Positions 1 through 64,000 of a stretch of 64,000 nucleotides of DNA are shown one piece after another (position 1 is the first letter of the stretch; each line of letters opens with the position of its first letter). The translations under genes were made by a program, and so were the position numbers. Source of the DNA: Chiloscyllium plagiosum (taxonomy: Eukaryota); assembly GCF_004010195.1 (NCBI RefSeq), contig NC_057760.1, forward strand, positions 1,951,422 through 2,015,421, written 5' to 3'. The notes beneath the pieces were generated by a model. It was given only the letters and a program-made list of their open reading frames with translations. It searched no databases and had not been told where the DNA came from.

Positions 1-55
1 GGTGTGAGGGAGGGGGGGAGGTGTGAGGGAGGGGGGGAGGTGTGAGGGAGGGAGA
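1..55 (+). repeat. G-rich 19-bp tandem repeat (GGTGTGAGGGAGGGGGGGA)n, truncated at window edge
   Basis: About three copies visible. Confidence 0.85.
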
Positions 56-602
56 TGAGAGACAGTGAGGGAGAGCACGAGAGAAAAAAAACACAGAAAC
101 TAACATATCCTATTCCCTGACTCATTTTGTCTGCAAAGCCTAGATGTTTCCCTCCTCTATCCACTTCGAGTTGGTTTAACCTTTACCAGCCTTCATGGCT
201 CTCCATTCTCTAAAGGACGTACATCTTATTTGAGGAGCTCAACTCTGCTGGGTGGGCGATCTAGACCAGCGTGTCACCAGCTGTACACCTTGGAGGGAGA
301 GAGGGGCTTTGAATTCAAAGCAAACACGTGGGAAAGTTTCCATTTCCAAGTTTAAATTTATGATCAGCCACTTTTGTGAATGCAGTAGTCCAGAGTTGGT
401 AAATGCTGTGCTCCCAAGATCTTCAGCTAGTGTAGTCAGGGAGATCTAACCACACATCCAGGTCTCACAGCAACCCAGCTTGGCCCTATAGCAACCTTCC
501 CACCATCATCAGTGGACCATCAGCTACACCAAACGGCATCATTCTGCTCCTCTATCGGCACTCTCGCCCAGAACCTCAAACATGATGTTGCTTTGTTTTT
601 AC

Positions 603-715
603 CTGTGGATGATTCAGGACGTAAGGGTACGGTAGACTCCTTTGAAACTCCTCACCGTCCCTCGACATGCGACAGCAGACTGCTCGGGCCAGGTGCCCAT
701 GGCTGTACAGGTAAC
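603..715 (-). CDS. ADAR: ADAR1 exon 13
   Basis: GYLYSHGHLARAVCCRMSRDGEEFQRSLPYPYVLNHPQ; cag|GT acceptor, CAG|gtaaaa donor. Confidence 0.95.
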
Positions 716-1986
716 CTGTGGGAAGAGGAGGTGGTTTATCCTGAACAGTATCACTAGACTCCCACACTAAAGGGAGAGAAAACTCCCAGGTCAACATTCA
801 CCCAATAACTGTCCCCCAGCATGAGGGAGCACAGAATACCCTTCCATGCAGAATGGTGGATTCAGGGACCGTTCACCCTCTTCACAACATCCTACTTAAA
901 ACTGCAGTCATCTGCTTCCTCAAAAATAAATCCCCACCCTCAATTTAAAACTCCTCATAGATTGCCACACCATTTCCAACCAATCAGTTTTGTTCTTTGT
1001 TCATGGAACGAAGGCATCTCCAGCTAGTGCCCATCTCTAATTGTCCAGAGGGTAGTAAAGTGTCAGCAACATTGCTTTAAGCCTGGAGACCCAGTAACGA
1101 TGACAGATTTCCTTCCCTAAAGAACATCATGAACCAGATAGCTTTTTACAATAACTGGTAGTATTTGCGTGGGTCACCATTGGGATAGCTTATTTTCTTC
1201 CCCATCCCCAAGAATTTTACTGGGATTCAGATTTCTTCAGCTGTCATTAGCCTGGTGTTTCTGAAATACTAGTCCAGTGACCTGTCTGCTAAACCACGGC
1301 CTCCCAGAATCCATCATTCTCTTTCTGCACATCTCCAGGCTTGAATCCCTCCAGTCTGACGTCAGCCCCTACCCAAGCACAGGCTCTGTGGCTTTCACCA
1401 GTTTGTAAGGACAGACCAGCTGATCTCATCTCCCGAGTTAGGAAGGACAAGGGCTCCAGACCCAACCCCAGAAGCCACAGCTGGTACTCCAGGACAAGAA
1501 GTTAGTGCGCTGTCAGAGATGCAGTCACTTGGCTTGTACCACTACCATTTTTCCTAATCTATAACAATGACGACACACCCAGCATATTTTACTGGCACTT
1601 TGGGGTGCTCAGAGTCACAAGCAGCGAAAGAATTATTTACTTATTAGCCTTCTGGATTCTCCTCCAACCCTCCATTGTGGTGGGGCTGCCCTCCTTTAGT
1701 CCCACGTTTACCCAGACAGAACATCTCCTGCAGCAGTTTCTGGCTCTATCCCTTCACTGCAGTAATGTCTATGCAACTCCATGGTTGTCTAAGAAAAGCA
1801 GCAGACAACATTTAAAATAATGAATTGGGTGAAGAGTGAAGGGTCTTTGTTAGGGGGTATGGTAGGTACAGTACAGAAAGTTTTCCTGCTCATGTGACAA
1901 CACTGAATCCTTGTCTAACGGGACCCTAACTCCCACGTTATCATGTTTCAGGGAAGAAAGGCCAGCAAGTGAAGCTGGAAGCTCAC

Positions 1987-2169
1987 CCAAGGTAACGGAG
2001 CTGAGATAGACTGGGTGGATGAAGTGGGAGAGCAGTGCCCCCTGAAGGCCCAGCACATTCCAGCGCAGAATCTTGTCACTACAGGACATGGTGCGCAGTC
2101 TCTCCCCGTGCTGAATCCCATCCCACGTTGGGACAATGTCACTCGATTCCACTGGGATGGTGCCTTCGC
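1987..2169 (-). CDS. ADAR: ADAR1 exon 12 (SCSDK motif)
   Basis: [62 protein letters not shown]; cag acceptor, G|gtgag donor. Confidence 0.96.
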
Positions 2170-2950
2170 CTGCAGATTAGAAAATGGTGAAACATTCAAA
2201 TGCACAATAGTCTCATTCACAGTTAAAGCAGGAAGCGGGGTTAGAAAGACCAAACTATTCCCTCATTTAAATGTTCACCGGAAATAAAACCAGGTGTAGC
2301 CAGCTCTCGGGTTGTCAGATCCAACAGCCCCCAGGCTTACACAGCACACTTACATAGCATCCCTACAAGAACAAGGACGACAGGTCATGCAATAGCTCAC
2401 AGGAGTGTGAACATTAACAATCTGCAAATATTCCAGATCAGGGGAAACGGAGGCCAACTGCAGCTCCTCAAACATCACCCCAGCAATAAAAACAAAGAAT
2501 TAATAGTAGGGTGAGCTGCAGCACATGAGTTCAGCTCTGGGGAATGAATTAGTCAGTGTGATCACAACATTACATTCTCACATTACAACATTACACTACA
2601 TCTGGCTGTGAACTGTAATGAGGGACTACAGGTCATATCATGATCTAACTGTCGAGGGGGTGCAGCTCTGGATCCACAGGAGATAATGGAGACATGTGCT
2701 GTGCTTTTAAGACAAAGGGCATGAAAGCACAGAGCATCTTGCTGAGGTTATACCTGTAACTTGCCTGAAGTCAATACGTTGGTGCAGACAACGGATTGCG
2801 ATCAGAGTTCAGCTCAAGTAAACTTGCTTCTAGGAGATTTATTTGAAACGGAATGTTCACATTTTCATTGGTACGCAGTGTCACCAACAATCACACTGGC
2901 ATTACGTGAGTTAGAAAGAGTAATTGTACCCTGTCTCTATCAAAACCTGC

Positions 2951-3344
2951 CTCAGGACAGGGACAGCACGGGGTTAAATACAGCGTAAAGCTCCATCTAC
3001 ACTGTCCCCCATCACACACTCCCAGGACAGGGACAGCACGGGGTTAGATACAGAGTAAAGCTCCCTCTACGGTGTCCCCCCACATCAAACCTTCCCAGGA
3101 CAGGGACAGCATGGAGTCAGATACAGAGTAAAGCTCCCTCTACGCTGTACCCCCATCAAATACTCCCAGGACAGGGACAGCACGGGGTTAGATACAGAGT
3201 AAAGCTCCCTCTACGGTGTCCCCCCCATCAAACCTTCCCAGGACAGGGACAGCACGGGGTTAGATACAGAGTAAAGCTCTCTCTACGCTGTACCCCCCAT
3301 CAAACACTCCCAGGACAGGGACAGCACAGGGTTAGATACAGAGT
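2951..3344 (+). repeat. Minisatellite, ~6 copies of a 70-73 bp unit
   Basis: CAGGACAGGGACAGCACGGGGTTAGATACAGAGTAAAGCTCCCTCTAC... units start at 2953, 3023, 3096, 3167, 3239 and 3311. Confidence 0.95.
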
Positions 3345-3485
3345 ATGGAACTCAGTGTCTTGAGTTTAATGCAGTCCTCATACCCAGTTGAATGTTACAA
3401 ATGCCTACAGTTGAGAACTCAACTGTTTCATTTCAAGTACAGTCACATTTGACAGGATTGTCTGTCTCTAACGTTTGTCACTTAC

Positions 3486-3619
3486 CATTTTCCACCTTGG
3501 TGCGCAGCTTGCCTTGCTTCATGTTCTCGAACAGCGGGTGATGTGTGTCATCTCCTTCTTTAGTGGGAGGTTCACTGCATGATTTATCGAACAGGGCTCC
3601 ATCACCACAAGGGGCAGTG
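3486..3619 (-). CDS. ADAR: ADAR1 exon 11 (PCGD zinc ligand, LRTK)
   Basis: Read by hand: [46 protein letters not shown]; cag acceptor, G|gtaag donor. Confidence 0.96.
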
Positions 3620-4019
3620 CTGAGGAAAAGTACAGTTTCAAGGAAGGCTCAGAATGAGGGCTCTTGAGTCTCACGATTGAATGGCGGAACAGATTAGAGG
3701 GGCTGAATGGTCAAATTCAGTTCCTATCATCTAATGGTCTTATGGGGACGTTCATTGCTGTTGAATAAAACCCATGGCTCCCATGGAAATTAAAGCTGAC
3801 ACAGCACCCTTTGCTGCGGTTAGGGTACAGTCCTGTCTTTAAAGTTAGATCACTACTTCAGAAGGCCAGTGTTCAGATAGGAAATATTTTCCCATTCTGT
3901 TCTTGCTCTCAGCTTCTGTTAGTCATGCACAGGTGAAGAAAGACTTTCTCTCCTGTTTTAGGAGACTGCATGTCCAAGTGCAATGCCAGAGATTTAACCA
4001 GAATCTAAACAAAAATCCC

Positions 4020-4670
4020 TGACGGCAGCAGGACTGGTTAACAGGGTGGTTGGGATGGCATTCGGGACACTTGCCTTTATCAGCTGTGTTACAGATTATC
4101 AGAGAAGGAAGGTTATGCCAGAGCTGTACAGGACTTTGACTAGATGACAGCTGGAGTACTGTGCACAGTTCTGATCACTGTGCTATAGAAAGGATGTGAC
4201 TGCACTGGAGGGAATGCAGTGCAGAGCAGATTTACCAGGATGCAGCCTGGCATGGGAAATGTTAGCTATGAACGCAAGCTCAGGTGGTTTTCTTGACAGC
4301 AGATCCCGATATAAAGATAAGAGGGACACAGCGAGGGTGGATAGGAACTAGCTACTGCACTCAATAACAGATTAATAACAAGGGAGGGGGGCATCATTCT
4401 AGGGTGACAGCCAGGAGATTTTGAGGGATTTGAGGAAATGCCTTTTCACCCAGAGGAATGTGCTGGGAATCTGGAATGTGCTGCCTGGAGGGTAGCTGAG
4501 ACAGGAAACCACACAACCTTTCAAAAGGTACCTGGAGGAGCAGTGAAAATGTGCTACCATTCAAGGCCAGGTGCTGGAAAGTGGGAATAGTGTTGAGTTG
4601 GAATAGTTTTGTTTTGTTGGGACAGACTTGATGGACAAATGGGTCTCTCCTTTACTGTAGGACTCTATGA
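4020..4670 (+). mobile_element. CR1 LINE 3' fragment (decayed)
   Basis: ctggagtactgtgcacagttctg (LEYCAQF) and the typical CR1 3' region. Confidence 0.7.
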
Positions 4671-5309
4671 ATCCCTGCCGCTTAGAGAGAGGGGGTGTTG
4701 CACTGAAGGTGCCATACTTTGGATAAAACCCCAAGCAGGAACCTCTCCTGCTATCAGCTGGATATAAAGGATCCCATGGCACTAATGGAAGAGCGGGGCA
4801 TGGAATTCTTCCCAGAGTGTGACGGGGACAATATTTATTCCTCAAGTGACACCACACTTAGCCCAACTATTATCACATTGTTGTTGATGGGATCTTCCCG
4901 TGCACAAACAGGCTTTCTACATTGCAACAGTCGCTACAGTTCAGTGGGTACAAAGATGACCAAGTTAGGGTGTGCTGTGACCCTGAAAGAGACTGTAAAA
5001 TAAAGGGAGGTCATCTGGCCCCATGAGCCTGCTCCCCACCAGTCTCAGATTACGGCTGATCGGATTGGCCTGAACTCCAACATTCCTGACTCTTCCCTAA
5101 CCCCTGCTTCTATCATTAACCCTGGGCTCCCTTGTCCAGCACAATTCAATCTTGGATCTATTCCATGATGCAGCCTCCCCTGCTCTCCGTGAAGAGTGCT
5201 TCAAATACCAAAGTGCCCCTCAGCAAAGCAGCTCCTTTTCATTTCAGTCGAAACAGGGAAATTCCCCCAACCCCACCGAGGTTCCTCAGAATATAAGTGC
5301 TTCAATACG

Positions 5310-7860
5310 ATAGAGTCAGAGTCATCCATCCTTCGGTTCAGCCAGTCCATGCTGACTATAATCCCAAACTAAACTAGTCCCATCTGCCAGCACCCGGCCC
5401 ATATCCCTCCAAACTCTTCCTATTCATATACTCATCCAGATGCCTCTTAAATGTTGCAATTGTACCAGCCTCTACCACATCCTCTGGCAGCTCATTCCAT
5501 ACATGTACCACCCTCTGTGTGAAAAAGTTGCCCCTTAGGTCCCTTTTATATCTTTCCCCTCTCACCCTAAACCTATGCCCTCTAGTTCTGGACTCCCTGA
5601 CCCCAGGGAAAAGACTTTGCCTATTTACCCTATCCNNNNNNNNNNNNNNNNNNNNNNNNNNNNNNNNNNNNNNNNNNNNNNNNNNNNNNNNNNNNNNNNN
5701 NNNNNNNNNNNNNNNNNNNNNNNNNNNNNNNNNNNNNNNNNNNNNNNNNNNNNNNNNNNNNNNNNNNNNNNNNNNNNNNNNNNNNNNNNNNNNNNNNNNN
5801 NNNNNNNNNNNNNNNNNNNNNNNNNNNNNNNNNNNNNNNNNNNNNNNNNNNNNNNNNNNNNNNNTTATGCTCGCATCCAAATCATTTATGTAAATGACAA
5901 AAAGTAGAGGGCCCAGCACCAATCCTTGTGGCACTCCACTGGTCACAGGCCTCCAGTGTGAAAAACAATCCTCCACCACCACCCTCTGTCTTCTTCCTTT
6001 GAGCCAGTTCTGTATCCAAATGGCAGGTTCCCCCTGTATTCCATGAGATCTAACCTTGCTAATCAGTCTCCCATGGGGAACCTTGTCGAACGCCTTACTG
6101 AAGTCCATATAGATCACATATAAGTGACCTGCACAAGGAGGAAGGTTTGCACCTAAATTGGAAGGGGACTAATATACTGGCAGGGAAATTTGCTAGAACT
6201 GGTTGGGAGGATTTAAACAAGTAAGGTGGGGATGTGGGACCCAGGGAGATAGTGAGGAAAGAGATTGATCTGAGATGGGTACAGCTGAGAACAGAAGTGA
6301 GTCAAACAGGCAGGGACAAGGTGGGACTAATAAATCAAACTGCATTTATTTCAATGCAACGGGTCTAACAGGGAAGGCAGATGAACTCAGGGCATGGTTA
6401 GGAACATGGGACTGGGATATCATAGCAATTACGGAAACATGGCTCAGGGATGGGCAGGACTGGCAGCTTAGTGTTCCAGGATACAAATGCTACAGGAAGG
6501 AGAGAAAGGGAGGGAAGGGAGGAGGGGGAGTGGCATTTTTGATAAGAGACAGCATTACAGCTGTGCTGAGGAAGGATATTCCCGGAAATACATCCAGGGA
6601 AGTTATTTGGGTGGAACTGAGAAATAAGAAAGGGATGATCACCTTTTTGGGATTGTATTATAGACCCCCCAATAGTCAGAGGGAAATTGAGAAACAAACT
6701 TGTAAGGAGATCTCAGCTCTCTGTAAGAATAATAGGGATGGTCGGGGATTTTAACTTTCCTCTTTGTTACTTCTTCAAAAAACTCAATCAAGTTTGTGAG
6801 ACATGATTTCTCACGCACAAAGCCATGCTGACTATCCCTAATCAGTCCTTGCCTTTCCAAATACATGTACATCCTGTCCCTCAGGATTCCCTCCAACAAC
6901 TTTCCCACCACCGAAGTCCATTTAGTATCTCCCCCATTTTCTGTGGCTCCATACAAAGGCCGCTTTGCTGATCTTTGAGGGGCCCTATTCTCTCCCTAGT
7001 TACCCTTTTGTCCTTAATATATTTGTAAAAACCCTTTGGATTCTCCTTAATTCTATTTGCTGAAGCTATCTCATGTCCCCGTTTTAACCTCTTGATTTCC
7101 CTCTTAAGTATATTCCTACTTTCTTTGTATTCTTCTAAGGATTCACTCGATCTATCCTGTCTATACCTGACATATGCTTCCTTCTTTTTCTTAACCAAAC
7201 CCTCAATTTCTTTAGTCATCCAGCATTCCCTATACCTACCAGCCTTCCCTTTCACCCTGACAGGAATATACTTTCTCTGGACTCTTGTTATCTCATTTCT
7301 GGAGGCTTTCCATTTTCCAGCTGTCCCTTTACCTGCGAACATCTGCCCCCAATCAGCTTTCGAAAGTTCTTGCCTAATACCATCAAAATTGGCCTTTTTC
7401 CAATTTCGAACTTCAACTTTTAGATCTGACCTATCCTTTTCCAGTTTAGATGGAGAGGAATTTCTTAAGTATGTACAAGACAATTTTCTGATTCAGTATG
7501 TGAATGTACCTAATAGAGAAGGTGCAAAACTTGACCTACTCTTGGGAAATAAGGCAGGGCAGGTGAGTGAGGTGTCAGTGGGGGAGCACTTTGGGGCCAG
7601 CGACCATAAACGTTTTAATTGTACCTGCAGCCACCACTTCCTCGGGAAGTTCATTCCACACACGAACCATTCCTCGTGAAAAAAAGTTGTCTCTCACGTC
7701 TTTAAATCTTTCTCCTCTCACCTTAAAAATATGCCTGCTAGTCTTGAAATCCCTCACCATGGGGAAAAGACACTTGCCATTCACCTTATCTATAGCCTTC
7801 ATGATTTTATAAACCTATATAAAAGGTCATCTCTCAGTCTCTCCTTATAACTCAAAGCCA
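5310..7860. mobile_element. Scrambled CR1 LINE cluster with alternating orientations
   Basis: Minus RT ([19 protein letters not shown], 5374-6117), plus APE endonuclease (IIAITETWL, YYRPPN, 6275-6754), minus 6755-7440, plus 7443-7605, minus 3' end 7610-7860. Confidence 0.9.
5636..5864. other. Assembly gap (N run)
   Basis: 229 Ns. Confidence 1.
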
Positions 7861-8065
7861 TACAAACTCAGATTGCCTCTCATTTCTTCAAAACTCTAAT
7901 GAACATTGGCCCAATCTGCTCGACCCTTCCCGAAAAGATGGTCTTCCTCGTTTTAACCAGAACTCTCTGTGCAAGCGAGCGTTTAAGCAAAGGAAACAAA
8001 CGTCCCCCCTATCTGTCACGGACAAGCACCACATTCGACCACACAGAGGGGAAGTTTAAACTGAC

Positions 8066-8185
8066 CTGATGTAGAGGTGAAAAGTTATTCCCGGTTTAAT
8101 CTGTAACCGGTTGTCATGAGCTGGAATGAAAAGGCTGTCATCTGGCGATGCAGGATTATACTTCAACAGCTCACTGTACAGGAAC
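8066..8185 (-). CDS. ADAR: ADAR1 exon 10
   Basis: [40 protein letters not shown]; cag|G acceptor, AG|gtcagt donor. Confidence 0.95.
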
Positions 8186-8441
8186 CTGCAAACAAAGCAC
8201 AAGGCTAACGTGAGAAGGCAGAACAGTGGAAATGTTAAAAGACACAACAGCTATAACCTTAACTAGACTACTCCTTCCACAGATACCACTGAACCGGTTG
8301 GGTATTCCAGCTTTTATTTCAGTACAGGGTGTACTGCACCAATTTTGTTCTCTCCGTTTCTGCCCAAATCTACATCGATGTGCTGAAAATTAATCTATTA
8401 ATACTTGAAATATCTTAAAGCATAATAGTTGTGTGCCTCGC

Positions 8442-9244
8442 TGTGACGTCATTCTTCCGATGGGAGCACTATCATATGACTAAGGTCATGGGGAAAGAGT
8501 GGCCTAATGTACCACTAAAGAAGTTACCAGCAGCAAAGAGGCAAGAGAAGGCAGCCCATTGCGAAGTATGGCCATTTGTCAAAGAACAAGGTGTAGAAAG
8601 TGTACTGTACCTTTAAGAAAGTTAAAAGCTAGCAGAACTACCTGACACCACTGAGTGTTCTGAACAAGATATCATGTAACCTTTTGGTCTAGCAGTGTAG
8701 CTGGCTGCCAGGAGACAAAAACAAATTCAAATTAAGCCAAAAAAAACCCAAACTCCAATCACATTTGAATTTACTATATTGACAATATTAAAAACCAAAT
8801 GAAACAATCTGATGCTTTAGGGGTATAAGACTGGGAAAATGTGAACAGTTGAGAGAGACTGCCCAGAAAATGAGCTCTCTTAAAGGTACATTTATCTATC
8901 AGCCACCTGTGAAAGAGAAATCCTAAGAAGAAGAAAATCTACACAGGAAGCTACAAAGGGAAGATTCAACAGCTGCCTGGTTTTGAAATTTGAATTTTGG
9001 TGAATCTTAATCGAGGGTTTTATCGGACTAGTATTATAGAAGGAAAAGTAAAAGATAGGTTAGAGGAAGAAGTTGTAAATAGTTGGGAATTAATTATTCT
9101 CTGTCATACTTTAAGAAATAAAGTTGTTACGTTTTACTTTAACTAGTACTTCGCCTCTCAAATTTTCAGATTACTGCACGGGATAAATCTTTTCTCTGTT
9201 GCTGGTTTAAGATTAACAGAGGAGGTTTACCGCGTGTCATAACA
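8442..9244 (+). mobile_element. Possible solo LTR
   Basis: ~800 bp TG...CA (TGTGAC...CATAACA), TATAA at ~8824, AATAAA at ~9117; no TSD found. Confidence 0.4.
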
Positions 9245-9429
9245 ATCCCTTTTGATTGACTGAAAGATTAATTTATTGCTATCACATATATTGAGATGCA
9301 GTGAAAAGTGTTGTTTTGTGTGCTACATAGTGCATCAGGGTAGCAGAACAGAGTGCACAATAGTGTTACAGCCAGACAGAAGGTGCACAGAGAGAGAGAT
9401 AGCGAGAGAGAGAGGGGGGTGATAGCGAG

Positions 9430-9929
9430 NNNNNNNNNNNNNNNNNNNNNNNNNNNNNNNNNNNNNNNNNNNNNNNNNNNNNNNNNNNNNNNNNNNNNNN
9501 NNNNNNNNNNNNNNNNNNNNNNNNNNNNNNNNNNNNNNNNNNNNNNNNNNNNNNNNNNNNNNNNNNNNNNNNNNNNNNNNNNNNNNNNNNNNNNNNNNNN
9601 NNNNNNNNNNNNNNNNNNNNNNNNNNNNNNNNNNNNNNNNNNNNNNNNNNNNNNNNNNNNNNNNNNNNNNNNNNNNNNNNNNNNNNNNNNNNNNNNNNNN
9701 NNNNNNNNNNNNNNNNNNNNNNNNNNNNNNNNNNNNNNNNNNNNNNNNNNNNNNNNNNNNNNNNNNNNNNNNNNNNNNNNNNNNNNNNNNNNNNNNNNNN
9801 NNNNNNNNNNNNNNNNNNNNNNNNNNNNNNNNNNNNNNNNNNNNNNNNNNNNNNNNNNNNNNNNNNNNNNNNNNNNNNNNNNNNNNNNNNNNNNNNNNNN
9901 NNNNNNNNNNNNNNNNNNNNNNNNNNNNN
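9430..9929. other. Assembly gap (N run)
   Basis: 500 Ns. Confidence 1.
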
Positions 9930-10404
9930 TCAACTCGCTTAGTGGGCCATTGCATGCGACTTTGATAGCTCATGAAGGAGAGAGTGAAGGTTAACTGGGA
10001 TTTAGCACTGCAGGATTCTGGTCAGGAGAATTAAAAATAAGGATCTGCAGAGATTTGGACAGCACAGTCTTGGCTGGGATGAGGCCAGCTTTAATTACAT
10101 GCCATGGAGGGGGGTGAGGAGCAAGTAAAAGAAATCACCCTTTGTCCCTCGCCATTGCTGACAGGCAGTATACATTTTGTGAAAAAGCCCAGTCATGCAG
10201 CAAGGAATCTTTCCCTTCAGGTTGGTGTACTTTGCTGAATTATACGCCAGATCTTTGCTTACTGGGATTATTTCCCAGCACCTCCCCAACCATGCAACCT
10301 CTACTACATCGACAAGGACAGCGACAGCAAGTGCCTCACCTGAGGCAGGCAACAGTCCCAAAGGGCTGTTTCGTCACTGTCACTAAATGAAGTGCCTCAA
10401 ATTC

Positions 10405-12700
10405 ACAGAAACATTAAAAAAAGGAGCAAGAGTAGGCCATTCGGCCCTTCAATTCTGCTCCAGCATTCATTGATGATCATCCAACTCAATATCTGTTCCT
10501 GCTTCTCCCCCAACCCTGTATCCACTGATCTCTTTAGCTCCAAGTGCTTATGCCACTCTTTCTTGAAATCATACAATGTTTTGGCATAGATTGCTTTCTG
10601 TGCCAGTGAATTCCACAGGTTCCTCACTCTCTGGGTGAAGAAAATGTCCCTCCTCTCAATTCTAAATGGTTTACCCCATATCCTTAAACCATGTCTCCCA
10701 ATTCTGGACTCACCCACCATTGGGAACATCCAGTCTGCCTAGACCTGTTAGAATTTTATTTCTAGGAGATCTCCAGTGAATATAGTCCTAATCGATCCAA
10801 TTCCTCTTCCTACGTCTGTCCTGCCATGCCAGGGATCAGTCTGGGAAACCTTCGCTGCACACCTTCCATTGCCAGAACATCTTTCCTCAGATCTGGAGAA
10901 CAGAACTGCACACAATATTCCACGTGTGATCTCACCAAGGCCCAGTGTATTTGCAGCAAGACATCCCTGCTCCTGTATTCGAATCCTCTCGCGATGAAGG
11001 GTGGTACCCCCTGCTACAGCTACATGCTTACTTTCAGTGACTGAAACAAGGGGACCCAGTTCTCACTGCACATTCCCCTCTACCGATTTATAGCCAATAA
11101 TCCGCGTTCCTGGTTTTGCTTTCTAAAAGGATAACTCCCATTCATCCACATTATACTGCATCTGCCCACTCAGCTTGTCAAAATTGCACTGAGGTGACTC
11201 TGCATCCTCCTCACAGCTTCCCGTCCCACCCAACTTTGAGTCATCTGCAAATTGATACATTACATTCAGTTCCCTCATTCAGATCATTAGTATGTATTAT
11301 GAATAGTAAGGGGTCTTAGCACTGATCCCTGCGGTATCCCACCATCATTACCCAAGTTTCAGAAGAAGACCCATTTACTCTTGTTCTTTGTTTTCCATTT
11401 GCCAACCAGTTTTCTATCCATCAATCCCACCAGTCAATCTCACACACTTCAATCGTACACACTTGGCTCTTATGTTGAAAGCCTTTTAAAAGTCTGCATA
11501 GACCACATCCACTGGCTCCCCCTCACCAACTCTGCAAGTTATGTCCTCAAAGAGTTCCAACAGATTCACCAAGCATGTTTGCTCTTCTGTAAATCCATGC
11601 TACTCCGTCCAATCATGTCACTAGTTTCTAAATGCTCAGCTATTCATTGTTTTATAATGAACTCTAGCAATTTCTCCACTACTGACATCAGACTAACTGA
11701 TCTATAATTCTTGGTTTCTCTTTACCTCCCTTTTTCAATATAGTGGGGGACACATTTTCTAAGACCTCCAGCCCTTCCTTTTCTGTAATATGAACTGTTT
11801 CAAATGTTCAATATTTAGTTCTTGAGCTCTCTAGTCTCCCTTTCTTTCTCCACAGTAAAAACTGACTTGAAATATTTATTTAAGATCTGCCCCATCTCCT
11901 GAGGTTCAACACAAAGATGACCTCTTTGATCTTTAAGGGACCTTACTCTCTCTCGAGTAGCTCTTTTACTCTTAAAGCACTTGAAGAATCGTTTTGAATT
12001 ATCCTTAACCTTATTTGCCAAGGCTATCTCATATCCCCTTCTTTGCCTTCCTGATCTCCCTGTTAAGAACGCCGCAACACTTTATACTGTTCAGGAGATT
12101 CATTTGAATTCAACTGTTTATATCCAATATATGATTCTTTTTTATTCTTGACTAGCAGCTAAATATCTGCATTCATCCTCAATGAACAATAAATGCTAGC
12201 CTAGCCAGCAAGATCCATACACAATGAATGAATAAAAAGAATTAAAGTCAGCCAGATGTTCCATCATTGCACGTGAATCTAATTTTCTGTTTAATGCTAT
12301 TCCTGAGCTCACCTCCACCATATGAGGATATGATTTTTTTCTCGAGTCTTTCTCGGCTTTAACATACAAATTCCACAGCATCAGAGCTAATATCCTTCTT
12401 TACTGTTGCATTAATCCCCTAGAGATGCAACTCGACCACCATTCCGTTTTAGTCAGTCCTTCCTAAAAACTGAATACCCTGGATGTTCAGTTCTCATCCC
12501 TGGTCACCTTGCAGCCACGTCTCCGTAATCCCTATTATAATCATACCTATTTTCATCTAAATGCATGATTAATTCTACTACTTTATTGTGAATTCGTTGT
12601 GCATTAAGACACAAAGCCTTAAAGCTTGCCGTTTTAACATCGCTTGTCCCGCTTCCATTTTTTTTATTTTTCCACGGTGTGTGTTTAATCCTGCCCCTTG
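10405..12700 (-). mobile_element. CR1 LINE ORF2 fragments (decayed)
   Basis: ORFs 10403..10729 (FFTQRVRNLWNSL) and 11815..12021 (KDNSKRFFK..LNKYFKSVFT). Confidence 0.8.
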
Positions 12701-13300
12701 ATTTCTCTGCTGGGCCATGAGCCTGATCCTGTCCTCATCCTTATTGTTCCCATACGTATGCACGTACTCTCAAATGAGAGATGCTGCACAATGAGCTGGG
12801 ACAGAACAGAGTATGAGCAATGGTAAGACGTGAAAACATCATTCCATCCATCCAACTCCTACCACTCAATTGCAGGACCCTAATCATCACAGTCATTATG
12901 TTCACGGTCCCACATGAATCACAGCAGTCCCTTCTATTGGCAAAAACAAAAACTCAAAACACTAGAAAAACTCAGCAGCTCTGGCAGCGTCTGCGGAAAC
13001 AAAGTTAACATGTTGAGCCCGATATCAACTTTCCGTCAGAAAATGTTATAGCAGTAGAAAGGAGAAATTGGGTCTACTCTGCCAACAAGATACAAAATCA
13101 AAATACACAGTCGACACGCAGGGAGGGGAGGCTAAGCCTCTTTTGCTAGTGGTTTGTAGTTCTCCAATCAACCGAGTACAGACCTGCAATTAAAATTGTG
13201 ATCTTCCTTGTTTGTGTAGCGAAGTATCATTGCAAACAAGCCCACTGCCTGCTAAGGTTAAACCTCTCAGTTCTTCTCCCTGTCTCTAGAAACCCCTTTA

Positions 13301-13420
<120 letters not shown>

Positions 13421-14662
13421 TCAGCACAGTCTCAGCAAACCCTAACATTTCAACAGTATACCCTTGAAGGTTCTACCAAGAGACTGATTCGATTGAACTC
13501 AAACTGATAAAAATGCATCAGTCATTATGTTTTCTCATCCTCGGGTCACACAGCAATGGCATCAACTGTGACCATGTTAAATAGCCACAACCAGAGTAAG
13601 TGCCAAAAACAATCTCCACTCTTAGAATCAGTGAAAATTTATTAAACTTTATTTCTTTTGTTTTAAAGATGCTCCCTATGCATTCTTTATTGCTTTCTCC
13701 TGATGCTCTGACATTTTGCCAAAGTAAAGTTAATCAGACTTTCCCTTACCTGACTAAAGCACTATCCTTCATGACTCAACAGGCTATTTGACTACGGAAC
13801 TTACAACAGACAGGATACGGTCATCCACACACAACCTTGCGAGCAGAAGTCACTGGACAGGAGCCCTGACAGATTTCCGTTTGCTCGCTCAAACATGGGG
13901 GCTAAGGAAACATTAATCAGGATTGAGAACCCTGGGTGATTCCAACCCCCAAACACCACACACAAAACACTCTCTCTCTCTCTCTCTCAAACATAGAGTT
14001 ACTGGGCAGTGATCAGGATCAGGAACCCTGGCTGATTTCTCTCTCTTGCTGTGGTCACAGATATCACAATAAACCTGGTTTCTCCCCAGCCTCTCTTTCA
14101 AAGTCACATGCTGTAACTGAAGTGTCCCCAAAACATTCATTTGGCTGGGATCGGTTAAGTTGGTGCAGATTACAAATGTGGTCTCAGCAACCTCATGAAC
14201 ATTTCAACTGATTCTTCCACAGTAGTTCAGATTGGTTGAGGACTCACGTTGAAAACATTACTTCCCATGCTCCTTCCCAATAGAAGAACCTGTTTCACTG
14301 CCCATCTATATAATCTAAGAATTGGGGACATATGACAGTGAGCTGGGCTTGATCACTCCCCCAAAGACTGCTCTAGCAGTCCTCATGAAATTGCAGTCCA
14401 GAGAAAGGTTACAGTAAATAAAAGCTAAAATTAAAAGCCTCAAGGAATAGCCTTGTTTTCTGGTCATTTGTAATTCAAAAAATCCTTAATACTTGGGTAC
14501 AGGCAGTAATACAGTATTGAGCAGGTGTGCATGGGGCTGCTGAACGCACTGGGCCACATGATGCTGTTAGAGCTTACAGTGCAAAACCGGCTAAATCCAT
14601 TTCACATTAAATTATTATTTACACTCCACAGATTACGGAAATGATTTGTCACTTAAAAGCAC

Positions 14663-15649
14663 AAAATTTAAACAAAAACAACTTTGACTGTTCCGGTACA
14701 AGAGGCATTCTTAAAGGACTGGCTAGTATTTATATTTGGATTCACTTCACCCTCCCAGACCTCAACATTTCTGGCTTTGCTAACAGGTTCCTTGCAATAA
14801 ATCAACTCTAAACTCTTGAGTTTTGCTCCTGTACAAGTTAATACCACAAGGTTGAAGAATGGAGGTGATGGAGCAGATGACCCATAGCCTGTGCAACGTG
14901 GAAAGCAAAACTTGGCACGACATAGGGTCGGGCAGAAAAAACAAAGAGAAGATGATAAGAGAGGGGCAGTCTGGAGATACTCGTCACAAGCAACTTGTGA
15001 TGTGTATCTTCAATAGTTAAAACATTTGGTGTGTTGCTAATTGTACAGATGCAATATTTAACTTGCTTGAACCTCCAATGCATTTGGTTAGCCAAAGTAA
15101 CTCCAATGCTTTAATCCTAATTCAGCACTCTTTGCATCATTTATCTCCTGAAGAAATGAGAGACAAAGAGTGATATTTTTTCACAAGGGTTCTAATTGTG
15201 ATTAGTTTTCAGAAACCTGCAACTTAACACTGTTTCTGCCTCTCATTTTACTGCTAAGGCTTGGGGGACACCAGTGAGCCTGAAATATCTTACAAAGATG
15301 GTTAGACTCATGACGAAAGGACAAATCAAGCAAGGCAGCACTGTTAACACTCCAAGGTGGGCTTTCAAAAGAAGTCATACAGCTGGTAAAACACCCACCC
15401 AAATTCATTGCAACTGGAAACCTGGGAGACATAGGAACAGGAGTACACAATTCGGGCCTTCGAGCCTACTCTGCCATTCGATAAAATTTAAAAAAAAACA
15501 ACTTTGACTGTTCCTGTACAAGAGGCATTCTTAAAGGACTGGCTAGTATTTATATTTGGATTCACTTCACCCTCCCAGACCTCAACATTTCTGGCTTTGC
15601 CAATAGATTCCTTGTAATAAATCAATGCTAAACTCTTTTGAGTTTTGCT
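14663..15649 (+). repeat. Local ~165-bp direct duplication (14663-14827 / 15483-15649)
   Basis: caactttgactgttcc(g/t)gtacaagaggcattcttaaaggactggctag...gagttttgct is present twice. Confidence 0.9.
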
Positions 15650-17159
15650 GATCATTCTATTCAGTCCCCTGTTCCCACTTGCTCCCATTACTCTTTTGTT
15701 CCCTTTTGCCCTGAGAACTATATCCAACTCCTTCCTGTAAACACTCAATGGCCTCAACCACTTTCTGTGGCAGAGAATTCCACGGGCAATTTCTATACAG
15801 CCCTCAATAATCTTGCCAGAAAGTGGAGAAGCCAGGCTACTCTTTCTGACCGTACCACAAACAGGGAATGCATGGAGAAGGATATAGGAAAACATTTTGG
15901 AAGTGGAATCTGAGATGTGTGAATGGAACAATTTAGAGGGAGATTTAATCTTTATCTAGCCTACATTATACTGCGTTTAGGGAGTGTCAAGGACAACGTA
16001 GGCAGCGTTTTACATTCAGTTTCAATGCCCTGTCCTGGAAGAGCTGATGCTTAAAACTGAAAGTAATCTAACATCCAGCACCAAAACTCCATCCTTTTGC
16101 AGAGAGGTAAGCAGAAATTGAAGGTTACAAAGAATGGTAGGTTTAGAAGGGACCTTGATCATAACACAAAAAAATGTACATCTTACTTTCTCTCACAGTT
16201 TGTTTAAGATTGATGTTTCTACTTATAGTTATTTTAAAAGCAAAAAAAGTCTATTGTGCAGCAAGCTGTCAGCTGCCTCAACAATCTTCTCAAAAAGAAT
16301 GTGAAACAAGCAGACACCAAACGCATGTATAAGTATTGCACTAACCTCTAGGGTCCTCATTTATCAAACCATGTAGGCTACAAAACTCCCTACCTGAAGG
16401 TGAATTGTTTTCAGATTTATGTAGTTGGACACAAGCCTCTTTAAAAAAAATTACATTAGATACAGCAAATACACAGAACAAACTGAGTAACAAGCCAAGT
16501 TATTGAAGGAATTCAGCCCATCATGCCTGTGCCGATTTTACCAGCAGAGTCAAAAACCAATCCTCACTGCTCTGCTTTTCTTCCTATCCCTGTATCTTTC
16601 TCCTTTTCAATTATGCATTCAATTTTTCATTACCTCTGCCACTGGCAGAAACAGTTTCACCCTGGTTTATAAAATATATTGTAAGAATTAATTGATGGTT
16701 CCAGCAAAATTTGGCACAGAATGATACAGTCCACACCAGAACCGATGGTTTTTAAGTAAAGGTTAGTATCTGGATCTTGGGGTTTCCTTCAAGGACCCAT
16801 TAACACTGGGAGATGGGACAAACTGCTTCAGGGGTTTGGGTTCTCAGCTGCCACGGTGGAATTTGTCACAGTTCACACAATGGGAGCAGAGTTTTCAGAG
16901 CAAGTTGTTGGATGTGGAATGGCTCAAAGCCATTCTGAACAGAGGTGGAAGCTCTTAAAAAGATTTTTTTTTTTGCCATTCCCCCAGCTGTGTTGTTATG
17001 AAGCAGGAAAATGTCTGCAGGACGAGCTGAATAATTGTAAGAACATGAAGTTAAAACAGTGTGGCAAGGATAGGCATTCCACCAAGTGGCCTCTTCACTT
17101 CTTAAGAGATACAATGGCAGCTGCTTCTCTCTTTTAATAAAGTACATCACACTCTAACA

Positions 17160-17358
17160 GAAACCAAAAGAACTGCAGATGCAGCAAATTAGAAACAAAA
17201 AAAACCAGAAGCTGTTGGAAAAGCTCAGTATGTCTGGCAGCACCTGTGAAGAGAAATCAGAGTTAGCGTTTCAGGTCCGGTGACCCTACCTCAGAACTGT
17301 GGTTAATTATGATTTCTCTTCACAGATGCTGAGCTTTTTCAGCTACTTCTGTTTTGCT
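17160..17358. mobile_element. Older fold-back Penelope-type element in ADAR intron 8
   Basis: Inverted arms; minus-strand CTGAGGT-AG-GGTC-ACCG-GACC-T-GAAA-CGCT, a degenerate hammerhead core. Confidence 0.55.
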
Positions 17359-17929
17359 TCATGCTCAAACAGACCTGTGTTTAGAAACTTCTGCACATTT
17401 TCCCCCCCTCACTTTTAATGAGGATTTAAAATTAATGACATCTCGTCACTGACCTTACAACCAGAAGGAATAGTTTCTCCCTACTTCTTTTAAGACACTT
17501 CATAACTTTAACAGCTTCAATTTAACCTAATATTGCCTTCTCTGCTTTGGGAGAAATAATCTCACGATCATAAGTTTTTCTTGGAACTACAATTCTCACA
17601 CCTCTGGCACCAGCCTGGTCAATCTAATCTGTATGTTTTGATGGCCCTTTATCTGATGTTGAGTTCAAAACGGAGACCTTGTTTCGTATAAATCTATAAT
17701 CATTTTTTTCCACCCTTGCACTCTATCAGGACATTTTAAAGAGGGAGAGATTTCAAAAAAGCTGGTCATATGTTTTTGTGAGACTTGTTACCACACAGAG
17801 TGGTGTGGCGAGGTAACACATTTAGGTACGAAGAACGTGGAAGTCACTTTGAACTCAGAAGGTGCAAGTCTAGGGCGGAGTGGACAAAGAAAGGGATTAC
17901 AGAGAACAAACACATCAATCACTACAATA

Positions 17930-19690
17930 GCACACCTCAGGTTAGCATGGCTAAGCATTTGTTTTGACTTCTGCAAGGACAGAACTGAAAAGGAAGTTAT
18001 GCTGAACCTATATCAAACCCTAGTTGGAGTGTTTCGTGCAGTTCTGGATACACAGACACAGGGAAGGGTGAAGAGAAGATTACAAGGACAATTCCAAGGA
18101 CGTGAGAGTATACGTATCTGGGAAGGACTTACTGGGTGAGCCTCTTTCCTGCTGAAAGAAAGTCAAAGGGGGACCTAGTGGAGATCTTTAAAGTGATGGA
18201 AGGTTTCAATACAGTGGGTACACACAGCATAAAGCACAGAGCAGCATAAATCATACAGCAGCATAAACACAGGCTATTGAAATAAGACACAAAGAAACCT
18301 AATGTGGCATTCAGAAGAAATTCATTTACCCAGAGGGTGGTAAGAACTTGGAACTCACTAGCACAGGGAGTGGTTGAAGTGAATCCAAATAGATGAATTT
18401 CGGGACAAGGGACAAGCTATAGGAAAGATGTTGCTGGGGTTGAGCTATAGGGAGAGGCTGAATAGGCTGGGGCTGCTTTCCATAGACCACTGGAGGATGA
18501 GAAGTGACCTTATTCAGGTTTATAAAATCATGAGGGGCATGGACAGGGTGAATAGTCAAGGTCTTTTCCCCTGTTTCTTTTAGGGGGAAGGGGTAGACTC
18601 CAAAATTTAGAGGGGGCATAGGTTTAAGGTGAGAAGGAAAAAACTTATAAGGGACCTGAGGGGCAAATTTTTCACACTGAGGGTGGTGTGAGCTGCCAGA
18701 AGTGATGGAGGCTGGTACAATTACCACATTTAAAAGACATCTGGATGGGTACATGTATAGGAAGGGTTTAGAGGGATATGGGCCGGGTGCTGGCAAATGG
18801 GACTAGATTAATTTAGGATATCTGGTCAGCATGGATGAGTAGGACCGAAGGGTTTGCTTCCGTGCTGTACATCTCTCTGACTCTAAGCACAGGGAGAAGA
18901 GTGGTTAAGGTAGTAGATCCAGAGGAAAAAAGATGAGAGAAGGCTTGAGTGGGAGATATAACCTGACAAAGTTGTTGGGTCAAAGAGTGTTTTTCTGTGC
19001 CATTGATCCTATACAATGTTATCAATTGCAAAAGGTTAGTATGCAGATATAGCTAGTAATTCGGAAAAGTGAATATGGTTTTCAGTTCCCCTCACAATAA
19101 TAACAACAAAGTAGGGAGGTTATCTTTCAGTTATAGATGAAGCTACATCTGAAGTACTGCACATGGTTTGGTCTCCTTATTTAATTAAGGACATAAACAC
19201 GAAGGAAGGAGCTTAGACTAATACCTGGAATGGCCAGGTTGTGTTATGAGGAAAAGGTGGACAGACTAGGCTTGTATCCGCCAGAGTTTGCAAGACTGAG
19301 CAGCGACATGGCTGAAAGAAAGATCCTGAGGGGCTTTGACAACGTGGACATGGAAAATAAAGGTTTCCTCCTTCGGGTGAATCCAAGGCCATTTAAGATA
19401 AAACTGAAGCAAATGTTTACTTGCTGAGAGAGTAGCAAGTCTTTGGGACTCTGTCCTTAAAAAGGCAGTGGGATTCAATTTCTTTCTCTAAATATTCCCG
19501 AAGACAGAGGTGGTTAGCCTCTTCCTAAGCAAAAGGGGACGGAAGATTAATGGAGTGTGGGTGGGTGGGGGTGGGGGTGGGGGTTGGAAGAGAGACAGGA
19601 ATGTAGAGTTGTCAACTGAAGGTCAGCCATGTTGTTGTTAAATACCAGAGCAAACTGGAATGGCCTGATCCTGCTCCAAAATTGTATGTT
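17930..19690 (+). mobile_element. Nested CR1 3' fragments (younger copy 18430-18885)
   Basis: CR1 C-terminal coding and 3' UTR sequence ending ctctctgactcta. Confidence 0.75.
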
Positions 19691-19775
19691 TGCAATCCTG
19701 TGGGAAGCTCCATGCGGTAGGCCCTCATGATTGGCTATAGCAGGCGCACAGCCACCCCAACCCCGTGATGCGTAC

Positions 19776-19947
19776 CTGTGCCCAGGCTGACGGTGGTCCC
19801 CAGATCATCATCGCCTTTTTTCATGATGATGGCTGCCAGGATCTTTCGACCCAGCAAACTGTGCTGGATCCGTGCAGTCAAATTGTTGAAGCACTGGTGG
19901 CTGAGCATGGCAATCTGATCATGCATTGTACCCCCGGACACAGGCAG
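19776..19947 (-). CDS. ADAR: ADAR1 exon 8 (start of deaminase domain)
   Basis: [42 protein letters not shown]...VSLGTG; cag acceptor after a (CT)n tract, G|gtacgc donor. Confidence 0.95.
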
Positions 19948-20879
19948 CTGCAGAAACAAGAGAGAGAGAGACAGAGACAGAGAGAGAGAGAATTACTCAG
20001 CGGTGGGAGCAGGAGACTGCTGAGATTAAGCACAGCTCATCTCTTCACAGGCAATTTAACCCTCAGTTACATTATCAGCAAATATTGTTCCTTTGTTGCT
20101 TACTGTACTGCAACGTGGCACCATTTCCACTGACACAGCCCATCGCCTCCACACGGTACCCCAGTTACCATGGCAGCAAAGACAAACTATACTTTGCAAA
20201 ACAACTCCACTCAGCAGCCAAACATTTCCCACGTTACGAGGTTGAACTCGCTCGCCCGCCCACAGTTTTCCCTCTATTCAGCTGAGGCTGCTGACTCAGG
20301 CCAGAGTGCAGCTTTTATTCACAGTTCATTCTCGGGATGTGGGTGTTGCTGGGAAGGCTGACATTTATTGCTCATGCCTTTGAGGTGCTGGTGGCAAGCC
20401 AACTTCTTGAACTCCTTGCAACCCACACCACAGGTGCTCCCACATCGATGGCAGTCAGGAATTTTGACCCAAAACATCCTAACAGGAATGGCTAGGTCAG
20501 GGCGATGTGTTTGGCATGGGAGGTAAATCTGGAGGTGATGGCGTCCCTGTTACTCCTGCCTTTTGAGGTGGTGGTGGATGGATGGGTGGGTGGTTTTGGG
20601 AGGTAAAAGGAGATTGCCCATTCAATTTCTTCCATATTATGTTTAGCAGTTGCAAGACTGCAGCGAGCAGCGTGGGGCACTTCACTGTAGTACACAATGC
20701 TAGCCCTGGGCCAGGTTCTCTCTCTTTCTCCCATAAGCATGCAGGAGTATGCCAGATCTGATCAGGAATAGGTAAGCTGCAACCGCTTTTCTCTCTCTCT
20801 GGCACAGAGGCTGGATGTATTGAATCTCCAGCTACAGGTCTGCAACCAGTTACACAATTCGACCCCAACATGCTGTGTT

Positions 20880-21568
20880 AAAGAGTCATACAGCACAGAA
20901 ACAGATCCTTTGGTCTAACTAGTCCATGCCAACCAAGTTTCCCAAACTAAACTAGTCCCACTTGTCACCTTTTATCCCACATCCCTCTAAACATTTCCTA
21001 TTCATGAACCTGTCCAAATGTCTTTTAAATGCTGTAACTATACCTGCGTCTACCACTTCCTCTGGCGGTTCACTCCGTATACGCACCACCCTCTGAGAAA
21101 AGGTTGCCCCTCAGGTCCCTTTTAAATCTTTCTTTTCTCACCTTAAAAATAAGCCCTCTAGTTTTGAACCCCCCCCACCCTAGGGAAACCACCATTGCTA
21201 TCCACCTTATTTATGCCCCTCATGATCTCATAAACCTCTCTAAGATCACCCCCTCAACCTCCTATGGTCTAGTGAAAAGGTCCCCGCCCATCCTTATAAC
21301 TCAAAGCCACCAGTCCTGGCAACATCCTGGATAAATCTTTTCTGAACCCTCTCCAGTTTAATAATATCCTTCCTATGACAAGGCCACCAGAAACTGCACA
21401 CAGAATTCCAGAAGAGGCCTCAATATCCTGTACAATCTCAACATGACATCCCAACTCCTATACTCAAAAGGTCTCAGCAATAAAGGTAAGCTTGCTAAAT
21501 ATCTTCACCACCCTGATTATTGTGTCACAGCTTTCAAAGAACTATGTACCTGCACTCCGAGGTCTCTT
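20880..21568 (-). mobile_element. CR1 3' fragment abutting the exon 7 donor
   Basis: RDLGVQVHSSLK motif next to exon 7; CR1 3' UTR near 20880. Confidence 0.85.
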
Positions 21569-21585
21569 ACTTTAGAAGAGCCTAC

Positions 21586-21739
21586 CTCTGAAGGAAACTC
21601 TCCGGTCCGAGCTGCCTTCTCACCCTCGCCAATGAGGACACGAAGGGCAGCATCCGCTGCCTCCTGCTTCGCCTGTTTTTTGCTGCTGGAGCTCACTGGA
21701 GGGAACCAGCGACCTCCAACCTTCGCCTGGTAGGTAAAC
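21586..21739 (-). CDS. ADAR: ADAR1 exon 7 (dsRBD3 C-terminal half)
   Basis: FTYQAKVGGRWFPPVSSSSKKQAKQEAADAALRVLIGE; tag|G acceptor, GAG|gtaggc donor. Confidence 0.93.
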
Positions 21740-21929
21740 CTACACCAAAATAAAAGCAAGAAAAATAATGTTAATCTTTCTTAAGTCAGCACAGAATATT
21801 GAGAGTACCATTAAATGATAGCACATGTTTCTCTCCCAGCTTTGTGCTCAAGCATCATCATGACAGGCATTTGCTAACAAGTGGTAACTTGTGCACGAGG
21901 TCAACGGGCTAATGGAGGCATGAGTAGGC

Positions 21930-22500
21930 TCCCTAATCCAGAGCAGGGATGTTAGGCTATAAACTGTATAAAGTCGTGGTTAGGTCACAACCCAAGAATG
22001 AGAGTCCAGTTCTGAAATCCACATTATAGCAAGGATGTGATTGCATTGGACAGGGTGCCAAAGAGTTTTACCAAGATGTTGCCTGGGGTTGGAGAGAGAT
22101 TGAGTAGACTGGGGTTGTTAACCTTGAAGACAGAGGGAGTGTCATAAAATTATATGGGGCATGTATAGGGTAGACAAGAAGGAAGGTTGCTTGTTGTGGA
22201 GTGATCAATGAACAGGGGATATAGATTAAAAGTGAGGGGCAGGAGGTTGAGAGGGGAACGAGGAAATGCTTTTTCACTCACAGGGCATTGGGAATCTAGA
22301 ACTCATTGTCTGTAAGGGTGAGAGGAACAGAAACCGTATAACATTTAAGTAGCATTTAGACATGCACTTGTGATGCCAAGATATACAAGGTTATGGACCT
22401 AGTGCTGGGAAATGGGATGACAGTACGCAGGGCTTGTTTTTTGACTGGCACAGCTGTGATGGGCCAAAGAGCCTTTTTCTACGCTATAGACCTCTCTGAC
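21930..22500 (+). mobile_element. CR1 3' fragment
   Basis: cattatagcaaggatgtgattgcattggacagggtgc...ctctgactc. Confidence 0.75.
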
Positions 22501-24089
22501 TCCGTGATGGCAGGGGTAATTGCGAACCCAATCAAGCACAAAATTGAAAAGCTATGACATCCAGGAAAGACTGACAAGACTGGGTCCTTTTCCCCTAGAA
22601 AGGAGAAGATTAAGGAATGATTGGACAGAAAATAAACAGGTTTAACAGGATGAGGGTGAAAAAAAAAGGGTACTTGCACCTGTGACTTAAACCAGAATTG
22701 GCGCCACAAGTGTAAGGGGATCACTCATAAATTCAAGTCATTCAGAGAATTCAGGAGTGTTGAGAACATGGAAGGAGTGGTTAAAAGGGAAAACAGATAC
22801 AATTAAGAGATAGCTACATACATGAATGAGGGGGAAAGGAATGGGAGGTCATGTTAATAGCATCATGAACAAACAGAGAAGGCAGGCTTAGAAACTGCAA
22901 ATATTACTTGCTTCTTGAAAGCAAAACCTTTCACACAGAGGGCTGCTATGACTTAAAACTCACTGCTTGCAATCAGATTGGTTATAGGAAGCAAAACTGG
23001 GGTGTGACATTCGACTGTTTGCTCTTCAAAGAGCCAGAAAAATAGGCTCCTCCTGTGATCCAGGTTTCTGTGACTCCTCCTGACAAAAGCTCAAGACAAT
23101 ATGCTAACAGCAGGAACCTCAACTATGTCAAACAGCGATTTTAAAAGAGCAAAGATCAGATTCTTTTCATCCCTCACACCTTAAGGTTAGTCTCTGTGTC
23201 ATATTGCTGACATATTTACTGAAATAGGACCAAAACCCTACGTGGTGCACCGTATCAAGCAAACGGTTTGGTCATGAGGCTCATTTAGTAAATGCACACC
23301 ACTGGATTGGTAAGCTCTCACACTTCAGTACTGTGCAATGCTCTTAAATTTATCACCTTAAAATGCTCCCCTCACAAATAAGCAAACCTGTCGTTGTTTC
23401 ATTGCAGGTGTTACAAGGTTTAAAAAGCTCTCGCCCAGGCACAATCCAATTTCAGAAGGATGGAATTTATAACTAATTAACGTGTGTTTGTTTAAAAGCA
23501 AAAGTCTAGTTCATCAGCACAGAAATTCCACAGGCTGAGAGTCACTTCATTGAAAGTTCAGCGGAAAACTAAAGATCGCTGGCAGAGGAGAGATTTACGA
23601 GAATAGCACCCGGGAGGGTAAGATTTCAATCACTATGAAAAGGTTGGAGAAGTTGGGATTGTTTTCAGAGTCAGACAGCACAGAAACAGACCCTTCTGTC
23701 CAACGCATCCATGCCGATCAGATTTCTTAAATTAATCGAGCCCTGTGTGCCAGCATTTGGCCCATTGCCCTCTGAACCCTTCCTATTCATTTACCAACCC
23801 AGATGCCTTTTAAATGTTGCAACTGTACCTTCGGAACAGAGAAGGTTACAGTGAGATGTAACAGTGGTGTTAAAAAAAACCCTTGTAGAGTCATCAGTGG
23901 AGAAACTATTCCCATTGCTGGGAGGATCAGGGGAGACAGATTTCAGATAATGGGCAAAAATCCAGGTTCTGTTGATTTTTTAAAAAAAGATGCATTGAGC
24001 TACTATGATTTGGCGTGCTTCGTGCTCCGCCTGAAAGCAGTGGGGGTAGCAATTTCAACAACCACTTTGAAAGAGAGGGAGGTACCAAC

Positions 24090-24298
24090 CTGGGATCATG
24101 TGGCGGCCCTGACTGGTCAATCATCTTCAGCTCGGCTGCAAATCCCTTTGAGCGTGCGTATTCCAGGAGCCCTCCAATAGGGTTCTTGTTCAGGTAGGTG
24201 ATCAGCTCCCCCAGGCCAGCTGCGTGGGCAGCCTCCAGGTCCATCGATGACAGGGATGGAATGGAGCTTTGAGAATTCTCTGTGTTTGTGTCTGAGGG
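24090..24298 (-). CDS. ADAR: ADAR1 exon 6 (dsRBD3 N-terminal half)
   Basis: [41 protein letters not shown]; phase-0 tag acceptor, AG|gttggt donor. Confidence 0.94.
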
Positions 24299-25049
24299 CT
24301 AACACAGAGAAAAGAAAGTTACCAGTGACACTGAGTGGAACAGTTCAATAGGAAGAAGGTGGGAGCCTGAAAGATAAACAGAAGCGAATTCTGAGGATCC
24401 ATGCCTGGAGCATTTCAGTCAAATAAATTTTCGTGGGATTCTCTTTTCAAACAAGACCTTGAAAGTATAACTGAATGAATTGATGGGACCTCAGGTTAAC
24501 TACAATGTTAACACAGATTATGCTATGGTGCAGCTTGACCTCAACCTCGCAGAGGTGGAATTATTACCGACGCAGCTGATGCACAGTTACGTAGTGCACA
24601 GAAAGCTTCGTTGCCCAAGTAAAGGGTTCAGTGAAAGAACAGACCTGCAGGCTGTCCTTCTCCCCAACAGCGGATCAGTGCAGAGTACCAATGTGACGTA
24701 TTCTCGTACAAGTGATGAAGTAACCACTTTGGAAAAGACAGCACAGGGAAGAAGAATTTCAGAAAAAGGCAGCATGAGGATTACTGAAGGAGAACATTAG
24801 CTTCTGGCAATGACCCTTCAGCAGGTCGAATGCCTGAAGCCTCAAGACTGTTTGAAAATCAGCGCGTGACATTGCTTAGTACTACAGCAGCCTCGGGAAA
24901 TTCTAGGGAGCAAACGGAACATGTGGACTTTACACTGGTCACTTCTGTACTCCATGTACTCCTCTTGGATTTCCCTTAGCACCACACCCACACCATCATC
25001 ATTGGTGTCAGAATAGTCAACGCTGCAGCCATGTGGGTCCACAGCTTAC

Positions 25050-25185
25050 CTTGGAATGAAAGGGGGGAGAATTTCCCAAGAGATTGACAACAGCCGCCTT
25101 TGCCGCTAACATCTTGGCCAGCTTCTTGCTGTTAGCTGTTGCTGTCGGGAAGGTCTCATTGCCCAGCTTAACCATGATGGTGAAT
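25050..25185 (-). CDS. ADAR: ADAR1 exon 5 (dsRBD2 C-terminal half)
   Basis: FTIMVKLGNETFPTATANSKKLAKMLAA; tag|A acceptor, AAG|gtaagc donor. Confidence 0.94.
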
Positions 25186-25723
25186 CTATAGAGAAGGAGA
25201 GCATCAAGACTGGTTACAGAGTGCAGCAAAACAGGTCATACTGGAAACAAATGGCTTATTACAATATACACTCAGGTAGCCTTAATCTATGGGGACCCAA
25301 ATATCCCTTCAGGATTTACTATAAAGAAATAATTGAGTTTCTCTGAAGGTTAGAATTCACCACTTTAATGTCAGGAGTTAAATTCACACATGTATGTTAC
25401 TGGGCATGTGATTAACAACTGGTCTGATGCCAAACCAGTTCACTCATCAGCTCCACAGTAATATCAGAATGGTCTCTTTTCCAATGAGCCAGAAGGTTGT
25501 GGAACAGTCCCTCTTTGAAGACTCAAACACAAATCCAGACCGACCCTCGTGGTGTGGTATTGAGGGAGTGTTGCACAATTGGATCAAGATTTGGATAAGA
25601 ATTTAACCAGAGAGCCCATCCAAATTTTTACAAATTTCATTCACAGGAACTGAGTGTTGTTGGGTGGCCAACATTTATTGCCCAGTCTAGTTGGCCTTGA
25701 GATGGTGGTGGTAAACTGCCATC

Positions 25724-26040
25724 TTAGATTAGATTAGATTACATTACAGTGTGGAAACAGGCCCTTCGGCCCAACAAGTCCACACTGACCCGCCGAAGCG
25801 TAACCCACCCATACCCCTACATTTACCCCTTACCTAACACTACAGGCAATTTAGCATGGCCAATTCACCTGGGCTGCACATCTTTGGACTGTGGGAGGAA
25901 ACCGGAGCACCCGGAGGAAACCCACGCAGACACGGGGAGAATGTGCAAACTCCACACAGTCAGTCGCCTGAGGCGGGAATTGAACCTGGGTCTCTGGCGC
26001 TGTGAGGCAGCAGTGCTAACCACTGTGCCACCGTGCCGCC
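25724..26040 (-). mobile_element. HE1-like tRNA-derived V-SINE
   Basis: GGCGGCACGGTGGCACAGTGGTTAGC A box, GGTTCAATTCC B box, V-domain and (TAATC)n tail. Confidence 0.88.
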
Positions 26041-26794
26041 CACATCTTGAACCACTGCAGTTAATGCTGTGGGTAGAGATTTCAAGATTTTGACCCATTG
26101 TCAGTGAAGGAAGGGTGAAATATTTCCAAGGATGATAAGCAGCTTGGAGAAGAATTTGAAGACAGTGATGTTACCATGCACCTGCTGCCCTAGTTCCTAG
26201 AGATGAAAACAGCTTGGAAGGTGCTGTCCAAGGAGCCTTGGTGAGTTTCTGCAGTGCATCTTGATGATGGTACACACTGCTGTTAGACAGTATTGATGTG
26301 GGGGAAGTGCATGTTTGTGGATGTGGCGTCAATCAAGTGGCTGCTTGTCCTGACGGTGTCAAGTTTCTGGAGTGCGGTTGGCACTGCCCCCATCCAGGCA
26401 AGTGGGAAGCATTCTACCACCCTCCTGACTTGTACCTTGTTAATGGTGGACAAGCTTTGTGGAGTCAGGGGCGAGTTACTTGCTGCAGGATGACCTGCTG
26501 CTGTAGCCTCTTGTATTTATGGCTAGTCCAGTTCAGTTTCTGATCAATGGTGATCTCTAGGATGTTGACAGTTGGCAATACCACTGCTGAACCCCATTGA
26601 ATGTCAAGGGTTGATTATGAGATTCTCTCTCTTGTTGGAGATGGTCAATAATGTCTCACAGATCCAAGCAATGTTACTTGCCATTTTTCAGACAAGCCTG
26701 GATATCGTCCAGGTCTTGCTATATTTGGACATGGCTGATTCAAAATCTGAGGAGTAATGTGCAATCATTGGTGAACATTTCTACCTCCAACCAT

Positions 26795-27014
26795 GCTTGC
26801 TAACCACCTGACGCCTGGAGGAAGAATGTCTCATCTTATGCCTTGGGAACCACATGGCATCAATGTGGATTTCAACAGTTCCCTCTTTTGCCACCGCTCC
26901 CCCCGCCCCACCTTATCCCAGAACCAACCTTCCAACTCAGCACCGCCCTCATGACCTGTCCATTTTCTTTCCCATCTATCTGCTCCACCCTCCTCTCTGA
27001 CCTATCTCCATCTA
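26795..27014 (+). mobile_element. Penelope-like element fragment (GIY-YIG C-terminus and 3' region), left half of the R2 host repeat
   Basis: Encodes RLEEECLILCLG..HGINVDF, resembling the PLE endonuclease C-terminus; the repeat resumes at 31088. Confidence 0.65.
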
Positions 27015-30000
27015 TTTTGAAAAACACACGAGTGCCTTTTCAGAATCTTTAAGTCGCTCATCGACGACATGTACTCTCTGACATTACCACGGGCCAGGGT
27101 CCGGGTCGTACTGGTGTTAAATGAGGCTCGAAATAAGATGTAATATATCAGTCTGGTGTCATAACTGATCTTGGTTTTGCTCTTTACTTATTAATTTTTT
27201 TTGGTGGGCTTGGCCGGACCTCGTCTCTGGCCAGGGCCGGTCTGTGGTATTCTGCTCACTAATTACTACAACTTGTCAGTGATAAGGTGAGCCTGGATGT
27301 CTTTTGGGCGAATGTTTGGAATCGTTCAATGCTGAGGAATTTTATGAAGCTGTTATTCAAGCCCAGCCACTTGCCACAAGCGCCCATTATGAAGCCGCCT
27401 TCGGCTCAGAGCCTTCCGTCAATTCCATTATCTCGGCGTTAAGGTGGTTGTATTGCTGTCTTTGTTCCTGCCACCCCATTTCTAGAGCTTTGCTGTCATT
27501 TTTGTACCGCTCTGTAACATCGATCACCACGATCTTTTGATCTTTCTTAAATTGAAGATCGGGTTTCCACAGTGAGCCATCTTTCACGAACAATCTCGGC
27601 TCAACTTATGAACTTACTGACATGCTTCTGCAGCTGGTCTACAATACTATTCTGGCGCTTCATTCGAGTGTTTTTAAATGAATGGGCAACAACCGGAGAT
27701 GTGTGAAATGGTTTTGATTGCCGTCTCACACTTTTGGCAAGTGTTGATTCTGTTTGGTGTTCCTCTTGATAGGTGGCTCCTCGGGTATAGATTACTCCGC
27801 AGTTTAGGAGCTGTGAAGACTTTAGTTGGATTGCTGGTTTCAACCAAGAGTTTGCGATCCTGTCATCTCTGTAATACTGAATGCTTGCTCCTTGACATTC
27901 AAGCTTCCGCCACTTTTGGAATTCCCCCTCTCTCCATCCTGCATACCTGTTCGGGTGGTTTCTGTCGCCCAGCGTCCACCTCCTGAAGTGCTGGCATAAT
28001 GGCCTGGAGGTGAGTCACTGGGTCCATTTCCCCTTCACCACCACTGTGGCTGCAAGGCAGGAAATCTTCGAGTTCTTTGAGGACTTTGAGAAGACACCGT
28101 TGCATTCTCCTCTATATTGAAAGGAGACCCGTATGATCGCATCCTTGGACATCTCTAGTGCCTGGCGTTTGCAGACAATCGTGGCTGGAATCTGCACTTC
28201 TTGTTTTGGCATGCCCAGACCGCCGTTCCTGTTGCTGGCATACAGGATTCCATCGTTGGTATGAGGTGGGAAGGGGAGGAACTCTTTCATGGCGCTGTGT
28301 ATGTTCTGGTCGAACTTTATGAGTATGCTTCGAAATACTTCGGACAGGATTAACTAAAAATACAATCTGGGGACAACATGAGGTTTTAGGATTTCTAGGC
28401 ATTGCTTTGGTCAGAGAGATGCTGCCTGTATTCCTTTCACCCAGGTCTTAAGCCTCTCCTTCCAACACACCTGCCCACCGGTCAATACAGGCACCCAGGT
28501 ATTTCTCAGTATCGCCTGAGGGTATATAGAATAGAGATTCAATACACAGCTTCCAGTTAACCAAGTGATTGTACAGTAATGCCTTCCTCTTGAATGTAAA
28601 GTGGAAGCCTTTTGTCTTCACGATGTCACTATGCCTGGAGCAGCTTCAGATTCCTCACCATACCAGTTTGAGAGTAATGCAGAAGGGCTATGACATCCGG
28701 GAAAGCCAAAGTCAAGCAGTTGACTCTTCTACCACCTAGGGGCATGGTGACCCCCGGAGTCAGCCTTCTCCATAGAGCATATCAAAGGATCCAGAGTGAT
28801 GTTAAATAATATGTGCGAGAGTTTTACGCCCCTCTCAATGTTTACTGGAGTGGTATAAGTTCCGTTCCCTTCTATCACAGTTGTATTGCCAGCGTAGAGA
28901 TCCTGGATCCGGTCTACAAAGGCTTTCGGGAGATGTGTTCTCTGCAGCGTTTTCAATAGTAATTTGTGCCCAACCGAGTCGAACGCTTTTGCCAGATCAA
29001 CAAAGACAATGGCAAGGTCTTTACTGTTATGTTTCGCTCCATTAATTATGTTCTCTCGGATGACAACGTTCTCATTGCAACCGGAAGTGGCTGCTCGAAG
29101 CCCCTTTTGTCTGTTGTTAATTTTAACAGTTTCACAGAGGCATTTTCGCCATTAGTTTTGTGAAAATTCTTAGCAGCATTGGACCAATGGTTATCAGCCG
29201 CCAGCTGTCGATGTTTTTCAGGCAGTCTTCATCAAGACCATTTGACTTTTATTTAGTAATTCCGGTATTGTGTTTGATTTTAACTACAAGGAGAAGAGTT
29301 GGGATAGACGAGTTTCCTCCTCCTCCTCGTGAATGGATCTTATATCATCCAGTTTCAGGGTGTCCGGTCCAGCGGCACTGTGCTAGTCTATCCCCTGGAT
29401 AGCTGTCTCAACCTCCTCTACCTCTATGGGTTTCATCAAGGATCCATCATCTATGTTCCCAGTATACAGGGCGTATTTACCGATATGGGATTTATGATTT
29501 GGTACCAACAGTTTCTCCTGGAAACATGCCTCCAGTTCCTCTTTTGGGAGAGGACAAGCCCTGGCACCCCCATGATCTCTCGGGCTAGCTGGCGCCGGCT
29601 GGTTTTGTAGAGCTGCTGCGTCACTCTGAACAGAGCTCTAAGTGTTGCCCATCTTTTCTTTGTGCTGGTATTATTGCCAGTCCATGTGTCCTTTTTTAAT
29701 CTGGCCTCCTTGAGACTTTCTCCATTAATTGTCTCTCCCTACCATTCATGAGTAGGTCAGTAATATTCTCCATTAGTCCAACCCAAGGGCCAGAATGTCC
29801 GGGGCATTCCTCACGCTCAAAAGCTCCTCGGCTTGTTTTAGCTGGTCATCTATATCCCTGTGCTTAGGCATTGAAGCTGGTGTTCTGCGATTGGCTCTTT
29901 AGCGTGGGTTTGGTTCGTTGGAATTATCCCAAACACACACATTGTCTCAGATTCGTGCACGTCATTAGCTATGCTCACACCATTTGGAATTTGGATCTCC

Positions 30001-31087
30001 GCCAGGGTGTTCGCAAGGGTTCTGCATTTGTCAGATATTTGCTTGTGTGTTTTTGTTTTAAGGATGCTAGCGATCTCTTTGTTAATGAATTTGCATCCTG
30101 AAAAACTCTTTTCTCACTGCCTCAGGAGTGCAACTTCCTCCTGTGATCATATGTGGTCACTTCTCCCCGATTTGCCTTTGACCTGGAGTGCTATTTTGAG
30201 GCGATTTTAATTTTGTAGAACGGGGTATTGAGGCCTCTCGTGTTGACCTAGTCCAGCCTGGGTTGTAAACCACTGGTCACGCGCTGCATGCGAAGTCCCC
30301 TTCTGGAGGGGGTTTCTTACCTTTGCATACAGGGTAATGGCAGGAGATTGCGCGGTACTCTCCTGCTCTATCGCTTCATAAACATTTTGTCCGAATGTTC
30401 TTAATTCAATGCACCTTGGTGATGTGCTTGAACAGGCTCACCGTGAGGAAGAGGGTATCACAGTCTGTGCAGAACAACCAGTCAATGGGGTAATGGATTA
30501 TTACCCCCTCGGACAGACGTTCTGTCATATGTTGGTTCGATAACAACAACTTCCATGAAGGCAGCTGTCTCGGTTGTCATACCATCAATCTCGATTGCCG
30601 AATGCTCTGTGCCCTGTTTCAATATTTGATAATCCTTGTTGTAGAAGGTTTGAGTAGTGATGCTTATATCATCTGGTGGGTCCTTCTACAACATTAACCA
30701 TGTCATCCACTACTGGACGAGTCGGCTCCTTGGAGGAGTAGCCGAGCTCAGCTTCAAGCAGAGCAAGAGGTATCATCCCACGATCACTGTCTCGGTTTGA
30801 CTCGAGACTGATCTTGTTGCCAGCTTTGTCGAGCAGGTGCATTTACAATTTGCAAGGCTGCTGGGAGGTTGGTTATCCGGGACGCTTCCCAGCCGGACTG
30901 CTCCATTGAAAGTGGAAAACGCGTTCCGTTTTTTGAGTGATACCGAGGTATCCAGTTTGCTCAGACCACAGCCGTCTCGTACTTATTTCTCAGTCGTTTT
31001 GTCACTCAGCAGCCAAGGCTACCGAGCTTAGCAGCGGGGCCAACGAGGAGACATCACACAAACTATGTGCCACAAAATACATCAAAA
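27015..31087 (-). mobile_element. Near full-length, degenerate R2 (R2A-clade-like) non-LTR retrotransposon in ADAR intron 4
   Basis: Frameshifted minus-strand motifs in R2 order: three N-terminal zinc fingers (CTDC..KHITKVH; AISCHYPVCKG; DQWFTTQAGLGQHER), Myb (SQEEVALL..FINKEIASILKTKTHKQISDK), RT (WRLITIGPMLLRIF, VFVDLAKAFDSVGH, ILFNITLDPL), GGLG thumb, CCHC knuckle (CQKC..TISHISGCC) and RLE (KPDL..IVVIDVT). Confidence 0.9.
30990..31070 (-). ncRNA. HDV-like ribozyme remnant in the R2 5' UTR
   Basis: Minus strand GTC-TCCTCGTT-GGC-CCCGCT-GC-TAA-[GCTCGGTAGC CTTG GCTGCTGAGT hairpin]-GAC-AAA matches the P3/L3/P1'/P4/J4-2 layout of R2 ribozymes. P1.1 GG appears mutated and P2 is uncertain. Confidence 0.7.
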
Positions 31088-31270
31088 CATCATCCCCCCC
31101 ACCCATTTATCTCTCCACCCATCCCGGCCTACAAGCCTCATTCCTGATGAAGGACTTTTGCTCGAAATGCCGATTCTTGTGCTCCTTGGATGCTGCCTGA
31201 CCCCGCTGTGCTTTTCCAGCGCCACACTCTCTACTCTGATCTCCAGCATGTGCAGTCCTCACCTTTTCCT
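31088..31270 (+). mobile_element. Penelope-like terminal repeat with degenerate hammerhead core, right half of the R2 host repeat
   Basis: CTGATGA-AGGACTTTTGCTC-GAAA at 31144-31167, followed by the family terminus gatgctgcctga...ctgatctccagc...cctcac. Confidence 0.65.
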
Positions 31271-31509
31271 GGCTGAACAGCCTACTCCAATTTTCTACAT
31301 TCAGCCCTGGAATTATTAACAAGCTCAAAAGTTTAACCACACCTTGCTTTCCACATCTTATACTTGAAAGACTACAGCCTGAAATTGGCATGGTTCCATT
31401 TATCGGCATTTCAAACCCCCAAAGAAAACAAACAGACTTTTTAAAAAAAAATCGTCTTCCTTAAAAGATATTTCCAGAGCTCAGAACATCTGTATGTGAC
31501 ACCACATAC

Positions 31510-31676
31510 CTAGGGTCATGGGGAGGACCGCTCTGTGATACAAGTTGAAATTCACATGCATTGCCTGACTTCTGTGCATACTCCATTAACATGCAGACTG
31601 GATTTTTCCCTGCGGGCAGCGAGGGTTGAGACAGAGTACACGGTTCAGTCTTCATTTCACTTGGAAGAGCTGTACA
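31510..31676 (-). CDS. ADAR: ADAR1 exon 4 (dsRBD2 N-terminal half)
   Basis: [34 protein letters not shown]; pyrimidine tract + cag acceptor, donor AG|gtatgt. Confidence 0.92.
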
Positions 31677-33068
31677 CTGGGAAGGGGAGTGGGGAGGAGA
31701 GATACAATACCAGGTTCATATTTCAGAGACATACAATCATAGATTTTTAGAACACAGGACATAGTTCAGATGCAATGCGCCTGTCCACACGAGTCTTCTC
31801 CCAGCCCATCTTATTTCATCCTGTCAACATATCCATCTCAGATTTAATCCAACATTGAAGATCCCAACATCCCATTAATCCTGATACATAAATTACTTTC
31901 ACGTGCAGTTACAGAAAAAGGTTAGCACCAGCGAAGCTCCCCTTAGTTCACAGCACAGTTGGTGCTCATGCAATGACTGCTTGCTGGTGGGACACTTGAC
32001 AGGCGATTCAGAAATACTGCTCACGACAAATCTTCACTCAAAGGAGGTAAAAGGTAACAGGACACCAGATTATTGTCCCTGAAGAAGTGAAGCAGTCTGT
32101 ATGTTTCACACCATCAGCACAGAGATCACCACAGTCCTCAGTAATACAAGCAATTGAAGCCTGCAGATTGGCTTTTGATTGCCAGAGTCCTGCCCACTGA
32201 CAAAGCTTTAAAATTATGAAAGGTAGAGACAGATTGGCACAGAAACACTTGCTTTAATGCAGCAGCCATGGTCTACTGAGTTTTGGGCAGCTTAATGTGC
32301 AGGTGACCGGATTGAGATCTACAAAACAATGGAGGGGTTGGTTAATGTCTCTGTTGATGGATTACTCCAGTTTAACAGATGGACAGGGATCAGGGAACGC
32401 GAGTGCAAAATGCGAAAGAGTAGGACAGACTGGATGTCAGGTGATTAACCATTTCCCAAACAATAACGATTCCCTGGAGTACGCCGCTGCCTGGTGCAAT
32501 GAGTGCTGATACTGTGCTCAGTTTCAAGAGGGAGCTGGACTGGTCCCTCACCGCAGCAGAGATTATATTGCATGGAAGGCAGGTACAGTGACTTGGACTT
32601 GCTTCCATCCTTGGAGGGATAGGAGTTACTCAGAGCACATTTTTCTCTGCAAGATGGGAGGGTGGCAGGAAGCAACCATGACTGCTGTACCAGCTGGTCT
32701 TTTCCTGCCTGTCAATTATTTACATTATGCTAGTGTTCAAAAAAACTAATGACATTTCATTACTGCATAATAAGTGGACGTGGCTGAAAGAACCTCTCCC
32801 CTCTGGAGCTGGTTCAAGATGTCAAAGGACCATTCATACTGCATAGAAAACAGTAATTCCACAAATCAGTCCAATGCAGGGGTTTCTGGTACAAACACCT
32901 TCAGGGAAACGTTAGATTGAAATGTTAAAAATTAATTAAAATTTAGCACACAAAATATTCCCTGTTGGTTCCTGGAGTCTAACTCACTGCAACAATCAGA
33001 CATTTACGCCAAAGCCTTTCTAATCCATAAACACTGGTTTCAGAAAAGGTGTGGCATACTATACCAAC

Positions 33069-33249
33069 CTCCATTGTGACCAGAGGCTCAGAATGGGGAG
33101 AGGAAGGAGGAATCTCTATGTCTTCGCCCAGAATCTCTTTCAGTAGCACTTTCAGGGCATTGGTTGCTGCATCCTTCTTAGCTGTCTTCTTGCTGTTAGC
33201 TTCAGCCGGAGGAAATCTCCTGCCATCTATAGATGCCTGCATCCTGAAC
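33069..33249 (-). CDS. ADAR: ADAR1 exon 3 (dsRBD1 C-terminal half)
   Basis: FRMQASIDGRRFPPAEANSKKTAKKDAA; acceptor aag|G, donor GAG|gttggt (an alternative donor at 33065 is possible). Confidence 0.92.
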
Positions 33250-33354
33250 CTTTAGTCACAAGGGAAAGAGTGGTGGTCAGTTAAAGAAACAGGACTTTTA
33301 TACAGTGCTTTGCCAAACTTCCAGGCATTATGAGAAACATGGACAGAACAGTTA

Positions 33355-34225
33355 GTCAGAGTCACAGAGTCATACAGCAAGGAAACAGACTCTTCGGTCC
33401 AACCAGTCCATGCTGGTCATAATCCCAAAATAAACTAGTCCCACCTGACTGCACTTGGCCCATATCCCTCTAAACATTTCTTATTCATGTACTTACCCAA
33501 ATGCCTTTAAACATTGTAACTGTATTCGCATCCACCAGATCCTCTGGAAGATCACTCCACACATGAACCATTCTGGAGTAAAAAAAAATCTGCCCTTCTG
33601 ATTTAAAAAAGATATTCCTCCTCTCACCTTAGGGATAAACATCTGCCATTCACCTCATCTACACCCCTCATAATTTTATAAGCCACTATAATGTCACCCC
33701 TCAACCTCCTACATTCCAGTGAAAGAGGTCCCAGCATATCTAGCATCTCCTTCTAACTCAAACCCTCCATTCCTGGTAACATTCTGGTAAATCTCTTCTG
33801 AGTCCTCTCCAGTTTAATAATATCCTTCCGAAAACAGGGTGACCAAGAACTGGACACAGTTCTCCAGAAGAGGCCTCACCAACATCCTGTACAAACTCAA
33901 CTTCATGTCCCAACTCCTACTCAAATCTCTAGAGCAATGAAGTCTTTTTCACCAGGATAGAAATATCAATTACAATGAGACAGGCAAAAGGGGATAAGTT
34001 TAAAGGAGTTGTGAAAGCTAAGTTTTTTTAAATATACAGGGAGGGAAGTGCCTGAAACGTGCTGCCAGAGGTGGCGTTGGAGGCAGATATAACAGAAATG
34101 TTTGAGAGGCACACACACACACACGGAATAGAGGGATATGGACTGCGCAAAGGTAAAACATTTTTAGTTTAGAAAAAGGGTGTGTTAGCGCAATCTTGGT
34201 GGGCCAAAGGGTCGTTCCTGTGCTG
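33355..34225. mobile_element. Two CR1 3' fragments in opposite orientation (minus 33355-33940, plus 33940-34225)
   Basis: CR1 3' UTR octamer tails at both outer ends. Confidence 0.75.
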
Positions 34226-34664
34226 TACTGTTCTTTGTATTCCAAACAGCCCCACAGTCAATTAGAGTACTTAGTTGACATGACGGCACGGTCTTTATGC
34301 AGTATGGGATACAGTGGTCAGTCTTGCAGATCATACACTATCAGAAGGCTGGAACATGCACTCTACAACTAGCACCAGATGTAGCAATGAAAGACCTTGT
34401 GCAATAAAACACGTTTACCACCAACTCCAAACTCTGAGAAACTGCCAATGCTGAAAACTGAAAACAAGCCTGAGGAGGCTTCAGCATGTTTACACTGCTT
34501 CTCAATGTCGATTTTGAAAGAATGGCGATAAACAGTAGCTGTAATGTATTTCATTGTGTGGTCTGAAGCCTGGGTTTCAATGAATCCTAGACTGAGCCTG
34601 GACCCACAGAATATCTCTGGCAAGAAGGTCTCCCTGCGACTCAGAATCTGACTGGCTCTGGAAT

Positions 34665-34940
34665 AAAAACAGGAATTGTTGGAGAAACTCAACAGGTCTG
34701 GCAGCATCTATATGGACAGAGCGAGAGACAGAGCATGGGCACCAGCAAGATAGAAAGAGAGAGTGCGCAAGACAGAGAGTAAGCGAGAGAGCAAGAAGCA
34801 AGGTTTAACATTCAAGTCACAAAGAGTCATAATGGACTCAAAATGCTGACTCTGTTTCTCCCTCCATTGGTGCTGTTAGACCTGCTGGGTTTCTCCAGCA
34901 CTTTCTACCTCTATTCCAGATCTCAGACGTCTGCAGTGTT
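34665..34940. mobile_element. Older fold-back Penelope-type element (second family)
   Basis: Imperfect inverted arms tggagaaactcaacaggtctggcagcatc / gtgctgttagacctgctgggtttctccagc. Confidence 0.55.
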
Positions 34941-35391
34941 TGACTTTTGTCTTACTGGTTCTGTTCTGATTTGGATCCGAACCCCTAATGCCACTCAGCT
35001 TTCTCAGGCCTTTATGCAGCAATTCCTAGATGTTGGATGGGGATGAGAGCTGACAAGATATTAGCCCTGGCAGTCATCCTGGGCAGTGTTAAAAGTATTG
35101 GCCTGACATTTACAGAGGTTCTGAACCAGGCCAGTTTCTCACAGCTTGAGTTAAACGCGCATCTGCAACAACAGGTGCCCAGTAATAACGTTTCCTATTT
35201 GAGAAAAGAATTTAATGTTTCTCAGCTCTGTGGTCTGGCAGTATCATGCTTAACCACACAGGTTAGGTAATTCTCCAAACTTATCTGCAGTTTCTGAGGA
35301 AGAAACAACTACACAAATCACAACGATTCTGAGGTATATAAAACCAATGTGGATAAAAGTGTTGGAAATAAAACAAAGAGCAGCACATATG

Positions 35392-35572
35392 AAACAAAAA
35401 CAAATTGCTGGAGAAACTCAGCTAGCCTGGCAGCATCTTTGGACTCTGGCAGCAGAGTTAATGTTTCAAGTCCAGTGACCTTTGTTCTGAAGGACAGTCA
35501 CTGGACTCGAAACGTTAACTCTTATTTTCTCTCGAGATGCTGCCAGACTAGCTGAATTCCTCCAGCAATTTC
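35392..35572. mobile_element. Older fold-back Penelope-type element (second family) with hammerhead-like core
   Basis: Arms aattgctggagaaactcagctag / ctagctgaattcctccagcaatt; centre CTGAAGGAC-AGTC-ACTG-GACT-C-GAAA-CGTT. Confidence 0.6.
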
Positions 35573-37348
35573 TGGATGCAAATGTTCCCCTCTCAGAACA
35601 AAACCCAGATTCGACACAACAGCACTGTTAGATTTACAGAAAACCTCTTTCTACAAACTAGAATGATACAACCAATTAACAATGACACTGCCCCTTTCAA
35701 TATCGCGCTCTTATAGTCCCAAAGAAGATGGACAATTTTGTGCGAATTAATTCTAAATGGTGAGTAATTCAACACTGTGGCCTCAAGCACAGGACTGCAG
35801 TGATTCCAATGACCAGTGGTTTCATTTAAGAGTGTGAAAATCACTCTCTCCTCCTGTGTGGAGGGTGGGACAGGTTAACTGAAGTCCTCAGAGCTCAGAT
35901 GAATGAATATGAATCTTTGTTGGGTCGGAATGTTTAGTGAAGAGTACTCAAAAGGGTTTAGAAAGAGGAAGTACAGATCGGGCTTCAATTAACTGCATGG
36001 CAGCGGAAAAACCACAAAGGGAAAGGAGAATGGTGCCATTTGTGGATACTGGAATTACACAGAGTTGTGAAGGAGGAAGTCTGTGCCAAACACATTCTTC
36101 ATTTCAGATGCTGATTATATATACTGTCGGTATACTTTTCCCTGTTCAGGCAGTAGACAACGAGTTGAGTTTAGAATCAGGCCCGAGAACAGCCCCTCTC
36201 ATGCTCCTGCCTTGCCAACTCAACTAAGAGGGAAAGCTTGCCAATCAGCAAGGCCATCCAGTTCCAAACACATATTTGTTCAGGTTTCCAGAGCAAACAG
36301 ATTCCTAGCTTTAGACAGCTCCAGTGGTCATTTAATGTCTGTGATCAAGGCAGAGGGCAAACTGATCATAACCAGTTTTCCTAGCAGGAGGGGAAAAAAA
36401 ACCTTAAAAACACAGATGATTCATCTGTGCCGTCACAAAGTGCCCCTCTTCACTAAGGGCGATGGAAAACTGGAATTTCCCTCTCCAAAAATGTTTGTTT
36501 TTAAAAATGTGGGGTCAAGTTAAAATGTAGTAGCCAATAATGATGGGTAATGACAACTGGTCAATGGAGCTGTAATGCTAATCAGCCACTGTTTAACTGA
36601 TAGGACATGAGGCATTCACCCTCTTAGCCAAACGTTCACTCCACTCAAGTGGGTGTTGCTGCACCATGTTCAAAACCAAGTCCCAGTGGCTTTTTTCATC
36701 AGAGGCAAGGGTTGGAAAGTTGCAAGGTGATTCTGACTGTGGTTATCAACAGGGTCCAATGCTTCAGCAGTGAAAAGATGGCCAATTTCAAACTGTCTCC
36801 GGATCTACAACCTCTCACTTCATGCCCTACCCAGCAATTCTCATGGTGACCTCTGTTAATGTCTACCTCCTACCAGAGAGACAGATATTGGAACAATGAA
36901 TTAAAGTTCCGCATGGTACGGGAGGAGACAAACTACAAAGAATTTGGTATTGCCAGCACATTTGACACAACAGGACTGTGATGAAGAGCAATAGGTAAGT
37001 GACACGCTGCGTCATTCATCCACCATAGTTGCCGTGCAAGATATCTCAGACCCTCTTCACCTCGAGCACCAAGGAAAAGCAACTGAGAGCGCGTGAGCAG
37101 CAGCGTGCACTCTTCCTCTAGCTTAATCATATTGTGTAACATAGGCAAGATCATTCAAGTGTAAATTTGTGACACATGCAGACGTATGCTTTCCTTAAGC
37201 TGGAATATTCAGGTAGTGATACTGACTTTGCAATGATTGGTATCAGTACAGACCAGAAATTGCTCTGGTATGCATGCTTCACCTGGTCAAGGATGAAAGA
37301 TCCACCACAGTCAGCACACTAGGCATACATAGTGTAGAGTTCTCTTAC

Positions 37349-38841
37349 CGAGGGTCATGGGATGGTCCCGTCTGGGCGAGGAGGATGAATTCACACTGCA
37401 ATGCTGAGCCCTGCGAATATTCCATGAGACCACTGACTGGGTTTTTCGTTAAACAGGCACGTAGCCGGTCAGTTGGTGAAAGTGTTGGGTGTTGATCAGC
37501 GCCAGGCTTGCCAGCCAACACGCCCTGTGGCAAACCAACTGTCTCGCCAGCCTCGCTCACACGGTTGATGATGTTCAGGTCGTCAGGGATATCGTCAGAT
37601 GCCCACTGGCCGTTTCCTGTAGTGCTGTCGTAGTAGTTTGCCTCAGCATGATTGGCCTTATGTTTCTCCACCTTAACATCGAGAAGCAGCGGAGCTGAAG
37701 TGGCCAGCGAATGCAAATCATTTGCTTCCTCTTGCAGAGCGACTGCCTGGCCATTCCCTACACTGCCCTCTTCCTTGACTTTGATCCCTTCAATGACCTC
37801 TTGAGAAACATCACTTTCACCTTGAATGGTCATTGGTATTCTCTCCACGGTTTCAATTCTGGGCTCACCCAGTTCATGCAGCTTCCTTTTCCTGAGCAGC
37901 ACTTCTTTCCTTCGGTCTGAAAGGGTCCAAATTGGTGGAAAGGCAGACTCCTTGTAGAGATCACCTTGATTTTCAAGCAAGTGAAGGGTGGGATTGATTT
38001 GCCGAGCTGACTTTAGTCCAGTGTTTTTGGCAATCTCAAGGGCAGTGGCCTTCTCCTTCTCCAAGAGGAAGGAGAAGATTTTGTTCTTTTGGGTTTCACC
38101 ATCTTCCATGTTGGAGTGATCCGTCATGCTGTCAGTGCTGTCTTCGTCGTCAGAGGCTTGCTCTTCTTTGCTGGGCGACACAGGTAAAGCTATGCCCTCG
38201 GGCGATGACCGCTGGCTTTCAGGGACCTGCTCTCTGGTTTCAGTTTGGCCTGCAAGATGCCACAGAGGGGGCGAGATGCCTTCCTTCCTCACTCGGTTTT
38301 CCTTCAGCAGATCATACAAGATGTGGTTGACTATTTTTTTCTGAATGCAGAGTTGCCTGGCTATCTGACGCGCTGGTAATCTTTCCGTCGGTCTAAGTTT
38401 TCCCAAAATAGACAGGATGTCTTGACGAGTGTTGCCACCCAGTGAGATATTCTCAAAACGCGAGAACAACTTATCTAATTCCGGCTCAGTCTTGGGGTTC
38501 TTCACTTTCTGGACGGGGGGAGCTGGGGCCCAGATGGTCCTAACAGGCTGCGGGCTGAAGTTGCTGCTCCAGCTCTTGGCTGGCGGACGGAAAACCCGCT
38601 GCTTTTGCTGGTACGATACTTGGCTCCTGTATGGCTGCTGATGCACAAAGGCAGGAGCCTGCGGGATCTGCCCGGTGAGAAACCGGATCTGCTGGCTTCG
38701 AAAATAATCAATTCCTGTTCCTTGGTTCGAGGAGTTCAAAGCTGTATGAGAGTTGTACTGATCGTGGGGGTGGTTATATCGATGAGAACCTTTAGCTTTA
38801 CCTCTACGTGCTTTTTTATCACCACCACTACCTCTGCTCAT
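37349..38841 (-). CDS. ADAR: ADAR1 exon 2 coding part: N-terminus, NES, Z-alpha (~aa135-197), Z-beta (~aa248-308), start of dsRBD1
   Basis: ORF 37345..38841 contains QQIRFLTGQIPQAP, KKIVNHILY...SPPLW, INPTL...PPIW, GQWASDDIPDDLN and KNPVSGLMEY...GPSHDPR. Acceptor ttttgtttcag|G at 38948; donor CG|gtaag at 37349. Confidence 0.96.
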
Positions 38842-38847
38842 AGCTCT

Positions 38848-38898
38848 TTAATACGAACTGTGGGGTATGTTTGCCTTTGATGGCACACTAAAGGGCAT
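38848..38898 (-). other. 16-codon upstream ORF (MPFSVPSKANIPHSSY*) in exon 2 leader, in frame with and ending 6 nt before the ADAR1 AUG
   Basis: ATG at 38898, TAA at 38850-38848, then AGA GCT ATG(38841). Confidence 0.7.
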
Positions 38899-39299
38899 GC
38901 AGATTGAAGCGGGACCTTGGTCCAATCGATCAAATCACCTGCGCACACCTGAAACAAAAAACAGAAAATTAAAATTATGGCAATGGAAAACATTTATACC
39001 ATAAAATAAGCTGGGGTTCCCAGTCCTGATGGCCTCTTGCTGGAAAACAAACATGGAGGTTTTGGGGTGGTGACTGGATAGCTTATGATCCCTGCCGATG
39101 CTCACTGGCTGGGATGGTCAAGGAGAACAGCCACATGGACAGGGGAATGGAGGGTTGCTGGAACCTGCAAAATAGCACTCTAAGCTCAACACCATCGAAG
39201 TTGGACAAAATACCCTGCATAAAGCATGGAAAAGCATTCCATAATCACACCTTTAATCTGTAGAGAACAGACAAAGAGGGGGAGTGGGAGGGAGAGCTC

Positions 39300-39375
39300 G
39301 ACAGACAGACCGACCGAGACAGAGAGAGAAAGACAGAGAGAGAAAGACAGAGAGAGAAAGACAGAGAGAGACAGC
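39300..39375 (+). repeat. (GA/GACA)n microsatellite
   Basis: agacagagagagaaagacagagagag run. Confidence 0.85.
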
Positions 39376-40387
39376 AAGACTGTGACACAGAGAAAGAAAA
39401 GTCTGTATTTTGTGCTACCCCTGTCCACAGCTCCCAGTACAATTCAGCTCAGGGACCTAAGAAATTCTAAGAGCTTTTCCTTTTTACTTTGGTGGTAACC
39501 AGCAGTATACAGGACCTCAATCTCTCTGAAAGCACATCATACCAATGCTCCATTCAGGAAACAAACACGATGAACTAAATAAGAAGCTTGCTTTGAGTGT
39601 TATTTGCTCTGCAGAGCTGCCACCTGCCAGCTGGTGTAAACCATTAAATATATCCTGACCACACCATTCTCCAAGTCTTTTCATTGTGCAAAATGAACAC
39701 TGCATGTTCACAACTGCACACAGAATTTGACAGCCATTCAGCCCAAGAGATCCAAGCCAGTGTTTATACCTCACCCCACCAACATGTTCTTCTACATTTC
39801 CTCTCATGCAGGTATCCATCCAGCTTTACCCAACGTATGTTGGTGCTGAGCTATCAATTCCGCTCTAGGGCAAATAGGTAGATGTAATAAAAGTTGTGAG
39901 ACCGCAGAGAACAAAAAGATTACTGCAAGTTATCTGCTGCACAATTACATTTTAATTAAGAAAACGCATTGAAACCTGTGGCTTCAATTACTTGTCGTCA
40001 TATCGCTCCAGAGACCAGAACAATTAGAATTTCTGGAAACAGCACCACGGTAAGCAATGAAGGTAACCCCAAAACTGCCAGAATCCATATTTCTTCAGGG
40101 CAGGTAACTAGCGAATGGTGCTGGTTGAAAGAATAAGGGTCAGTCCTAACTGGCATCAGCAGGCATTTCAGCACACCAAGCACGAATTCTGATAGCACCG
40201 GACTCATCTTAAATGTATGTCAAGAGCACACTGGAGGGAATTAAAGAACTTGGAAATAAAATGTATCCTGTATTTAAATTTTCAATATAAATTTTAAATA
40301 TAAAATTTAATGCTATTTCACACCATTTGGTTGTTGCAATTTTTTTTTTTTAAAGTTAATAGAAACAAGTTTATCACTAACAGCTCA

Positions 40388-41447
40388 TCATTGGCTTGCT
40401 GAAAGAAAACAGAGGATTGTAGTTGATGGAACATGGTCATCTTGGTGTCCAGTTACTAGCGGCGTACCGCAAGGGTCGGTGTTGGGTCCACTGCTGTTCG
40501 TCATTTTTATAAATGACCTGGATGAGGGCTTAGATGCGTGGGTTTGTAAATTTGCAGACGACACTAAGGTCGGTGGAGTTGTGGATAGTGACGAAGGATG
40601 TAGTAGGTTGCAGAGAGACATAGATAGGATGCAGAGCTGGGCTGAGAGGTGGCAAATGGAGTTTAATGTGGACAAGTGTGAGGTGATACACTTTGGACGG
40701 AGTAAACGGAATGCAAAGTACTGGGCTAATGATAGGATTCTTGGGAGTGCAGATGAGCAGAAAGATCTCGGTGTCCATGTACACAGATCCCTGAAAGTGG
40801 CCACCCAGATTGACATGGTTGTTAAGAAGGCATACAGTGTTTTGGCCTTTATTAATGGAGGGATTGAGTTCCTGTACCAGGAAGTTATGCTGCAGCTGTA
40901 CAAAGCTCTGGTACGGCCACATTTGGAGTATTGTGTACAGTTCTGGTCACCGCATTATAAGGAGGATGTGGAAGCTTTGGAAAGGGTGCAGAGGAGATTT
41001 ACTAGGATGTTGCCTGATATGGAAGGAATGTCTTATGAGGAAAGGCTGAGGGCCTTGAGGCTGTTCTCGTTGGAGAGAAGAAGGTTGAGAGGTGACTTAA
41101 TAGAGACGTACAAGATAATCAAAGAGTTAGATAGGGTGGACAGGGAGAGCCTTTTTCCAAGTATGGGGGCGGCAAACACGAGGGGACACAACTTTAAAGT
41201 GAGGGGAGATAGGTATAAGACAGATGTCAGAGGTAGTTTCTTTACTCAGAGAGTAGTAAGGGTATGGAAAGCTTTGCCTGCATCGGTAGTAGATTTGCCA
41301 AGTTTAAGTGCATTTAAGTCGTCATTGGACAGGCAAATGGACGTACATTGAATAGTGTAGGTGGGATGGGCTTCAGATTAGTATGACAGGGCGGCGCAAC
41401 ATCGAGGGCCGAAGGGCCTGTACAGCGTTGCAATGTTCTATGTTCTA
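40388..41447 (+). mobile_element. Young 5'-truncated CR1 LINE with open RT C-terminal frame
   Basis: ORF 40479..41351: GPLLFVIFINDL, KFADDTK, LEYCVQFWSP, FFTQRVV; (TGTTCTA)n tail. Confidence 0.93.
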
Positions 41448-42484
41448 TTAATTACCCTTGAGAGATAGCTGGCAGCGACCCACCTTTTAAATGTCTGAAT
41501 GATCTGAACAAACTTTTCATTGCTGTGGGTCTAGGGTTGAGTATTGATAAGGGCAGCAGGTTTCCTTTCAAGAGAATCATCAGTGAACCAGATGGTTTCT
41601 TTTTTGGGCAATTCAGTAGTTACTGTACATAGGTCACTAAGGATCTTTAACCCCGGACTCTCAATAATCCCCGTTCCTCAATCAGTAACAGAACCACCAT
41701 AGTCCTGCAATGGTTCAAGAAAGCAGTTCACCACCACCTTCTCAAGGGCAACTAGGGATGAGCAATAAATGCTGGCCAGCCAGCGACACCCAAATCCCAC
41801 TAATAAATACATTTAAAAAATACTCCCACATGCTGTCAAATCAGATACCTATTCTAAAACACTGCAACATTGATTCTATGCTGAACCAGCTTCGATATTG
41901 CTGAAATATCACACTGAAGTTCATTTAATAGGGTGGACCAGCCAGCCAGTACAGCAATGCTCACCGTCCATGGAATGGTGAGCAAGTAAATTCAAAGCCA
42001 GGAGGCTTGAAGCCCCTAACAAATTAAAAAAAAAACTCCCTTTCTCAAAGAATGGTGTTACCAAAGGGAGTTTCCACGTAAGGGAATATACTCGAGGGAG
42101 AGATGAATTCAAAGGCAGGATGAGATTAAGTTGTTTTTTTGATCTCACCAGAGCAGACCCATTCTCCCCCTTTCACACCTTAATTTACACGGCTGTTCCT
42201 CTTTCACCATTATTTTGCACAGGACCTCCACGCCACCGATTCCCTTCGCCCCTCTTCTATCTGTGTGTAAATAACATTTAAAACGTTGTTCTCAACGCCT
42301 TTCAGTTCTGAGGCTTCGTCATACTGGACTTGAAAGCATTAACTCTGTTTCTTTGTCCATACATGCTGCCAGACCTGCTCAGCTTCTCCAACATTTTCTG
42401 TGTTTGCTTCAGATGCACAGCATCTGCGAAGTTTGCTTTTATTTTTGTAAAAACTGAATTAGGGTTCATGTCAGAAGACTCATA

Positions 42485-42665
42485 AACCCTCCTCTCATTT
42501 ATCTCTCCACCCTTCAGTCACTCTGCTTGTATTCCTGATGAAGGGCTTTTGCCCGAAACATCGATTTTACTGGTCCTCAGATGCTGCCTGAACTGCTGTG
42601 CTTTTCCAGGACCACTATCTCCAGAATCTGGTTTTCAGCATCCGCAGTCATTGTTTTTACCTCAT
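42485..42665 (+). mobile_element. Penelope-type terminal repeat with hammerhead core
   Basis: ATTC-CTGATGA-A-GGGC-TTTT-GCCC-GAAA-C-ATC at 42531-42562. Confidence 0.7.
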
Positions 42666-43999
42666 AAACACATCAGATCAGTTGGGCCAAATGACCTGTC
42701 ACACTGCACACATTCTACAATAATAATCCAAAGCCAGTATACTAATGAAAAGTAAACCTACCAGCTCCTGGCATTTTAAAAAAGTCATCACTGCGTTTGC
42801 ACCAGCAGCCTTCTCTGTATCATTTCAATATTAGTATCTGGGTTGCCAAAACAAGCACAAGCCAACACAAACAGTATAAAACCACTTATGGTGATTTAGT
42901 GGTAATGTCCCTATCTCTGAGCCAGAAGGCTTAGGTTGTTGGAAAAGCTCAGCAGGTCTGGCAGCATCTGCAGAGAAATCAGTGACCCTTTCCCAGAACT
43001 GATGGAAGCCAGGAAAAATGTCAGTTTATACAGGTATACAGAAGATAGGGTTGGGGGAGGGGGTAAGGAGTAAATGATAGGTGAAGATAGAGCCCAAAGA
43101 GAGAGAGAAGAGCAGTTGGACAGGCAAAGGGGTGGGCAATGAGCTGGCTAGGAGTGTAATAGCTGTTAATGGGGACTTTTAGTGACTGATGATGGATTGT
43201 GTGAATTAGCAGACTGAGAGATAACAAGGCCTGGGTGTGTGGGAGTTGGGGTAAGGACATGGGAGAGCTCAAGGCCTACTGAATCCAGAAGGCTGCAGGG
43301 TTCCCAAGTGGAAAATGAGGTGCTGATCTTGGGTTCAAATCCCACCTGTTCCAGAGGAGTTTAATAACATCCCTGAACAGGTTGATTAGAAATTATCTGG
43401 AACAGAAATGTGAGCAGGCAGAGATTTAGACTATCAAATATTTAGTGGAACAAATCAGGACCAACCAGCTCAGCAGAAGAGTTGAACAAAATGCTTCAGT
43501 CCAGAATGAATCACAAATCACAACACAAACAAACACACTTCAACAATGAGGAGTACCTGTGATTGAATAAGTTCCTGGAACAGCAACACCTTTTCAGAGA
43601 GGGGAGGATCTGTGTTGGGAGTAGCAGGTTCTAATCACCAGTCTCCTTGCAGGAAATCAACTAGATTCAAGATTCCTAGCTAGTGAAAGTCAGGTGAATT
43701 GCGGCCTGGAACTTCAGGATGTGAGATTTCCAGAGTCTAAAATTTACCAAATTCTGCAGGGGACAGATTACAAAACTTGGTCCCCAGAACAGGGTATTCC
43801 AGAAGCCCCACACAGAACAGCTCATTCCACTTGGGAACAAGCCACAATTAGGTAAATTAGCTCTCACAGACAAATCACCTATCTTCTCTATTAGTCTGTT
43901 AAAAGTCTAACTGGCACAGTTTTGACAAGAATAAGCAAAATAACCAGCACTTGCTCGGCACCACAGACTGTTCTGAACCGACCCTATATGGAAGGCCCC

Positions 44000-44026
44000 A
44001 GTTTCAGTTTTGTTTCTGATCCGCCC
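44000..44026. promoter_or_regulatory. Second ISRE/IRF-like element plus GC box
   Basis: AGTTTCAGTTTTGTTTC at 44000-44016 and CCGCCC at 44021-44026. Confidence 0.45.
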
Positions 44027-44076
44027 TGCCTGGTCACAATGAAGAGAATGATTTGCTCTCTCGGGTGGGGATTTAC

Positions 44077-44105
44077 CGACCTCCTTAAACACTGGCTGGC
44101 TGATT
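44077..44105 (-). other. Putative short non-coding ADAR1 first exon
   Basis: Runs from the predicted TSS to the first good donor, GTCG|gtaaat at 44077; contains no ATG. Inference only. Confidence 0.4.
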
Positions 44106-44168
44106 GAAAAACCAGCTCCACCTTCCCTGTTTATAAAACCGCCCGGGCTAGTTTCACTTTCGATTCCC
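44100..44168 (-). promoter_or_regulatory. Candidate interferon-inducible ADAR1 promoter: ISRE, GC box, TATA box, Inr
   Basis: Minus strand reads GGGAATC-GAAAGTGAAACT (ISRE, 44161-44150)-AGCCC-GGGCGG (44144-44139)-TTT-TATAAA (44135-44130), with Inr-like TCAATCA whose A (44105) lies 30 nt from the TATA. Oriented toward ADAR exon 2. Confidence 0.75.
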
Positions 44169-44685
44169 AGATTAAAAAAAACACATTCAGTTCAGAGGGC
44201 TCACGAGTTGCCTGCAACTTCCATGCTCACCCAATAATAGTAACTACTCAAAATCTTCCGTTCCCGCTCCCACTCTGAAAACACACTTATGCCTTTAACT
44301 GCACAGGCTGATTTTTCTTTCATGACACTGGACTTCACAGCGCAATGGGCAGGCAACCCTCAGTCCTCTGTGGCAGACACAATATAAATTGTCCCAGCCA
44401 GTGAACCGACCGCAGCCTTTCTGCAGTAAAACGCCACAAACTGACGAGCATGGTCAAATGTTAAAAAGGAAGAGAATGATGGTCATCGACTGAGTTTAAA
44501 CTTGGAACGTAAAGCCACCCGAGCATCACCACACAATAGGTGGACCCCACCGTAAATATTGTGATTGGGCGCTTGGGAGGGTGTCCAAAGGTCGCACATG
44601 GCGTTATAGAAACGCAGATCCACTCATTCGATTGATGACAATACAGCAATGGTGTATGCAGCACTTCAGACCCCCGCAGAATTTG

Positions 44686-44905
44686 CGGCGGCATGGTGGC
44701 TCAGTGGTTTGCACCGCTGCCTCTCAGCGCCAGAGAACCCCCCGGTTCGACACCATCCTACGCGGAGTTTGCACGTTCGTCCCCGTTTCCTCCTAAAGGC
44801 GTGCAGGTTAGACGGATTAGCTACGGTAAGTGCAGGGTTGCGGGGCTGTGGGGGTGCGAATGAGTGGGATGCTCCTTGGGAGGCATTTCTTCCACTCTGC
44901 AGGGA
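44686..44905 (+). mobile_element. Degenerate HE1-like SINE
   Basis: gcggcatggtggctcagtggtttgcaccgctgcctctcagcgccagaga head, diverged body. Confidence 0.65.
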
Positions 44906-45141
44906 TTCTGTGAGTCTCTGAAATTCTGCCTCTGAGCATTACTCTTAGTAGTTTGGTTAGCTAGAATGACCACCACCCCACAAACATTTTTCTGGGGTTT
45001 TTTTTTTGACAATTTTCAGGGTAATTTTTGCACATAATTTGCTATCAAATGTTGCGATCAGAGAACAGTGGGTCACAGACGATACCAAATACAAGTCATA
45101 CAGCACAGAATCAGGCTTTTGTCCATGCCAACCAAGTGGGC

Positions 45142-45369
45142 TAGTTCTGAGGAAGGAGAAAGTGAGGTCTGCAGATGCTGGAGATCAGAGCTGGAAATGT
45201 GTTGCTGGAAAAGCGCAGGTCAGGCAGCATCCAGGGAACAGGAGAATCGACGTTTCGGGCATAAGCCCTTCTTCAGGCTTATGCCCGAAACGTCGATTCT
45301 CCTGTTCCCTGGATGCTGCCTGACCTGCGCTTTTCCAGCAACACATTTCCAGCTTAGTTCTGAGGAAGG
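45142..45369. mobile_element. Fold-back Penelope-type element, perfect 79-bp inverted repeat, hammerhead core, 15-bp TSD
   Basis: Arms 45189-45267 and 45276-45354 are exact reverse complements. TAGTTCTGAGGAAGG occurs at 45142 and 45355. Minus strand has CTGAAGA-A-GGGC-TTAT-GCCC-GAAA-C-GTC. Confidence 0.85.
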
Positions 45370-46285
45370 GTCACTTCACCTCAAACATTAACTCTGATTA
45401 CTCTCCAAAGATGCTGCCAGACCTGCTGAGGTTTTACAACAATTTCTACTTCTGTCGCTGTTCTTGTTAGCTTAGCCCATACCAGAACGCCAACTTGGAG
45501 TGGTTCAGGGAACACCTGAGAGACACGCACCAAACAACCACACAGCCCTGTGGCCAACTACCCCCCAAGCACATGCAAGTCCTGAGCCGCCTCCACTACC
45601 AAATCAATGCCACCCACCATCTGAAGGAAGAACACCTCATCTTCTCAGAATCCCTACAGCAACCCTCGAAAAAGTAACCCACCCAGACCAATTCCCCAAC
45701 CCTATTACTCTCCATTTACCTCTGACTTATGCACCTAACCTGAACACTATGGGACAATTTAGCATAGCCAACCCACCCTCACCTGCACATCTTTGGATTG
45801 TGGGAGGAAACCGGAGCATCTGGAAGAAAGCCACACGGATACGGGGAATGTGCAAACTCCACACAGGTAGCTGCTCAAGGCTGGAATCAACCCTGGATCC
45901 CTGGTGCTGTGAGGCAGTTGCGCTAACTACTGAGCCACCATGCCACCCTTGTGCCTCAGGTCCCTATAATCAACATCAACTTCACCAGTTTCCAAATCTC
46001 CCCTCACACCACCCCATCCCAGCTCTAACCCTCCAATAAGCATACCTCCCTCTTGACCTGTCCATCTCCCTTCCAAACCATCTGTTCCACCCTCCCCTCG
46101 ACCAATCATAATTACCTCCCACCTGCATCCACCTACAGCCTTCCCACCTACTTTCCCCCCACCCCCCCATTTTATCTCAGCCCCCTTCCCCACTCCTGCT
46201 GAAGAGCTTATGCCCAAAACATCGTCTCTCCTGCTTCTCAGATGCTGCCTGACCTGCTGCGCCTTTCCAGCGCCACACTTTTTGA
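45370..46285 (+). mobile_element. Penelope-like fragment (GIY-YIG remnant and 3' repeat) interrupted by a SINE
   Basis: ORF 45495..45677 FREHLRDT...MQVL..LH...HLKEEHLIF resembles a PLE endonuclease; degenerate hammerhead core near 46196-46225. Confidence 0.6.
45655..45947 (-). mobile_element. HE1-like SINE (older copy)
   Basis: Reverse complement of the SINE head and V-domain. Confidence 0.75.
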
Positions 46286-46820
46286 TCAATATCATATCCT
46301 GGCCAAACATTTTTTAAATGTTGTAATTGTACCAGCCTCCACCACTTTCTCCGACAGCTCGTTCCGTAGATGCACCACCCTCTGGGTGAAAAGGTTTCCC
46401 CTCAAGTCTCTTTTAAATCTTTCCCCTCTCACCTTAAACCTAAGCCCTCTAGTTTTGGACTCCCCTCCGCCACCCCCACCCCAGGAAAAACAGACCTTGG
46501 CTATTCGCCCTATCCATGCCCCTCACTCAGCCTCTTCCAGTGTTCCAGGGGGAGATAAACCTCAACCTATCCAGCCCCTCACTATAGCTCAACTTTCTAG
46601 TCTGAGTAACATGCTTGTAAGTTTATTTTTTGCACCCCTTCCAGTTTAAAAACATCCTTCCTATAGCCAAATGTCATGCCAGTCACAGGAAAAACTACAT
46701 TGAGCAAAAGGGTATAGATTGATGTGTTAAGATTTTTCGACAGATTCAGGAATGGATTAAGAATACTTCACAACGATGTTCAATGAGGGGACATGTGTGG
46801 AGCATAAACACTGACACAGC

Positions 46821-47135
46821 GGCTCGGTGGCACAGTGGTTAGCTCTGCTGCCTCACAGCGCCAGAGACCCGGGTTAAATTCCCACCTCAGGTGACTATTT
46901 GTGTGGAGTTTGCACATTCTCCCTGTGTCTGCATGGGTTTCCTCCGGGTGCTCGGGTTTCCTCCCACAGTCCAAAAATGTGCAGGTTAGGTGAATTGGCC
47001 ATGCTAAATTGCCCATCGTGTTAGGTGAAGGGGTAAATGTAGGAGAATGGGTCCAGGTGGGTTGCTCTTCAGAGGGTCAGTGTGGACTTGGTGGGCCAAA
47101 GGGCCTGTTTCCACACTAAGTAATCTAATCTAATC
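46821..47135 (+). mobile_element. HE1-like SINE
   Basis: A/B boxes, V-domain, taatctaatc tail. Confidence 0.87.
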
Positions 47136-47193
47136 AATTGGGCCGAGCGTCTGTGAATTCCATGCCCTCAGGGAGTCAGATACTAGAAACAGA

Positions 47194-47405
47194 CAAAGAA
47201 TGTTGGTTCTGGATTAGTGGTGCTGGAAGAGCACAGCAGTTCAGGCAGCATCCAAGGAGTTTCAAAATCGACGTTTCGAGCAAAAGCCCTTCATCAGGAA
47301 TAAAGCTTTTGCCCGAAACGTCGATTTCGAAGCTCCTTGGATGCTGCCTGAACTGCTGTGCTCTTCCAGCACCACTAATCCAGAATTGTTTTTACCTCAA
47401 AGAAT
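47194..47405. mobile_element. Fold-back Penelope-type element with hammerhead core
   Basis: Arms ~47206-47286 and ~47307-47385; minus-strand CTGATGA-A-GGGC-TTTT-GCTC-GAAA-C-GTC; CAAAGAAT direct repeat on both flanks. Confidence 0.8.
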
Positions 47406-47410
47406 TAGTG

Positions 47411-47749
47411 GGTGGCACGGTGGCACAGTGGTTAGCACTGCTGCCTCACAGCGCTTGAGACCTGGGTTCAATTCCTGCCTCAGGCGACTGACTGTGTGGA
47501 GTTTGCACGTTCTCCCAGTGTCTGCGTGGGTTTCCTCCGGGTGCTCCGGTTTCCTCCCACAGTCCAAAGATGTGCAGGGTCAGGTGAATTGGCCACACTA
47601 AATTGCCCGTAGTGTTAGGTAAGGGGTAAATGTAGGGGTATGGGTGGGTTTTGCTTCGGCGGGTCGGTGTGGACTTGTTGGGCCGAAGGGCCTGTTTCCA
47701 CACTGTAATATAATCTAATCTAATGTAATGTAATGTAATCTAATCTAAT
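47411..47749 (+). mobile_element. HE1-like SINE
   Basis: A/B boxes, V-domain, (TAATC/TAATG)n tail. Confidence 0.88.
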
Positions 47750-48364
47750 GTCGGTCACAGAATTTGTTACCATTCCTCCTATACAAGAATTTTCCTGAGC
47801 ACGCAGAAAAGGCATCCACAATAATCACTCTTCTCATGCTGTCTTAGTATTCTCCATCGGTCTTGAAATACTCATGAGCTTTTGCTTATGGGCAATGGTA
47901 AACACAAAATGCATATCTACAAACTGGAGGCTGGATACTACACGAACACCAGCATTGCTCAGACGACAGAATAAATTTAGCAGAATTTTTATACACAGCA
48001 ACTTAACACATGATACACCAGTGTATAGGTGGGTGTTCACAGGCAGCAGCAATTTTGTGATCAGAAATCCAACCACAGGCTTTATTTTATCCTTGACGCT
48101 CAGTTATGTGATAGGTAGCATGATAAGGAGCGTGATATTCACACAAAGTGTCCACTTGAGCTTTAGCAGTGTATTTAGACTCAATGCTCCTAAATAAGTG
48201 TCACTGGTGCCTGGAGAATGTGATTTGCTACATAATAAAGTTGAATAAGTGTGGTGGTCACTGGTGGACAGTATTAATCAGATGTTAATTCTGTTCTGCT
48301 GTGTTTTGCTGCAGCTGTAACATCAGGTTTACACAAAGCTAGTGCCAAGGTAGCATGGGTAGGA

Positions 48365-48563
48365 TTTCAAACTGACATTAGGAGAAAGTGAGGGCTGCAG
48401 ATGCTGGAGATCAGAGCTGAAAATGTGTTGCGGGAAAAGCGCAGCAGGTCAGGCAGCATCCAAGGACCAGCATGAGCCCGAAACATCGATTCTGCTGGTC
48501 CTTGAATGCTGCCTGACCTGCTGCGCTTTTCCAGCAACACATTTTCAGCTTTCAAACTGACAT
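48365..48563. mobile_element. Fold-back Penelope-type element, 14-bp TSD
   Basis: TTTCAAACTGACAT at 48365 and 48550; inverted arms agctgaaaatgtgttg...aaggaccagca; hammerhead core mostly deleted. Confidence 0.8.
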
Positions 48564-51500
48564 AGGTCAGCACCCCGATCCCATGCCAGGTCCAGTACAG
48601 CACTGAATTAGGAAGGGATGGCCTATCTACTAGATTGGTTGAGCGGCACAACTGATTTTTAACCTGCGTGCTAAAGGCTAAAACAATAAAGATTTCCTCT
48701 GCTCCTCATAACCGAGCACTGTGCCTTTACCACTGACAGCAGGCAACTCAGCAGAAAATCATATTTAAAAGTGGCTGCTATATAGGACACAGTGGCCTTG
48801 GGCAGGGAAAAGAAAGACAGCCCACAAGAAAGACAGAATTGAAATCCACAATTCTGCAACCTTTTGTAATAAGGCAACATGATTGATGTTTAGTATGTAA
48901 ATTGTGTTGGCAAATGAAGGACATCTCATGTCAATTTCGAACCTGGCTGAGCTATTTACCAGGGCTTATGCCCAAAACATGGATTCTTCTGCTTCTCAGA
49001 TGCTGCCTGAACTGGCTGTGCTTTTCCAGCACCACACTTTGTCTGATTTCCATCAGCAGTCCTCACTTTCTCCCAGATTTTTAAATCATCAAGGGTTCAA
49101 AGGGGTATGGGGATGAGGCAGGAAAATGGAGGTGAGGACTATCGGATCAACCATGATCACATTGAATTGAGGAGCAGAGGCAATGGGCTGAATGGCCTAC
49201 ATCTGCTCCTACATTTTATGGTCAGTGCCCCTTTCTCCTTCAACATCTTTCTTTTGTTCAGCAACACTAAAGTTCCTCAATAGCATGTGACTGTTTGAAG
49301 ACAATGTGCTGAATCTCCCCTGGTTTCAAATACAGAAAACACAGATGTAGTACCATTTGGTTCGGTTCCCAGTGTTGAAGAAGTTTGCTCAGTTCAGTCT
49401 GTAATTTCCTGTTTTAATTTCCATCCTCACAGTCCGATCTATATTAAGAATTGGGTTTCCCCTATTGCATCTCAAATCAGGCATCTCAAACTCGACTTAA
49501 CACCCTGCATACATATGCATGGCCTGCTTAACATCTAAGTAACTTAACTAAGTGTCTTTGCACTCTAATGTGAATACAGTCAAAATAAAAGCTGTGTTGA
49601 ATATAAATGGCTTTCTTTTAAAAAAAAGTAACTGCTGGCATATAAATGATGCCCGAAATGTGCTAGAATGACAGCATATGTGACAGAGATGAATATAAAT
49701 TGCAGACCATTTACTGTTTCAATCAATATGATAATTTTTTTCAGCTCCAGACAACTTCTCAAACTTACTGTAGCTTATATGTGCAAAGCAGATGGTTGTT
49801 TATTTTAGAACCCACTAGGTAATTTCACATTTCAGTTTCACTGGCGTACCAATTTGCCGGAACTAGAAGCGCAAGAGACCCGTTCCCAACAAAATCCTTT
49901 GCACTTTCCATTTGCAAACCTCCCACACAGGTCAATTACTATCACACTCCCAGAAACCCTGTTGCCCTTCCTGAGAATAAATTGTGTGCCTAGCCAAAGC
50001 ATGACCCTATTCAGTATTATTCCTTGATTCCAAAGAAGTGCCATATCCCAAATGTAGAAACTGCTAAGTACCACATAACTTAAAAAAAAAAGTTCACTCA
50101 ATCTTCAGTGACTTTACTGAGCATGGAAATTCATGTGTAGCTCAGGAGTGCAGAACATAGTCACAGAATTATCACCACTAGAAGAGGTTTAGCGTGTCAT
50201 GTCTGCACAGATACTCTGAATATACTATAGAAAAGTACAACATAGGAGCAGGCCCTTTGGCCCTTCATCTCTATGTTGACCATGAAGCTATTCTAAACTA
50301 ATCCCATCTGTCTACACATGGTTCCTTCCTATCGGTCTAAACATCTCAAACATTGCTACCATATCTGGTTCTAGCATCACCCCTAGCAACGCATTCCAGG
50401 CACCTACCACTCTTAAAAAAAAAAAATTGCCTCACGTATCTTATTTAAACTTTCCCCCTCTCACCTTAAACCTATGCCACTCTCCTTTTTTTGACATTTC
50501 CACTCTGGGAAAAAGATTCCGCAACCCATCTTATCTGTGCTTTTCATGATTTTTAAAATATTTCTCAGGTTGTCCCTCAGCCTCAGAGGATTTCATTTCA
50601 TGCAACTCTCCTGCCTTCTCCTCATGATCCTGCACATTGATCCTTTTCAAATAAGTCTCATTCCATTTTGAATGCCTCAACTGAACCTGCCTCTACCACT
50701 CTATCAGGAAGTATTCACCAGATCCTAACCACTCAGTGTGAAAACGTTTCTCATGCCATCTTTACCTATCTGCCAATTACTTTATACCTGTGCTCTCGCA
50801 AATTCAAACTGGAAACAAACTAAAAACAAACTAAATGGGAGGAGCAGGATGGAAAATTGCACCAGTATAGAACTAGGACAAGCAAGAGCATTTAAAAATG
50901 TGTGAAAGCAGAGAACTGAGCTGGTCTCTCAATCACTTCAGTTCAATTGTAAATCAAGTTTCAATCCGTGAAGGAAACATGTGAGTAACCAAATACTCAG
51001 AATTTACATAGGGCTACGCAGTTTCCTGGATCTCTGCTGCCTTTGCAGAAATTAGCAATGGCGAAACTGATCAGTCCAAGCGTCTCAAACTAGAGAGAAG
51101 GCAGGAAACTTACAAACGAACAAGTAACATAAGACAGCTGCTGCATACTGTCTTGTAACCCTGGTACACCGACACACACACACACAATTCCTCCTCTCTC
51201 ATCACCCCAACCTCTCCCTCACAGTGAAACAAACTCCAGCATACACCCGATGAGTCAATACACCAAGCCATTTTGATTCAATGTCATTCCCTCAACAGCT
51301 ACACTAGGAGGTAACAAGCTACAGGACAATGAGTGTTTCAAAGTTACAGGTACAATTCTGCCGGTTATGTCAAATTCCAATTGACTACAATTGTGAATAG
51401 TCGACTGTATTTCCGAGCTAGAGAGGAAAAAGCTGGTAATTGGAATGTCATTACCATGCTGCATAGCTAGCAAACAGCTTCCAATTGACAGATATAAACT

Positions 51501-54500
51501 AAAAACCGCAAACACTGATCAGGCAATATCTGTAGAGGGAGAAAGAGTGCAGATGTTTCAAACCCATGATACTTCATTTCACTGTTTCTTTGAACACTGG
51601 AATAAACACCATGGAGAGGTGATGTAGTTATCAGTAATCAACAACATTGGCAAAGTTTCACCCACCAATCATTCTACGCCTCTCAAAGCTGACATTCTAG
51701 AGGCCACCATCTCCTTGGTCTAGGTTATATTTCAAATGCAGTCTGCTTTGGCAGTTAATGTATACCATCCATCTTATTCACTTGGAAAATAATCCAAGTG
51801 AAGGAGAACTGAATACGAGCAGTGTTTTAAAACTGGGATTGCTGCATATCTGAAGTCAGACACACGCCTTAAATTTCTGGGCCATAGAATCATACGGCAC
51901 AGAAACAGACCCTTTGGTCAAACCAGTCCATGTCAACCATGTTCCCAGACTAAACTGGTCCCACTTGCCTGCACTTGGCCTATATCACTCCAAGTATTTC
52001 TTCCTTACGCACTTATCTAAATGTCTTTTAAATGATGTAACAGTGCATGCATTCACCTCTGTCTGAAAGTTTATTCCTTACAAGAACAACTGTGTAAAAA
52101 CGGTGCGGAGTATCATGTAACCATCTCTGTTTCTGACCTTATACTAGAGAAAAGGGCACTGGTAGAAGCAGCTGAAGATGGTTGGGCTTGGGACGTTATC
52201 CTGAGGAACACCTGCAGTGATGTCAGGAGCCGAGACGGCTGACTTCCACAACCAACTTATTTTATGCCAGGTATGACTCGAAACAGCCGAAAGCTCCCCC
52301 CACAACCCTTTCCTGTTGTCTCCAGTTTTGCTGGAACATCTCGATGCAACACTCAGTGGAATGCTGCCTTGACTCCTTCAGCTTATTTGCAATGTTTGAG
52401 CCAAGGTCTGTAATGAGGCAAAAATACTCTGGTGGAATGCAAATGGAGCAGGTTAGTGGGCAGGTTTTTACTAATCGAGTGCTGTTCCGCAGTGGCCGAT
52501 ATCCTTTCACCAAGTGACCCTTTATTTACATGTGGAGAGTCCTTAACACTGATCTAGCTCCCTCCGAGCCAGCTCTCAGTGAACAGATCCTCTGAGACTC
52601 CCGTTTATACCTGTCAGCCAGGGCTTGCCGATTGGGACTGTTAATCTGGAGGTCTGTGAGGTACACCTAGCTGATCTGCTTACACTATGCACAGCACTGT
52701 TGGTAAGCCCTTCCATCGTTTTACTGATGCTTGAGCATTGACTGATGGGGTAATAATTGGCCATGTTGGATTTGTTTCACTTATTGTGCACAGGAATAAT
52801 ACCCCTGAACAATTTTTCATATTGTCAACAGACACCAGTGTGGTAGGCATACTGGAACAGTTTGGACAGGAGTGCAGTAAATTCCAGAGAACAAGTCTTC
52901 AGGAGTGTTGCTGGATTATTGTGAGGATGCGGTCCAAGTATGCTTTTCCCTTATGTTGATTCCTTCAACACTTGACACAGACCCAGTTTAGCAGTTATGC
53001 CCCTTAGAACTCTATCAGCTCAAATCAGTAGCAGTACAGGTGAGTCACCCTTGGTGATGGACATTGAAGTATAACACATTCCGCACCCTTGCCAACCTCA
53101 GTGCTTCCTGCAAGTGATGGTCAATGCGAAAGAGTACTGATTCATTACCATGTAAACTCACATTGCAAGCTAATCAACAGGGTACTTCATTGCACATGTT
53201 TGACCTGATGCCAGGAGACTTCATGGGTTCCAAAGTCAATGTTAAGGACGTCCAAGGAAACTCCTAATTGTACACCACTGTTCAACCCAGCCAGTTCAGC
53301 AGACCTTGGTCAATTAATGCACCACACCCTTGTCAAACTCTCATCGTGAGAACGGAATCATTTGTACCTGAACGTGGCCACCTGACACCACACATCAGCC
53401 CAAATGTGGCTTTGGCAATTCTGCAGGTCAAGGCAGATTAATGCACAAGCATAAATTACTGCAATAATAATTCAGACAAAGTAGTTTCATTGGCAGTCAA
53501 GTGTAGACCAGAAGATCAAGAAGATAACAAAATGCCAAGACGGCAACCGAGACAAATGTTAGCAATCTCCGCAGGATAAACAGCAAAACATTTTTAAAAA
53601 CAAGAACAGTTATTAAAAACGGGAAGTTTCAAACCATATGATGTAGAATTTTGCAAACAAATTCCAAGACATGACAAAATCAAGAAACAAGCAAGAACTT
53701 CCCTCCTTAAAAATGGTGAAAGAGGTACCTTTTCTCATATTTGTCTGAGAGAACAGACAGGTCCTTAATCGAATCTCAAAAGAAAAAGGCACCTTCTTAG
53801 TACTGTACTGGATTGTCGGCCTAAACGAATGTGATCAGGCCCTGGTGGGGGCTTTGAACCCACAGTTTTCTAACTCAGAGGCCAGTGAGCCATTGCGCTG
53901 AACATTAGCAGCTAGCATCATGGCCACCAAAGGCTGAGCAAAAGGTGTCACTGATATGGAAGATGCCATTATTGAATAAGCAAAAAAAAAATCATAAAGA
54001 TTGGGAGGATCAGCAATTGGAAATGCAGAGTTACAGGGATAATATAGGAATCTGGGTGGAATGCTCTTTGGAGGGTCATTGTGGATTCAATGGGCCAAAT
54101 TGTCAGCTTCACACTGGAGGGATTCTATGATAATTGGGTGAAAACTAGAATGAAGATCCAGAATAAGAACAACCTCATGAACAGTCGGAATCTGAATGGA
54201 AGAGAAAACACAATAAAGACAAAGCCATCTGCCATCATCTGTAAAGACAAAAGGGATCCCTGTGGGCAGGGGTAACTCAACTAAGAAAAAATAACTGACA
54301 ATGAAATGGGTAAATAAAGGCTCAGGTCAAAGCTGGTAAAGGATTGAAAAATAGAAAACAATAAGCAGCAGTTGTATTAAAAGCTGAATAAGATTTTTTT
54401 TTAAAAAAGTCAACACATGGTGAACCTCAACTAAACCCTAAAGGGAGTGCAGGAAGGGAGATCTGGAGTGTATACACATGTACACATCGATGAAGGTGCC

Positions 54501-55816
54501 AAGGCAAGTTACGAATGTTGGTTAAAAGGCCACGGAATATCCCAGACACAGAACACAAGCAAGGAAGTTACGACAAGTTTGAATAATCCAGGTTTAGGCA
54601 CAGTTCTTTAGGAAAGATGTGGCTTTAGTAAGGATGCAGAAAAGGTTGGCAAGCACCTCAGGGATTCGGGGTACGGGAGAAGCTGGCTTGCTTTCTTTTG
54701 AGACACCCGAGAGGAGATTTCATTGAGATCATCAAAATTTATAGACCAATCTTGACACTTTACAGAGAAAAACTGTACCTAATGGTAGAACAGTCAAAAG
54801 TCAGAGGATACAGATATAAAGGTGAATAGCAAAACAATAAAGACAATAGGAGGTAAAGGCTTTTTAGGGTGCACACATTCATTACTTTTGGCTTTCATAA
54901 GTGGGTGCAAAAAGCACCCGAAGAGGAAAAAAAAATCCGCAGGGCTTTAAAGGCTGGAAAAGCAGGAGGAGTTGAATTGTGGCAGAGATCAAGAACGGTG
55001 AAGACGAGCCAAATGGCCTCCAGCTCTGTGGTAATAATTGTACAATTATATAAAGAGGACTGGTTAGCACAGTTGGCTAGATGGCTAGAGCATCATGCAG
55101 AATATCGCCGACAGTGGTTGAAAGCCTGTCTCCACACCTTGCCTATTGCTGACCGAATGGTGCCCTTCACACATGGACAGAAGTGAAATGTCTCTCTCCA
55201 ATGGGGAGGCAGAGGGACACTATTGAAATTACACAAGTACACTATACAGGCATAAAACTGAAATGAAATGGAGATCAGAAAGGCAGGAGATGAAGGAGGG
55301 CAGGATAAGGGCCTGCACAACAGCTAATTTTATAATATCACAAATCAGCTAAATTGATAATCCAGAGCAATTATGGCTTCGGAGTCTGATTCACAGTCAG
55401 TTTTCACTTGCAATCCATATTCTAATTAAATGAGACCCCTACTCTGTGTAGAATTAGCAATGAAATTTACCTCCTGCAATTGGTCCAGTGCATTTCAGAT
55501 CAAGGTTCGACCCACTCTGAAGGGACGAGGGGGGGTGCTCAGTCAATAATATTTGTTTTGTGTATTTACAGAGTCTACCCCATCCAAAGATTTGGCAAGT
55601 TCCCACTCCTCAAGGAGATTTGACATTTGAAAAGAAATACAAGGTACTTACTTTTTGAGAAGAGGAGGATTTGGATTAAAAAGTACAACACCTACATATT
55701 CTTTTCTAAATTAATCTTGGACAGCTGCTCTTCTTTCAGTCATATAAAGAGAAATTCCACTCTAGACAATTATTCCCTGCACACTGCTACTGGACAAGAT
55801 TGGAGATGCTTGCTTT

Positions 55817-56916
55817 AGGATTGGAGGTGCTTGCTTCCCAGGCACATGCAGTTCGTTACCTTGGAGATATGATGTGGAGGAGCTGGTGTTGGACTGGAGT
55901 GGACAAAGTTAAAAATCACAACACCAGGTTATAGCCAAACAGGTTTATTTGGAAGCACTAGCTTTCGGAGCGCTGCTTCTTCATCAGGTATCCTGTCACC
56001 ACCTTCAACCACACCTGAATTAGTCTCTACCAGAGAAAAAAAAATCTTGAGCAGATATTACTTAGTAGATCATCTACTTAACCTACAGCAACTCAATTTA
56101 ATGCTTAGTGTTTTAAACTCACCTGGATAAGATGGTGCTCACATATCACAGGTCCACAGACAAAGCATTAGACAGATCCCTCATGTCGTCTGCTTAGAAT
56201 AAATTAAATGGAAGATGTTAGGCACCATGTGGATCTTGTTGACTTCGAGATCCTTGACTGGAGTTGTTAACCTGGGCAAACCAGGAAGTCCTAGAAGAAA
56301 GTGAGGACTGCAGATGCTGGAGATCAGAAGTGAAAAGTACAGCATCCGAGGAGCGGGAGAGTTGACGTTTCGAGCAGGAAACCTGATGAAGAGCTCATTC
56401 TCGAAATGTCGATACTCCTGCTCTCCCAATCTGGAATCCCTGGATGACAAACAAACAGGGGATTTAGAATCCCCTCAGTTCAGGGGACTGACTCCAAGCT
56501 GGCTAGTCAAACAGCCAGTGTTAAAAAAAAAGAAAAAATAAACAGGGGGATTGGGCCTTGTGAAGAAATACAGCCCCTACCTCTGATCTGGGTTCAAGTC
56601 CCTCGTACTCCAGACATATGTAAGCATCTCTGAATAGATTGTTTAGGAAAAAATAGGTATAAACAGGAGATTTAGAATCTCCTCAGTACAGGAGATTGAT
56701 TGCAAGCTGGCTAGCCACAAGTTAGTAAAGGGTGACTTGGTGACAGGATACCTGATGAAGAAGCAGCACTCCGAAAGCTTCCAAATAAACCCGTTCGGCT
56801 ATAACCTGGTGTTGTGATTTTTAACTTTGTCCACTCCAGTCCAACATCAGCCCCTCCACATCATATCTCCAAGATAATGAACTGCATGTGCCAGAGAAGC
56901 AAGCACTTCCAATCCT
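55817..56916. repeat. ~180-bp inverted repeat pair (55817-56001 / 56738-56916), each arm with a hammerhead-like core
   Basis: Arms are reverse complements with scattered mismatches; CTGATGAAGAAGCAGC(G/A)CTCCGAAAGCT occurs in both arms. Confidence 0.85.
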
Positions 56917-59900
56917 TCTGGCATTCTTGTCATCCCCAAAATTACAGGCTTCCAGATTGGTGCACCACTCTCTCAGCTGCCCACTAACAACATTAAAGTT
57001 TTAATTATCACTAGAAAACAAACCCTTCAAACAGAAGTGACAAGCACCTCCGCACATTTGCTTTAAAAAAAAGCAGTGCAGCAACCAGGCTGACTCAGAT
57101 CCAACATAATAGGGTTTGCTATATCCAAACTATACTTTTAATGTTAGTATATAGCAATGCTTGCTGCATTCCTGATATATTGCTTCTAGCAATAGAATCT
57201 CTTCCGTTACAGAGGTTACAAGGACATAATGAAATCAATGGACAAATTATCTAAACAGCTTGCAAAGTCAATCAATTGTATTCATTACTGCTTCTGATTT
57301 TGTGATGGGGAACGTCAAGAATGTTTCAACAACACGTGGCATTCCTGTTTGCTGTTTGGATATAAAAATATACATATAAAATGGTAAAAAATTTGCATGT
57401 GGAGTTGTTAAGATTGTGATAAATTTGCCAGTAAAAATCAAGAAAAGCAAAATTCCTTAGTTCACAACTGTGATTTTTCACTGTGACCCATCGCACCCAA
57501 GGTGGAACGGTTACTTTGACTACTTATCTATTTACATTGACCAAGTGCATTTGATGTGCTCAAGGATTATCTGATCAAAATTCACATGTAATTAATTTAC
57601 ACACTCCTCCATCGCCTTGTCTAATTTTCACTCCTCTTCAGAGGATACATAATAATGATAGAGCACAGCTTTAGTCATCAGCATTTCTCCAACACCTCCA
57701 TTACTCACATTATGTTGGAATTCAGACAACTAACACTGACAGACTATGTGATTGCAGAATCAATCTGGCCCTCAATGACCAACACGTGTGCACTTTTCTA
57801 GCAGGTGCACAGAGGGAAGAGAGGGGCTGGGAGGAGAGAAGAGAAGAAATCATGGACAAGACAAAGTCCCATTCATCCCAAACACCAACAGATGCACTTT
57901 ACCAGGAGGCCACTGAACAGACAGCAGGAATTTGGGACTTTATTTTAAACTTCCTCTAAGTAACATAAATTGTAATGTCAAGGTGCCCTTTGGAAACGAA
58001 AGTTTCCAACTATAACAGAAGTTGGGATATGTGGGTCTGGACATTTCAGTTCAAGAAGATGGAAACTTACAAATATTAGTAGCCCATTGAGCCTCCCCCA
58101 CCCACAAAAAAGATCATGCCTTTTATGCATCTATTTCCCATAACCTTGAATGCACTGCACGCAGAAATCTATCAATTTCTACCTGAAACATACCTCAGAC
58201 TGAGCTTCACAATCTTCTGTGGTAGAGATTTCGCCGGGGTGGGGAAAGAAGAGTTGGTGGTTGTGTGTGCATGTGAACGAGAGGCGGAGGCCTGGAGGGG
58301 ATGGGGGCAAATGTAAACTTCCCCAGTTCTCTCCCCCCTCCCCCCCCAGTGAAAAATAATGGCTTGAAAGAACTGTATTCACATAGTTTCACTAATGCAG
58401 AAGATTTGTGAAGTGCAAACATTAGACATTTCTGAGAAAGGGTCACTCGACCTGAAACTTTAACCGATTTCTCTCCACAGTTGCTGCCAGACCTGCCGTG
58501 CTTTCCCAGCAATCTCTATTTTGTTACGAACATTAGGCATATAGATTTTCAAAGAGAAACTTGTCTGTGTATTTAATATATCTCAAATAAATGTGCGCCT
58601 TATAGCTGTTTCACACAAAGTTCCCACAAACAGCAGGACAAATGTCACATGCAGTTTTTTTTTGGTGGGTTTTAAGGACACCAAGTAACCTCCTGTCTTT
58701 GACAGTATAAACCCACCTTGGGTCATTAAGGCAGCTGGCTCAGATTGGAATAGTCTAACATAGGAAAGCACTCTGCACTGGGTCCTAGCACAAACCACTG
58801 CACTGCCTGAATGTTCATAAATAGGCACCTCTTCTGATTCTGATATTTGACGTCAATACTGCCATTCCAAGGTCAAAGACTGCAGCTGGAACATGCTATG
58901 CAGGAAGCAGGACTGTGCTCTGTGCTTTATTAACCATACACTCAAACCAAACGCTTCAATCCCAGCAAAAACTTTCAGCTTTTCCAGTCAGGCAGCCAAT
59001 GCTGCCATTAGGTTTACTCAGAGGGCAAGTACAGCAAGGCTCTAAATGCAGAATAAAGCTCCTTCTACACTGTCCCTATCAATCAGATAGAAAGTAAAGG
59101 AGGAGATGGCTTTTTTTTTTGATGAGGAGAGTTTCAGCTAAGTGCTTGATTGTTCTTTTAAGATTTTAAATTTGTTTTTATCTTTTGCATGCTTAAGATT
59201 AAAATCTGTGGGTAAGGAAGGGTAGTTTTTTTTTAAAAACAGAAGGTGCATCTAAGAGCTTCTTTTTAGGCCTAAGGTCACTCAAGAGACACTGTGATGG
59301 TTAGTAGATTTAGAGAGGTGGTTACATAGCATGATCATTCAGATACTGCAAACAACATGGTGGAGATCACAGCAGGTCAGACAGCATCCAGGGACAGCAA
59401 GCTAATGTTGAGTCTAGATGGATCAGTCAGATAGATGGGTGACTGTCAGGGAAGGCAGAAATGTCCTGTAGCTATTCCTCTCTCAAACAGATATTCCATT
59501 TTGGATACGGTTAAAGGGGATAGTCTTTCAGAGGAAAGCAGAAGCAGCAGTCAGATCTTGGGCACTAAGAATTAGTCTTACGTTAACTGGGGCTTAAGGT
59601 TCAAAAGAATAATTGTTAAAGGGGACTGCCCTGTCAGGGGCACAGACTGGAGATCCTGCAGCCGTGAGCATGAATCTCAGATATTACGCTGCCTTCCTCG
59701 TGCCAGGGTTTAGGACATCTCAAAGCAGTTGAAGCATACTGCCAAAGGGAAGAGTGAGTAGCCGAAAGACATTGGTAGGACAGAGGTAGTAAAGGGTTCA
59801 GACTTTGCAGAGTAAATATGAGGTTAGCTTGAAGGCTAAAAAAGCAGAACCTCACAAGTAGCAATCTCTTTTACTTCCACGTTCTAATCAGTAGGAATAA

Positions 59901-60526
59901 AAAGATAGAGCAGATAGATCAATTGGTTAATAGATGGTGCAATGTGCAAAGATTCAGATTTTTGAATAATTGGAATCTCTTCCAGAAAGACTTTCTGTTC
60001 AAAAGGGACAGGTTTCACCTTAACTTGAAAGGGACCAATATCCTTGCGGGAGATTAGCTAGTTCTATTTTGGGAGCCCTTAAACTAGTAGAAAGGGGCAG
60101 TTCCTACGTAGCAGTGAACTGATATAGAATGGGTGTGAATCAGAAAAGAGAAATTGGATTAGAAAAGACAGACAAGAGCAAGTCAGAGAACAAGGTAACT
60201 CTGAAGAATTAAACTGCATTTATTTCAATGCAAGGGGTCTTACAGGTAAGGCTGATGAAATCAGGGAACAGAAGTTATTACAGAATCTTGGCTGAGGGAA
60301 GGACAGGACTGGCAGCTCAGTGTACCAGGTTTTGGATATTATAGACAGGATAGAAAGGGAGGTGAGACAGAGAGGGAGTCGCATTTGCAATTAAGGAAAA
60401 TATTACAACTGTAATTAGAGAGGATATTTCTGAGGGATCATCCAGTGAAACTATATGGGTAGAAATTAGAAAGGATGATGACCTCGATGGGATTATACTA
60501 TTGTCCTTTCAATAGTCAGAGGGAAA

Positions 60527-60856
60527 TTAGATTAGATTAGATTAGATTACTTACAGTGTGGAAACAGGCCCTTCGGCCCAACAAGTCCACACCGACCCGC
60601 CAAAGCGTAACCCACCCAGACCCATTCTCCTACATTTACCCCTTCACCTAACACTACGGGCAATTTAGCATGGCCAATTCACCTAACCCCTGCACATTTT
60701 TGGATTGTGGGAGGAAACCGGAGCACCCGGAGGAAACCCACGCAGACACGGGGAGAATGTGCAAACTCCACACAGAGAGTCGCCTGAGGCGGGAATTGAA
60801 CCCGGGTCTCTGGCGCTGTGAAGCAGCAGTGCTAACCACTGTGCTACCGTGCCGCC
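60527..60856 (-). mobile_element. HE1-like SINE inserted in a CR1 endonuclease region
   Basis: Full SINE on the minus strand; CR1 sequence (..agagggaaatt / aaattgaggaacaa..) resumes on both sides. Confidence 0.88.
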
Positions 60857-62558
60857 CAAATTGAGGAACAAATATGTAAAGAGATCTCAGATATATGTTA
60901 AAGGCTTGGATAGTGAGGAATTTGTTAAATGTATTCATGAAAATTTTCTTTATCAATATATAAATGTACCTACCAGAGAAGCAGCAAAACTTGACCTCTT
61001 GGGAAATAAGACAGAGCAAAAGACTGAAGTGTTAGTAGGGAAACACTCTGGGAGTGACCATAATCCTATTAACCTTACAAGTCATGGAAAAAATAAGCCT
61101 TCCATAAACATTAAAGTATTTAACTGAAATAAGGGAAATTTTAAATAAGGGGAGATAAAAACTTTCAAATGGTGATTAGAATAGACTGTTCGCAGGGAAA
61201 GGGACAACTGGCAATTGGGAGGCTTTCAAAACTATGATGAGAGTTCACAGGCAATGTGTTCCTGTTAAAAGGCAAAGCTGGTAAGAATAGGGAACAATGG
61301 ACGAATAAAGATATTGAGGCTATGAGAATCTCACACTAGACATAGACAATGGGGATCAAATGAATCCCTTGAGTATAAAGAGAGCAGTAAACTTTTGTTT
61401 ACATGGACTTTAGTAAAGTCTTTGACAAGGTTCCACATAGTAGACTAATTAGTAATGTTACATCAAATGGGATTCAGGATAAGCTTGCCAATTGGATACA
61501 AAATTGGCTTGACAGTAGGAGACAGGTGCTGGTGATGGAGGGTTGCTTTTTGGACTGGAGGCCCGTGACCAGCGGTGTTCTACGAGGATCAGTACTGGGT
61601 CCACTTTTGTTTGCCACTTAGAAGACCAGAAGAAATAGGAGTGGAAGTAAGGCTATTGGATGAGAATATAGGAGGCATGGTTAGTAAGTTTGTGGATGAC
61701 ACGAAAATTGGTGGTATAGTGGACAGTGAAGGAGATTATCTCAAATTACAAAGAAATCTTGATCAATCCTATAGGAAGGGTGTTTTGAAACTTGAAAGGG
61801 TTCAGAAAATATTTATAAGGATATTGCCAGTGTTGGAGGGTCTAAGCTATAGGGAGAGGCTGAATAGTGTTTTCTCTGGACAACTGGAGGCTGAGGGGTG
61901 ACCTTATTGAGGTTTATAAAATCATGAGGGGCATGGATAAGGTAAGTAGATAGGGTCTTTTCCTTGATATGAGTCCAGAACAAAGGGGATAAGTTGAGGG
62001 TGAGAGGGGAAAGGTTTAAAAGGGACCTAAGAGGCAACATTTTCATGCAGAGGGGGTGCATGTATGTAATGAGCTGCCAAAGGAAGTAGGGGGCAGGCTG
62101 GGATAATTACAACATTTAAAAGGCATCTGGATGGGTATATGAATAGGAAGGGTTTAAGAGGGATATGGGCCAAGTGCTGGCAAATGGGACTAGATTAATT
62201 TCAGATATCTGGTTGGCATGGACAAGTTGGACTGAAGGGGCTGCTGTACATGTCTATGATTCTAACTGGGTCAATGGGATGAGGATTGGCAGATGGACTT
62301 TAATTTGGATCAATATGAGGTATTGCATTTTGGTAAAACAAACAAGGGCAGGACTTACACAGTTAATGGTAGGGCCCTGGGGAGTGTTGTATAAAAGAGA
62401 CAGCGAGGAGTTCAGGTAGATAATCCTTTGAAATTTGCACCACAGGTAGACAGAGTGGTTAAGGTGCTTAGCATGCTTGCCTCATTGCTCAGACCACAGA
62501 GTAGGAATTGGGACTGAAGTCATACAGAACATTGGTGAGGCCTCTTCTGGAGCAGTGT

Positions 62559-62787
62559 ACACAGATCTGGTCTGAAAATGTGTTGCTGGAACAGCGCAGC
62601 AGGTCAGACAGCATCCAGGGAACAGGAGAATCGACGTTTCGGGCACAAAACCTGAAGGGCTTATGCCCGAAACGTCGATTCTCCTGTTCCCTGGATGCTG
62701 TCTGACCTGCTTCGCTGTTCCAGCAACACATTTTCAGCTCTGATCTCCAGCATCTGCAGACCTCACTTTCTCCACACAGATCTGGTC
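62559..62787. mobile_element. Fold-back Penelope-type element inserted in a CR1, 14-bp TSD
   Basis: ACACAGATCTGGTC at 62559 and 62774; ~74-bp arms (62572-62645 and 62664-62737) with one mismatch. Confidence 0.85.
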
Positions 62788-64000
62788 GCCCTGCTACAGG
62801 AAGAATATTGTTAAACTGGAGAGGGTTCAATATTTACTCAGGATGTTGCTGAATGGAGAGTTTGAGTTATAAAAATAGGCTGAGACTTTTATTCACTAGG
62901 AGCGTAGGATGTTAAGGAGTGACCTTATAGAGATTTTTAAAATCATGAAGGGTGTGGATAAGGTGAAAAGCAAGGGTCTTTTCCCTAGGGTGGGGGTGTT
63001 CAAAATTAGGGGGCATTTTTTTTAATATGAGAGGAGAATTTTAAAAAATACATGAAGGGTAACTTTTTTTTTTGTTTTAGAGCGCTTCACGAGTAGAATG
63101 AACTGCCAGAGGAAGTGGTGAAGGCAGGTACAGTTACAACATTTAAAAGATATTTGGATAAATATATGAGCTAGAAAGGTTTGGATGGATATGGGCCTAA
63201 TGCAGGCAAGTGGGACTAGTTAAGTTTGGGAACATAGTCAGTGAGGACTAGTTGAACTAAAATGGTCCGAGTCAGTGTTGTTTCCACTTGAGTCTATTCT
63301 CGCAGAACGTGGGCAGCATGGCCAAGTATCCCTACTGTCTCTGAAGGTGGGGGTGAACCACCTTCTTCAACAGCAGCAATCCATGTAAGAGAAGGTGATA
63401 GCAAGAAGTTTCCAAGTGTTTGAACCTGCAGTGAAAGAACAGCAATATAAAACCAGTACAGGCTGATGTGCAAATTGTAGGGGAACCCACAAGTGACAGT
63501 TCTGTTCCAATCCAGCTGCTACTGTGTATTTCTTGGTGGTAGAGATCATGGTTTTGGAAGGTGCAGTCAAAGGAAACTTAGTGAGTTGCTGCAATGTACC
63601 TTGTGGATGGCACACTCTGCTACAATTGGACTTCAGCAGTGAAGGGAATGAATACTGAAGGTGGTCGATATGTTGCCAGTCATGTGGGACACTTTGTCTT
63701 AGACAGTGTTAAGCACCCTATGTTGTTGAGAGTTGCACTCACCCAGGCAAGTGGAGAAAATTCCATCACTCTCCTGACTTGTACTTGTAGATAGTGGACG
63801 GGCTTTGGGGAATCAGGTGATCAGTTTCTTACTGCAGATCTTCAATTTCATACCTGATGCTGCAGCCAAAGTATTAAAATGGCTGGTCCAAGTCAGTTTC
63901 TGGTCAATGGTAACTGCACAATGTTGGTTATGGGGTTTCAGTAATGTTATATCAGAGGAAGATGGATGTATTCGCTTGTGTTGGAAGACTGACATTGATG

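Follow-up and report, generated by a model that had tools for sequence, protein, structure and literature searches.

The window, a 64-kb stretch of the Chiloscyllium plagiosum genome, carried exons of the ADAR gene on the minus strand. Domain matches placed the z-alpha exon at 38847-37345 and a dsrm exon at 33251-32979. These were followed by an exon encoding the first half of the second dsRNA-binding domain (31510-31676, limits taken from the AG/GT signals; Pfam dsrm, E 1e-5) and by a frame with the next exon, encoding the second half of the same domain (25044-25217; Pfam dsrm, E 9.6e-7). The deaminase motifs were located farther downstream in the window. A dead copy of a lineage-A R2 element lay in the intron that separates the two exons encoding the second dsRNA-binding domain (31676-31510 and 25217-25044), in the sense orientation of ADAR. 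It occupied positions 27015-31090 of the minus strand (4076 bp), with both ends set against 40 family copies. The first-pass annotation had described a near full-length minus-strand R2A-type element in ADAR intron 4. The element itself stood, with its 5' limit of 31087 being three bases short, and the flanking dsrm exons supported the intronic location; the number of the intron is right if the big ADAR exon is exon 2, presumably as in human ADAR1. The insertion split a repeat into an upstream half (31094-31265) and a downstream half (26794-27014), both on the minus strand and both recognized from contigs of other repeat copies, which linked 27006-27012 to 31095-31134 and thereby identified both flanks as one repeat. 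Its earlier designation as Penelope-like was supported, although short of proof, by longer homologues reaching an ORF that matched GIY-YIG weakly, at E 3e-4 and 2e-3, under the Pfam cut-off. Judging from the other repeat copies, about 40 target bases appeared to be missing at the 5' junction. Directly past the 3' end, the bases TAG (27012-27014, minus strand) were present as first described, and base counts at the family junctions marked them as the first target bases past the nick. Neither flank was 28S rDNA, since no Rfam family reached the gathering score anywhere in the 64-kb window, and the copy did not sit at the canonical 28S insertion site. Contigs of a related species (about 95% identical) bridged both junctions, so the insertion is old and predates that split.

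Analysis of the window copy revealed three zinc fingers, a Myb domain, a reverse transcriptase (RT), a CCHC knuckle and a restriction-like endonuclease in R2 order, all on the minus strand, in agreement with the domain set first reported. As in other R2 elements, these domains belong to a single ORF, which is broken in this copy. The 5' UTR contained a putative HDV-like ribozyme core (P2, P3, P1.1 and P4; 30993-31057), recognized in an alignment of family copies. It was followed by zinc finger 3 (CCHH, 30409-30474), by zinc finger 2 (CCHC type, 30325-30393), within which lay a stop, and by zinc finger 1 (ZnF1; about 30220-30297), whose frame was broken by a 2-base deletion. All three were located by motifs; in addition, the N-terminal frame of a family copy, L133, aligned to R2Tg (9dou; E 1.3e-30) over its three fingers and its Myb domain. 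Motifs (about 30150-30025) and the R2Tg alignment placed the Myb domain of the window copy at approximately 30020-30160. The RT, with its 6a loop and thumb and many frameshifts, extended over approximately 28200-29480 (motifs 29376-28213) according to Pfam and motifs. The longest clean frame matched Pfam RVT_1 with an E of 2.6e-11, and the catalytic FADD was FPDV in this copy. A C-terminal CCHC zinc knuckle was found by its motif at 27686-27739. The PD..D motifs at 27274-27569, which gave no Pfam match, were assigned to the restriction-like endonuclease on the pattern of R2 proteins. Family comparison assigned the 3' UTR, with the conserved terminus of the family, to 27015-27260. The breakage by stops and frameshifts noted earlier was extensive: comparison with 14 family copies showed 28 indels across the coding span, of which 24 shift the frame, and the copy was 8.9% diverged from its own subfamily majority. 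On its own, this copy in the ADAR intron is an unremarkable dead fossil, and nothing points to a function for it.

The R2A membership was borne out in three ways. The RT was placed in a phylogeny (FastTree, 80 rows, 483 columns, with no labelled NeSL, R4, HERO or Utopia rows), in which it grouped with 28S-inserted R2. The window copy, 19 family copies and three C. punctatum proteins formed one clade (support 1.0), which joined other shark proteins, then a 28S-flanked shark lineage (0.991) and the turtle protein P0002 (1.0). The family RT sequences were translated along a template protein and may be drawn toward it, but the three real proteins shared the clade. In addition, when a family RT frame was ranked against the PDB, the best relatives were 9nl2 (1e-100) and R2Tg (3e-93), ahead of 8gh6 (1e-39) and L1 (3e-14). 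The third line was the R2Tg alignment of the three fingers and Myb described above.

Searches with either end of the element gave at least 40 scored places each (the best 40 of 66 and 40 of 53 candidates) on many chromosomes, with identities of 68-86%. Tabulation of the flanks yielded 51 independent 3' junctions of the family, of which 49 were outside 28S (33 in the main set and 16 found later) and 2 were at the canonical 28S site, a ratio of off-target to on-target copies that is biased by purging from rDNA. Duplicates (L141, L146, L182 and L183, with L006, L009 and L022 being the same places) and copies without a 3' end (L127, L128, L129 and L139) were removed, and remnants of about 40-50 bases (L196-L199) were excluded from the 49. 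The proposal that the window copy was a rare full-length off-target insertion proved wrong in view of the 49 independent non-28S junctions, and the many dispersed copies outside 28S ruled out a one-off ectopic event. The two canonical junctions belonged to different subfamilies: L125, from the window's own subfamily, had decayed 28S on both sides, and L126 had a short 28S tail. Of 35 matches to a 3'-terminal pattern that captures roughly three-quarters of the 3' ends, one continued into 28S. No young 28S-resident member of the family was seen at any of the assembly's 27 exact 28S sites (0/27), and many R2-plus-28S pieces were present on the chromosomes. Gene models of the lineage were found on scaffolds of 0.26-11 Mb in C. 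punctatum (8) and S. torazame (3). The copies formed a ladder of subfamilies, with identities of 81-86% within the window's own, which is the oldest, and 85-93% within the youngest. The N/S ratio was 0.33-0.40 for fixed differences between subfamilies and 1.7-2.4 for private differences, which indicated working masters and dead daughters. Flanks common to several copies occurred solely where decayed sequence was repeated in blocks with 99-100% identity, and these blocks look like duplications of later date. No R2-type 3' transduction was seen among the family copies in this incomplete census.

Of 32 5'-intact family copies, 28 retained some of the 28-base stretch of 28S lying just upstream of the target site; the window copy was among those lacking the leader, with at most 3-4 bases of it. 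Young copies carried a fresh leader in front of a diverged inner leader. For 28S-resident R2, PMC3774820 accounts for the same pattern by elements that insert into 28S and are cleaved at -28. The masters were likely located in rDNA, because most 5'-intact copies keep the 28S leader and the zebra-shark relative is inserted in 28S. The aligned copies point to an HDV-like ribozyme fold at the 5' end of the family, with P1 derived from 28S, for which cleavage is predicted. Its helices were paired in 91.5% of 378 cells, with both partners altered in three pairs; a score as high was reached by 2 of 500 shuffles, and related sequences can beat shuffles without any structure. The ribozyme was not detected by Rfam in the 64-kb window. 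Two P2 pairs and one P1.1 pair were broken in the window copy, which makes cutting of the ADAR pre-mRNA by its ribozyme unlikely.

The off-target sites were nonrandom in three respects, namely TA past the 3' end, an upstream 28S-like motif and a hot spot in CR1. At 33 non-28S junctions, T was found at +1 in 31, A at +2 in 27 and G at +3 in 17. The heptamer of 28S positions -25 to -19, with at most one mismatch, was located 8-22 bases upstream of the 5' junction in 9 of 27 non-hot-spot sites (background 0.019, P 1e-9), whose flanks had been inspected before testing. L129, which has an inverted CR1 flank, was excluded from these sites, and L145 was positive initially and lost the motif after its junction was corrected. 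Before this correction, the words starting at -25 and -24 stood out among the 34 seven-base words of 28S -40 to -1 (10/27, next best 3). The reverse complement of the heptamer was found in 0/27 and the reversed heptamer in 1/27 of the sites. Among 12 held-out non-hot-spot sites, in which the four tiny remnants were retained, the motif occurred once (P 0.21), exactly at -25 to -19, giving 10/39 over both sets. In R2Tg, ZnF1 and the 6a loop read this 28S stretch, which is also retained in the off-target logo of that protein (PMC12222951), and A-clade binding has been placed upstream of the nick (PMC11204384). ZnF1 of the window copy retained the Gln and Arg equivalent to the R2Tg readers of bases -21/-20. 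Regular target-site duplications were absent from the family junctions, with two long ones, at L145 and L193.

The hot spot, a single site in the CR1 RT, accounted for 16 of the 49 non-28S junctions. These 16 insertions were independent because their 5' junctions and truncations differed. All 14 hot-spot copies with a readable 5' flank were in a CR1 subfamily that bears the heptamer one base off register. Exact empty CR1 sites numbered 1232 in the motif-bearing subfamily versus 4252 in one sister subfamily without the motif, counts that cover two CR1 subfamilies and vary with subfamily age. At the window site, the upstream target was deleted, and other copies of the repeat carried at this place a sequence resembling 28S, displaced by one base; the motif of the window copy would thus be known solely from other copies of the split repeat.

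The lineage of R2-1_CPl and R2-1_CPu (P0001; L089-L102), a sister shark clade with about 45% RT amino-acid identity to the window family, served as a control in the same genome. It uses the same 28S site, and a copy of it lay directly before the majority of the 27 exact sites in the assembly. Among 70 matches to its 3' end, 23 continued into 28S, 19 were unique off-target junctions and 16 were copies of two amplified insertions; 8 matches joined to another R2 start or unclear and 4 probably due to chance were set aside together with the amplified copies. This amounted to at least 21 off-target events (19 unique and two amplified), several of them full-length, and showed that leakage is general in this genome, since a lineage resident in 28S also leaks. 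Unlike the window family, the sister lineage is still 28S-resident (23/70), its dispersed full-length copies lack a 28S leader and start directly with the R2 5' end, and no CR1 hot-spot junction was seen among its 70 matches. On chromosomes, stray 28S-flanked copies stood to off-target copies as 2:49 in the window family and as 12:17 in the sister lineage (Fisher P 5e-5), from censuses made with different queries. When scaled to stray 28S-flanked copies in this way, the window family was apparently leakier. The off-targets kept TAGC in 12/19 sister junctions versus 7/25 in the window family (P 0.03). The upstream motif was found in 0/12 sister off-targets at one mismatch and its 5-base core in 3/12 (background 0.011).

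The preferred interpretation, to which we assign a probability of roughly 60%, is that the window copy is a dead shark R2A copy written by the R2 protein into a 28S look-alike site of a Penelope-like repeat, from a 28S master of a lineage that targets more loosely than its sister. The master would have been co-transcribed with rRNA and freed by the ribozyme at -28; the 28S leader expected from such cleavage was present in the copies. The protein would then have bound an upstream motif resembling 28S -25 to -19 and nicked before TA(G). The motif was enriched at the sites, and R2Tg is the model for the binding. Reverse transcription began at the exact R2 3' end, as the uniform 3' ends of the copies showed. 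The 5' end may have been joined with the loss of about 40 target bases in the window copy, as suggested by the other repeat copies, and the decay that followed was neutral. The earlier idea of relaxed specificity thus holds in a weak sense, that of a leaky lineage which is guided by 28S-like sequence and still enters 28S. Changed specificity or a loss of 28S targeting was unsupported: there were two canonical 28S copies, most 5'-intact copies had 28S leaders, and the sister lineage leaked too. The fossils of the window family thus reveal a vertebrate R2 lineage that was leaky yet guided by sequence, neither a one-off nor fully retargeted.

It is rather doubtful, although it retains some weight, that the same mechanism operated at an ordinary leak rate, with the lineage extinct in rDNA, its on-target copies purged and the strays left behind. 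The at least 21 sister events and the age of all family copies (4-12% from the subfamily majority) fit this account, as do the canonical position of R2-1_STig in the zebra shark and the remark, in the accessible text of PMC13580325, that extant locations can mislead about specificity. However, stray 28S-flanked copies escape rDNA turnover too, yet their ratio to off-targets differed 17-fold between the lineages, a difference that presumes stray 28S copies to have arisen and persisted at equal rates over time. The more frequent TAGC and the lack of hot-spot junctions among the 70 sister matches also spoke against it. An rDNA-independent family, a vertebrate counterpart of R2NS in which dispersed copies transcribed by host read-through and freed by their own ribozyme and leader acted as masters, is unlikely. 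The 49 of 51 junctions outside 28S, the recurrent CR1 target, the leader needed for P1 on dispersed copies, and a ladder of subfamilies shaped by purifying selection, none of them with a live copy seen in the rDNA of the assembly, would agree with it. Against it stood the canonical junctions in two subfamilies, the fresh leaders in front of decayed ones, the neutral private mutations, and common flanks confined to the blocks that look like later duplications. Passive transport of R2 RNA or DNA from rDNA, by CR1 or Penelope enzymes in trans or by DNA rearrangement, is very improbable: R2-plus-28S pieces were many, CR1 and Penelope abundant and some copies duplicated as blocks, but the exact 3' ends of R2, which ran into TA with neither a 28S tail nor poly(A), the R2-type upstream motif and the lack of a regular target-site duplication, apart from the long ones at L145 and L193, argued against it. 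Membership in another restriction-like-endonuclease clade (NeSL, R4, HERO or Utopia), for which the absence of labelled members from the tree leaves room, was refuted in practice because the family has canonical 28S junctions and nests with 28S-flanked shark R2 (0.991) within vertebrate R2, and its best PDB relatives, 9nl2 and R2Tg, and the alignment of its fingers and Myb to R2Tg pointed the same way.

A bolder reading, less likely than not, is a vertebrate R2 lineage of truly broadened specificity. Such an enzyme would have read little beyond -25 to -19 and TA, and over a succession of its subfamilies it would have exploited one CR1 subfamily as another multicopy target in addition to 28S. 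The intact relative in the zebra shark may even now act in this way, which would make it a natural retargetable enzyme.

Published systems are compared here from the accessible parts of the cited papers. R2-1_STig of the zebra shark, grouped with R2-1_SCa and R2-1_SAc as the closest published relatives, is of lineage A and has a near-matching 5' UTR, ribozyme and N-terminus, as compared by eye over its first 400 letters (PMC13188248 Table S2). It was published as an intact 28S insertion, whereas the window lineage in C. plagiosum consists of dead copies with 49/51 junctions outside 28S. The same source lists shark R2 from retained matches that were 28S-flanked, including a white-shark row with an empty upstream-28S cell, and no discussion of off-rDNA copies was found in its accessible text (PMC13188248). 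R2Tg/TaGu and the 9nl2 protein (PDB 9dou, 9nl3 and 9nl2) have the same domain order and the ZnF1 Gln/Arg of the window family. The off-targets of R2Tg prefer 28S -25 to -19 and TAGC-like downstream bases, similar to the sites of the window family, but in cells R2Tg is more than 99% on-target, unlike the window family (PMC12222951). Two non-specific R2 families, both from flatworms, have been named (PMC5035012). Like the window family, R2NS-1_SMed and R2NS-1_CSi are R2-clade copies outside rDNA, and the renamed oyster element R2-1_CGi has both 28S and non-28S junctions; these elements are from invertebrates (flatworm clades D and C, and oyster) and were called non-specific (PMC5035012). The window family, in contrast, is a vertebrate lineage-A family that retains the 28S leader and 28S-like site choice. 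R2NS implies no 28S insertions and no target preference, whereas two canonical junctions, TA, the upstream motif and the CR1 hot spot were found here. Cockroach R2-like non-specific elements form a separate clade (PMC7650587), and very few R2 lack the canonical site, with extant locations being misleading (PMC13580325). No paper on dispersed shark R2 or the CR1 hot spot was found in the literature covered, which was that outside most subscription journals and Repbase.

R2 normally inserts solely in ribosomal RNA genes, and lineage-A R2 proteins are under development for gene insertion into human rDNA. To our knowledge, the off-target rules of lineage-A R2 have come solely from cell assays of bird proteins. 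The C. plagiosum genome provides a natural record of about 50 misfires of the window family and about 20 of the sister lineage, with site features that match the R2Tg off-target logo, and together these strays likely document the natural misfiring of an enzyme family that is employed for gene insertion. Two lineages of apparently unequal leakiness in one host, together with an intact published relative, make the determinants of R2 fidelity testable, and likewise the drift of R2 lineages toward lost specificity, hitherto described in invertebrates only. No residue that would explain the extra leakiness was found in ZnF1, where the Gln/Arg pair was kept, or in the 6a loop. The Lys-Asp of the R2Tg 6a loop was Arg-Lys in the window family, and the aspartate was absent in both shark lineages.

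The 5' flanks of three R2 loci, L109, L127 and L210 (C17:39.527 Mb, C31:11.210 Mb and C20:54.99 Mb in the examined shark genome, G000), apparently corresponded to one site in a repeat other than that of the CR1 hot spot. Of the three insertions there, two belong to the window's family and the third to the 28S-resident sister lineage; judged from the flanks, the site looks like an additional hot spot common to both. Two copies of the window's family, L028 and L200, shared one insertion site in a CR1 region other than the hot spot, and their 3' ends were followed by TG, not TA. Long direct repeats of the target, of about 50 and 105 bases, flanked the 5'-truncated copies L145 and L193, respectively, unlike the rest of the copies.

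The full-length dispersed copies of the sister lineage (L202, L204, L206, L208-L211, L214, and L215) lacked a 28S leader; their sequence started directly with the 5' terminus of the element itself. These leaderless ends suggest that the ribozyme of the sister lineage may cleave at a different position. Sister-lineage R2 was also found in head-to-tail tandem at L165, L169, L170, L172, and L173. One off-target insertion of this lineage was present in 14 copies, on C8 (32.25, 32.27, 35.52, 53.74, and 9.50 Mb) and on nine small contigs; all of them shared one 3' flank, and the insertion was therefore amplified together with its host sequence. Two sets of decayed R2 pieces (L123/L146/L182 and L107/L141/L183) were duplicated on different chromosomes at 98.6-100% identity, and the duplicated stretch included as much as 4 kb of flanking sequence; the blocks may have been duplicated recently or carried along by another element, or they may be an assembly artefact.

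Many fragments combining R2 with 28S sequence were located on ordinary chromosomes (L061-L086), with 28S tails ranging from 39 to more than 1000 bases; these fragments are stray pieces of rDNA. At C10:85.00 Mb (L067/L088), a very short R2 3' end lay at the 28S site with 28S-like sequence upstream, and this terminus was closer in likeness to the window's family than to the sister lineage. On sequence likeness, L067/L088 perhaps represents a third R2 lineage. P0127, from a 4.5-kb contig, formed a separate branch as well.

In C. punctatum and S. torazame, several gene models on large scaffolds (P0142, P0121-P0131, and P0149) contained pieces of the window-family R2 lineage, and one of them formed a fusion with a model for a class C GPCR. 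These pieces are likely dispersed copies of that lineage in other sharks.

The window itself also contained fragments of CR1/L2-type reverse transcriptase sequence in other ADAR introns or upstream, at 40311-41351 on the minus strand and at 5374-7679.
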